Assembly: GCA_964016885.1 (NCBI GenBank)
Contig: OZ024742.1
Span: 309,008,001 to 309,072,000, forward strand
DNA length: 64,000 nt
Direction: 5' to 3'
Source: Eledone cirrhosa
Taxonomy: Eukaryota
Shown here: piece by piece, positions 1 to 64,000 of the stretch
How positions within the stretch are numbered: position 1 is the stretch's first letter
How the letters are laid out: every line of letters starts with the position of its first letter
Notes under the pieces: generated by a model
Told to the model about the DNA's origin: nothing
The model's input: the letters and a program-made list of their open reading frames with translations, nothing else
The model's database searches: none
Made by a program: the position numbers and the translations under genes

Positions 1-39
1 GAGAGAGAAGGTGGAGAGGGAAATGTGAGAGGGATAGAG

Positions 40-85
<46 letters not shown>
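1..85. repeat. (GA)n microsatellite
   Basis: Directly visible GA tract. Confidence 0.9.
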
Positions 86-87
<2 letters not shown>

Positions 88-619
88 TAGAGCTAACCAG
101 TTCATAATCACACTTTAGAATTACCTTAAGAAACTGGTGAGAAAAAGATGTCTGTAATTTATTTTTACATGTTTCTTTGTTTTCTGTTTATTTTTTATTT
201 GTTGTTTTGCTGTTTCAATGTTTAGCGATGTCTTAGATGTTCTGATCAAATGTATTTTTTAGATATGGTCAAAAATTTAAAGAGCTAATTAAAAGACACG
301 AAAATACCATTTTCTTTTGTTGTTGTTACTGTTCTTATAACTCTTTTTCGTTTTTACTTGTATTTTAATTGTATTTTTGTTTTTGTTTTTTACTGTTTCG
401 TTTCGTTGTTGTTGTTTTTTGAGTAGGGTTCGTTTTTTTGTGTTTTCAAATAACTGTTGTTTTATTATCTCCCTTTTTTAACACTTTATGCTGTGTTCTT
501 TTTTTATCAGATAGTTTTGTTTTTGTGTGTAAAAAAAAAAAGCCAATGATTTGTTATCTGTTCAACATTTTCAAACGTTGTGATGTGGTCGATTAAAACA
601 CCATGCCTACTACTAGTGT

Positions 620-935
620 CGACACAGCGTGGCCGAACGGTTAAGATGTTCGCTTTGCAGTCATTAAGTCATGGGTTCTATCCTACTGCGTGGCAACTTG
701 GGAAAGTTTCATTTGCCACAGCCTTGGATCGACTCTTGTCTTCTGAGCTTAATTGTATAGACGGATACTGTTTGGAAGCTCATCAGATTAACTGTACCTG
801 TAATTCAATGGGCCTGCTTTGTCATGTATACACAGTGTATCACACTGAATCTCCCTGAAATTACGTATCTGTGGAATGCTCAGCCACTTGTACATTAATT
901 TCATGCGCAAGCTGTTCGAAACCGACAGAGGTCCA
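620..935 (+). mobile_element. tRNA-derived SINE (degenerate)
   Basis: A-box-like gtggccgaacggttaag and B-box-like gggttctatcc, followed by a non-coding body and a low-complexity tail. Confidence 0.5.
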
Positions 936-944
936 TTCTATTCC

Positions 945-1185
945 AGCCTACTACTACTAATATTAATACTACTACTACCATCCTCCTCCATCAGTACAAC
1001 TACTACCATCACTACTACAACTACCACTCCCACCATCATCACTACTACTACCATCACAACCATCGCTAATGCTACTACTGCCATCAATATTACTATACTA
1101 CCATTAACACCATCACTAATACCACTATCATCATCACTACTACCACCACTACGTCTACCATAACCATCATCACTACTATTATGAC
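945..1185. repeat. (CTA/CCA)n low-complexity repeat
   Basis: Degenerate trinucleotide tract. Confidence 0.8.
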
Positions 1186-1559
1186 CACGTCGATAATGAA
1201 GCAATGAAGAAGCCCCCAATCAGCCATTTCACATGCTAGAAATAGCAGCCAAATTACAACTTGCCATCTCTAAACATAAGAAGGACACATTGGACAATGT
1301 AGTCTTGAATAAATATGTCTTTTGATTAGAGGTGTGTTCTTTCAGGTCTAATCTGAGGCTAGACAACAAGAACAACAATTACAAGTATGAGGATGTATCA
1401 GCTAGATAAGTAAGATATACATTGCCTATCCAGTATAAAAACGTAACTATTAATTGTTTAGTATAAAAGGTCTGTAGATTGATAGCATTAGTAGGACGTC
1501 AGGTTTTGCGTTATTTAGATACAAATGGTTCGGAAGGGAGCTAACCTAAATAAAACTTT

Positions 1560-1700
1560 GTACCTTCGGAGTTTAAATCCCGCCGAGATCAATTTTGCCG
1601 GGGGTCGATAAAATAAGTCCCAGTAAAGTAATGGGGCCCGATATAATCGGGTTCTCCCTCCACACAAATTGTTGCCCTTGTGCCAGTGTTAAGAAGAAAA
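1560..1700 (+). mobile_element. SINE family A partial copy
   Basis: gagtttaaatcccgccgag...ggggtcgataaaataag matches the reverse complement of the fuller copy at 21060-21253. Confidence 0.65.
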
Positions 1701-1790
1701 GATAATTATATAGTATGAAATATATATTATTGCCAATACATTATAATAATTGTTTCTATTTTTGGCACAAGGTCAGCAATTACTCCAGTT

Positions 1791-2055
1791 CATGGCGCCC
1801 GACCCTCTACCGATACTGCCAATCCACCGCCCTAGCATGGCGCCGACCCTCTACCGATACTGCCAATCCACCGCCCTAGCATGGCGCCCGACCCTCTACC
1901 GATACTGCCAATCCACCGCCCTAGCATGGCGCCCGACCCTCCACCGCTACTGCCAATCCACGCCCTAGCATGGCGCCCGACCCTCTACCGATACTGCCAA
2001 TCCACCGCCCTAGCATGGCGCCCGACCCTCTACCGATACTGCCAATCCACCGCCC
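1791..2055 (-). repeat. Tandem array of 6 x 44-45 bp derived from the SINE family A head
   Basis: Unit catggcgcccgaccctctaccgatactgccaatccaccgccctag repeats 6 times. The same sequence forms the 5' end of SINE copies at about 19905-19940 and 21213-21252. Confidence 0.9.
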
Positions 2056-2399
2056 TTAAACAATACATTATAATAATTCTAATTTGATACATATAATTCA
2101 TTGAATAGTTCAGTAAATCGCCCAATTAATTCCTGTTTAGCTTTGCTGTATCCTACTTCACTTAGCTATGTCTATTTCGCTAGAGTTGTTCAGTTTTTAT
2201 TTGGCTTATTTATTAGTCGGGTGAATATGTGTCCTGTATCGGCTTGTTAATTCATATCCTGTTTTATTAGGATTGTCATATTGTCTACTTCATAAATTGT
2301 GTATCTGAAATTGATAACGGTATTTGTGTGGGTGCATTTTATATCTGAGGTCTCTAAACTATCATTTTTCTCTGTGAATTAATTTGCTTTGTTGTTCCG

Positions 2400-3720
2400 T
2401 TTAAATTGGCATTGTTGTACCTTTACTGCTATTACTCCTCTTATTCAGTCATCGGATGTTTGCCGTAATTGCAGTCCGAACCAGCTTTTGAAAACTTATT
2501 TATTCAAGTATCTGCAACATGATATCAATTCATTTCATTTGTTGAGTAAATATGTGGTATTTTTCTGCAGTACACAAAAGACATATCCCGGAATATTTAT
2601 GCAAGAGGTGGTACTGCTTATTGTTGCTCAGTTTATATTTATATCTATATATTATACTCCCTTATGTCCAAAATCTTCTTCAATAAAGACGTTATGTGAC
2701 TTCTATAAATATTGCGGAGTGTATTTAGTTTGCTGTGATGATGAAGCTTGTGTCTGTTTTTCCGTATTGTACCACATTTGTCTTGTTAATTACTTCGTTT
2801 TTAGACAATTTAAAATTGGCGTGCAAGAATTTGAAATCTTGCAGCTCCATCTTCTTTCGATCAGAGACTGCTAATATCTAGATACACGGCTGTTTATGGT
2901 TTGAAGGTGCGGGCAAGAATTTGAAACGTTGCAGCTCCATCTTCTTTCGATCAGAGACTGCTAATTTCTAGATACATAGCTGTTTATGGTTTGGGGATTT
3001 TGTGCAAATGTAACTAACTTTTCTGTTGTTCCTATTGAATAGCTTGTTGTATCAGTGGTAGGTTTAGACGTGCCTGGTGGTTCATGTTAAGAAAATTTAG
3101 GAGCCATATTTGTTGATACGATTAGAATTAAAAGAAGGTTGAACCAGACAGTGTTTTCTTTTGTTTTTTGTTTTGTTTTTGTTGTTTGGGATTTGTTTCG
3201 TTTATGAGTCGTTAATATGATTGTCGATATGTATTCTAATTTACTCTTTCAACTTCATTGTAAAATGTTGTTGGCTGATCTAATATTGCCTTGTCAGATA
3301 ATATTTAGGAAATTAAGTGACTTATGTCCATGACTAGGTTCATTATTATTGATATGGGTTTATATATACAGGCATTTCGTTTTATTATTATATAAGTATA
3401 ATATTACTTTGGGATTACATAAAATGTTATGGCTACGAAATTTATTATGGGTAAGTTGGTTTGGGCATTGGCTTTTTCTAAAGTTATCTAATTTATGTTT
3501 TTTGGGAGACAGTTAATCATTCATCGCTGTATAATCCTATTCTAAATTGGTTAAATATGCTGTTTAGTTTTTCACATATAAATACTCCTACAGGCACACA
3601 CATGTCTCTGTTTCTTCGTAGCATTTCAGGCTTGTGTCGAAAAGCTGTTCGTTTTCTTTGTTGCTCAGGATTAGTTAATGTACATCTTCCACGTGCTTTT
3701 ATTACAAGTGCTTTTTCGAG
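2400..3720 (-). pseudogene. Highly decayed Penelope-like RT/GIY-YIG remnant
   Basis: Minus-strand hand translation gives IGLYSDE (cf. PLE GLYRDDGL), NTVWFN (cf. IIWFNPP) and YNKLFNRNNRKVSYIC (cf. KIFNRNTIKISYSC), broken by stops and frameshifts. Contains a 90-bp tandem duplication at 2818-2993. Confidence 0.55.
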
Positions 3721-3736
3721 CTATGGATAAAATCAA

Positions 3737-3775
<39 letters not shown>

Positions 3776-3784
<9 letters not shown>

Positions 3785-4204
3785 TAAAAAAATAATGAAT
3801 AAAACAATGAAACAGTTCCTTATATTAAACAAAAAAAGTTCATTATTTAACGATCGTTTCTAGGATATATATGTGTTAGAATTGGCATGCATATTCAACA
3901 GATCTATGTACAAAATTATACAAAATTATACAAACTATCAAGATTAAATATACATACCAAACACACATATATGCCGTCTTCAGAAATAAATTATTTCTGA
4001 AGACGGCATATATGTGTGTTTGGTATGTATATTTAATCTTGATAGTTTGTATAATTTTGTATAATTTTGTACATAGATCTGTTGAATATGCATGCCAATT
4101 CTAACACATATATATCCTAGAAACGATCGTTAAATAATGAACTTTTTTTGTTTAATATAAGGAACTGTTTCATTGTTTTATTCATTATTTTTTAAATATT
4201 TTAT
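3776..4204. repeat. Near-perfect palindrome (about 214-bp arms, centre 3990) flanked by (TA)n
   Basis: 3776-3989 is the reverse complement of 3991-4204 (…gccgtcttcagaaataa a ttatttctgaagacggc…). Confidence 0.95.
3991..4137 (+). ncRNA. Hammerhead ribozyme-like motif (mirror copy on - strand, 3843-3989)
   Basis: Stem I ttattt/aaataa; CTGAAGA; long imperfect stem II (tatatgtgt/acacatata); GAAA-C-GATC-G-TT. Confidence 0.6.
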
Positions 4205-4335
4205 CTTGACTCTGTATTCCGTTTATCTTTCACCGAAAGTGATTTTTCATTGCATCTCTTCTTTCCATGATATCCGGACTACATTGAGTTCTTCATACGG
4301 ATTGGACACTACCGTAAACTCTTGGTAGTTTTATC

Positions 4336-4395
<60 letters not shown>

Positions 4396-4498
4396 AAATT
4401 AATTTAATTAAATTAAATTAAGGGAGTCATGTCCGAGACATGCGCCATATCCACCGTAGAATAAGCTCAAAGATTCCAATGAATAGATCCGAGCATTT

Positions 4499-5106
4499 TA
4501 TATCAACTAGAAATTGATTGACATATATATATATTTAAAATAAACACATGAAACAATCACAGGGGATAATTTGTAAAGTGTGTAATCACACATAGCTAGG
4601 TAACTAATTAAAGTTTAACTAGAGCTTCAAATATTACCTTTTAATTTAATTAAATTCATTTTGGATATATACACGGCTCCTTAATTGTAGAGCTAACTCA
4701 GTTGAAAGGACTCAGCTGCTATTTATAGCTGTCAATCACCCTATTCACGCCACTGGGATGACGCTAGTATGTTGTTAGTAGTTTTAGAATTGCAACACGT
4801 GCGATGGGTCACTCGCAGATTTGTATTTGATGTGTAAACACAGATAGTTAAATCTTCCTCCTTGCTGAAGATCCGGATTTGACTACTGTGACTTTACGGA
4901 TTAATGGTGAAATATATTTCTTTAATGAAATATATACAAGGAGGATTAATCATTTTTTTAAAAGGTAATATTGAAGCTCTAGTTAAACTTTAATTAGTTA
5001 CCTACCTAGCTATGTGTGATTACACACTTTACAAATTATCCCCTGTGATTGTTTCATGTGTTTATTTTAAATATATATATATGTCAATCAATTTCTAGTT
5101 GATATA
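4499..5106. repeat. Inverted-repeat module (arms about 4499-4642 and 4960-5106)
   Basis: atatcaactagaaattgattgac…tattacctttt is the reverse complement of aaaaggtaata…gtcaatcaatttctagttgatat. Confidence 0.9.
4857..4944 (+). ncRNA. Hammerhead ribozyme motif
   Basis: Perfect 8-bp stem I cctccttg/caaggagg; CTGAAGA; branched stem II region; GAAA-TATA-TA minimal palindromic stem III. Confidence 0.7.
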
Positions 5107-6038
5107 TCTGTGTATATATAAAATTAAGTATGTGTGTGTGTCTGTGTGTCTGTGTATTACCTATAGGGGCCTACATCTTACGACCGATTTTCATGAAACT
5201 TTACAAGCTCATAGATTAGTCATCGGGGAGTGTTTTCTATATATCAGTGTATCGTTTTTTTTATTCCGGCGTCATTCTGCAGATAAAAATCGATAGGGTG
5301 GGGGGTCACCTTTTTTAGGTATCGAAAAATAAGATTTTTGGCTCTAGCTCCCACATTTTGCCACCGATTTCGTTCAAATTTTAAAGCAAAATAGAATTTA
5401 TCATTGCACATCCTTTAATGGCTTTATAATTTGCAGTTGTTGTTCAGGGACGGCGTGGCAGCCGCTTAAATATTCGAAAATATCACTTTTAGACTCAAAT
5501 TTCCACTTTTTCGGCTCTAGCTCCCTCATTAATCAACCTACTTTGTTCAAATTTTACACTACGTTACATCTGATTATTTCAAGTCTTAAAATGGCATTAC
5601 ATTTTGGATTTTTTGTTCAGCAACGGCGTGACAGTCGCTTAAATGTTCAAAAATACCACCTTTTCGCTCAAATTTCCGCCTTTTCGGCTCTAACTCCCAC
5701 ATTTTTCAACTGATTTCGTTCAAATTCGAAACTTCGGCTCCACCTCACACATAAATCAATTTATTTGGTTCAACTTTTATGCTACGATAGAACCTACCAT
5801 TGCACATCTTATAGTAGCTTTACACTTTGTATTTTTTGTTCAGGGACGGCGTGGCAGCCGTTTAACTCTTCAAAATACGATTTTTTCCACCTCCCACATA
5901 TTCCATACGATTTCACTCAACATTTCACCATTTGCTACACCTTACGACCGATTTTCAAGAAACTCGCAAAGATCAACACCTTTTCATCAAAGCAGATATT
6001 ATTTTACCTACCCAGGTAACGCTGGATACTGTTGCTAG
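5107..6038 (+). mobile_element. Non-autonomous Helitron
   Basis: Starts TC after A and ends CTAG before T. Has a subterminal hairpin (ccaggtaacgctgg), a (GT)n stretch near the 5' end and internal imperfect repeats. Confidence 0.7.
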
Positions 6039-6872
6039 TATATATATATATGTCTGATGGTAGCTAAGATGCTTCCATAGGCGGTATGCCTGTTGAGCAC
6101 TCTATGTTCTTACATAGCAGAGTGTGATATAAGATAAAACGAAAAATCAGTGATGCATCTGAACTCAATTTATTGTGTGTTACAATTGTTTCGTCAGCAG
6201 ACAGCTCGAGAGACGATCATTGTGTGGATCTGTCTAATTCTGGATCTGCAGGTTCGACGGACACTTCTAATGACTTCGGATAAAATTTTCTCACTGGGGC
6301 GTTAGCGTCAAAAAACATCCACTATTGGCTGTTGTTTTCTACGTCATCATAAATTTTGACCAACAGGTACTGTCTAACTGACCATCAGCTGTCCTTTTTT
6401 CTGCCAAACTTCAATGAATCCCTGCTGGGTTTGGTAGTTCACACGTCCGAGCACGCACTCACACACACATATATATATACACACTCACACACACGCACAC
6501 AATCATATAAATAACATCCGTACGCATATACTCCCGCTATACATACGCACCTAAAGAGAACCCATAAAGCTATAGACATACGCGTCCACAGACGCCTGCC
6601 TACATGCCCACCTATATCAACTCACACACACACACACGCACACGCAAACAGGCGCACACATGCATACGCGTATACCTATTGTATACACAAACACGTACAG
6701 ACATATACATAGACACGCACACGCACATACACACACGTGTCCATATATACAGGCACAAAAACAGACTCGCTCGCAAACATACATATATATGTATATATGT
6801 ATATATGTATATATACATATATATACACACAAACGAGCCCTTACGCTACAGTGGGTGCACGTACACACATAC

Positions 6873-7170
6873 ACACACACTGGCTCATATACACTCTTAC
6901 AAATATGCGCATATTACCTACAGGCCCACGCACGTCTACAAAGATACGTACATACATATATCTGTCTATACACAAATATGATATACACACAAAGTCATAT
7001 AAAGCTACACAATGGGTCATACACACACTGGCTCATATACACTCTTACAAATATGCGCATATTACCTACAGGCCCACGCACGTCTACAAAGATACGTACA
7101 TACATATATCTGTCTATACACAAATATGATATACACACAAAGTCATATAAAGCTACACAATGGGTCATAC
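6873..7170. repeat. 148-bp tandem duplication in CA/TA-rich sequence
   Basis: tggctcatatacactcttac… starts at 6881 and again at 7029. Confidence 0.9.
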
Positions 7171-7273
7171 AATGGGTCATACATGAAAGGATGTATCTTG
7201 TTATACACATGCACAAATATAAACAATATAACCATACACATACATCCAATCACATACATATATATATATATAC

Positions 7274-7305
<32 letters not shown>

Positions 7306-7829
7306 ATACACACACACATATATATATATATATGTACGCACACACACACATACGTAGACATATGTAAAAAAAACCTACAATATACTAAAATATACATATA
7401 ACGTCATACATTAAATGATGTATCTTGTTGTAAACATGCACATATATAAACAATATAACCATATACATACATCCATACACATACACATATACATATATAT
7501 ATTTATATATACACACATATATACATATACGCATACATATATACACACATATAAAAAAGAAATATACAATATATTAAAAATATATATATAACGTCACATA
7601 GAGATATATAAAAAAGAAGGGACGTGTATGCGTATGAGATAGTACATAGGAGGAGTATGAGATGTACACTTGGGCCTGTATACGGAGCAAATAATATGTG
7701 TTCCAAAATAGAATACATGGAGAGTCTGGATTCTTGATTGAAAAGGTACACATGTATGGGGGTACGTGGACCCGCCAAACTGGAGTATGTCACTGTGGTT
7801 GAGGTATGTTGTCCTATAGGTGTAAGATA

Positions 7830-9106
7830 AATTTCTTTATTAGCCACAAGGGCACAAAAGAATGGGACAAATACAAATGGGGAGTTTACATACAGATATA
7901 TGAAAATAAAACTATTAACAAAATAACAAATAACAATTGAAATCCCCAATAGGGGGGAGGCGTTACACAGGGGTTGTACACACCCCGAAAAAATGTACAA
8001 CCCTCATCTCCAGGAGCACCAAGAGTGAGTACTCCCTTCCTCTCTTCCTCTTTTTCCTCAATCTACAGGCTTATATAGAGAGAAGGCCCAACCACTCGGG
8101 CCATCTTTGCCACATTCACCCACCTTTTATAAAATTTGCTGGGGTACAGCACCTCTCTCTCCATCCTGATTCTTCTTCCAAAATGATATTTGAAAAAACG
8201 AATCAGTTCCTCGCCGGAGAGAAAGGTGTCTGACCTCAGTCCTTTTAACCTCGTCCACCATATAACCTCTTTCACCATAGCCATAACACATAGGAAAACC
8301 GCCTCTCCCTCGTTTTTGAAGGAGGGTGGCGGTTTGATCATGACAATGACTCGGTGGATTGGTCCCACCCGCGACAATAGTCGTTCTACATAGCCCCACA
8401 GGTCGGTAACGCCCGGGCAGTGTACAAATGCGTGTGCAACGGTTTCCTCGTCGCGCACGCATCTCGGACAGATATTTTTCGAAGGGTCCCTACCCGGGCG
8501 CCGGTGTCTGTAGAGCTTGTCTCGAACTGGTAGAGCTCCTCGGTAGCACTTCCAGGCCAGGGACTTTTGGAAGTTGTCCATTGGTCCCGGGCGGAAGGTC
8601 CTACCGAACAGACTGGCCAGTTCGTCCTCCTCTGCGCCTAGAGTTTTTCCGAGCGTGTCGTCGCACTTGCTGCGGACCAACCCTCTATAGAATGTCGAAG
8701 TGGAATCTCCACTGATCGCCGGGTCCGTTTGCCAGAGGACTGTGAGCGCCTGAGCACATTCGATGTGACAGTCGCCCATTTTCCTCGGTCTTTGCTTGAC
8801 CCAGGACTGCAGCTCGGTCAGCGAGACGAGTCGTGGGAAGGCTCGCCTCACGAACGGGGCCCACACCGATTGCCTAGTGAGGAATACGTGGAGGTGCCGC
8901 AGCCTGTATTTGCGCATCGTCAGGCACGGTTTCCCAGCCCTCCGTTTGAAGGGTGTTGGCAGCAGATGGATCTTCTCACCAAAGGAGCCCGTTTCTTCCA
9001 AAGGAATTGGAAGAGCTCACGCTCCATTTTGGTGAGCGTTTTGGCTGGACAAGGGTAGTAGATGACGGACGCTATAAAAGTGTTCGCCACCTCCGCTCGA
9101 CCTACA
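7830..9106 (-). mobile_element. 5'-truncated L1/Tx1-group LINE with 17-bp target-site duplication
   Basis: ORF 8063-9001 has the zf-RVT-type CPRC..ETVAHAFVHC motif, and the 3' end reads aataaagaaat. CCTATAGGTGTAAGATA occurs at 7813-7829 and 9107-9123. Confidence 0.85.
8063..9001 (-). CDS. L1/Tx1 ORF2 C-terminal fragment (zinc-binding domain)
   Basis: LAWKCYRGALPVRDKL…CPRC…ETVAHAFVHC…LW motif. Confidence 0.8.
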   Translation of the reverse strand: MEETGSFGEKIHLLPTPFKRRAGKPCLTMRKYRLRHLHVFLTRQSVWAPFVRRAFPRLVSLTELQSWVKQRPRKMGDCHIECAQALTVLWQTDPAISGDSTSTFYRGLVRSKCDDTLGKTLGAEEDELASLFGRTFRPGPMDNFQKSLAWKCYRGALPVRDKLYRHRRPGRDPSKNICPRCVRDEETVAHAFVHCPGVTDLWGYVERLLSRVGPIHRVIVMIKPPPSFKNEGEAVFLCVMAMVKEVIWWTRLKGLRSDTFLSGEELIRFFKYHFGRRIRMEREVLYPSKFYKRWVNVAKMARVVGPSLYISL

Positions 9107-9323
9107 CCTATAGGTGTAAGATATTTGACTGAAAGTCAGTGGAATCCGGGTCAACCTGTCCCGGATCAGGCGATGTTCTTGCCTAAGGTGACGTGCAGAG
9201 TCGAGTATACATCATGGGTTATTTTGGTTTACCCCACGGGGCATATACTGTCGTCAGGGAATGGTGTCTGATCCCTTGAACCCGTTTCGCCGCTCTGGTC
9301 GGCGTGCGCTCCGCCGCATGCCT

Positions 9324-9683
9324 TTAGCCTGTGCTTCCCAGTGGATCCCATGCGGAGAGTGTGCACCTTCTCTGGTGTCTGCACATCATGATTATTTCCG
9401 ATTTCAGGTTGACCGCATCATCCTTCAGTCTGACTATCTCCATGGCCTCGTATAGGCATAGGCTACACTTTCTACTTCCAGCCGAGTATGCATTCGCGTG
9501 CCGAACGATACTCCAGTCAAGGGCGGACGGGGTGCCCTTGTCCTTCAAGTCCCACACCAGGTCCGCTAGCCTAGTAGAGTGCCTCTTACTGCGGTCCTTG
9601 AAAGAGTTCGTTTGGTTATACATCCGCGATTTAAAGGTCGTGGATGTTGCGCCGATGTAGGTGCGCTTTATATTGTTCGCCAA
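9324..9683 (-). CDS. Penelope-type GIY-YIG endonuclease C-terminal fragment
   Basis: YIGAT..TFKSR, STRLADLVW, CSLCLYE..I and NLKSE...CRH motifs typical of PLE endonucleases. Confidence 0.85.
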   Translation of the reverse strand: MANNIKRTYIGATSTTFKSRMYNQTNSFKDRSKRHSTRLADLVWDLKDKGTPSALDWSIVRHANAYSAGSRKCSLCLYEAMEIVRLKDDAVNLKSEIIMMCRHQRRCTLSAWDPLGSTG

Positions 9684-9755
9684 TAGCAGAACGAGCGAAG
9701 AGGATGTTTTTTTACGCTAACACCAGTGAGAATATTTTATCCGAAGTCATTAGAA

Positions 9756-9843
9756 GTGTCCGTCGAACCTGCAGATCCAGAATCAGACAGATCCACACAA
9801 TGATCGTGTCTCGAGCTGTCTGCCGGCGAAACAATTGTAACAC
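9756..9843 (+). ncRNA. Variant hammerhead-like motif in the PLE pseudo-LTR (second copy 6177-6264, - strand)
   Basis: Stem I gtgt/acac; core CCGTCGA; stem II cctgcaga/tctgccgg; GAAA-C-AATT-G-TA. Confidence 0.45.
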
Positions 9844-10104
9844 ACAATAAATTGAGTTCAGATGCATCACTGAATAATAAATGTGAAGACTAAAATCCAA
9901 AGAGGGTCGATAAGGATAAACTTTAATCTGTTATTTTAATAAATATATATATATATATCCAGGGAGTGTAACGCGAAGTTATTGTAGGTTCACCCATGTT
10001 AGCACTCGATGTTTAGGTTCACGTCAGTAGCGAGATGTATAGCTAGATAGAGTGTAATATAATAATACAAGGACGATTTGTTAAACTTTCATTACGTTTA
10101 TTGA

Positions 10105-10138
10105 TTGGTGACGCACGTTTCGCTATTCATCAGCTCAA
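10105..10138 (-). ncRNA. Minimal, degenerate hammerhead-like motif
   Basis: CTGATGA-atagc-GAAA-C-GTGC-G-TC. Stems I and II are poorly paired. Confidence 0.4.
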
Positions 10139-10193
10139 GGTTCTATCAGTATGCATCTGGCCCGACTCTGGAATCAAAAGCTCGTCGGACCTC

Positions 10194-10247
<54 letters not shown>

Positions 10248-10336
10248 GTAGGAGGTGAGTTTTATTGTAGCACAATAAAGCAATGCAAATATCGGATAAG
10301 TAGCACTCAACAGTTTATAGGACTGGAGTATAAATA

Positions 10337-10688
10337 ATATAAAATCAAAAGATGGTTAAAAGAGTTCCATGTATTTTATTATGCGCATTTCAAAAACAAA
10401 TATCATCACGGGATGATATTTGCGTTCTCATCAGATAAAATAGGGAGACATGATATGAAGCTTAAAAAACACTTGCGAGCAGTGAAGTGTTAAATCAACA
10501 TAATTTATGTTGATTATATATATATGTTGATTTAACACTTCACTGCTCGCAAGTGTTTTTTAAGCTTCATATCATGTCTCCCTATTTTATCTGATGAGAA
10601 CGCAAATATTATCCCATGATGATATTTGTTTTTGAAATGCGCATAATAACATACATGGAACTCTTTTAACCATCTTTTGATTTTATAT
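10337..10688. repeat. Palindromic module (about 165-bp arms) between (TA)n tracts
   Basis: 10337-10502 is the reverse complement of about 10523-10688, with a few mismatches. Confidence 0.92.
10374..10440 (-). ncRNA. Hammerhead ribozyme (mirror copy on + strand, 10585-10649)
   Basis: Stem I ttttat/ataaaa; CTGATGA; about 16-bp stem II gaacgcaaatatcatc/gatgatatttgttttt; GAAA-T-GCGC-A-TA. Confidence 0.8.
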
Positions 10689-10869
10689 ATATATATATAT
10701 ATAAATATATATGTATGTATAACAGTTAAAACTAAGATTTTTCACCACCGTCACTCCGAATTTCGTATTCCTACTTTTCGCCAGGACGGACCTATTTATA
10801 TATATATATGTGTGCGTGTGTGTGTGTGTGTCCTGCCAAAAAGTGAGACTGCATGCATACATACATACA

Positions 10870-11481
10870 TGGTGACTGCCAACTCGTTTTCGAGTACGGC
10901 CACTACTTTATATCCATGTAGGAGAACCCCTACCGATGCGCTGAACGAGTGTGACGTTTTAGTTCAGCCAGCGACTTGAAAACTCTGGTACAAACACTAC
11001 ACTTGTGACAATTATTGACACATAGTGCTGGGCCCATGGTACAATGTGACGACAAGTGCAGTGAGATCTCCAGATATAAAGCAATGCCTGTGCCATGAAG
11101 CTTTTATAGTGAGCAAAGGCACTGCACAAAGCCAGTCCCACTCTCTTAACCAAGATGATATTTACCAAAAAGAAGAACAAGTCAACATCATTGGATACCA
11201 TCAGAGTTGCAGGTGTTATATCCGAGTTTTCCTTCTCCTAGAATTCTGCCTTGACAAAGGCTAAAGGGTCATCTCTCCCGCTGATTTTGGATGGCCATTG
11301 ACTCTTAAGAGCTCCTTTGCCCTTTGAAAGGTTTTGTTTTTAGTCCTGCAGGATGTCCAAAGTCCCCCTCCTCACCAAGAAACCTTGGTGGGGTTGCCAG
11401 TTTAGTCGCCAACGACCCGACCATGAGACAGGTTGTACTGGGATACATGTTACCAGTAGCACCAACTGGTGACCTGACATT
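10870..11481. mobile_element. Unclassified non-coding interspersed repeat in (CATA)n
   Basis: Near-identical partial copy at 14520-14926. Diverged copies at about 22590-22925 and 53090-53230 share the gagttttccttctcctag motif. Confidence 0.7.
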
Positions 11482-11522
11482 CATACATACATACATACAT
11501 ACATACATACATACATACATAC

Positions 11523-11553
<31 letters not shown>

Positions 11554-11595
11554 CATACATACATACATACATACATACATACATACATACATACA

Positions 11596-11625
<30 letters not shown>

Positions 11626-11626
<1 letters not shown>

Positions 11627-11720
11627 GTTGTGTAAATTCCAATGAGAGAGTCTTGTAATTGTTAGAAACCGACTCTCTCTCTATTGGCAAAAGTTTGTGA
11701 AATTATAAAACCAGAAGAAC
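11626..11720 (+). mobile_element. Isolated 3' terminus of the R4/Dong-like LINE
   Basis: Matches 28588-28684, including the hairpin ccaatgagagagtc/gactctctctctattgg and the end gaaattataaaaccagaagaac + (CATA)n. Confidence 0.85.
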
Positions 11721-11760
11721 AGACATACATACATACATACATTCATACATACATACATAT

Positions 11761-14446
11761 CCAAAATGTTAGCAAATCAAGCCCTGTTTATATGCCTTAG
11801 CAATGACATTGAAGCATTATCTTGGTGATAGCAGAGATATTAACAGGAACAAAACACCACCAAAAATACCATCATATATAACTAAAATAGAAAAAAGATT
11901 GCTGACCTACGAAAAAACATAGGATATGTGACAATGCTCCTTACATGCAAACAAACACAAAAAAATCTCACTCCTCACCAACAAAGAGTGAAAAATAAAA
12001 TAGAGACGATGTTTGGTAACAGTAGAACCAGAACTCTCCAATATAAGCTGATCACCCTCATACAAGAATTGAGAGCTGTTAGCGAAAAATGCCGATACCT
12101 GAAGAAGGTAGATGAGAGAAAAGTGCTTAATAAAAGATTCAGACGAAATCAAACATCAGTCTATGAAGGGCAAAATAATAAGTGTCACTGAGGCCCCATC
12201 CCAGAAAGACATAGATTCCTTTGGAGCAAAATATGGGGTGAAAAGAAAAATTTTAACCAATATGTAGTGTGGCTAAGAGAAATCCGAAAGAACTATTGCT
12301 CCTACACTACAACAAAAACATACGAAATAAGTGAGGGTACCCTTGAGACTGTGATAGGAAAACTCCAATATAAGAAAACACCAGGAAGAGACATGATTGT
12401 CGGCTACTGGTACAAAAAACTGATATTCTATCGGAGGTATCTTACTGACTTCTACCAACAAGTTCTTAAGGGAGATACACTTATACCAGAATGGTTGACA
12501 TTAGCACAAACATTACTGGTCCCCAAGAACAAAGACACCCACTTGGGAAAAAAACTACCGATCCATTGCATGCGAGAACCTGATGTATAAGATGTATACA
12601 GCCTGCCTGAATCTATTCCTCCAAGATCACTGTGAAATAATAACATCATCACAGATGAACAAGCAGCTGGAAAGAAAGGGGTTTGGGGTGTGCTGAACAA
12701 CTCCTAATCAACAAAACTGCGATGTCGGAGGTGCGATAACTTAGGAGGAATATGACTACAGTCTGGCTGGACTACAGGGAAGCTTTCGATTCTGTTCCCC
12801 ACTCTTGGATGATAGAGGCCCTCCAATTTTCTAAAGTCCCAGACATTATTGTCAGAGCCATAGAGGGGCTGTCTTCTTCTTGGGCTACTATCCTAAGGTT
12901 AAAGACAGAGAGGGAGGACTCTATTTTCACTGATAAAATAAAATATTGCAGGAGTATATTTCAGGGGGACAGTCTCTCTGTGATATTATTCATCTTGTCA
13001 TTAAACCTCTTTCTGCTCAAGAAATGTGAGGGATACATCATTGGCTCACAGGAGGACAGAAATACGAACCTAACCCATAATTTCTTTGTGGACGATCTGA
13101 AACTCTATGCCAAGAACATGGATGGGATGAAGAAAAGTCTTGACCTGGTTACAACGTTCTCAAAGGATATAAGAATGGAGTTTGGCCAAGATAAATGATC
13201 ATACATGACTGTAAAGCGGGGAAAAACAACAACCCAATCTAGCAACATTGTCATCAATGGCCTAACTGTTTCACCGATATCTGATGAGGACTGCTACAGA
13301 TACCTGGGGATAGATGAGAACATATCCTATAATGGTATCTGTAATAAAGAACGCGTAACCAAGGAATACTACACCCGATTAAGAAGATCTGGTCATCGGA
13401 ACTCTCTGCGCAAAACAAAACAGTGGCTCACAAAGTGTTTGCTGTGCCTGTCCTAACACCAACGTTTGGAATACTCAATTGGACGATAGACGAAATCCGA
13501 GCAGTTGATGTTGAAACTCGAAAAATAATTAACAACACCGGAAACTTCCACATCAAAAGTGTCATAGACCGCTTTTACTTGAAACGTAAGCAGGGAGGCA
13601 GAGGCCTAACATCAGTCCAGACAATATTTGAATGTCGCATCATATCTCTCCGACAATATCTACGAACCTCGAAGCGTAGGAGCCCATTTCTCTAGCAAGT
13701 CTATCTGCATGAAACAGATAAGATCATGAGAGTTGGGAAGGAACTCTTCGAGAGATATTCCCTGTGTGATAATCAAAAACTCACACCCAGGGATGTCGCT
13801 CAGCAGTATCGCCGTGGATCCGTGGATGAAAAATTGCATGCCTATCAGCAAAAAATCATGCATGGATATGTTGCCAGGAAGCTCCAGAGTGAGAGTACTA
13901 TAGATAAAGAAAGTAGTCTATCTTGGACCAACAACCGCTATATTGGCTCCCACTTTGAAGGATACGCTTTTGCAATCCAGGAACAGGAGATTAGCACTAA
14001 ATACCTGTCATCGCGGTACTATCTACCTATGAGTCATGATATAGTGGCCAAAACACTGTACAATGCAGTTTGTAAAAAAGATAGCCCCGATAATAAACAC
14101 ATTAAAAGCTACAGCAATGTGGAAAACATCCATGTACATAATATGAAAGAGTACTGGTGGAATGTTCCAGTAAAAACCCCAATAAAATTCAGGCATAACA
14201 GACCAGATATTATGATATGGGACAGGGAGAAGAAAGCATGCACAGTAGTGGAAATTAGCTGCCCAGCAGATGCCAATATAATATCAAAGATTAGTGAAAA
14301 GGAGAATATTTATGCAGAACTGATGAGAAATCTGCAGATACACCACCCTGATTACACCTTCAGATTTTGCCTGTGATTATTGGGGCACTGGGATATGAGA
14401 GGAGGAAGGAGGTAGAAGCAGTGTGAAATTATAAAACCAGAAGAAC
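11761..14446 (+). mobile_element. R4/Dong-like non-LTR retrotransposon, decayed copy 1
   Basis: Frameshifted RT (WLDY..AFDSVPH, IFQGDSLS, FFVDD) and RLE (RPD…VEISCP). Highly similar to 25887-28684. Confidence 0.85.
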
Positions 14447-14519
14447 ATACATACATACATACATACATACATACATACATACATACATACATACATACAT
14501 ACATACATACATACATACA

Positions 14520-14926
14520 TGGTGGCTGCCAACTCGTTTTCGAGTACGGCCACTACTTTATATCCATGTAGGAAAACTCCTACCGATGCGGTGAACAAGT
14601 GTGACTTTTTAGTCCAGCCAGCGATTTGAAAACTCTGGTACAAACACTACACTTGTGACAATTACTGACACATAGTGCTGGGCCCATGGTACCATGTGAC
14701 GACAAGTGCAGAGAGATCTCCAGATATAAAGCAATGCCTGTGCCGTGAAGCTTTTATAGTGAGCAAATGCACTGCACAAAGCCAGTCCCACTCTCTTAAC
14801 CAAGATGATATTTACCAAAAAGAAGAACAAGTCAACATCATTGGATACCATCAGGGTTGCAGGTGTTATATCAGAGTTTTCCTTCTCCTAGAATTCTGCC
14901 TTGACAAAGGCTAAAGGGTCATCTCT
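14520..14926. mobile_element. Second copy of the 10870-11481 repeat
   Basis: Near-identical sequence, bounded by (CATA)n. Confidence 0.8.
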
Positions 14927-15239
14927 CATACATACATACATACATACGTACATACATACATACATGCATACATACATACATACATACATACATACATACA
15001 TACATACATACATACATACATACATGTATGTCTATTGTAGTAGTTATGAGACAGGTATACTACAAGTTCTTTAGAACTAGAAATATGTATTACACTAAAT
15101 TCTACCAACACAATATTAAATGCTTCCGTCTCTTATAATTATTATATATCTACTATTTATATATGTGAGTTGGTGTGTATGTATCAGTGTGACTGTTTGT
15201 GCGTGCATGTGTGCGTGTGTGTCTGTGTTTTTCTTTATT

Positions 15240-15560
15240 GGTAAAATAAAGTATCAGTTAAATATTGGGTTCAATATAATCGACTCACCCCCACCACACC
15301 CCACCTACCAACAAAAAGCTACTGGTATTGTACCTAAATTGGAAATCATTAAGGGCAGTTGATTGGCAGTATCGGTAGATCGTCGGCATATAGTTATGGC
15401 CCTTTACGTTCTGAGTTCAAATCCGGTCGTAATCAACTTTGTCTCCGTCCTTCTGGAGGTCGATAAAATAAAATACCAATCAATTAATGGGTTTGATTTA
15501 ATCGATTTTCCGCCCCCTTTAAATTGCTGGCTTTGTGCCTAATGTAGAAATCATTGTTTT
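15240..15560 (+). mobile_element. SINE family A (partial plus full copy)
   Basis: gattggcagtatcggtag…ctgagttcaaatcc…ggtcgataaaataaa…aaattgctggctttgtgcct. Confidence 0.7.
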
Positions 15561-15625
15561 GGTTGGTGTTTGACATAAATAGTTATTGGTTAAAGTTATT
15601 TTCTTTGTAGGAAAGATAAAGGTAT

Positions 15626-15672
15626 TTGTCTTCTGATGAACACTCAACTAGCTGTGAAACACGTAAAGGCAA
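15626..15672 (+). ncRNA. Minimal hammerhead ribozyme
   Basis: Stem I ttgtctt/aaggcaa; CTGATGA; stem II aca/tgt; GAAA-CACG-TA. Confidence 0.7.
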
Positions 15673-16504
15673 GTAGGGAAAGAATAAGAAAATGTGTTTA
15701 TATTTGTTCCATTTTCCAAGCAAGGTTTATAATTTAAAACTACAGTTATATCGATATTACATTCATCTTACATTTTCTAATATATTTGAGTAACGTATAA
15801 ATATTTATTATTAAATTATGTTATAAATGTTTTGTGCAATAACATACAGAATGGTATTGGGGGAAATATCGGAGGAAATGTAATTAATCGAATATAAAAG
15901 AAATATGTCTCAGTGAGTGTCAGGTTTATTCAAAAGAGGTTATTATAGAATCAGACGTGTTGGGTGTAATCTAATTATATATAGGTGATACTCGAGGTTT
16001 CTGTCTGTTCTAGTGAAACTGATAATATATCTAGGTAAATATTGAATCTAAAATACAAATTTTGTTTTAATACATTGATTACATGCGCAACGTTGGAATG
16101 ACTATGTAATAATTTTGTTACATAAGTATGAATTGAACAAGAAGTAATATTAATCACGTAGCTGCAGGTTCACCATTATAAGCATTCCATCGATTGTCGA
16201 CGATGATTGCCATTATGAAATATGACACGTCATATTATCAGGCGTGAGACAATCTGGTTTCTATTTTCAGCTACTGTGGTCCAGCTGTGGGTTTCGATGG
16301 CTAATCTCCTTATGATACGTTTAATTACTTCCTAGTACCTCATTTGGGAATCTTCTTTTATTTCTGTAAGTAGAGAATTTGTCTTGGCAATGGAGTTTCC
16401 TCAGTTCTTTGAACATGTTCATGCAAGCAAAGATTTCAGTTCCTTGGTGGCCCAAATAGTGTTCGATCAGATATACTCTTAACTTAGCGAGATTATTTTT
16501 TTAT

Positions 16505-16715
16505 GATTGGCAGTATCGGTAGAGCGTCGGACAACATGCTTTATAACATAGGGTTACGCCCTTTTATATTCTGAGTTCAAATCTCGCCGAGGTTAACTTT
16601 GCCTTTTATCCTTACAGGGTTGATGAAATAAAGCATCAGTAACGCACTGGGGTCGATTTGATCGACTTTACCCTCCCCCAAAATTGCTGACCTTATGCCT
16701 AAATCAGAAACCATT
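16505..16715 (+). mobile_element. SINE family A full copy
   Basis: tRNA-like A box (tggcagtatcggtag) and B box (gagttcaaatc), with conserved body gccttttatccttacagggttgatgaaataaag. Confidence 0.8.
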
Positions 16716-16815
16716 AATTCATAGGCCTGCTGGCAAACGATATAAGTGTTAATAGCTTTTACAGTTACAGGTAGCTGTAATATGCATAGCGGGTAAAGTC
16801 ATGGTAAGATATATA

Positions 16816-16912
16816 CAAGGTGTCCCGAAAAATGTATATACACTTTGATTACCTATACAGGTAATATTTATTAGAATGCTGTTGAAGTATGTATGCATTT
16901 TTATACACCCTG
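16816..16912. mobile_element. About 100-bp Tc1/mariner-type MITE
   Basis: Imperfect TIRs caaggtgtccc/acaccctg. Same family as 45020-45121, in opposite orientation. Confidence 0.65.
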
Positions 16913-16914
16913 TG

Positions 16915-16980
<66 letters not shown>

Positions 16981-17252
16981 TCTACAAATTCAACAACGGC
17001 TGACCAGATGTTCAGAGTGTGATACATAACATAAGGTGATGCTGTGGAGTTGTTAATTTAGTTATTGACGGCCCGACAATACACAGGTTGTATTGACATA
17101 CATCAATACTAATAACAGTGCTATGGTTACCATATCGCTGACTTAACACAGACATGAGTAGTGCTGTATAGATTGATAAAGTAATCAAGGTTGAATTTAC
17201 ATATATATTTATAAGTAAAAATGGATTTTCAGTACATTGGATAATTATGTGT

Positions 17253-17326
<74 letters not shown>

Positions 17327-17331
<5 letters not shown>

Positions 17332-17760
17332 TGCTACTCTACGTCTGTATACATATATGTATGTACGTATACATACATACTTACATTTAAGTAAGTGCCG
17401 TACTAAGAGTGAGAAATGAAATTTCGTTTTCATTTTATTTCAACTTATCGTTTTCGGTATGCCTGACCGATTTAACTCACTCAATATGCAAATTAGGCTG
17501 CTCAGCCGTTAATTTTCATAAGGAAAGTATATACTTTCGAACGTTCAACTATCTGGCAGATGGGTATACGGTGCTGATGATAGCTAACAAGCTTGAAACT
17601 AGTACATCGTTCCTGTGTCAGTGTTGAACAAAAAGGTGACGTGGTTGCCTTAACACCGTATGGCATAAATTCAGGCTGTTCAGTTTGTTTACAAACGAAC
17701 AAAGCGGCGTTATAGTAAGCGTCCGCTAAACTGATGCGTGCATATATGTATGTGTACCTG

Positions 17761-17816
<56 letters not shown>

Positions 17817-17864
17817 TGCTACTGTACGTATGTATACATATATGTATGTACGTATACATACATA

Positions 17865-17870
<6 letters not shown>
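17327..17870 (+). mobile_element. Hammerhead-containing non-coding module, 485-bp period with terminal direct repeat
   Basis: 17327-17385 is repeated at 17812-17870. Homologous to 43162-43830 and flanked by (TA)n. Confidence 0.75.
17568..17610 (+). ncRNA. Minimal hammerhead ribozyme
   Basis: Stem I acggtg/catcgt; CTGATGA; stem II agc/gct; GAAA-CTAG-TA. Confidence 0.8.
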
Positions 17871-17911
<41 letters not shown>

Positions 17912-19714
17912 TGGTGTTAAGAGATAAAGACTTGAAATTACCCTTTGATGTGCTCCGAGTGTGGAAGCATAGAGACATTTCAGTTTTCTATTTATGTCCA
18001 GTTTCACCTAGTAGCAAAGACGACAGTTGTGGACTGTCTGGGAAGAAAGAAGTGCTTTTTGAAGAATATTCCGGGTTATGCTAATGAAGGAATACTATAA
18101 AAGGAAACAGGGAAGTAAAATTTAAAGAGCCTAAAGAGCTTATAGTCTTGAGGTTATTAGCTGTAAGACCCCTGTAGTAGTTTGGAATGGAATTAGATAT
18201 GATAAGAATCGCTCTATTGATCACTGCTTTAGAACGACAAAATACATTCAGTTGGTAGAAGGTTTGATTTAGGAAGTTGTAGGTGGATGCTTTAGGTGAA
18301 GTTTGTGAAGGTGTGCGTTTCTTCTGTTGTGAGGTACGATGCTGAAAGTGGTATTGTTTAAACCAGACTAACTAACTGACTAACTAGCGAGCTAACAAAC
18401 CAAATAACACTTTAAACTAACTAAGATATTAGCTAACAAACCTACTGGCTAACTAGCTAACTAATAAATAACAAATTAAACTAACTGAATTACTTTTTAA
18501 CTAAGTTAACTAAAATATTGCAGAAGATTCACCATTTTTTTTCTTGCAACAAACAAGCCAATAAATGTGTCTCGTGCCTACCTAACAAATCAATTCAATG
18601 TAGTGATAGTTGCATACTCTAAATGAAAACCTCTCTCAAATTCTACCATATGTGACGTTTCGGTGAAAAATATCGAAGTTTTGTTGAAAGTCTTCCTATT
18701 GTTCTCTCTCTTTCGTTTCCTCTGTCTGTTTGTCTGTTTCGCTAAAAGATGGAGAATGGCAATACAATTTACCAGACTCCAATCAGTCGAAGACTGAGAT
18801 GTCATTTACCTGTATGTCTTCATTTACTTTCCACTTGATTACCACGGAAAGAAGAAGAAGAAAAGGAAGGGAAAAACGACTAAATGATGGAGTAGGAATG
18901 GGGAGGAGGAAAGACGAGGAGAGTAAAGAGGAGAAAGGCTAGTCTGTAGTGTACAATTGAATACATTCCGATGGAGTCTTTAAGATGAATGATTCCTCTT
19001 CACCATAACGAATATAGGATAAAAGGTAAAATACAAAGCAAATACTTGAACACATACGAAACAAAGAAATAAAAAGAGTGAGAGAAAAGAGAGAAAGAAA
19101 AAGACATAAGAATTGAAAAAAAGGAAAAGGTAACAGGCATACATATAAATGACACACTACTACATACACACACTACTACATTCACACACTACCTCATATA
19201 TACACACACGCACACGGTAATTAAACAAATAAACAATAAAAGATGTTAAAAAAAAAGAAATTTTCTGGAATGAATAAAATGAAAATAAATACAAATAAAT
19301 GCAAATAAATAAAGTGAAATAAATAAGAAAAATATATATAGTGTATTGATCTTTGAAAGACTGCAAAAAAAAATAAAAAATAAAAATAAAGAAATAAAGT
19401 TTCAAGTAAAAAAAATACAAGAAAATTCAATTTCAGCGTTGTAAGTTATACATAATCTATGAAAAGACGAGATTTAGTTTTGTGTAATTGTAATATATTT
19501 CGGGAGACTTTTGGTAAATCTAATTTTATTTATCTACACGTCATTTGTACCATTCACATCTGGCAGACATATAATTAAGGGGATGTGTCTGGGCTTATTG
19601 AATCAGCTCAATAATTTCTTTACTCTCTAACGAGGAAGGTAGAAGAGATAAAAGACTAAATGTTTGTCCGTTTCTAATAATTTGTGAATAGAGTATATTA
19701 TTTCGCATCGAAAG

Positions 19715-20030
19715 CAAATAATTGTTTCTACATTTCCCACAAGGCCAGCAATTTGAAGGAGAAGGGAAAGTCGATTAAATCGACCCTAGTGCATTACTGG
19801 TACTTCATTTTATTGACGTAAGGGGGAAGGCAAAGCTAACCTCGGCGCGATTTGAACTCAGATCATAAAGGGCTGTAACTCTATGCTGCAAATCATGGCA
19901 AATCATGGCGTCCGACCCTCTACCGATACTGCCAATCCACAGCTCTAATAATAATTGTTTCTACTTTAGGCACAAGGCCAGCAATTACCCAGTGCATTAC
20001 TATAATAATGGTTTCTAATAATAATGGTTT
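19715..20030 (-). mobile_element. SINE family A copies
   Basis: Same head and body as 21060-21253. Confidence 0.75.
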
Positions 20031-20034
20031 CTTT

Positions 20035-21050
20035 GGACGGCATGGACCTGCCTCTCCAGGTGCCGAGCTGCAAGCCCACCAGCTGTTCCTAATTAATGTT
20101 TGCTCCAGTTACTGCTTCATACACCACTATCGTGACGTCGTCAGCATATGCTGACACAGATCTCCCACACCCCAGTTCGCACGGAATGCCTCTCAACGTC
20201 ACCAATTTGTGTAGTAACAACTCAAGAGTCAATACATACAAACGGGATAAGAGGAGACAACCTTGGCGGACCGAGCGAATGATGTTGAACGGTTCCGAAA
20301 GATAACCACTCACTCTAACCACAGAACGATGTCGCTGTATTGCCGTGATCCAGCCTTTGAAAACGGACCCGAAGCCGGCTGCCTTAAGGACTGATATCAG
20401 GAAGCGATGGTTGACCCCATCAAAGCTTTTGGTTAATTTAAGTTAACTAGGGTCCCGCCCGTGCCAAGTTCCTTAGACACCCTTTCTAGCTCTGACAGCG
20501 CAGCCAACGTGCTTAGCATTGAAGAATTGGTTGGGGGCCAATCTCACCGCAACGCAAGCATGTCGGTTGTACTGCCATTGCTAACTGCCTCTTCTAGCTT
20601 TCTAACTAGCTCTGCCTCTGCTCTATTTTTCTCTATCGCTACAGCTTTACTAAACTTTATCGATTCTATTCTAATCGCTCTTTTCTGAGTGAATCACAAT
20701 TTGTTGTTGATGATTTCCCCCGTCAATGCCGGCTTAATTAATTCCCTAATCCGGTCTCTGTGAGATTTCTGTGTAACAATACGATTTCGTCCATTTTCTT
20801 CACAAACGCTGACATCCGTCAACATTAGTCTTTGCGATGTGTTATTGCTCTGTCTTTTTTTAGACGCAGTATCCATTATTAGTTGTGTTTTTTTTAATAT
20901 GTTGAAATATTATTTTTACCTCTCTCCAAATTTAACAATCCCACCTGCAACAAGCAGATATGTTTCCTTAAGATTTTGTCAGTGAAAAAAATTAAAAGTT
21001 CAGAAAATTTCCACGAGGCCGATGTGAAGCGTGGTTTTTACTCCAGACGT
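20035..21050 (-). mobile_element. Internally deleted L1/Tx1-group LINE
   Basis: RT motifs RSVRQGC and AYADDV (20089-20322), with an upstream coiled-coil-like ORF2 segment and a probable 5' region. Confidence 0.65.
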
Positions 21051-21059
21051 CAATAATGA

Positions 21060-21375
21060 TAATAATTGTTTCTACTTTTTGGTACAAGGCCAGCAATTAC
21101 CCAGTGCATTACTGGTACTTTATTTTATCGACCCCGTAAGGATGAAAGGCAAAGTTAACCTCGGCGGGATTTGAACTCAGAATGGCAAGGACCGTAACTC
21201 TATGCGTCAAAGCATGGCGTCCGACCCTCTACCGATACTGCCAATCCACCGCTTTATTATCAATAATGATAATAACGTTTTCTGATTTAGGCACAAGGCC
21301 TACAATTTGACAGTAAGGGGAAGTCGATTACTTCAACCCCAGTGCCTTACTGACTGGTATTTTATTTTATCGAGC
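21060..21375 (-). mobile_element. SINE family A (full copy 21060-21253 plus partial copy)
   Basis: Reverse complement reads gcggtggattggcagtatcggtagag…ctgagttcaaatcccgccgagg…gcctttcatccttacggggtcgataaaataaagtaccag. Confidence 0.8.
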
Positions 21376-21378
21376 TCG

Positions 21379-21399
21379 TAATAATGATAATAATAATAA

Positions 21400-21430
<31 letters not shown>

Positions 21431-21496
21431 AAGAAGAAGAAGAAGAAGAAGAAGAAGAAGAAGAAGAAGAAAAGAAAAAGAAATAGAAGAAGAACG

Positions 21497-21542
<46 letters not shown>

Positions 21543-21543
21543 C
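21379..21543. repeat. Compound (TAA)n(GAA)n(CAA)n microsatellite
   Basis: Directly visible. Confidence 0.95.
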
Positions 21544-22932
21544 TATAAACAACTCCATATTAACGATTCAGGTATGAAAAGAAATCGGAAAAGACAAGAG
21601 AGGTAAAATCCTTTTAGCTAACTTTCCGGGAGTTTTGTTGAATGCATTCTTTCTGACAATGTTTGTCTGAACGTGAAATGAAAATAAAGAGGATATTTAA
21701 CTGAAAAGAAAATCGACAAAATCTTGATGAAAACAACCAAAGAAATATACTACAACTGTTACTATGGAAGTATGGCTGAGACAGTTGTCTTCCAGTAATG
21801 TTGTAAATTTGACAGCCCACAATTGTGGCTCGGAAGGAGACGTATTCGATTAGTTTAATACGGAAATTATGAACTAGAAATTGTAGTGGCAGTTATTTGA
21901 AGAAAGTCAGCATAGAAGAAGAGAGAAAGAGACAGAGATGTTGGATAAGTGAGAAACGTATGTGTATTTAACGAGAGAGAGGGTGTGAGGGAGAGTGGGG
22001 GGGTAAGTAGAGGAGAGGGGTAAGGAGAGGGGTAAGGAGAAGGGAGGGAGAGAGAGAGACAGAGATGTTGGGTAAGTGAGAAACGTATGTGTATTTAACG
22101 AGAGAGAGGGAAAGAGGGATAGGGTGAGAGGGAGAGGGAGAGGAGTAGGGAGAGATGTTTGAAGAAGTGAGAAACGTGTATATAATGACAAAGAGAAAGT
22201 GGGGGGGGGGGTAAAAAGGAACGCAAGCAAGCAATTTTATAGACATGAAAACATGAAAACAGTTTCTTTTCTTTATTGAATGCAAACGAGGGCATTGTGT
22301 AGGTTACTTTGCAGTTATTTAACTTAGTTGCTATACATCACACGTTCAAATTCTAATACAGTCCACTTTCTTTGGTTTAGGTAAAGAACGTTAGCCTGAT
22401 GGATTCCAGTGATCTTGAAGTTATAACTATACTAAGAACTGAAATCTTCACCTCAGACATAACTATGGTTAAGAGGTTCACTTCGTAAACACGTTGTCCT
22501 GTGTTTTCTTATTTTTTTGACAAACCTCGTATATATACATATATGGAAACATTATGATGATTATGATGATGATGATGGTGGTGGTGGTGGTGGCTGCAAC
22601 TCGATTTCGAGTAATGCCATCGCTTGATACTTAAGCATGAGCATCACAGTCGTGGCTTTGGTGTCATTCTAGGGACTTGCCTATTGACATAGGCAAGTCC
22701 CTAGAAGGACACCAATACCATGCATCGCAAAAAATGTCACATATCAAGCGATGCCTGTACTTGTAGCTTTTTTTGGTGAGGAAATGCTTTGCATGGAGCC
22801 AATCTCACTCTCTAAACATCGAATGCATTTGCCCAAAAAGAAAAACTGGTCTACATCATTGGATGCAAACGAAGTCGCAGGTTTTATATCAGAGTGACCT
22901 TCTCCTAGAGAGATGTGTTAATGAAGACATAT

Positions 22933-23011
<79 letters not shown>

Positions 23012-23082
23012 TACATACATACATACATACATACATACATACATACATACATACATACATACATACATACATACATACATAC

Positions 23083-24330
23083 ATCATCATCTTCAACTCT
23101 GGAACGTTCATTATTGGACATAGGCCTTCCATGAGCTGTGCCATGTTTGCCGATCCTGAGCCATTTGTGAGGTCGTTTCGCCCCCTGGTTTTCTGGTGGC
23201 CTCGGTTTCTTGTGTGACTTCGTGGGGTCCATAAGGTGACATGGGTGGTTTACCTGTTGTCAGTCATTCTGACAATGAGTCACACCCACTTCCATTTTGT
23301 TTTTTCTCGGATCCTTTCGGCCATGTGATGTTTAGTTTGATCCTTTCATGGGCTCTTCGCATTGTTCATAGTTTGCTGTTTTGTTAGGTTCCAGGTTTGT
23401 AATACAGGTTTCTAACCTTCTGATCGTCAAAGGGTTACAAACTGAAAATCATCCACGTATACTCTCCAGCCCCCCCCCCCCCCCTTTACATCCAGGAAGA
23501 ACGCAACAACCTCTACGACGATCTCTCTACAGCAAACCAAAACAGAATACACCATTATAATGGGCGATTTAAATGCAAAAGTCGGAAGCGGAGACAAGGA
23601 ATGTATGAGGAACTTTAGTCTCGGCGACAGAAATGATAGAGGAGACGACCTTGTTAACTTTGCACCAGAGCACAGGTTCAAAATAATAAACACATTTTTA
23701 AGAAAGAAAACACACTAAATATGGACTTGGTTGAGTCCGAACTACGATACGTTCAACGAAATTGATTACATCCTAGCAGACAAACATTAGATCGTGAAAA
23801 ACGTTGAGGTTCTCAGTAATGTCGATATCGGTAGTGATTATAGAATGCTACTATATAAACTCAATCGACACGAAATGTGAGAGGTGAAAACTCTTCCACT
23901 CCAAACCCCAGCCACTCCGAGTGTAAAATCACACTATCCAAGAGATTCGACTAGAACTACAAAACTGATACGCAATACTAGAAAAACAAAGAAATCTGAA
24001 AAACAACATCACTTTCACCGATTTGAACAACAATATTATTAAACCACTCACAGCAGCAACCAAAGAGTGCAAGACCAAAAACAAAACAAAAACACCAAAT
24101 TCTCAAAGGAAACAAAGAATCGTATGGAAAAACAGAGAAACCTCAAAACTCCGACAACAGCCAGGAAAGAGATTGAAGCAATAGAGCTTAACAAAACTAT
24201 TAAAAAGAAACAGTGAGAAGATCTTCGCAACCTCAGAACAGCCACCATCCAATCAGATCGTAAAATCGGGAAGGGCTTCAAAACGGAAAAGAAGAAATTA
24301 ATTGAAGGAAAACTGCAATTCACAGGAATC
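23083..24330. mobile_element. RTE-clade LINE fragments: 3' end on - strand (23083-23420) and AP-endonuclease on + strand (23428-24330)
   Basis: + strand translates to IIMGDLNAKVG, NDRGDDLVNFA, WTW.SP and NEIDYIL. - strand gives RPRGRNDL-like C-terminus and a (GAT)n tail. Confidence 0.65.
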
Positions 24331-24342
24331 TTAGAATATGAT

Positions 24343-24715
<373 letters not shown>

Positions 24716-25231
24716 TCTACTACTTGAAGTTGGCTAGTCTCATATGATCCTTACTCAGACCCTACTGACTAAACTTATCTCTTTTTTTCTGGTCGTTCAT
24801 ATTGTATCTACTTTTATTATTTATTTCTTTATGTAAGACATTATGCAGTATGCTGATAAAGGTGATAGGCGCTTTCTTTCCATTACAGTAAAACGAGATA
24901 TACCCAACATTCTTTCGACAAGAATATTATATGAAACACTGCCAATCTCAGTACAACGAGATATACCCACCATTCTTTCTACAAGAGTGTACAATATAAG
25001 ACAGTTAGATAATTAAAAATGACAAGAAGTGGTTCATCATAAGGACATATTTATTTATTATACCTAAACATATATTATATGCTTCCATATACACCTCACC
25101 TCTATGATTAACCACGCTATGTTAGTGCCACTACTAATTATATCTATCACCAGACAAGTTTGCACTATATGCAAATGAGCACATCCAGCCGATATTTCAT
25201 AAGCAAAGACCATATAGGTTTTAGCATATTT

Positions 25232-25317
25232 TGTCTCAGTAGCGAGTGAGTAAATGTTACTGATGACGAATAGAAATCCAGAAATAGCTAAGTGGTATTC
25301 TCACTGCTACTGAGACA
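25232..25317 (+). ncRNA. Degenerate hammerhead-like motif inside a long hairpin
   Basis: tgtctcagtagc..gtgag/ctcactgctactgagaca encloses CTGATGA…GAAA-TAGC-TA. The proximal stem I is out of register. Confidence 0.45.
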
Positions 25318-25604
25318 GCTGTGACATGATCATATATTTTGTTTAATCCATACTGAGACTTTGTATGTTTATTATACATCAACATATCGTATACGAGACA
25401 GTGCCAATCTCAGCAGAAAAGATATAAAGACAGTCACAGCAAAAAGAAATCAATTGGTTTGTCTATCACAAAGCAAAATATACTAGCCCGACAGCCATTT
25501 AAATACAATATATATATATTAGCAACACGAGAGAAAAGAAAAGTGAACACATCTATATGAATTCATTGTTGGAAACTCAGGTTCTATACAAAGACTTTGT
25601 ATGC

Positions 25605-25657
<53 letters not shown>

Positions 25658-25969
25658 TATATATGTACGTATGTATGTGTGTGTACATTCGCTGAATATC
25701 AACTGCGTTATATTGAAGAGAGCAAACTGATAACACGTGATACAGAAGTTTACTTAAAAAGGAAAAGCGAATAGAGAGAACATGACATACATACATACAT
25801 ACACGCACACATGCACACATACATACATACATACATACATACATACATACATACATACATACATACATACATACATACATACATACAACGCCGATACCTG
25901 AAGAAGGTAGATGAGAGAAAAGTGCTTAATAAAAGATTCAGACGAAACTAAACATCAGTCTATAAAGAT

Positions 25970-26896
25970 ATGAAGGGCAAAATAATAAGTGTCACTGTGG
26001 CCCCATCTCAGAAAGACATAGATTCCTTTTGGAGCAAAATATGGGGTGAAAAGAAGAATTTCAACCCAGATGCAGTGTGGCTAAAAGAAATCCGAAAGAA
26101 TTATTGCTCCTACACTACAACAAAAACATACAAAATAAGTGAGGGTACCCTTGAGACTGTGATAGGAAAACTCCAAGAAAAGAAAACACCAGGAAGAGAC
26201 ATGATTGTCGGCTACTGGTACAAAAAACTGATATTTTATCGGAGGTATCTTACTGACTTCTACCAACAAGTTATTAAGGGAGATACACTTATACCAGAGT
26301 GGTTGACATTAGCACAAACATTACTGGTCCCCAAGAACAAAGACACCCACTTTGAAAAAAACTACCGACCCATTGCATGCGAGAACCTGATGTATAAGAT
26401 GTATACAGCCTGCCTGAATCTATTCCTCCAAGATCACTATGAAAATAATAACATCATCACAGATGAACAAGCAGCTGGAAAGAAAGGGGTTTGGGGGTGT
26501 GCTGAACAACTCCTAATCAACAAAACTGCGATGTCGGAGGTGCGACAACTTAGGAGGAATATGGCTACAGTCTGGCTGGACTACAGGAAAGCTTTCGATT
26601 CTGTTCCCCACTCTTGGATGATAGAGGCCCTCCAACTTGCTAAAGTCCCAGAAATTATTGTCAGAGCCATAGAGAGGCTGTCTTCTTCTTGGGCTACTAT
26701 CCTAAGGTTAAAGACAGAGAGGGAGGACTCTATTTTCACTGATAAAATAAAATATTGCAGGAGTATATTTCAGGGGGACAGTCTCTCTGTGATATTATTC
26801 ATCTTGTCATTAAACCACTTGTCCTTTCTGCTCAAGAAATGTGAGGGATACGTCATTGGCTCGCAGGAGGACAGAAATACGAACCTAACAACATAA
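25970..26896 (+). pseudogene. Reverse transcriptase (N-terminal part, frameshifted before the FVDD motif)
   Basis: PG.D, NYRPIAC, WLDYRKAFDSVPH and IFQGDSLS motifs. Confidence 0.85.
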
Positions 26897-27010
26897 TTTC
26901 TTTGTCGACGATCTGAAACTCTATGCCAAGAACATGGATGGGATGAAGAAAAATCTTGACCTGGTTACAACGTTCTCAAAGGATATAGGAATGGAATTTG
27001 ACCAAGATAA

Positions 27011-28456
27011 ATGCTCATACATGACTGTAACGCGGGGAAAACAACAACCCAATCTAGCAACATTGTCATCAATGGCCTAACTGTTTCACCGATATCTGAT
27101 GAGGACTGCTACAGATACCTGGGGATAGATGAGAACATATCCTATAATGGTATCTGTAATAAAGAACGCGTAACCAGGGAATACTACACCCGATTAAGAA
27201 AGATCTGGTCATCGGAACTCTCTGCGCAAAACAAAACAGTGGCTCACAATGTGTTTGCTGTGCCTGGCCTAACACCAACGTTTGGAATACTCAATTGGAT
27301 GATAAACGAAATCCGAGCAGTTGATGTTGGAACTCGAAAGATACTGAACAACACCGGAAACTTCCACATCAACAGTAACATAGACCGCCTTAACTTGAAG
27401 CGTAAGCAGGGAGGCAGAGGCCTAACATCAGTCCAGACAACATTTGAATGTCGCATCATATCTCTCCGACAACATCTACGAACCTCGGAGCGTAGGAGCC
27501 CGTTTCTCGAGCAAGTCTATCTGCATGAAACAGATAAGATCATGAGAGTTGGGAAGGAACTCTTCGAGAGATATTCCCTGTGTGATAATCAAAAACTCAC
27601 ACCCAGGGATGTCGCTCAGCAGTATCGCAGTGAATCCATGGATGAAAAACTGCATGCCTATCAGCAAAAAATCATGCATGGATATGTTTCCAGGAAGCTC
27701 CAGAATGAGAGTAATATAGATAAGGAAAGTAGTCTATATTGGACCAACAACCGCTATATTGGCTCCCACTTTGAAGGATACGCTTTTGCAATCCAGGAAC
27801 AGGAGATTAACACGAAATACCTGATTCACAAAAGAGATAGGGATGCAGACAAAACACCTAGATGTGATAACAAGTGCAGACTCTGCAGAACTAACATCGA
27901 GGATATAACCCATGTCATCAGCAGCTGTCCAAAGATGTCATCACGGTACTATCTACCTATGAGGCATGATGTAGTGGCCAAAATACTGTACAATGCAGTT
28001 CGTAAAAATGATAGCCCCGATAATAAACACATTAAAAGCTACAGCAATGTAGAAGACATCCATGTACATAATATGAAAGAGTACTGGTGGAATGTTCCAG
28101 TAAAAACCCCAATAAAATGCAGGCATAACAGACCAGATATTATGATATGGGACAGGGAGAAGAAAGCATGCACAGTAGTGGAAATTAGCTGCCCAGCAGA
28201 TGCCAGTATAATATCAAAGGAGAATATTTATGCAGAACTGATGAGAAATCTGCAGATACTCCACCCTGATTACACCTTCAGATTTATGCCTGTGATTATT
28301 GGGGCACTGGGATATGTCAGTAACTGCCTCAATACAAATCTTGAGAAGCTAGGCTTCACAGGAACAGAAAGAACACAACTAGTTAGGAAATTACAAGTAC
28401 AATCCATTAATGGAACAGTAAAAATATGTAAAACATTCCAAAAATGTTGCATCTAA
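27011..28456 (+). CDS. RT thumb + zinc knuckle + RLE endonuclease
   Basis: YRYLG, GGRGL, CRLC…H…C, RHD and RPD…VEISCP motifs. Confidence 0.85.
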   Translation: MLIHDCNAGKTTTQSSNIVINGLTVSPISDEDCYRYLGIDENISYNGICNKERVTREYYTRLRKIWSSELSAQNKTVAHNVFAVPGLTPTFGILNWMINEIRAVDVGTRKILNNTGNFHINSNIDRLNLKRKQGGRGLTSVQTTFECRIISLRQHLRTSERRSPFLEQVYLHETDKIMRVGKELFERYSLCDNQKLTPRDVAQQYRSESMDEKLHAYQQKIMHGYVSRKLQNESNIDKESSLYWTNNRYIGSHFEGYAFAIQEQEINTKYLIHKRDRDADKTPRCDNKCRLCRTNIEDITHVISSCPKMSSRYYLPMRHDVVAKILYNAVRKNDSPDNKHIKSYSNVEDIHVHNMKEYWWNVPVKTPIKCRHNRPDIMIWDREKKACTVVEISCPADASIISKENIYAELMRNLQILHPDYTFRFMPVIIGALGYVSNCLNTNLEKLGFTGTERTQLVRKLQVQSINGTVKICKTFQKCCI

Positions 28457-28744
28457 TAACTGCATATACACATGTACAGATGCAAAGCATATACACATGC
28501 ACACATACAACTCAAAACATACACATCCACACATACATTAACATCCATATCTACACATGCATGCATACATACATATCTACCTAGTTGATGTTGTGTAAAT
28601 TCCAATGAGAGAGTCTTGTGTCTATGTTAGAACCGACCCTCTCTCTATTGGTAAACATTTGTGAAATTATAAAACCAGAAGAACATACATACATACATGC
28701 ATATGCAAGGAAGAGAGGGGCAAGACAGACAAGCAGGCAGTTAA

Positions 28745-28822
<78 letters not shown>

Positions 28823-29653
28823 TTCTTTATTTGCCACAAGGGCGCACAAGTAAAGGGGACAAAACAAGGACACATGCCGGAGATTTTACATACAATCGTG
28901 TAAAAATATTGAAACAAATTTAACAATCGAAATCCCCAATAGGGGGGAGGCGCCACAAATGGGTTGTTTAATACCCCATCTATAGAACAACCCTCAACTT
29001 CAGGAGCGTGTTGTACAAGTGCTCCTTTCTTCCTTTTGCTATCTTCTTCAACCTACAGGTTTATATACAGAGCAGGCCCAATCACTCGGGCCATTTTTGC
29101 CACATTCACCCACGTTTCAGTAAATTTACTGGGGTGCAGTGCCTCTCTCTCCACTCTGATTCTCCTTCTAAAGTGGTACCTAAAGAAAGGAATGAGTTGT
29201 TGTCCGGAGAGAAAAGCATCTGTCCTCAGTCCTCTCAAACTCGTCCACCATATAACCTCTTTCACCATAGCCACTATACGGAGGAAAACCGCCTCTCTTT
29301 CGTTTTTGAAAGAAGTTGGCGGTTTTATCCTTACTATGGACTCGGCAGTCAACTGGATTTGTCCCATACGCGACAACAGTTGTTCTGCATAGTTCCACAG
29401 GTCAGTTACACCCGGGTAGTGTACAATTGCGTGCAAGACGGTTTCAATATCCTGCTCGCATCTTGGAAGGATCCCTGCTGGGGCGTCCGTGCCTGTAGAT
29501 CTTGTCTCGAACTAGTAGAGCTCCTCGGTAGCACTGCCAGGCCAGGGACCTCTGGAAGTTGTCCATAGGTCCCGGGCGGAAAGTCCTACCAAACAGACTG
29601 GTGAGCTCGTCATCTTCGACGCCTAGAGTCTCCCCGAACACGTCGTCGCCCTT
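28745..29653 (-). mobile_element. L1/Tx1 3' fragment with (TATC)n tail
   Basis: Homologous to 7830-8660. The tail is (GATA)n on the + strand at 28745-28821. Confidence 0.85.
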
Positions 29654-29654
29654 G

Positions 29655-30790
29655 TGAGAGAGATGGAGATAGTAGAAGGAGACAAACTGAAAAGAAAAGA
29701 GAGAATGACAACAACGAGAGAGATAATGTCGAAATTGAGACAAAATGATAAAGAGAGAGAGGTGTAGAAACAAAGAGCTAGAGAGAGAGAGCAACAAAGT
29801 GATAGAGAGAGGAAGAATGTCTGTGTGTAGAGAGAGAAAAAGAGATAGAGAGAGGTAGAAGGTGTAGAGAGGGAGACAAAGAGGGAGTAGAAAGGTAGAG
29901 CAGAAAGATGAGATGGAGATGAGAGGTTAGAGAGACCAAGGAGGGAGAAAACCAGAGAGAGGAGAAGGTAAGAGAGAAGAGTGAACGAGATAAAGAAAGA
30001 GAGGCAGAGCGACAGAGCAACATGAAAGACAGACAGAGAAAGAGAGACAGATACAGAGAGGCAGACAAAGAGAGACAGAGACAGAGAGGCGGAGAAAGAG
30101 AGAGAGATAAGGAGAGACAGATAAAGAGAGGCAGACAAAGAGAGACAGAGAAAGAGAGGCGGAGAAAGAGAGACAGAGAAAGAGAGGCGGCGAAAGAGAG
30201 AGAGAGAGAGAGAGAGAGAGAAGGAGAGACAGACAAAGAAAGGCAGACAAAGAGAGACAGAGAAAGAGAGAGAGAGAAGGAGAAACAGACAAAGAGAGGC
30301 AGACAAAGAGAGACACAGAAAGAGAGGCGGAGAAAGAGAGACAGAGAAAGAGACACAGAGAGGGAGAGGCGGAGAAAGGGAGACAGAGAAAGAGAGGCAG
30401 AGAAAGAGAGGCAGAGAAAGAGAGGCGGAGAAAGAGAGGCATAGTAAGAGAGAAAGAGAAAGAGAAGCAGAGAAAGGGAGACAGAGAGACAAAGAAAGGC
30501 AGAGAAAAAGATAGAGCGACAGAGAAAGAGTGACAGAGAAAGAGAGACCGGGAAAGAGAGACAGGGCGACAGAGAAAGAGAAAAAGAGAGACAGAGAAAA
30601 CGATACCGAGCGACAGAGAAAGAGAGAAAGGGAGAAAGAGAAAGAACTACCGAGAAAGAGAGTCCGAGTGACATAGAGAGAGAGACAGAGCGACAGAGAA
30701 AGAGAGATAGAGTGACAGAGAAAGAGAGACCGATAAAGAGAGGCAAAGAAAAATATAAGAGAGGCGGAGAGTGAGTGAGAGAGAAAATTG
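29655..30790. repeat. GA-rich low-complexity tract
   Basis: Degenerate agagacagagaa repeats. Confidence 0.9.
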
Positions 30791-31964
30791 ACAAGAAATG
30801 ACAGTTTCTCTATTTCTATTCACACAATTCTATTTTAAACAACGTCAAATATTAAAAGAATACAAGAAATAACTAATTGATGAACGGTGAGGTAAATATT
30901 TATCTACTGTTACTGGTGGTGGTGGTGGTGGTAGTGATGGTGGTGATGGAAGTGGTGGTTGAAGTGGTGGTTTGGTAGTGCTGGTGGTGCTGGTACCGGT
31001 TGTTGTGGTGGTGGAAGTGGTGGTTAGGTGGTGCTGGTGGTGCTGGTGGTAGCAGAGTTATTGCTGCTGCTGTTCCTATTTACTGTTCTTGGTGGTATTC
31101 TTGTTGGTGGTGTTGTTGTTGCTGCTGTTGTTGTTGGTAATGGTTGTTGTTGATGATGTTTTTTTGTTGTTTCTGCTGCTGCTGCTGTTTCTTCTATTGG
31201 ATTTCCATCGTTTTCGGCGATGAGTGTTCCAGTTGTTTATCGTGCAAGCGGTGATCATACCACTAGTAAGAATATCTTTAAAGTAGTTCTCAGGAAGATT
31301 CAGTGGAACAGGGTGTGTGACAATGTTGGCACTTATAAATTACAGTTACAATTCATTTTTGTCGGCTGAGTGAACTGGAACAACGTGAAATAAAATGTCT
31401 TCCTCAAGGATTTAACGCACCACCAGAAATCGAACTCACAACCTTACACCGTAAGCACTAAACGCGCATCCAGTTTACTGATTCTATTGGTTCACGATGG
31501 TGATGTTGGAGTTCAGTTTGAGTTAGTTTATGTTTCTGACTTAGTCAATTCTACATAACAATTACAATGACCAAGTAGATGTTATTTCCTCGGTGGTCTT
31601 ACTTCTTATCCAATGTGGCGAGGTTTTTTTTTTTTTTAAATTAGAACTACACATATCTTTGAGGTATGTGTCATGACTCGGTGTTTGATATGTGTTTGTA
31701 ATGGCTATTTTTAATATTTTATTAATGTTTTAAGTCCCTTAGCCATCATTTACCAGGTAAACGCATGTACGAAGGTAAGTCAAATATTTTCTGCACTTTA
31801 GCCATAACATATCTTTAGGTTTGACACACTGCCTTCTACTTATGCGTGCTTCCAGTTGGTACTATTGTGGTCACTTGATCGAAGGTTGAGCCAGTTTTCT
31901 TGCTGCTGTTACGTGTTACGGTGTAAACATGGACACTCCGCTATCAGAGTGCATCATAATAATG

Positions 31965-32150
31965 GCTTTCTGCTTTAGGCACAAGGCCAACAATTTGGGA
32001 GGAGGGGAAAGTCGATCACATCAACCCCAGTGCGTCACTGGTACTTTATTTACCGACCCCGTAAGGACGAAAGACAAAGCTAACCTCGGTGGAATTTGAA
32101 ATCCAAACGTAAAGGGCCGTAACTCTATGCCGCAAAGCATATTGTCCGAT
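31965..32150 (-). mobile_element. SINE family A
   Basis: Matches 21060-21253. Confidence 0.75.
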
Positions 32151-32313
32151 ATGTTAGAGGAATATAATGGCACCTCTTTATTTGTTTAAGGCAAAAGTAA
32201 GTATATTCTCATGCGGCTCTCTCCACCCTCTGAGTCCAATCCCTTCGAGGTCAATAAAAACATGTACCAGTCTAGTACTGAGGTCGACTCTCTCTCTCTC
32301 ACTCACTCTCTCA

Positions 32314-32345
<32 letters not shown>

Positions 32346-32532
32346 CTCTCTCTCTCTCAGGAAAAGGTTAGCCTTATTCAGACCTGGAGAAGGGATGGGC
32401 TCCACCAAGTTTAAAGTGCGACTCCACCAGGAGTTATAGATACTTTTAAGTATATTCTAAGTTGTTACTCAAATTAACGAAGTGCGAGGTTTATTTATCA
32501 CTTTATATTGATGAAAACAAATTTGATTTGAT

Positions 32533-32571
<39 letters not shown>

Positions 32572-33207
32572 TTTTGTTATTTTGACATTTGCAATAAATA
32601 ATTACAGATGAAAATAAATAAACCTACCTTTTGCTATAAAGATTGATGTAACCATAACAACAGAAGTGTATGTATTCTATAAATGTACCTGGTTACTGTT
32701 AACCCCTATCATTAACAGTAGTAAGTGTTGACTACAAATTACAGTTTTATACGAAACCTTCTACTCTAAAACAAATGTTTTGGGGGGTTTTTTTCTTATT
32801 TTGATATTATAAATAAAGAATATTTTGTTCTTTATGTTTACACAACACAACATACTGAGAAAAAAGTAAAAGCATTTTTAATGATCATAGGTTATTAAAC
32901 ACATTTTTTATTTTAAATTTGATATATTTTCTTTCTTTGATTGGTTTATTTATCACTTTCAGATAAGTTTCAGTTGTAGTTCTTCCAACTCGACAAGAGA
33001 GACATTTTCGCGAATTAGTTTCGCCTGAATCGATGTTTTTATTTTGATTTTTATCTTACTTGAATTGTTTTTATGAATGAATAATGAGTGAGGGTGAGGG
33101 TGAAAGAAGTGAGAATCGGAAGGTCAGAAACCATTGTTGATCAGAAAGAAATTTATCATTTAAAGAGTTTCATTGCTTTATTGTTATTTTGTAATTTTAG
33201 TAGTTAC

Positions 33208-33367
33208 ACGAGGACACACACGTGACTCCCACGAGGACACACACATGACTCCCACGAGGACACACACAGGACTTCCACGAGGACACACACAGGACTTCCA
33301 CGAGGACATACACATGTTTCCCACGAGGACACACACATGACTCGCACGAGGACACACACAGGACTCA
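33208..33367. repeat. Minisatellite, 7 x 23 bp
   Basis: Unit acgaggacacacacatgactccc and variants. Confidence 0.9.
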
Positions 33368-33675
33368 ATGAGTAAGCAGTTTCCTTTACTATCACAAGTT
33401 TTCGGGTTCAGTCCCACTACATGGTAGTTTATGAAGACAGTTCAGCCATGCGGCGTCCACAAAAGACATCAATAATACCTAAATATATATTCTTTTTAAT
33501 AGATGTTACGTGACACTGGTAAATGTTCAGGGAGATATGAAGTCTTAATAGATAATGTAATCAACACTGCATTATCGATTTTAAACAATGTTAATCTATG
33601 GAGTTATATAACATCAACCGTAATAAATAGACATGTGTGTTTGTATAACTAGTTATATATATATAGATATATATG

Positions 33676-33881
33676 TTTATTAAAATAACAGATTAAAGAA
33701 TCGCTGCTTTCACCCTTAATGGGAGTTTCATAAGATCCCGTTAAGGGTGAAAGCAGCGATTCTTTGCTTAAACTTTAATCTGTTATTTTAATAAATATTT
33801 GCTCTGCGGTTCTTATATATTTTATATATATTTATCCTTATCGAGCCCTCTTTGGATTTTAGTCTTCAAATTTATTATTAT

Positions 33882-33885
<4 letters not shown>
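33676..33885. mobile_element. Short TA-embedded repeat family B (other pieces at 9874-9943, 34356-34508, 42632-42762)
   Basis: Shared aaactttaatctgttattttaataaata and tttatccttatcgagccctctttggattttagtcttc blocks, in varying relative orientation. Confidence 0.75.
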
Positions 33886-33938
<53 letters not shown>

Positions 33939-33941
<3 letters not shown>

Positions 33942-34211
33942 AAAAAGATGAAATCGAAAATGCAACTGGAGTCTTATTTTAAAAAAATATATATATATTT
34001 ATTTGGTTCTTTTACCGGTTTCGCAGTTCTTCTGCTTTTCAAAAGTAGAGTTGAGATGGAGGGTCTGTGGTTTTTCTCACCACAGACCCTCCATCTCAAC
34101 TCTACTTTTAAAAAGCAGAAGAACTGCGAAACGGGTAAAGGAACCAAATACATATATATATTTTTTTTTTAAATAAAACTTCAGTTGCATTTTCGATTTC
34201 ATTTTTTTTTC
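33939..34211. repeat. Palindromic module (about 133-bp arms) with a U3-A8 hammerhead variant
   Basis: Arms 33939-34071 and 34079-34211. The - strand at 34010-34045 reads tt-TTGAAAA-gcag/ctgc-GAAA-CCGG-TA-aa. Confidence 0.8.
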
Positions 34212-34284
34212 TTTATACTTTCACTCGTGTAGGACACCTCGGTTATTTTTCATTTTGTGAGGAAAAAAAAAAAACCCTCACTTT

Positions 34285-34343
<59 letters not shown>

Positions 34344-34505
34344 CTAGTTATATGTAAGATCCCGTTAAGGGTGAAAGCAGCGATTCTTTGCTTAAACTTT
34401 AATCTGTTATTTTAATAAATATTTGCTCTGCGGTTCTTATATATTTGATATATATTTATCCTTATCGAGCCCTCTTTGGATTTTAGTCTTCAAATTTATT
34501 ATTAT

Positions 34506-34564
<59 letters not shown>

Positions 34565-34766
34565 TCGTTTGGAAGCCTCGACAATGCAAATGGGTAAAAC
34601 TCCGGGTAACAAGGTCCGGTGATGGAGAGAGAGATGTAAGTGGGTGTACGTTGAGATGCGTGGTGTGTATAAGATGTGTGAGATGTGTAGAATGAAGGGA
34701 AGAGTATAAAGGATAAAATTAAAATAACAACACAAGAGAGAGTTACCTTGGGAGAGATTTAATAGT

Positions 34767-34802
34767 CCCTATATATTTCGGATTCACATCCATCAACTGG
34801 GG
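34767..34802 (-). ncRNA. Variant minimal hammerhead in the PLE 3' pseudo-LTR
   Basis: ccc-CAGTTGA-t-ggat/atcc-GAAA-TATA-TA-ggg. Confidence 0.5.
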
Positions 34803-35196
34803 TTTTTTCCGGGGTGGGGGAAAAGGTTGTCTGTCGGACAAGTCCGGAACGCGTCCTTCGCTGTTTGTTGTTTTGAATATCTGAGGTATTCGGCAGAGCG
34901 CGCGTGCGCGTGAAATGGGGTCGGTCGTACAGAGGTCAGCGGCCGAATGAGGGAGTGGGATGACGCTAGCTGTCAGTCCATTCTCTGCCTGTTTGTTAAA
35001 TGTTACTGTGTGTGTGTGCGTGTGTTGTTGTCTCGCTTGAGTGTGTGTGTGTGTGTGTGCGTGTGTTGTTGCTTTGTTCCTCTGTATTGGCAGTGTAGTA
35101 TGTTCGTATGGTGGAATGCTACTGTGTGTGTGTGTAGTTGTCTCGTTTGCGTGTGTGTGTGTGCGTGTGTTGTGTGTTGTTGCATCGCTTGTTAAC

Positions 35197-35817
35197 TTAA
35201 ACCAACCATCTCATTTCGCTTCTCTCTGATCGGTTGTTTATTTGCGGTTGCAGTCGTTTGATAAAAAGCGCTTCCTTGATACGTAACGTGCCGACGTTTC
35301 TTTCAGTCACTAGAATTGTGACAATGGGCCTTCCGTCTTTGTTTCCGCATTTGTCTATGTGTTTCCGGAAAGACGAGGCCCTGGTTTTAATGTGTTCCTT
35401 GATCCGGATGTGCAAAGGTCGAATTGTGCTACCTATGTAGTATTGGTTGCACCTGTCACATTCTATCTTATACACGACGTATGTGCGTAGGCAACAGTTC
35501 GCATGGCGTATCGGGCAGTCTCTGAGGGAGCATGCGTCAGTAGATTTTTCGGGTTTCCTGGAGAGGCATCTTCGCAGGGAGGGGTCCGAGTGGGCCAGGT
35601 GGATGTCGAGGCCCTCCCTCCGTATAGCCTTGCGGATAGCGTTGGTGGTTTTCTCTCCCAGGTGTGGCATTTTAAGGAACCACTTGCCTTGGGTGCTTCT
35701 CTGTCTCTTGCGTCTGGTGTCTCCTATTCTGTCTGTGATCGAGGTAGGGTACCCGTTCGTCTCCAGCACCTCGAGGAATCGCTTGGTATGAGTGACACCA
35801 CTCGCGGATCGCTGCAT
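35197..35817 (-). pseudogene. PLE linker + GIY-YIG endonuclease (frameshifted from RT)
   Basis: VVYKIEC..C.QYYIGST.R.L..RIKEH…EALFI…P.IN. Confidence 0.9.
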
Positions 35818-36857
35818 CTGTTTTTGATTCGCGCGATCTCGTTCGTGGTGTATCCTCTTTTGGCACTGTTAGGGAGGGCGGACTTGTAGTGAACGAATAG
35901 GTCCCTGCAGGCTGCCTTTCGGTAGAAGTTGCAGTGGATCCTTCCCTGTTCCGTGATGTTGATTCGGAAGTCGAGGAGGGCAAGTGACCCGTCTTCGTTG
36001 GGGTGTTCAACACTGAAGTCAATGTTCTCGTCCGTGTTGTTGAACGTCTCATAGATTCTGTTCGCCGTGTCTTGGGAAGATGTGAGGATGAGGATATCGT
36101 CCACGTACCTTGAGAAAAAGGCTACGGCGTTGAGGTGGCAGGCGCTGAGTGCCTTGCGTTCGAGGTTGTCCATGTAAGAGATCGCTAGCACACCTGATAG
36201 GCTTGATCCCATGGGCAATCCCGAGGTTTGTTGGTATATTTGGTCAAGGAATCCGAAGTAGGTGTTGTCGACGACGAAGGATAGGAGTTGGTGGATGTCA
36301 GTGGTGGTGAGCCCGTAGCAGTGTAGGTCGGTCGATTGGACGCGTTCCATTAGTATATTGACGGCCGGGAGTGCCGGGACCGAGGTGTAGAGAGCGACTA
36401 CATCAAGGCTGAAGGCATATCTGTTATTCCTTCTGGTGTCGGGATCCATTTGATGCAGGCGCTTCAACACCTCCTCGGAGCTGTTAACGTATCCCGGCAA
36501 GGTGTCTAAGATGGGTTTGAGTATTCTGACTAGGAGCCATGAAATTTTGTAGAGTGGTCTCTCCACGCTCCATACGATGGGCCTGATCTTCAGGTCGGGT
36601 CCCTGTTTGTGTGTTTTCACGAGGTGGTAGAAGGCGGGTAGTCTGCTGTTCCTCGTGAGGAGGTTGTATCTCAGCTTCTTCGGGAGCTTCCGCCGGTCGC
36701 AGATGTTGGTCCAGGCGGAGTTGATGTGTTCTTCTATCTGCGCGGGAGTGATTCCCGTGACCTTGGAGTAGAGGTTGTCATCGTCAAGCGTTGGAAGGCC
36801 AGGGTGTTGTAGGCCTCTCTGCGGAGATTTACCCATTTGCATTGTCGAGGCTTCCAA
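35724..36857 (-). CDS. Penelope-type reverse transcriptase
   Basis: LVKTHK…RPIV, SLDVVALYTSVP, QTSGLPMGS, RYVDD, LLDF and YRK motifs. Confidence 0.92.
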   Translation of the reverse strand: MEASTMQMGKSPQRGLQHPGLPTLDDDNLYSKVTGITPAQIEEHINSAWTNICDRRKLPKKLRYNLLTRNSRLPAFYHLVKTHKQGPDLKIRPIVWSVERPLYKISWLLVRILKPILDTLPGYVNSSEEVLKRLHQMDPDTRRNNRYAFSLDVVALYTSVPALPAVNILMERVQSTDLHCYGLTTTDIHQLLSFVVDNTYFGFLDQIYQQTSGLPMGSSLSGVLAISYMDNLERKALSACHLNAVAFFSRYVDDILILTSSQDTANRIYETFNNTDENIDFSVEHPNEDGSLALLDFRINITEQGRIHCNFYRKAACRDLFVHYKSALPNSAKRGYTTNEIARIKNRCSDPRVVSLIPSDSSRCWRRTGTLPRSQTE

Positions 36858-36915
36858 ACGACTTAAAGATATTTACTTATTGTTCCACAATGCTTCAAGC
36901 AAACTTCAATACTCT

Positions 36916-36958
<43 letters not shown>

Positions 36959-37147
36959 CTAGTTATATATATATATATATATATTGCCTTACCCAAACAG
37001 AAGATATAGATGCTTCATGTCTGAACGAAATTGCTAAACGTACAGTTCACCTTTTGAAAACCCGATCTGAACAACAGATTCAAAATAAATTAAAGCAAAT
37101 CGAAGTTGCTTTTAAATTAATCAATAAACATTTGGATAAACTACGGT

Positions 37148-38077
37148 GTGTTTTTTTCTTCGGACGCTATCCAGCAGCAGCAACAACAACAACAACAGCA
37201 ACAACGGCAACAACAACAACATCTACAACAACAACAGCAACAACAACAACAGCAACAGCAGCAACAACAACAACAACAGCAACAACAACAACGACAACAA
37301 CAACAACAGTGTAAACCACTCCTTGAGTCATCAACAATGGCCGATCTACTAAATGAAACTATTGATCTCCCAGTAGCCACTGTCTCACAGCAGGAAACGC
37401 CTCTTCCTTTCTCTGCCCCAGCAGTCCAATCATCACCACTGCCAACATCTCCTCTGCCTACTACTACTACTACTACATTTTTGCCTACTGCTATCTCAAG
37501 GAATTTACCTTCTAATACCAGTACAAGAACTCTCTCTCCCACAGCCCACAAAGGTCGTCAAAACGTACTCAAACTATCATCTACACCTCTCACAACACAC
37601 ACACATACACACCCACTTGAAACCCCATCATTTGCCGCTACTCTCTACGCTATAGAATATGTACGGATAGTGACTACAAATTCACCTATTTACCTAGGAC
37701 AAAACGGTCTATCCCCACACCACCATAATACATACTCTAATTTAACACCAACACAACCACCAATAACTCAAACAAGGAATCCACAAATCTGCCGCTTTTC
37801 CCAGCGAGACAGATTGTGTTTACACCGGGATTGTCCCTTTACCCATCCCCCGGGGACTCGTCGGACAAATGAAAATAAAAATAAAAGCAAAAACAAAAAC
37901 CATAACCTACATAAAAATAACCACTACCACAGTCACCAACAGTCTCCTAAACAGGAAACTTCCTCTTTTTTAGCCATAATGAATCTGGCAAAAGAACTGG
38001 AAAAAAACATTCGAGCTATCACCCAGCACCACCCTCCACTATCACCCCACTGCACAAACTCCCATTGCTGCCATTAA
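37148..38077 (+). CDS. LINE ORF1-like protein with polyQ and CCCH finger
   Basis: (CAA/CAG)n polyQ; C-x8-C-x4-C-x3-H (CRFSQRDRLCLHRDCPFTH); lies immediately upstream of ORF2. Confidence 0.6.
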   Translation: MFFSSDAIQQQQQQQQQQQRQQQQHLQQQQQQQQQQQQQQQQQQQQQQRQQQQQCKPLLESSTMADLLNETIDLPVATVSQQETPLPFSAPAVQSSPLPTSPLPTTTTTTFLPTAISRNLPSNTSTRTLSPTAHKGRQNVLKLSSTPLTTHTHTHPLETPSFAATLYAIEYVRIVTTNSPIYLGQNGLSPHHHNTYSNLTPTQPPITQTRNPQICRFSQRDRLCLHRDCPFTHPPGTRRTNENKNKSKNKNHNLHKNNHYHSHQQSPKQETSSFLAIMNLAKELEKNIRAITQHHPPLSPHCTNSHCCH

Positions 38078-41000
38078 CAAACAAACAAATTAACAACACA
38101 CCAAAACAATTAAAACCATCCACTCTCGCCTCAACATTTTTGCTTAACGCCCAAGGCATCAGCCCTTCCACCAATACTCAAAAATGGAAGATCAAATTCC
38201 TGGAGGACTGTGTTGATGTCCATCCAAACCACATCCCTTTCTTCGTCCTCAATGAAACCCATCTCAGTAACCTCCACTTGGAAGCCGAGGTGAAAGTGAA
38301 AAATTTCAAAGCCATCCGTGCTGATCGCGCTGGCAGAAGAAATGGTGGGACTGCCATTTATGTCCATAATGCTTTCTCAACAGAGGCTATGAACATATTT
38401 TCTAATGGATACTGCGAAGCAGTCACTGTATTCAGTCAAACCAACAACCTAATAGTAGTTGGGCTCTATAGGCCACCACAAACGCCTATACCATGCTTCA
38501 AGGAATGCCTCAACAGCATAAAGTGTTTCATCCAAGAGTGTCACCCTGACAACATCTTAATGATGGGGGACTTCAACCTCCCCAGAGTTGACTGGTCCAC
38601 AAACAGCCTGCCACCAGGTTCTTCTGCCTCAACCTCTGACAGGGAAGCAGTGGATCGCTTCTTGACTTCATGGATGATTTCTTCCTGTCCCAACTGGTGC
38701 TCGAACCAACGAGGTGCCACAAAAACGTCCTAGACTTAATTTTCAGCAATCACACTGACACTGTCCACAATATTGCAGTGGAGAAAACTCTACTCTCTGA
38801 TCATGACATGGTTCTCTGTGATCTGAGATTCCACCGTCCAATATACAAAACCAATGTCATCTCTCCTGTCCATCCGTTTGACGCTATGGATTTCCACAAT
38901 GCAAACTGGGAAGCGATCAGTCATGATCTTGCACATGTCGACTGGTCCTTCACGCACACTCACACAGCCACTAACATCAAAAAGTCCTGGCAGACATTTG
39001 TGGACACTGTTACAAACATATGTGCAAAACACACCCCATTAAGAACTATAAACAAATCTAAGAGCAGAATCCCTAGAAATAGAAAAACGCTCATCAGGAA
39101 AATTAAGAGAACTAACAAAAAAATCAACAAGCTGAAATACTGTCAGCAGCAACACATCAACTTGACTGCCATTTCATCACTAGAGATTAAAAAACATAAC
39201 CTCAAAAACAATATGATGTCTATCATCAACAATCAGAGAAGAGCTGAAGAGGCCTGCGCAATTGAGAAGATCAAACTCAATCCCAAAGTGTTCTTTTCAT
39301 TTGCAAAAAAAACACAAAATCACTGGCTCTACTGTTGGCCCTCTAATTGATGAAAATGGCACTCTTCAAGGCAATGCTAAAACCATGGGTGAGATACTGC
39401 AGAAACAATACTGCTCTGTTTTCAGCAATCCTGATATGGCCAATCTGGGCTGTATCGGCGATGTTACTCCCCATTACACCTTATCGGACATAACGTTTGG
39501 CGCCCCTGATGTCTTAGCGGCAATAAAGGAAATCAAGCATAATTCAGCAGTAGGTCCCGATAGGTTCCCTGCTTGGGTCTTGAAGGCGTGTCAACACCAA
39601 CTTGCATCTCCTCTTGCCAATCTGTGGCGGAATTCACTGGATGCTGGATATGTGCCAGAAAATCTTCTATCCCAGTCTGTTGTCCCAGTTTTCAAAAAAG
39701 GAAACAAATCCCTTGCCGTGAATTACCGTCCAATCTCACTCACCTCTCATATCATTAAGGTATTTGAGAGAGTGGTGAGATCGCGAATGACTTACTTCCT
39801 TGAGAGTAACAATATGCTGAACTCCAACCAGCATGGATTCCGTAATGGAAGGGATTGCCTGACGCAGCTACTGCATCACTTTGATGACATTTTGAGAACC
39901 TTGGGAGAGGGTTCCAACACTGATGTTATCTACCTTGATTTCAGCAAGACCTTTGACAGGGTTGATCACAACATTCTACTGAGAAAGCTGTCCAATATTG
40001 GTGTCACTGGAAAGCTGCTGCAGTGGATCAAGAGCTTCCTGTCAAACAGAACCCAAAATGTTGTAGTCGAAGGAGTCAAATCCAGCCCAGCCAAAGTCAG
40101 TCGTGGGGTCCCACAAGGCACTGTGTTGGGCCCACTTCTCTTCATCATCTATATTAATGACATCACTGACATCATCAAACACAGCAACATTAGAATTTTC
40201 GCTGATGATTCCAAGCTCCAAAAGGTCATCAATGGCGTGGATGACCGGATAAGCCTTCAGTCAGACCTACTGGCTGTTACCCAATGGGCGGAAAAGAAGA
40301 ACATGTTACTGAACGAAGACAAATTCGAACTGATCCACTTTGGAAAAGAGAATGCTCTGAAACTCCCGTACTCCCTTCCCTCCGGTGAAACTCTCGTGGC
40401 ATCTAACAACATCAGAGACTTGGGAGTAACCGTGGACAGCAACATAAGCTGGGCCACGCATATAAGCAGCAAAGTTGACATGGCCCGCAGAATGTGTTCC
40501 TGGATCCTCAGAACCTTCCAGTCGAGAGATTCCCACACCATTATCCTTCTCTTCTCCACTTTTGCCCGACCACACCTTGAATACTGTTGTCCACTGTGGT
40601 CTCCCCACACGAAACAAAGTATCATGAAACTTGAAGCTCCCCAAAGGGCAATCACGAAAAGATAGATAGCATGTCAGACCTTGACTACTGGGGTCGACTA
40701 GAAAAGCTGAAACTTTACTCACTCCAACGTCGCCGTGGGCGTTATATTGTCTGTATGATGTGGAAAATGTTTCATCAGCACTGCCCAAATGATGTTGGCA
40801 TCACCTTCAAAATACACCCAAGGCTTGGGCCCCGTGCTATCCGTCCCAAACAAAAGTCTAAATCGCAACTCATAACAACAATACGGCACAATTATTTCAC
40901 CTCAATTGGCCCTGCTCTCTTCAACATCACACCAGGACACGTCAAAACAGAAACTGACCACACAAAATTCAAGAAGTCTTTGGACAAATTCCTCCAAGTA

Positions 41001-41084
41001 ATCCCGGATAAACCACCCACACCCGGATATGTCTCCGCAAACAGTAATTCTCTTCTCGAATGGGCCATGGTGCCCAAATCCTGA
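38065..41084 (+). pseudogene. LINE ORF2 (AP endonuclease + RT), in four frameshifted pieces
   Basis: NETH, RADR..GG, YRPP, MGDFN, LDLIF, SDH; then GPD, NYRPISLT, DFSKTFD, GVPQG, FADD, RDLGV. Confidence 0.92.
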
Positions 41085-41180
41085 ATTGAAAGACTTCGCC
41101 AGGTGGTGGTATTAAGTTAGACATGGCCTGGGCCAATACTGGCCAAAACATTTCAAAGTTATTCAAAGTTATATAACTAG

Positions 41181-41275
<95 letters not shown>

Positions 41276-41317
41276 ATGGAGGAGGTTATAGTTCACTTGA
41301 AACATTGTGTAATGAGG

Positions 41318-42277
41318 TATAAACGTTTGTATATGTATAATAAAGCCAAAACAATGCAGGTATGGACATAGAATAAAGAATGCAAATGCAAAAGATATTG
41401 TTGACAATTAGTCTTTTACCTTAGATTTATTTAAATGTCCTTAATTTTCGAGATAATATCTCTTCTTCGGAGGGAAGTAAAGCGGTTAAACCAGTGTTCT
41501 AAATAGCTTGCCAAGTCATGCTGACAGGAAATGGTATAGAGTATCTGTTCTATCTCTAATGTCAAAGAGTTAAGGTTAGGTGGATAAAGAGTAGACTCCC
41601 TTTAAAAGGGTTTTGTTTTCTTTGTACATGCCTGTTTAAGTGTGTGGGAGAATGCATGAATATGTAAGTATGTGAGTGTGTGTGTGTGAGAGTGAGAAGA
41701 TATGTCTATACGTAAATGTGGGGGATAGATGTTATCTCGTGTTAGAACTGGTCTTTGTGTGTGTATGTGTGTGTGTGCGAGAGAATAAGTGGAGGTGTAA
41801 GCGTGTGTGTGTGTGTGCGTGCGTGTGTGGGGGGTCTAAATATGGGGCTAGAAGCTCTATCAAGTTATAAATTGGGTGTTGAGTTCTAGTCTATTATTAA
41901 TTGGTGGTTGTGTTTTGTCCTTAATTCTAAGATTGCCGAGGTTTCTTTCCTTAGTTTCTAGTTTCTAAACAGGCATGTACAAAAAAAAAAACTCTTTTAA
42001 AGGGAGACTACTCTTTATCCACCTAACCTTAACTCTTTGACATTAGAGATAGAACAGATACTCTATACCATTTCCTGTCAGCATGACTTGGCAAGCTATT
42101 TAGAACACTGGTTTAACCGCTTTACTTCCCTCCGAAGAAGAGATATTATCTCTAAAATTAAGGACATTTAAATAAATCTGAGGTAAAAGACTAATTGTCA
42201 ACAATATCTTTTCCATTTGCATTCTTTATTCTATGTCCATACCTGCATTGTTTTGGCTTTATTATACATATACAAAC

Positions 42278-42284
<7 letters not shown>
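41318..42284. repeat. Large inverted repeat (about 320-bp arms, 41318-41638 and 41966-42284)
   Basis: Arms are near-identical reverse complements, with (TA)n flanks. Confidence 0.92.
41439..41473 (-). ncRNA. Variant minimal hammerhead-like motif
   Basis: cct-CCGAAGA-a-gagat/atctc-GAAA-AT-TA-agg. The mirror copy at 42129-42163 has GAAA changed to TAAA. Confidence 0.5.
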
Positions 42285-42363
<79 letters not shown>

Positions 42364-42480
42364 CTAGTTATATATATATATAAATATATAAACAAGTAGT
42401 AGAAAGGAAAAAGATTTTTTCAGTAGAAAATGCTGAAGAGATTTTTTCAGTGAAATATCAAAACGTTAATATATATTGTC

Positions 42481-42523
<43 letters not shown>

Positions 42524-42535
42524 CAATTATATATA

Positions 42536-42639
<104 letters not shown>

Positions 42640-42758
42640 TAACAGATTAAACTTTAAGCAAAGAATCGCTGCTTTCACCCTTAACGGGATCTTTTGAAAC
42701 TATATATATTTATCCTTATCGAGCCCTCTTTGGATTTTAGTCTTCGCATTATTATTAT

Positions 42759-42793
<35 letters not shown>

Positions 42794-43014
42794 TAAAGTT
42801 AATATGCCTAAGGGTACAAGGTACCCCCAGAAATACATAGGTTGTCTATGATTCAAGGTGATTCTATGGTAATAATTTGATATACCAGAACTTAATATCA
42901 AGATAAGCAGAACAAGTAAAATTCAACCAATTTTTCAAAATAAATCAAAATTAATTTAAAATTAAAATTAATCAAAATTAAAAAATATAATATAAATATT
43001 TACCTATTCAAATG

Positions 43015-43095
43015 GCCCTTACTGTACAGTTTCACGTTGCAAAACATTAGATATCACATGGATATTAATGGAAAAGCAAAGATCATCAGAAAAGC
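43015..43095 (-). ncRNA. Hammerhead ribozyme motif within an inverted-repeat module (42980-43161)
   Basis: tttt/aggg (G-U-rich stem I); CTGATGA; ttgc/gcaa; GAAA-CT-GTAC-AG-TA. Confidence 0.6.
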
Positions 43096-43161
43096 ATTAA
43101 TATCCATGTGATATATAATGTTTTACAAAGTGAATAGGTAAATATTTATATTATATTTTTT

Positions 43162-43930
<769 letters not shown>

Positions 43931-44838
43931 AAATGTACACACACATACACAAAGATACACATGAATATACATATACACAATACATTTCCTATCTCAGTCG
44001 TGTTGCTACAATAAGATGTTCACTTTCAAATCGCAATATCCTCGGTTCTAAACCTACATTTGTCTTTATAAATGGTTATTTCTCCAAAGCTATTTATACA
44101 TTTAATCCTGTATGCCATTTGTACATACTTGCTGATCATTTATGTAATTATATCCTAGAAATAAATTACTGAAATATTATCATGTGCAACCATTCCCACA
44201 TGTTAGTAATGAACATAAAATATGAGGTTTCTCTTATGCAAGCCATTAATTTATCAAAACGCAATCTTTTTAATTCCTGATATATATGGCATACCGATCC
44301 TGGGCTCCAAATGTTAAATACATTCAACGCTATTCTCGTCATTCCTGCCAGCATTGTTCTAAGAGTTTTCAATAATTTGTGAATAATTTATATATTCCGA
44401 AAATAATCTTTTTGATAGATTTCGAAAATGGCATTTTTTAATTTTGATGTATTTTTATATTCTAGTAAGTCTGAATAAATTTTGAAATGGTTTTCAAGTC
44501 CAAACTTTGCTTGAGAACTTTAAAGCAAAATAGAAAGAAACAACTTGTAAATTCTAAGTAAATATTTCGAAATGTTAGAATAATGTCTGCATATTCTTAG
44601 AATATATGTGAGATTCCGAAAATAGTTTTGTTATTTTAAGTATATTATCATAATCCAATAATGTTTCAGAATTCTAAAAATAGGTTGCCTTTTTTTTCTT
44701 CCTTCGGAAGCCAGAGAATACTTTTCTTGTTAAATGTAAATTGTATGATGGGTTCCAAGCTTGGGGTCGTAAATTCTTCAATAGAATTTGTCATTTAAAC
44801 GCCTAAAATTCTTTTCGTACTATATATATATATATGTA

Positions 44839-44972
<134 letters not shown>

Positions 44973-45019
44973 AGCGAAACAAAAGAAAAGAGCAATCAAT
45001 ACACAACGTATATTATATA

Positions 45020-45121
45020 CAGGGTGTCCCCAAAAAATGTATACACACTTCAACAGCATTCTAATAAATATTGCCTATACAGGTAATCAAAGTGTCTATA
45101 CATTTTGGGGGGGACACCTTG
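45020..45121. mobile_element. Tc1/mariner-type MITE
   Basis: TIRs cagggtgtcccc/ggggacaccttg, with TA on both sides. Confidence 0.75.
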
Positions 45122-45860
45122 TATAAATATATATATATATATATATATAATATTCTTTATAATGGCTAAGTGATGTGTCTTGTTACTCTAGAATGTATTC
45201 ACTCTAGTCTTGACTAGTGATCGAGGAAATTCTGTGATTGAAAATAAGGCAAGCCTATTTTCTCTTTATGGAAATATAGCTATTCTGGGTTTTCTTTTGT
45301 TTTCCTGTTGTTGTTTCGCTAGGAAAACATTGTTTATGAAAACAATTCCAGAGCATACAATACTGTGGAAAGTCGTAAATTGTTTGCTATTCAAGAATAG
45401 AATACAAAGTTTGAAGCTGAGGAGTTAATAAAATGTTAAGCCCTGAATTCCGAATAGGAAAAGCATTTCGAAACATTGTTTTGTTTATGTTTGTTTCTAT
45501 GAACACTGTCGAAATACAAAGCGCTCCATAAAAATCATTTTCTAAAAATCAATGGTATGGATTGTGATTATCTGACAAGAAATATCTCTACATATCCATT
45601 AACTAACAACTGGAGAGCGGGAGAGGATAACGAAAAAAACACTCAAAATTGACTGAGAAGTCGAGAATTTAAAGCTGAAAATTAAGGGGTTTTTTATGTT
45701 TGTTATGGGGAACATAAACAAAAACTTCCCATCAGAAAATACCAATAATACCAAAATCCCATTTTATAAAACAGAATACAAAAAAGGAAGAATGAACTAC
45801 ATGGAGGGACAAGAAAAATACAATCAATCACATGGCTTCTATCCAGAGAGAAACTGTCTG

Positions 45861-45976
45861 TTACTGTCAGTGTGTAAATATCTTTTACTGTCAGTGTGTA
45901 AATATCTTTTACTGTCAGTGTATAAATGCCTTTTACTGTCAGTGTATAAATGCCTTTTACTGTCAGTGTGTAAATG
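45861..45976. repeat. Minisatellite, about 5 x 24 bp
   Basis: Unit ttactgtcagtgtgtaaatatctt and variants. Confidence 0.9.
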
Positions 45977-46325
45977 TAGAGATGAATATCAAGAGGTTCC
46001 GTGTTCGATCATATTTCATGGTACTTGGACACATTTCTTTTACCATAGCTTTAGCTCGACCTAAGATTTGTGGGGGAAATTTGATAGATGGAATCTGGGT
46101 GGAAGCCCGTCGGTTGGATTGTAGCTGTACTGCAAAGGTCCAGCCTTATCACATGCAGTGTCACACAAAATGGGAGATTTTACATAATGAAAACTATACC
46201 CATGTTCACAAGAGAAGACATCTCTCATCCATCCCAAAGTAGGAGGGAGATCTCTCCGTCGGGCGGGGAGAGATGACAGGTCTGTATTATCTCTCTTTCT
46301 CTGTTTATAATGCAGGGTGCAATTA

Positions 46326-46451
46326 CAGGGTGGCCCAAAAGTCGCGATAAATAAATAAAATAATTTTGTTTTATAAGAAACAATTTATTCAAAATAAATA
46401 AATATGGAAACTTTAAAATGTCCTATGTATTGCGACTTTGGGGCCACCCTG
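46326..46451. mobile_element. Tc1/mariner-type MITE
   Basis: TIRs cagggtggcccaaaagtcgc/gcgactttggggccaccctg, with TA TSD. Confidence 0.8.
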
Positions 46452-47542
46452 TAATTGCAGTGCAGTAGTTTTGCATCTTGTATGGAGTGGCTAACGTAAC
46501 AGCACGAACCAGCCAACGAAAAACTGTCACGGCCCCTCCCTGTTCGTCTATAGTGCCTGTCCAACATGCAAAACCCCAAGCGTATGCTACCTCAAGGTCC
46601 AAGTAGGAAGAATATAAAAGGCGCTATCTTCCTGGATAATAGTGAAGGAATGTGATGTGAATATATTTTTCTAGTTTACTGCAGATAGTAAACAGGCACC
46701 TTAATACAGAAACAGTTAAAATAGCAACTAAATAGAAAATTCAACAATCCCATTCAATTAGCAAACAACTGCTAGTAGTTATTTTTTTTAAACTCCTTTT
46801 GTAACAAAATGGTAATTATCTTTCAGAAAGAAAAAAAAAGTTATTTTCCTATTCATATTTTGTATCGTATTTTTAGCTAACAGCTCACAGAAAACAAATT
46901 ACTTTCTTTTAGGGATTTCTAAGAAGATCCATATTTCTCCTCTAATGTTTACTGTTTTGTTTTGTTTTGCTTTTTGTTTTGTTGTTTTTGTTGTTTTTTC
47001 TCCTTTGTTTTTAAAATTCTGTTTTAGGAACCGAAGTCTGTTTGAGTCAATTTCTTAATTAAAAAATGTTTAATTTGTTTTGATGTTTTTTTATTATTTT
47101 CATTTTTAACTGTTTTTCGTTTGTTTATTGTTTACACGACTTTTGTTATAATTAATTATAAATAACATTTCAAAGTATTTTACTAATTTTTTTTTATTTT
47201 TCTTCACCGCCAGATATTTTAAAATAATTTTCTCTCATGTTTGGATAATAATATTTATCATCATATAACCAATGGAAATCTCTGAAGGCGATGCCCCTCT
47301 ATGACACAAATACAAGGACTGAAACCAGTAATAGAAGGTTTCGTTGTTGTTATATGTGTATGTGTGTGTGTGTACATATACTTACATACATACACATATA
47401 TACATACACATATATACACATATACATATTTATACATATACATACATTTATATACACTGGTATTTTGAATATGATGGATCCTCCGTCAACTTCGACGATA
47501 TCCATTCAGTTATTCGATCAACTGGATAACCTACTCTTTCAA

Positions 47543-48028
47543 TCTAAACTATAATAAAGTAAGGCGCGCGGGACTGCGTACGGTTTATAATTTTTTATCC
47601 CATTAGTTAAATAAGTTGGATTACTTTGAATAAATAATGAATGAATATTACATAATTTATCTATTAAATTTCGTGGCTGTTGATTAAATATATTTTGTTT
47701 ATTTAAAGATTCACTTCTTTAAAATTTCTGAAATGTCAACACTTCCGGTTGGCCATCGCTTAAATAAACATACTAATTTTCTGTCACTAATTTTCTCCTA
47801 ATGCAGTTTATATATAATATCGTCTTTTTTAATGTATCATGGATTACGTTACTGATTACATAAGACAGTGTAACGCAGTCTTCGTACAATTTCTATGTAC
47901 TATATATTGTCAATTACGATTTTATTTTATGTATCATATCTACATGCATATATATACTTGCATATAATATCAATATACACACTACACATGCTAGCAGAAA
48001 ACCACCCCAATGGTGGTTTTTCTGCTAG
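47543..48028 (+). mobile_element. Non-autonomous Helitron (family shared with 58085-58545)
   Basis: A|TCTAAACTATAATAAAG start, terminal hairpin aaaccacc/ggtggttt, CTAG|T end. Confidence 0.7.
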
Positions 48029-48330
48029 TGTAGTTAATATTCCACGAACACGAGTCCCTTTAACGGAATCCCCAGGATGAATCAGCGTGACACGATATGT
48101 AATACGATTGAATTATTTAATTACAGGTACAATCCATCAACACAGTTTCCGTCAATACAATGTCACTGACAAAGATTGAGCAAACCCGAAACTATGACAA
48201 AAAGACAGTTGCCTGAGACGCCTGGACCTGGGATCGAACCATAGAACTCAATATTGTAAAGGGAATTTCTTAGATACTCAGCCATGCCTGCGTCTTCTAT
48301 TTTAATTGATATCAACCATAATAATACGCC

Positions 48331-49616
<1,286 letters not shown>

Positions 49617-49649
<33 letters not shown>

Positions 49650-50270
49650 TTTACGTCCGCTTTTCCCTGCTTGCAAGGGTCCTATTCATCACAGCATCTC
49701 TCCTTTTGTCACGGTCCTTCGTCATCTCCTCCGTGAGCTTCAGCGATCTGAGGTCTGCTTTCACCATCTCCGCCCATATTTTTCGTGGTCTTCTTCTACT
49801 GCGTCTTCCTTCTCCTGGGATTTCTTGGTATTTCTTTACCCACCGATCACCCTCCATGCGCATCACATGTCCATATCATCGCAGTCTTCTCTCCCGCACA
49901 CTACAGCTTATCCCTCTTATACACAGTTTCTCTCACAACTCACCTATGCTGGGTCGTTCACGCACATTGACATTGCACATCCAACGAAGCATACTTGCTT
50001 CATTTCTCTCCAGCCGTCGCATATCCTCTGCAGTTGCTTCCCATGTCTCACTACCATGTAGCATCGCCCATCTCACACAGGCATCATATAACCGGCCTTT
50101 CGTGCGCAGGGAGAAACCCTTCTTTGTAAACAGAGGAATCAACTCCCTAAACTTCTTCCAACCCGTCCTTATTCTAGATACTATGGCCTCGGAACACCCA
50201 CCTCCCATGCTAATCTGATCACCTAGGTACCGGAAGCTATCAACCACTTCTATAGAATCCACCTGCATTT
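49617..50270 (-). mobile_element. RTE-clade LINE 3' fragment with (GAT)n tail
   Basis: FRYLG, KGRLYDACVR.AMLHGSETW and GRRSRRRPRKIW motifs. Confidence 0.85.
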
Positions 50271-50348
50271 GAAAAATATGCCTATCACTGCGAATTCTAC
50301 TGTAGATACTTGAAAATGCAACTGGAGTCTTTTAAGAATATTTATTTA

Positions 50349-50392
50349 TTTACTTTACCGGTTTCACAGTTCTTATGATTTTCAAAAGTAAA
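50349..50392 (-). ncRNA. U3-A8 hammerhead variant (same family as 33939-34211)
   Basis: Stem I tttactt/aagtaaa; TTGAAAA; weak stem II; GAAA-CCGG-TA. Confidence 0.6.
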
Positions 50393-50442
50393 ATTGAGAT
50401 GGAGGGTTTGAGTTTCTGTTGGGGTTTGTCTCGCATCTATAC

Positions 50443-50536
<94 letters not shown>

Positions 50537-51146
50537 ATGTTTTGTCTCGCATATATAAACATACATGTATGTATCCTTTTAAATTTACACATACAAACAT
50601 ACACTCATACGCACACTGCATTCACCTACAAATATGAAGCTCACTAAGACCTGGACTCTAACGTTACATTTTATCCTGTATATCATTTGTACATATACCC
50701 TAGTAAAAACAAAATATTAAAATATCATTCTTCGTTTGAAAAAGTTTGGAAAACCCTGCTCTAATGCAAATTATTATTTTTCAAAACGCAAACTTCCCAG
50801 CTTATATGATTATTCATATACCTGGCAATTCTGGTATATATAGCATACCAATCCTTGACTCCGAAAATTTAATACTATTGCGTTATTATTGACGGTACGG
50901 GCACACTTGTACCATAGTGAATACCATCCAAGATAGATTGTTTTGGTGTTGTTGTTTTTTTTTTGGGGGGGGGGGGGCCTTTTAGTTTAGTTGCTTTTTT
51001 TTAAAAATTGTGGACCTTTTAACATTTTTACTTGAAGAATTCGTAAAAAAAATTTAATTCCCTTCTAATTTCTCACTTTTAGTTTTTGTTATAAAACTTT
51101 AAACAATACAAGTTGTTCTGGTGGGGAAAAAACGGTAACGCACCAT

Positions 51147-51285
51147 AATAATTGTTTCTATTTTAGGCACAAGGCCAGCAATTACCAGTACATTACTGGT
51201 ACTTTATTTTATCGACCCCGTAAGGATGAAAGGCAAAGTTAACCTCGGCGGGATTTGTGGTTTCTAATTTAGGCACAATGCCAAA
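51147..51285 (-). mobile_element. SINE family A fragments
   Basis: Matches 21060-21175. Confidence 0.75.
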
Positions 51286-51564
51286 GGAGCAAAAGCAGTG
51301 GTGGTGGTGGTGGTGGTGGTGGTGGTGGTGGTATCGCTACTGTTGCTGTTGTTTAGCCTAAGGTCAAGCCAGATCGAGAAACCTATGATCGAAAGACCTT
51401 CCAGCCTTGATCAGCCAGACTTTTTAGTGACATCTAGCATTTTCCAGTGTGTTCGTTCTATTTAAGTACGGTAGGATGGGATATGAGTGATATTTGTTTG
51501 CTATCTCTAGCAGATCAAGCGAGCACGTAAAGGCTTCTTTTAGACTTGTGTATATCTTACGGCT

Positions 51565-51900
51565 GCTTCTGTTGCTGCTAGCGTTGCCGCTGCTGCTACC
51601 GTTGCTGCTGCTGCTGCTACCATTGCTGCTACTGCTGCTGCTGCTGCTATCATTGCTGCTGCTATCATTGCTGCTGTTACCATTGTTGCTGCTGTTACTT
51701 TTGTTGCTGCTGTTACATTTGCTGTTGCTGCTGCGACTTTTACTGCTGCTGTTGCTGCTGCTGACATCGCTGCTGCTAGTATTGCTGCTGCTACCATTGT
51801 TGCTGCTGCTGTCGTTGCTGCTGTCGTTGCTGCTGTTACTTTTGTTGCTGTTGCTACATTTGCTGTTGCTGCTGCGACTTTTACTGCTGCTGTTGCTGCA
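51565..51900. repeat. (CTG)n-rich degenerate repeat
   Basis: Directly visible. Confidence 0.9.
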
Positions 51901-52828
51901 ACTGTTAGCTTTGGTTATTTCTTTACATGTCAAATGTACATCAATTTATGTTGTAAAAGTGATATATTGGCAGAATCGTTAGAGCATCGGACATAATAAT
52001 ACTTTTAGGTTTGTCTCTTTGCGTTCTGGTTTCAAGTCTCATTATGATCAACATTGTCTTTTATCGTTCCGGAGTTGATCAAAAGTACCAGTCAAATACT
52101 GAGGTCGATATAATCTGATGTTTCGCCCTCCCCCTCCATTTCCCATCAAATGTTTCACTGTATCAAAGAAACAGTTGTTGGTGATCTAGCAAACATTATC
52201 ATCCAATTTTCACCATTTCTTTTACTTTTTAGTCTAGTTAGAACTTCGGTCGGCGAATTGTCAATCAAATAGAATGATCTGTGATATTCGTTCCGGCTCT
52301 CTGAGTTCAAATCTCGCCGGAGTCGACTTTGCCTTTCGAGGTGGATAAAAATAGTATCAGTCTAGTTTGGTGGTCGACTCTTCCTCTTTATCTTTTCCTC
52401 TCTCTTTATCTATCTCACTCACTATCTTTCCCTGTTAGAAGTCAGCTATGGCCAGACCAGGACAGGTGATGGGTTCCACAAGGCTTAAAATATCCAAGAA
52501 ACGCCGTGTCACTACGACTAGCTGAGGAGTTACGGGTTCATATATACATACATAATGGTTGTCATCACTTGACCTTTTTCTCATACATGTGTGATACGAA
52601 CAGGAAGTTTTAGCCCAGCTAAGGACTTGCATTCCTTTCTGCATATGCTGCAGTGGAAGAAAAAAAAGAAAGAAGCCATGTTCACGCAATACACATGTAA
52701 ATCGTTTAAATCAAGTGACGCCTGTGCTTGAAGCTCCCTTAAGTGAAGAAAGGCCGCAAGTACCACAAAGCGGCATCCACATTACATATACATATATATA
52801 TGTGTGTATATATACATATATATATATA

Positions 52829-52932
<104 letters not shown>

Positions 52933-52990
52933 ATATATATTATATATATATATATATATTATATATATATATATATATTATATATATATA

Positions 52991-53041
<51 letters not shown>

Positions 53042-53336
53042 GAGAGAAAGAGAGAGATCTTGGCAATTTCTATGTTTCTTATGGATTTCATCATCTTAAT
53101 GGCCAACATCATCACCAACAACTGTGAGAGGTATCTAGAAAAAAAAACAGGTCAATATCATTGGCTGACATTGAGTTGCAGGTTTTACATCAGACTTTTC
53201 CTTCTAGAATAATGTCCTAACAAGAACTAGGAGTTTCTCACCCCCGGTAGCTAACCAGGATTTTACCTACCAATTTTATCCACTGTTCATAATTTTACCC
53301 CAATTCATTTTGTACCTACCCATGATGGATATATAT

Positions 53337-53580
53337 AGGCGCGTGGATTAGAGGTTAGTGAGTTGGATTTGCAATCGTGAGGTTGCGAGTTCAATTCTCG
53401 GACCGTGTGATGCGTTGTATCCTTAAGCAGGACAGTTTATTTCACGTTGTTCCTTCTGCCAGGAGTTGTGACCGGTAGATAGGATCAGCAATGGAAAGAC
53501 CAATTGAAACATTGTTCCCTTGATCCGATTTGACATAATCCACCTCATTCGGCAAGCGAATACGGTCTGGAATCTTATCG
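53337..53580 (+). mobile_element. tRNA-derived SINE (second family)
   Basis: ggcgcgtggattagaggttagtgag…gttgcgagttcaattctcgg (A and B boxes) followed by a non-coding body. Confidence 0.6.
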
Positions 53581-53584
53581 ATCG

Positions 53585-53622
<38 letters not shown>

Positions 53623-54699
53623 TCATCACCATTACCAACATAGTCTTCGTGGTAACTCATTATCACAAGTCAATGGATCCATAACTCCTGTTGAAGTCGT
53701 AGACTGCCGTATTGGGTATTTTAAACCCGGTGGAGACCATCCCCTCTCCGTGTTTGAATACAGCCGATTTCTTCTAGAGAAGCAGAGTGAAAGAGAGAGA
53801 TGAAATGAGTAAGATATATAAAGAAAGAATAGACCACAATATTGAATTGGTACTATTTTTTATTGATCTCAAAAGGCTGAAATGCAAAGTTGATTTGAAC
53901 TAAAATATCCTGAACAAATGTCGTAAAGTATTCTATCTGTTGTTCTAACAACTCTGCCAATTTACTGCAAATGTTTATTATGACGGACCGATGATTTTTA
54001 ATAGACCTTCTATTGATCGTTGGTTCTCTCCCTTGATTAAAAAATATGAACATTGATAAGAGTTTTCTCCCCTAAAAGTAATCCAATGTGCTAGTAATGA
54101 TCAAACTGCGAAAACATTTGCTTTGTAATATTTAGTTACGCCCCTTTACGTACTAAGTTGAAACCCCACGAAGTTCGACTGCTTATTATCTTTCCGTTCG
54201 ATTAAATTTTTTTTTTCTTCAATATTTTATAATTTCGTAGAATAAATCAATTCACCGTTGTATAAATGGGATTGCAAATGTTGATGGAAATATGAAAGAA
54301 AGAGGAAAAAGGAAAACAAAAAAGGATAAAAACGAAAACAAGCAAAGAACAGCAGGAGGAAGGGGTAACGAAGGGCAGATCTGACTGTATAGGAAAGTAG
54401 GAGAAAAGGCTAAAGAACCCACATGCAAATAAAATATGGTATCCTTGTAGTACTTTGCGTTATTTACAGTAAAAACCGAGATTGACTTCCAGTTCATATT
54501 ACTCGTAAATTGCAATTTGTAAACAATAGAGTTTTATTAATTAACCATTTCACCATGCTGCTTCAACATAATAATGAACAGGTGCATTACAACTCATCAA
54601 AGATGCATAGAATGTACAAAAGTAAAGAAAGTGAACAGTGTATGGGTCATGATGCACACACAGACACACATATCTTTGTGTGTATGGAGGGGGAATTCC

Positions 54700-54910
54700 A
54701 AGTGTAGTGTTGGCAAGTTTCCGGAAGCATGGAAGTTTTGAAGGATGCAGTGTCCCGACAGTTCAAAACTGGTGCAGGTAGTTTGTTCCATGCTTCAGCA
54801 ACTCTGAACGTGAAAAAATGTTTCCGAAAGTCATGGGAGCTGTAACATTTTTTGATTTTGTAAGCATGCCCACTGGTGTTAGACACATGGAATTCAAACA
54901 TATCAGACAC
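54700..54910 (-). mobile_element. CR1-group LINE 3' fragment
   Basis: GHAYKI…RKHFFTFRVAEAWNKLP, typical of CR1/L2 ORF2 C-termini. Confidence 0.7.
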
Positions 54911-55305
54911 GAGTCAATGAGGAAGACTACGTGCTCATTCGACTGCTAGAAATAGCAACCAAATCTCCTCAAATGACAATGAAGATGGAGGATAATGAAA
55001 TCTAAGATACATTATTCCTGAAAATAAAATCAGAGAGGATAGTCATGGTTGTAACACATTTGATCATAAGTCTGTTCGTGTAGGACCAACCTCGGTATAA
55101 ACATCAACAACAAAACATCTAATATCATTTTTTTTCTCTACAGTTCTCTTCTTTGCTAATTCTGTAAGGAATATTACTCGATTCCTTAAAGTGATTGATT
55201 GATCGATTGTGTGGAAATCTGACAAACATGATTATAGAATTTGTTTATCAGTCTTTCACTGATTTAGTACTTGGGCAAATAGCAACTATATGATATACAT
55301 ATATA

Positions 55306-55690
55306 CTCTCGGGTCTTGAATATCGCCCTAATAATCGCCCCTTCCCCACACTTATTAATTTTTCAGATTTTTTTCCAAGCACCCCGCTCCTCGCTTATTA
55401 AATTTTGCTAATCTATCTCCTGCAAAATTTTATTTTAAGTCGTAGCATTTCTGCGATAATTAATTTTGTTTGGGCATTGAAAACATTATACATGACAACA
55501 TAGAACATTACAAGAAATTCCATACGTTATAAAATAAATAGAATGGGTTGGTGTTTCAATGTGTAAACTAACAGATTAATTCTGTTTCTTAAAGAATTCA
55601 AGGGAGATAACCTCGAAAAATAGCCGATTTTTTTTTTCAAACCCTCCTCCCCGCTCATTTCAACTCACCCTATTATTTTGGGCCCGAGAG
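55306..55690. mobile_element. TA-flanked MITE
   Basis: TA|ctctcggg…cccgagag|TA terminal inverted repeats. Confidence 0.6.
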
Positions 55691-55866
55691 TATATCAGTA
55701 TACAAGAGCAATAACTCTTCCATACTGATTATCTCTCTTTGGTTATCAACTGTAGATATGATAGCGGAGCGAACTTATTTCGCTCACGCCTGTATCCGTA
55801 CACATTTACAGGAACGGGTTCATCTACCACTGCTACTACAACTACTACAACTACTGCTGCTGCTGT

Positions 55867-55902
<36 letters not shown>

Positions 55903-55914
55903 AGAATGTTACTT

Positions 55915-56060
55915 AAGAGAGTTGAGGATATTCTGTACAATGAACTTGGCATGACGAAAGTTTCTGCTCAGTGGGTGCCACGTCTTCTGAGATCTGATCA
56001 AAATTGCACCAGGCTGATCACATCAAAAGAAAATCTGAGATTGTTAGAGGCAAATCCAGT
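55915..56060 (+). pseudogene. Mariner transposase fragment
   Basis: ILYNELGMTKVSAQWVPRLL (WVPxxL motif). Confidence 0.75.
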
Positions 56061-56928
56061 TTTACAGAGCATACTGAGTGCTTTTTATCATGGTTACAGC
56101 ACTATCACTTTACAACGTCTACTGACATATCCAATGTCATCCCAGATCATATGAGCAGAATGGTGCAGTGAGTATGAAGGGAGAGTTAGAGTAAAGGAGT
56201 TTTAAGGAGATCAAATAGATAGAAAACAGGTGGAAACAATAGGTCGAAGGTAGGTGGGAGATATATTGGAAGGTAGGTTGGCTGGTAAGAGAAGCAGAGG
56301 CTGGCACCTCACTGGGATTTGAACTCAGAGAGCAGAGAGCTGGAACGAATACCATAAAGCATTCTATCCGACATTCTAATGACTCTGCCAATTTGTCGCC
56401 TATTTATACATACATACATACATACGTACATACATATATACTTTGTATGTATATATATATATTATATATGTACATTTAGAAACACACAGATACATGCGGA
56501 CACACACATATATACATGAATGCATCCGCACCCAACTGTGAGTTAAGGGTGCCAACTTCACCGATGTTGCTCAATGAATGACTGGGACAGACCAATTCAG
56601 TTTGAACCAGACTGAACCAGTATCAGAGTTAAAAATACATTATGAAGAGAGAAGAAACATTTAGATATAATTAGTAATAAAATGTATCATCTTTGAAGTG
56701 TGGGGACAACTGGAAAGCTTCCATTACTCATACTTCTCGCCTTCTTCACTACCTCTTCTACGGCCTCGATATGAATACCCCCTCCGCCTCCGTGGTATTT
56801 TTTTCGTGGTTATAAGAGGCTTAGCTCTGTTTCTCGACCGTTATATCGCGTGACTATCTCCCCCTCCGCCTTTTGGGATTCTTTCTCACGTCGTGTAGAC
56901 GCGTTCTTGAGACTAGTAAAATGAGGTA

Positions 56929-57016
56929 TCCTCTTGATAAGTCGGCAGACCTCGCAAGGACTCTATATCTTTGATATATTGTTTTTGTTTATGCCACGAA
57001 ACTACGTAGTCGAGGA
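56929..57016 (+). ncRNA. Hammerhead ribozyme, U3-A8 core variant (copy 1)
   Basis: Stem I tcctc/gagga; TTGATAA; stem II gt(c)ggca/tgccac; GAAA-CT-ACGT-AG-TC; predicted cut after C57011. Confidence 0.8.
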
Positions 57017-57519
57017 ATTTAGGAACAGTTTAGGTATGATACATTTTATTACTAATTATATCTAAATGTTTCTTCTCTCTTCATAATGTATTTTTAACTC
57101 TGATACTGGTTCAGTCTGGTTCAAACTGAATTGGTCTGTCCCAGTCATTCATTGAGCAACATCGGTGAAGTTGGCACCCTTAACTCACAGTTGGGTGCGG
57201 ATGCATTCATGTATATATGTGTGTGTCCGCATGTATCTGTGTGTTTCTAAATGTATTAATAACTCCCTCTGGTCGAGCAATCTTTGAAGTGTGGGGACAA
57301 CTGGAAAGCTTCCATTACTCATACTTCTCGCCTTCTTCACTACCTCTTCTACGGCCTCGATATGAATACCCCCTCCGCCTCCGTGGTATTTTTTTCGTGG
57401 TTATAAGAGGCTTAGCTCTGTTTCTCGACCGTTATATCGCGTGACTATCTCCCCCTCCGCCTTTTGGGATTCTTTCTCACGTCGTGTAGACGCGTTCTTG
57501 AGACTAGTAAAATGAGGTA

Positions 57520-57607
57520 TCCTCTTGATAAGTCGGCAGACCTCGCAAGGACTCTATATCTTTGATATATTGTTTTTGTTTATGCCACGAAACTACGTAG
57601 TCGAGGA
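57520..57607 (+). ncRNA. Hammerhead ribozyme, U3-A8 core variant (copy 2)
   Basis: Identical to copy 1; predicted cut after C57602. Confidence 0.8.
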
Positions 57608-58084
57608 ATTTAGGAACAGTTTAGGTATGATACATTTTATTACTAATTATATCTAAATGTTTCTTCTCTCTTCATAATGTATTATATATGTATATATATA
57701 TTATACATTAAAATCTAAGAAAAATGCTTCGTGTAAAGCTGTAAAGATTCAATCCATCAATTAGTCACTCAGGAATCTATTCAAATAATCAATAAATAAG
57801 TGTTGTGATGTAAAGGTGTATTGATATATTCACATTAACACACGCACACACACACACACACAACTCATTACACACTAATTAATTAGCAGCATAAAAGGAC
57901 AACTCTCAATTATCTTAATTAGTTCATCTTCTTAGTGGCAACTTTAGTGACATGTATATCTTCAAAGGTGTGTTGTTGTTTTTTACTGGTCATTAGTTAT
58001 ACATCACTGTTTGCATCAACAGAATTGAACTTAAGTTTTGCTTCCAACCCTTTTGTGACTGTATTTTTAATTAAGTATTTTCTA

Positions 58085-58545
58085 TCATAATATAATAAAG
58101 GGAGGAATACGGGACTGTGTCCTGAATATATTTTTTTATCCCATTAGTAAAATAAGTTAGATTCATTTGTTTAAAAATTTTCAAATATCCACACTTCCGG
58201 TTAGCGTCCATTATAACATATTTATTACATCGCTTATGTAAATGTTCATATATTTGCATCGTTATATAAGGTTTATATTTCGATTGCTAATTTTATCCAT
58301 TTTCGTTTTCATTACATTTCACTGTAATACAGTTTATATATATCATCTTTTTTAAATGTATCATGGATTACTTTACTGATTACAGGAGAGAGGGTAACAC
58401 AGTCTCTCTTCAATTTCGGTGCATATTGTCAATTACAATTTTATTTGACATATCATATCTACATGCATGTATATTTGCATATAATATCAATATGCACACT
58501 ACACATGGTAGCAATAAACCACCCAAAGTTTGGTTTTTCTGCTAG
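58085..58545 (+). mobile_element. Non-autonomous Helitron, diverged copy
   Basis: Colinear with 47543-48028; ends in a hairpin plus CTAG|T. Confidence 0.65.
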
Positions 58546-60321
58546 TTTCAATTAATTGATGAGGAATTTTGAAGGGTTTACTAAAATTATTAATTATTTC
58601 ATCAGTAAGATAATAACTTAACATATGGTTCTTATATAAAAATAATGTTGGAAGATTCTCATTTAACTAGGAAGCATCTAAAATGAGTATTTTTGTTTCA
58701 TAGGACCAGAGCTGATTTTGGCTGGGTTCATATTAAAAATATTTAAAATATATAAGAGCATCCAGCTGTAGAAACCTAGCCAGAAATAGTTCTATATGAG
58801 CAAGACACAGTCACCTGGCCCAACTTGCCTCTAATGGGACAACCTTGCTAGTGTGGAAAATGGACATTAAACGATGATGATAATGATGATGATGATTATG
58901 AAAAGGACAGGTTTTATATAAATTCTTTAAAAACTTATTTTTCATCAATAAATTATAAATTGTTATATAATTCTTAAAATTCATCTTCAAGGCCTAGAAA
59001 AATTTCCAAAGAAATGTATCCTGTGGCTGATAACTTAGTAATGTTATGTTAAACTTATGTAGTGTAAATAAAAAGAGATTATAATTTTTGTAGTTTTAGC
59101 TTTCGGATTTTTCTCACATTTAAGTTTGCACATATTTGCTACAAGGTCATTGCTGCTACCCTTCCTCATGAATTAAACCCAAAAATAAAATCATTTGGCT
59201 GTTATTTTTAGCAGGTTGAACCACCACATAGAAGTTCCTTTGGTGCTGACATTTATTCCAATTATAAACAATGAATAAATGAATAAAATAATAAATTATT
59301 TAAAAACTTCAAGTTGAAAACATAATTGATATGAGATTCAACTTCTCTTTAATATGAACAAGATTACTTGTCATTTGGTAACTATAGAAACAGCAGCTAC
59401 TGGTGTCCAAGCAATTTTGTGAAACACGTCATAATTTTCTTGATACCAACATTCTGTAATAGTAAAAACTAAATCCAAACTCTGATACTATTTAACCCGT
59501 TTGATACAAACCTGCCCAAATCTGCCATTGTTTCTATGTAATAAAACTACCCTTTTTAACGGGCTTCTGTTTGTTGCAACGAGTGTCACTGGCCATTGTC
59601 TGTGGGAATGCTTTTGTGGTCTTGTCTGCGGGGTGCAGCCTCAATACCACCACGCCCTAGGCCCAGAGCCTATCACTATCTCTCTTCCACCTCCCCATTC
59701 GTCTATGACACAAGAGCCTTTGCTTCTCCCTTCCTTCTCCGTTTTCATAACCACAACAGACACTTGAATATTCTATGTAACTCTACTTTGTGTAGTAAGC
59801 ACTGTTTTTATTTACATATATTTATATTTCAGGTATGCAATCCAGGCAGTATCCTCACAGAAAGTTGTCCTATTCTTGATCTAACATATTTAGATCCAAC
59901 TTCACCAATAATAAATATTTTCTTCTCAATTTGATATAAAAACCTTTTATTAGGTTATGTTGCAAACACCATCTTGATAATCAAACAATTAATAATTTTA
60001 GTAAATCCCTTCAAATTCTTTGTTAGTTAATTGAAATACAGTGTATTTCATTAGAAATTTCTTAATGAAAGAGTTACTGGCTTTCAATATTGTTTCCTTT
60101 ACAAAATTCAAAACTTTTAGGAAAAGTTGAAAATTTACTTTTGATTAGGATTCTGCAAGTTATCGAAATCTCAATCACTCTCCGGTAGGTTTGTGGTCGG
60201 GAGATGAAGGTGGTGCATACCAGATATATGCTTCAGCCTGTGCCCATGGAATGTATATGGGAGGGGGGTGGGGGTGAATACCATATGTATGCTTCAGTCT
60301 GTACTCATGAGAAAGTGGGTC

Positions 60322-60369
<48 letters not shown>

Positions 60370-62279
60370 TTATGTGTATATATAATTTTAAAAAGTTGGA
60401 CGATGACAACAGAAAAATGGACGAAACACAGGACAGTCCCTTCTCATCAGTCAAGCTCTGGAGATCCATATGATTTCAGTGCATTAAGATTTATATCACT
60501 AACTCCAGTGCACATAGGACAACAACAAATGGGAACTAGACAAGACGATTGGTCTTCCAACTATTAAAAAATAAAATAAAATTTACTACAAACCAATGTG
60601 TTGCAACTGAAAAGAAGAGATGGAAACAAGGCCCAGAATATTAGCTGAGAGACATATTATGCACAGAATGCAAAGTGGAAGAGACAGTTTGGACATTAAT
60701 CCTAAATAGACAACAGATACAATATATAGTTACACTTTGACTGTTAGCAAGAAAATTGGATAGAAAACAGCATAAATTAAAGAGAGTATGATAGGAGGAA
60801 GAAAAAATGATAGAAGAAGGAGTACCGGAAGAGAGAGAGTAATGTATGTGTGTATGTGAGAGTGAGAGAGAGAGGGGGAGAGTGAAGAGGGGATGAGGAT
60901 GATTGGTGTTAACAATCAACATTAGAGGAAAGAGTAATGTGAGACCTAGTGATGAAATAGCTGGTGTTAAAAGAATGAGAAAGAGTGATATCAATAATGA
61001 ATGATATGAGAGTGATGACCAGCAATAAATGGATGATGGGGGGGGGGGGTTAAATAAGGACAGATCCAATGAGATGCCGTCCCATCATACATATGTGATG
61101 TGGGACAGATAGGGTGATAAGAGGAAGGTCAACTGATGGGGCAGAGATGCATGAAGACTTAATAGAAATGTAACGGTTGGGGAGAAGACAAATATAGAAT
61201 ATCATACATCTGAATCAGCACCACCACAACCACCATCACTCCTATTACCACCAGCACCACCACACAGCTATAACCACCACCACCACCACCAGCATAATTA
61301 CCACAACCAGCACCATCACCCCCTTCACCACCATTAATTTTATATCTGTTTTCCATGCTAGCATGTGTTAGGTATGTCCTCTCCATTAAAGAACTTCAGT
61401 ATAAGACATGGACCTTAGTGACCCAGTTACACCTCAGGCATGTCCATAGTTTACAATAGACACATCATATGGAATTCCTATTAACTTCTTTTCTACATAT
61501 TAAGCCAGGACACTTTGCCCTAGAGCAGTAGCAACCGGTTTTCTTTCCTGATTTAGTCTTTGCTAAATTTACTGTGTGTGTGTATATGTCTATATATGTA
61601 TATACATATATCATCATATCATTTAACGTCTATTTTCCATGCTAGCTTGGGTTAGATGGGTTGCCCTGATGTGAGATAAGCCAGGTCCGATGACCATGAC
61701 TTGCTCATACAGGACTGGTTTCTAGAGTGTCTATTGCTGTACAATTTCTAATTCTAAAGCCTGCTACCTTCATCTCTCTTTTAAACAACTTGCTGAAAAA
61801 AAAAATGCTAAATAAATTAAATAAACTCCTAGCTGGAATCTTTGGTAAAACTACCAAATCATGAAGATGATAGATATCATGGAAGGAGACTGGGATAAGT
61901 AACTGATAACTACATGAGAAGAGTTTGTAAAAAGGTATGGTCTTGCAATTTGATGAAGAAATAGTGCCAGCAGTCATCAGTAACATTGTTGAGATAGCGA
62001 ATGAAAGGAGAATGTAAAATGTCAATGTGAAAGATTTGAAGGAGTTAATTGCGTCTCATGGTGAATTTTAGCTATTGAAGAACTGCTGGTATCTCTACTT
62101 ATGTTATAGTGTATAGTGCTATTTCATTTAACTCTTCACTTTTAGGAATATAGCTAGAGTGCTAACCAAGGTCTTACTGATTATATATATATATCATAGT
62201 TTTTTCACCTGCTTTTCCATGCTGCCATGGGTTGTAAAAGACACAAACACACACACATATATATACTATATAGATAGAT

Positions 62280-62327
<48 letters not shown>

Positions 62328-63119
62328 GAGAAAGTAAAGAGAAAGGACGGGAATATGATATTTACTGTCTGAGAATGATACTCCAAGAATCATTAGATTA
62401 AAAAGAATTAGAGTTGATAAACTGACACAAACATATCTGAGACTTGAAATGAGGCAGTTAACATCAGAGAACTGTAGTTTTAAAAGAATCAGAGATGATA
62501 TATATATATACTGACATATCCAGACCTATCAACTCTCTCGTTCAATAGGGATATCTCCTTCCCACTTTGGGGTGGGTGAAGGATGTCTTCTCTTGTAAAA
62601 TCTCACCATTTTGCCTCATTTCTCCCTGTTTTGTGGCACTTTTTTCATGGTTTGGGTTTTTAGAGGTTGGCAAATCTGAGACTTGTATATCTGAGACTTG
62701 AAACAAAGTAGTTAACATCGGAGAACTATAGTTTAAAAAGAATCAGAGATGATAAACACATACTAACATATTTTAGACTTGAAACAAAACAAATACAAAA
62801 GAGAAGTGTAATCATAGCTACCCACTCAACCTACATTGAATTCCCAAGAAATATCTTGTGCTGAAAGTATTGTAATGATCAATGATGAAAAGACTAGTTA
62901 ACTGTTGCTATGATAACTGACTGGCCAGATGGGTTTGTCTTCTTACAATATGTTGTTATATAGTAAAATTGATATTATGGGGACAAAGTACTTTTATTGC
63001 CAATCTTGCCCCACCACCACCTCCATTAAGTAACTTATGAAGACAGATGACACTATTCTATTAACAATTATTCCATATGAGTAAATACATATTGCTAAGT
63101 GTATTTACTTGAATTTTTC

Positions 63120-63290
63120 CCATGAGTTGGTATTGGAGTGGCTGGTATCCAACTTTTATTTTAGTGACCTCAGAGGGACGAAAGGCGAGATTGACTTCTG
63201 TAGGGTTTAAACTCAGAATGTAAAAAACTGGAAAATCAGTTCATGGCATTTTGTCAGAAGTCCTAATGAATCTGTTGATTCACTCCTACC
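63120..63290 (-). mobile_element. Old SINE family A copy
   Basis: Diverged match to ttttat…gacc..a.aggga.gaaaggc…ttaaactcagaatg. Confidence 0.5.
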
Positions 63291-64000
63291 AACCCAGGAA
63301 GCAATCATGGCATCAACAATGACCACTACCACTACCTCCCACCATGACAAATTCACAAGTGAGAGTATCAATTTGGAGCAGTAACACATTCTTTCATGTG
63401 TTTTCAAAGCATTTTGAAAATAATAAAGAATGTTAAGTGGTTTAGTAAAATAACTAGCCTTCGCCTTTATTAATCCTTTACCATTTACATTACTCTATAT
63501 ACACTATTGTATTTTTATGGTAAACACTTTACCTCACATAATATCGAATCTATGAGATTTTGATATTATTTATTAAAGAATTTGACCACCCTCTTTCTGT
63601 AGACCTAACAACATGCTAACCTACAACAGAAATTCTATGAAAGATTAATTGTTGTTGTATAGAGCACTAAAACAGCTCTTGTACAGCAGACTTATGCCAT
63701 GTAGCTACCTAAGTACTTAGATGCTGTGTAGAGTACCAAAACAGCCCTGATTCAGTAGTGGCTGTGCACATGCCAAAAAGGGGTTGAAAGGATTATTCAG
63801 TTGTTTCAATAGCATGGCAAACTCTCCAGTGTTGGTGACATGATAAAATACACCCAATATACCCTATAAAGGGGTTAGTGATAGGAAGGGCACAATAAAA
63901 TACACTGTGTACACTGTAAAGTGTTGGAATGTTTGTGAGAATATCTGAGAGATCATTGGTTTGAATTAAGTAGTGATATGCTGCGACAACACATCCAACC

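Follow-up and report, generated by a model that had tools for sequence, protein, structure and literature searches.

A young hammerhead repeat family of Eledone cirrhosa with Penelope-type insertion ends and signs of a probably edited and circular template

Introduction

How does a non-coding tandem repeat that carries hammerhead motifs return from RNA to the genome of its host? The question is raised by a short element in the genome of Eledone cirrhosa, located in a 64,000-nt stretch of contig OZ024742.1 (the window, to which all coordinates refer). The spread of animal retrozymes has been proposed, not shown. Reverse transcription on an RNA circle, with Penelope-like elements (PLEs) as candidate helpers, was put forward in PMC7229834; the retrozyme mechanism remains to be elucidated according to Li, Clavereau and Pollet (2026, 10.64898/2026.07.22.740005), and the way in which PLEs make tandem and inverted insertions is called undefined in PMC8557442. 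A literature search, with most subscription papers outside it, returned none that treats this family or describes edits common to the units of a retrozyme array.

The original prediction, made from the letters of the window, took the element for a candidate retrozyme or circular-RNA replicon. The family to which it belongs is young and abundant enough for the route to be read from the genome, and makes it possible to test directly both two-ended priming by PLEs and the step from circle to genome that has been proposed.

Architecture and genomic abundance

The features of the element are listed in Table 1. Two identical direct copies 591 bp apart had been described; the offset and the identity proved correct, while the second copy turned out to be only 404 bp long. 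Positions 56689-57092 and 57280-57683 are 100% identical, and the direct part thus comprises one full unit plus 404 bp (1.7 units). The predicted 220-bp inverted copy at the 5' end was also found, as 56471-56690 is 100% reverse-complementary to 57036-57255, and at the inversion junction the inverted arm and the direct unit overlap by 2 bp. The circularised unit holds no meaningful ORF, in agreement with the prediction: the longest frame from an ATG has 75 aa and the longest stop-free stretch 86 aa. An assembly artefact, which would have explained both duplication and inversion, is made unlikely by 47 insertions of common architecture with differing junctions. A bacterial promoter scan gave results at chance level and is not relevant here.

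Table 1. Coordinates of the element, its predicted RNA features and its flanks in the window
Feature	Position	Strand	Remarks
Whole element	56471-57683		between (TA)-rich flanks
Inverted arm	56471-56690	-	unit positions 348-567; outer end is fixed end E2 (~568)
One complete 591-bp unit	56689-57279	+	phase arbitrary, given by the point of inversion
Partial second unit, positions 1-404	57280-57683	+	ends at fixed end E1 (unit ~403)
Type I hammerhead motif, U3:A8 core	56929-57016	+	predicted cleavage after 57011; conserved across subfamilies
Second hammerhead motif, identical	57520-57607	+	predicted cleavage after 57602
Predicted 591-nt monomer, cleavage to cleavage	57012-57602	+	highly structured; fold z = -5.94, circular MFE -172.6 kcal/mol
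Predicted long hairpin	57002-57091	+	pairs stem III and cleavage site with the stretch just before E1
Predicted hairpin directly 5' of E2, where a second RT start is inferred	57175-57256	+	in folds including circular and consensus
Left target flank, (TA)n/(ATAC)n microsatellite	56401-56470		
Right target flank, (TA)-rich	57684-57706		

Other repeats surround the element. Immediately to its left lies a short, diverged, very high-copy repeat (56306-56395). A frame with a WVPRLL-type motif at 55765-56154 is presumably a mariner transposase fragment, and a 133-codon frame on the reverse strand (49933-50331) resembles the end of a LINE reverse transcriptase.

The window element is one insertion of a young, abundant non-coding repeat family. 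An exact 23-mer from the hammerhead occurs 7,458 times in the 3.0-Gb genome and its reversed control not once, so the hammerhead is not a product of chance. The first 100 of these matches belong to 51 insertions, from which a genomic total of roughly 3,800 can be extrapolated, and for an exact 42-mer from the young subfamily the count is 2,822. A DNA search for the unit, in which 40 of 628 candidates were scored, gave 199 matches on many contigs, those listed being mostly 99-100% identical; the same kind of search with the 201-bp hammerhead region returned no matches, the common words having probably been skipped. Recent activity, predicted from the identity of the two copies in the window, is supported by the many 100%-identical units dispersed over many contigs. 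The identity of older subfamilies declines stepwise from 99% to 72-75%, and the diverged ones are collinear round the whole unit. One of four contig sets of unrecorded kind contained a single 621-nt contig (the unit plus 30) in which the neighbouring repeat was absent, contigs being unable to show RNA or a circle. RNA records gave no holder of the sequence, a result that has no bearing on expression.

Insertions were sampled in two ways: 39 came from the best-scoring DNA matches, and the other 50 were reached by following the pattern hits along the genome up to the hundredth. After four of these 89 had been dropped for an identity below 93%, 85 were analysed; L053 and L056, which may have arisen by local duplication, are counted as two. 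All consist purely of tandem or inverted units, and no LTR-type architecture was seen in them. Five sequence-level features of retrozymes, namely tandem type I hammerheads, absence of coding capacity, absence of LTR architecture, dispersed multicopy occurrence and a stable monomer, are present. The family would work like a metazoan non-LTR retrozyme, a class that is itself already known.

Conservation of the predicted ribozyme

In the first hammerhead, stem I is formed by 56929-33 with 57012-16 (5 bp). It is followed by the core 56934-40, which reads UUGAUAA (U3:A8) rather than CUGANGA, and by a G-C-closed stem II (56941-47 with 56992-97) with a structured loop II of 44 nt. GAA at 56998-57000, a palindromic 10-nt stem III at 57001-10 and C17 at 57011 complete the motif. 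The second motif is identical at +591, with C17 at 57602. The complete type I hammerheads of the original prediction are therefore there, with their stems and palindrome in both copies; that the core is a U3:A8 variant had gone unstated. This variant has been described from Schistosoma PLEs (PMC4209133). Rfam gave no hammerhead match to the element, either at the gathering threshold or at E <= 5, and a few weak miRNA-like matches on AT-rich hairpins were discarded.

The two blocks that form the hammerhead do not differ at all between the most distant subfamilies compared, whose overall agreement is 75% (458 of 611 columns). Covariation did not rise above shuffles: two pairs changed on both sides, and 70 of 500 shuffles scored as high. 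It is thus on conservation, and not on covariation, that the predicted ribozyme rests. Double changes occur in single copies, in stem I (L104) and in stem III (L226). Since only one of nine predicted retrozyme dimers was cleaved in Li et al. 2026, cleavage of the ribozyme predicted here is not assured.

None of 100 shuffled sequences folded as stably as the monomer, and its z score refers to this set. Locally, the active hammerhead fold (-20.7 kcal/mol) is 1.1 kcal/mol from the predicted minimum (-21.8 kcal/mol), and a duplex between two stem III palindromes is predicted at -12.9 kcal/mol. The predicted circle fold would block the ribozyme, its long hairpin taking up stem III and the cleavage site. 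This hairpin is retained in the consensus fold of 17 diverged copies and ends at E1, the first inferred reverse transcription (RT) start site.

Insertion footprint

The outer ends of the insertions obey a simple rule. Among 132 arm ends, 129 lie at two fixed sites, 64 at E1 (unit 397-408) and 65 at E2 (unit 564-576), which are 165 nt apart; E1 is about 78-80 nt downstream of the predicted hammerhead cleavage site. One E1 and one E2 end are combined in 45 of the 47 two-armed (head-to-head) insertions, and pairs of the E1/E1 or E2/E2 kind are absent from all 47. An insertion viewed separately, outside the sample of 85 (L289), fits the pattern. Nearly all arm ends (127 of 132) adjoin (TA)n. As to target-site duplications, which in metazoan non-LTR retrozymes exceed 4 bp when present, flank pairs share at least 12 nt in 8 of 84 cases, against 0-4 in five shuffled pairings, the flanks being of low complexity.

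The inner breakpoints are scattered, and 3 of the 132 come as close as 3 nt to the predicted cleavage site, where about 1.6 would be expected. They seem to cluster at unit 103-109, 369-375 and 499-521, perhaps through pausing of the reverse transcriptase at hairpins. Insertion length reaches 11.3 units, most insertions having fewer than 3. Twin priming of the L1 style, with abutting arms, was rejected upon inspection, as inner breakpoints do not meet the start of the other arm.

PLE insertions carry an inverted 5'-truncated copy and a tail at one end (PMC8557442), a pattern explained by two internal RT start sites and the cutting of both target strands (PMC11167929). By analogy with these elements, the ends of the family insertions match the PLE insertion pattern. 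Copies of the family also lie in the (TA)n flank of PLE ends at L133, L151, L183, L226 and L271, so that targets are evidently reused.

Sequence variants within insertions

Units within one insertion share a haplotype. When non-ancestral variants covered by at least three units were sorted by their distribution, 24 were array-wide, 5 occurred in two units and 66 in a single unit; in 10 insertions, 19 array-wide variants span both arms. The two main kinds differ in type. Read on the hammerhead strand, array-wide sites show 28 A>G against 8 T>C changes, of 62 (p = 2e-6), whereas single-unit events show 11 A>G against 17 T>C, of 122 (p = 1), and are dominated by C>T and G>A. In the youngest background, where ancestral states cannot be confused, 9 of 12 array-wide variants are A>G, as are 2 of 47 single-unit variants (p = 9e-7). 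Some insertions had been picked for repeated one-mismatch scores, which favours array-wide variants, not their type. A strand-specific excess of A>G is the mark of ADAR editing. The neighbour preferences of ADAR were present in the expected direction and were not significant (p 0.28-0.50).

The clearest case is L160, where seven A>G changes occur in every unit that covers them. A marker made of three of them has 7 genomic matches, all inside L160, four on one arm and three on the other. By the same test, the marker of L291 has 41 matches in 11 places and that of L175 has 13 matches in 5 places; of three array-wide markers searched for in the whole genome, two are thus not private, which means that part of the array-wide variation is inherited or recurrent. 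One family insertion, with 11 segments and one E1 and one E2 end, has a uniform haplotype that is shared, as the 41 matches show. Where units run across the cleavage site, 254 of 255 crossings are unchanged within 5 nt and none has an indel.

Taken together, the array-wide A>G excess, the L160 haplotype and the seamless crossings point to one edited monomer that was read repeatedly, most simply as a covalent circle. The monomeric, probably circular template of the original prediction thus receives indirect support from these observations and from the sharing of variants by both arms. The word 'replicon', if understood as RNA-to-RNA replication, has no support here.

The five variants confined to two units (in L167, L168, L183 and L143) are not explained by one monomeric circle. 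At L167 (G000:C2:338169500-338179000), both arms carry two rare transversions, the order on one arm being the reverse of that on the other. A multimeric template, conversion between arms or an assembly error could be at the origin of such variants.

Helper elements

A GIY-YIG search, with 150 matches scored of 10,596 candidates, provided 96 loci that were examined for attachment to the family. In none of the 96 was the family joined to the PLE ORF; family sequence was present in two, in both cases beyond a (TA)n run. The 5' flanks of single-arm insertions have TA within 40 nt in 29 of 38 cases, and when the other nine were compared with the GIY-YIG loci, two proved to be further element arms and none matched an RT/endonuclease frame. 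A possible objection, that the repeats are pseudo-LTRs (pLTRs) joined to a PLE ORF, thus found no instance among the copies examined. The original prediction of a non-autonomous retrozyme served in trans by a PLE reverse transcriptase is supported by the PLE-type ends, the (TA)n targets, the head-to-head arms and the lack of an attached ORF in these copies. Taken alone, mobilisation of the family by PLEs is highly probable.

A Neptune-type PLE family, here called N1, is the best helper candidate in the genome. It encodes RT and GIY-YIG domains with a CX4CxxC linker, a mark of Neptune and Nematis (PMC8557442), and its 775-aa stop-free frame is intact in 7 of 12 loci. N1 has a U3:A8 hammerhead of its own, and its two ends in (TA)n lie about 76 and 141 nt downstream of the cleavage site predicted for it; pairing of the E1 plus E2 type was found in all six N1 insertions with both opposed ends detected (17 loci scanned). 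The unit and the N1 pLTR have no alignable similarity, 277 of 300 shuffles scoring as high, and even the best N1 copies agree with the query copy at no more than 97-98%, so N1 may be older than the youngest family insertions. For both reasons N1 is a candidate only. A protein search with the N1 frame returned 766 relatives and no useful clade name. In most N1 copies (L277-L287) the RT-endonuclease frame starts well downstream of the ATG that follows the pLTR, which suggests an intron or a shared frameshift.

Two other leads were abandoned. A short-loop hammerhead search for a parent PLE gave 32 matches, to judge by their sequence nearly all of them junction or deletion forms of the family, and an apparent chimeric retrozyme-N1 insertion at L133 proved to be a separate small N1 insertion next door.

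Discussion

Our reading, to which we give a probability of about 0.7, is that the family is a non-LTR retrozyme whose edited, likely circular monomer RNA would be reverse-transcribed repeatedly by Penelope RT/endonuclease from both sides of a break. Transcription would run through two hammerheads, and cleavage would probably take place as a dimer held by the stem III palindrome, as predicted from the motif. The monomer would then be ligated to a circle whose fold blocks the ribozyme; ligation by RtcB has been shown for other retrozymes (PMC7229834). A>G changes would arise in the monomer template, the pattern being that seen in the arrays and ADAR the presumed agent. Both (TA)n target strands would be cut, each 3' end priming RT at E1 or E2; the footprint is observed and the chemistry is suggested by analogy with PMC11167929. 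Each RT may run for a fraction of a unit up to about seven units on one template, and the two cDNAs may be linked in head-to-head orientation at points that vary, or a single arm may be linked to the far flank, a route that would yield the observed architecture. We lean slightly towards a bolder version, according to which the insertions would be genomic fossils of rolling-circle RT by a dimeric PLE enzyme at two fixed sites of one ADAR-edited circle, both RTs writing the edits into both arms. Host RNA editing would then act as a heritable mutagen that seeds retrozyme lineages.

Among the points against this hammerhead-dependent reading is a result obtained in vitro. Hammerhead mutants of an anole PLE did not affect insertion and unprocessed RNA was the dominant substrate (PMC11167929), which favours an alternative: the PLE machinery would copy uncleaved linear multimeric transcripts, the hammerhead would be dispensable and uniform arrays would derive from uniform source arrays. 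Such copying accounts for the seamless crossings of the cleavage site, and small subfamilies with shared markers do exist. However, multimers would be edited unit by unit, whereas the A>G excess is array-wide and not single-unit; nowhere else in the assembly does the L160 haplotype occur; insertions of up to 11.3 units, in a family where most have fewer than 3, require length to be regenerated; and the hammerhead blocks are identical across subfamilies only 75% alike. We consider this alternative unlikely. Improbable, too, is a template that remains a cleaved linear monomer without covalent circle, on which RT repeatedly jumps from the 5' end to the 3' end of one molecule, even though the same array-wide sharing of edits would be expected. 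In R2 elements, RT jumps usually leave extra or missing bases. Here the crossings are unchanged with a single exception and free of indels, and breakpoints do not pile up at the cleavage site, although linear monomers do coexist with circles in other retrozymes (PMC7229834).

Growth at the DNA level is discussed by Li et al. 2026 as a route to tandem arrays, and the five two-unit variants, some of which lie on opposite arms, could be conversion tracts. Short copies would insert and then be amplified or homogenised by unequal crossing over, inter-arm gene conversion or DNA rolling circle. The dispersed 100%-identical multi-unit arrays, however, have kept single junctions and E1/E2 ends that are intact, only array-wide variants show the strand-specific A>G excess and 66 single-unit variants persist unconverted, all of which makes this route quite improbable. 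That the repeat is simply the pLTR of an autonomous PLE, left as truncated copies, would agree with the PLE-type ends and with the U3:A8 hammerhead, as in the PLE pLTRs of this genome, and the examined loci were only 96 of the 150 scored GIY-YIG matches. Yet unit follows unit directly, up to 11 copies without ORF, collinearity extends round the whole unit even between subfamilies 75% alike, and no examined copy is joined to a PLE frame; we regard this explanation as very improbable indeed.

The family resembles the metazoan non-LTR retrozymes described in PMC7229834 and by Li et al. 2026 in its non-coding head-to-tail units with a type I hammerhead in each, its thousands of copies, its GC content below 50%, its highly self-paired monomer and the presence in the genome of PLEs, proposed there as helpers. 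The unit of 591 nt exceeds the 170-400 nt of PMC7229834 and falls inside the 51-972 bp range of Li et al. 2026. The U3:A8 core and the 44-nt loop II set it apart from known metazoan retrozymes in these sources, as does the predicted self-blocking circle, which among animals is given in the accessible text of PMC7229834 for some mussel circles only. Head-to-head arms, two fixed ends, (TA)n targeting and editing scars, all seen here, do not figure in the accessible descriptions of either source. Cleavage and circles, in turn, have been shown for their retrozymes, whereas ours are predicted from sequence.

Neptune, Poseidon and Naiad PLEs (PMC8557442, PMC11167929) share several traits with the family: copies that are tandem and, when inverted, 5'-truncated, with a tail at one of the two ends only; a pair of internal RT start sites with a hammerhead upstream of them; and targets that are AT-rich or (TA)n. 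Unlike them, the family has no ORF and reaches 11 units per insertion, and its unit could not be aligned to any of the pLTRs sampled; its tail measures 165 nt, compared with 30-40 nt in those sources and about 65 nt in the local N1. The minimal hammerheads of Schistosoma Cercyon elements (PMC4209133) have the same U3-A8 core, 5-bp stem I and palindromic stem III suited to dimer cleavage; here, in contrast, the motif resides in a protein-free tandem unit, its palindrome has 10 nt and its stem II is extended over a long stretch. MRC1 and similar Chlamys PLEs are also non-autonomous passengers with multicopy head-to-tail insertions. According to PMC8557442 those of the MRC1 type resemble autonomous partners at the 3' end and belong to a clade without canonical hammerheads, whereas the present family has a hammerhead and yielded no alignable partner among the PLE copies sampled.

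The strict rule of one end of each kind, together with editing marks that serve as barcodes of single template molecules, is what makes this family informative. Exact substrates for work in vitro can be named: the 591-nt RNA, its two start sites and a candidate enzyme.

The genome contains further hammerhead elements. A second GIY-YIG family, seen at element 3' ends in L220 and L226, has a UUGAUAA core like that of our element, so U3:A8 is common among the PLE-type elements of this genome. A different tandem family carries six C3:G8 motifs about 470-510 bp apart (L258:2067-4495), and hammerhead pairs 310 bp apart in L281 and L287 represent another retrozyme-like family flanking N1 copies. Other hammerhead types, with a long stem II or palindromes of 8-10 nt, end near (TA)n at L256:9052, L269, L257, L254 and L091. 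Many hammerhead families of the long-stem-II or 8-10-nt-palindrome type are present in this genome.
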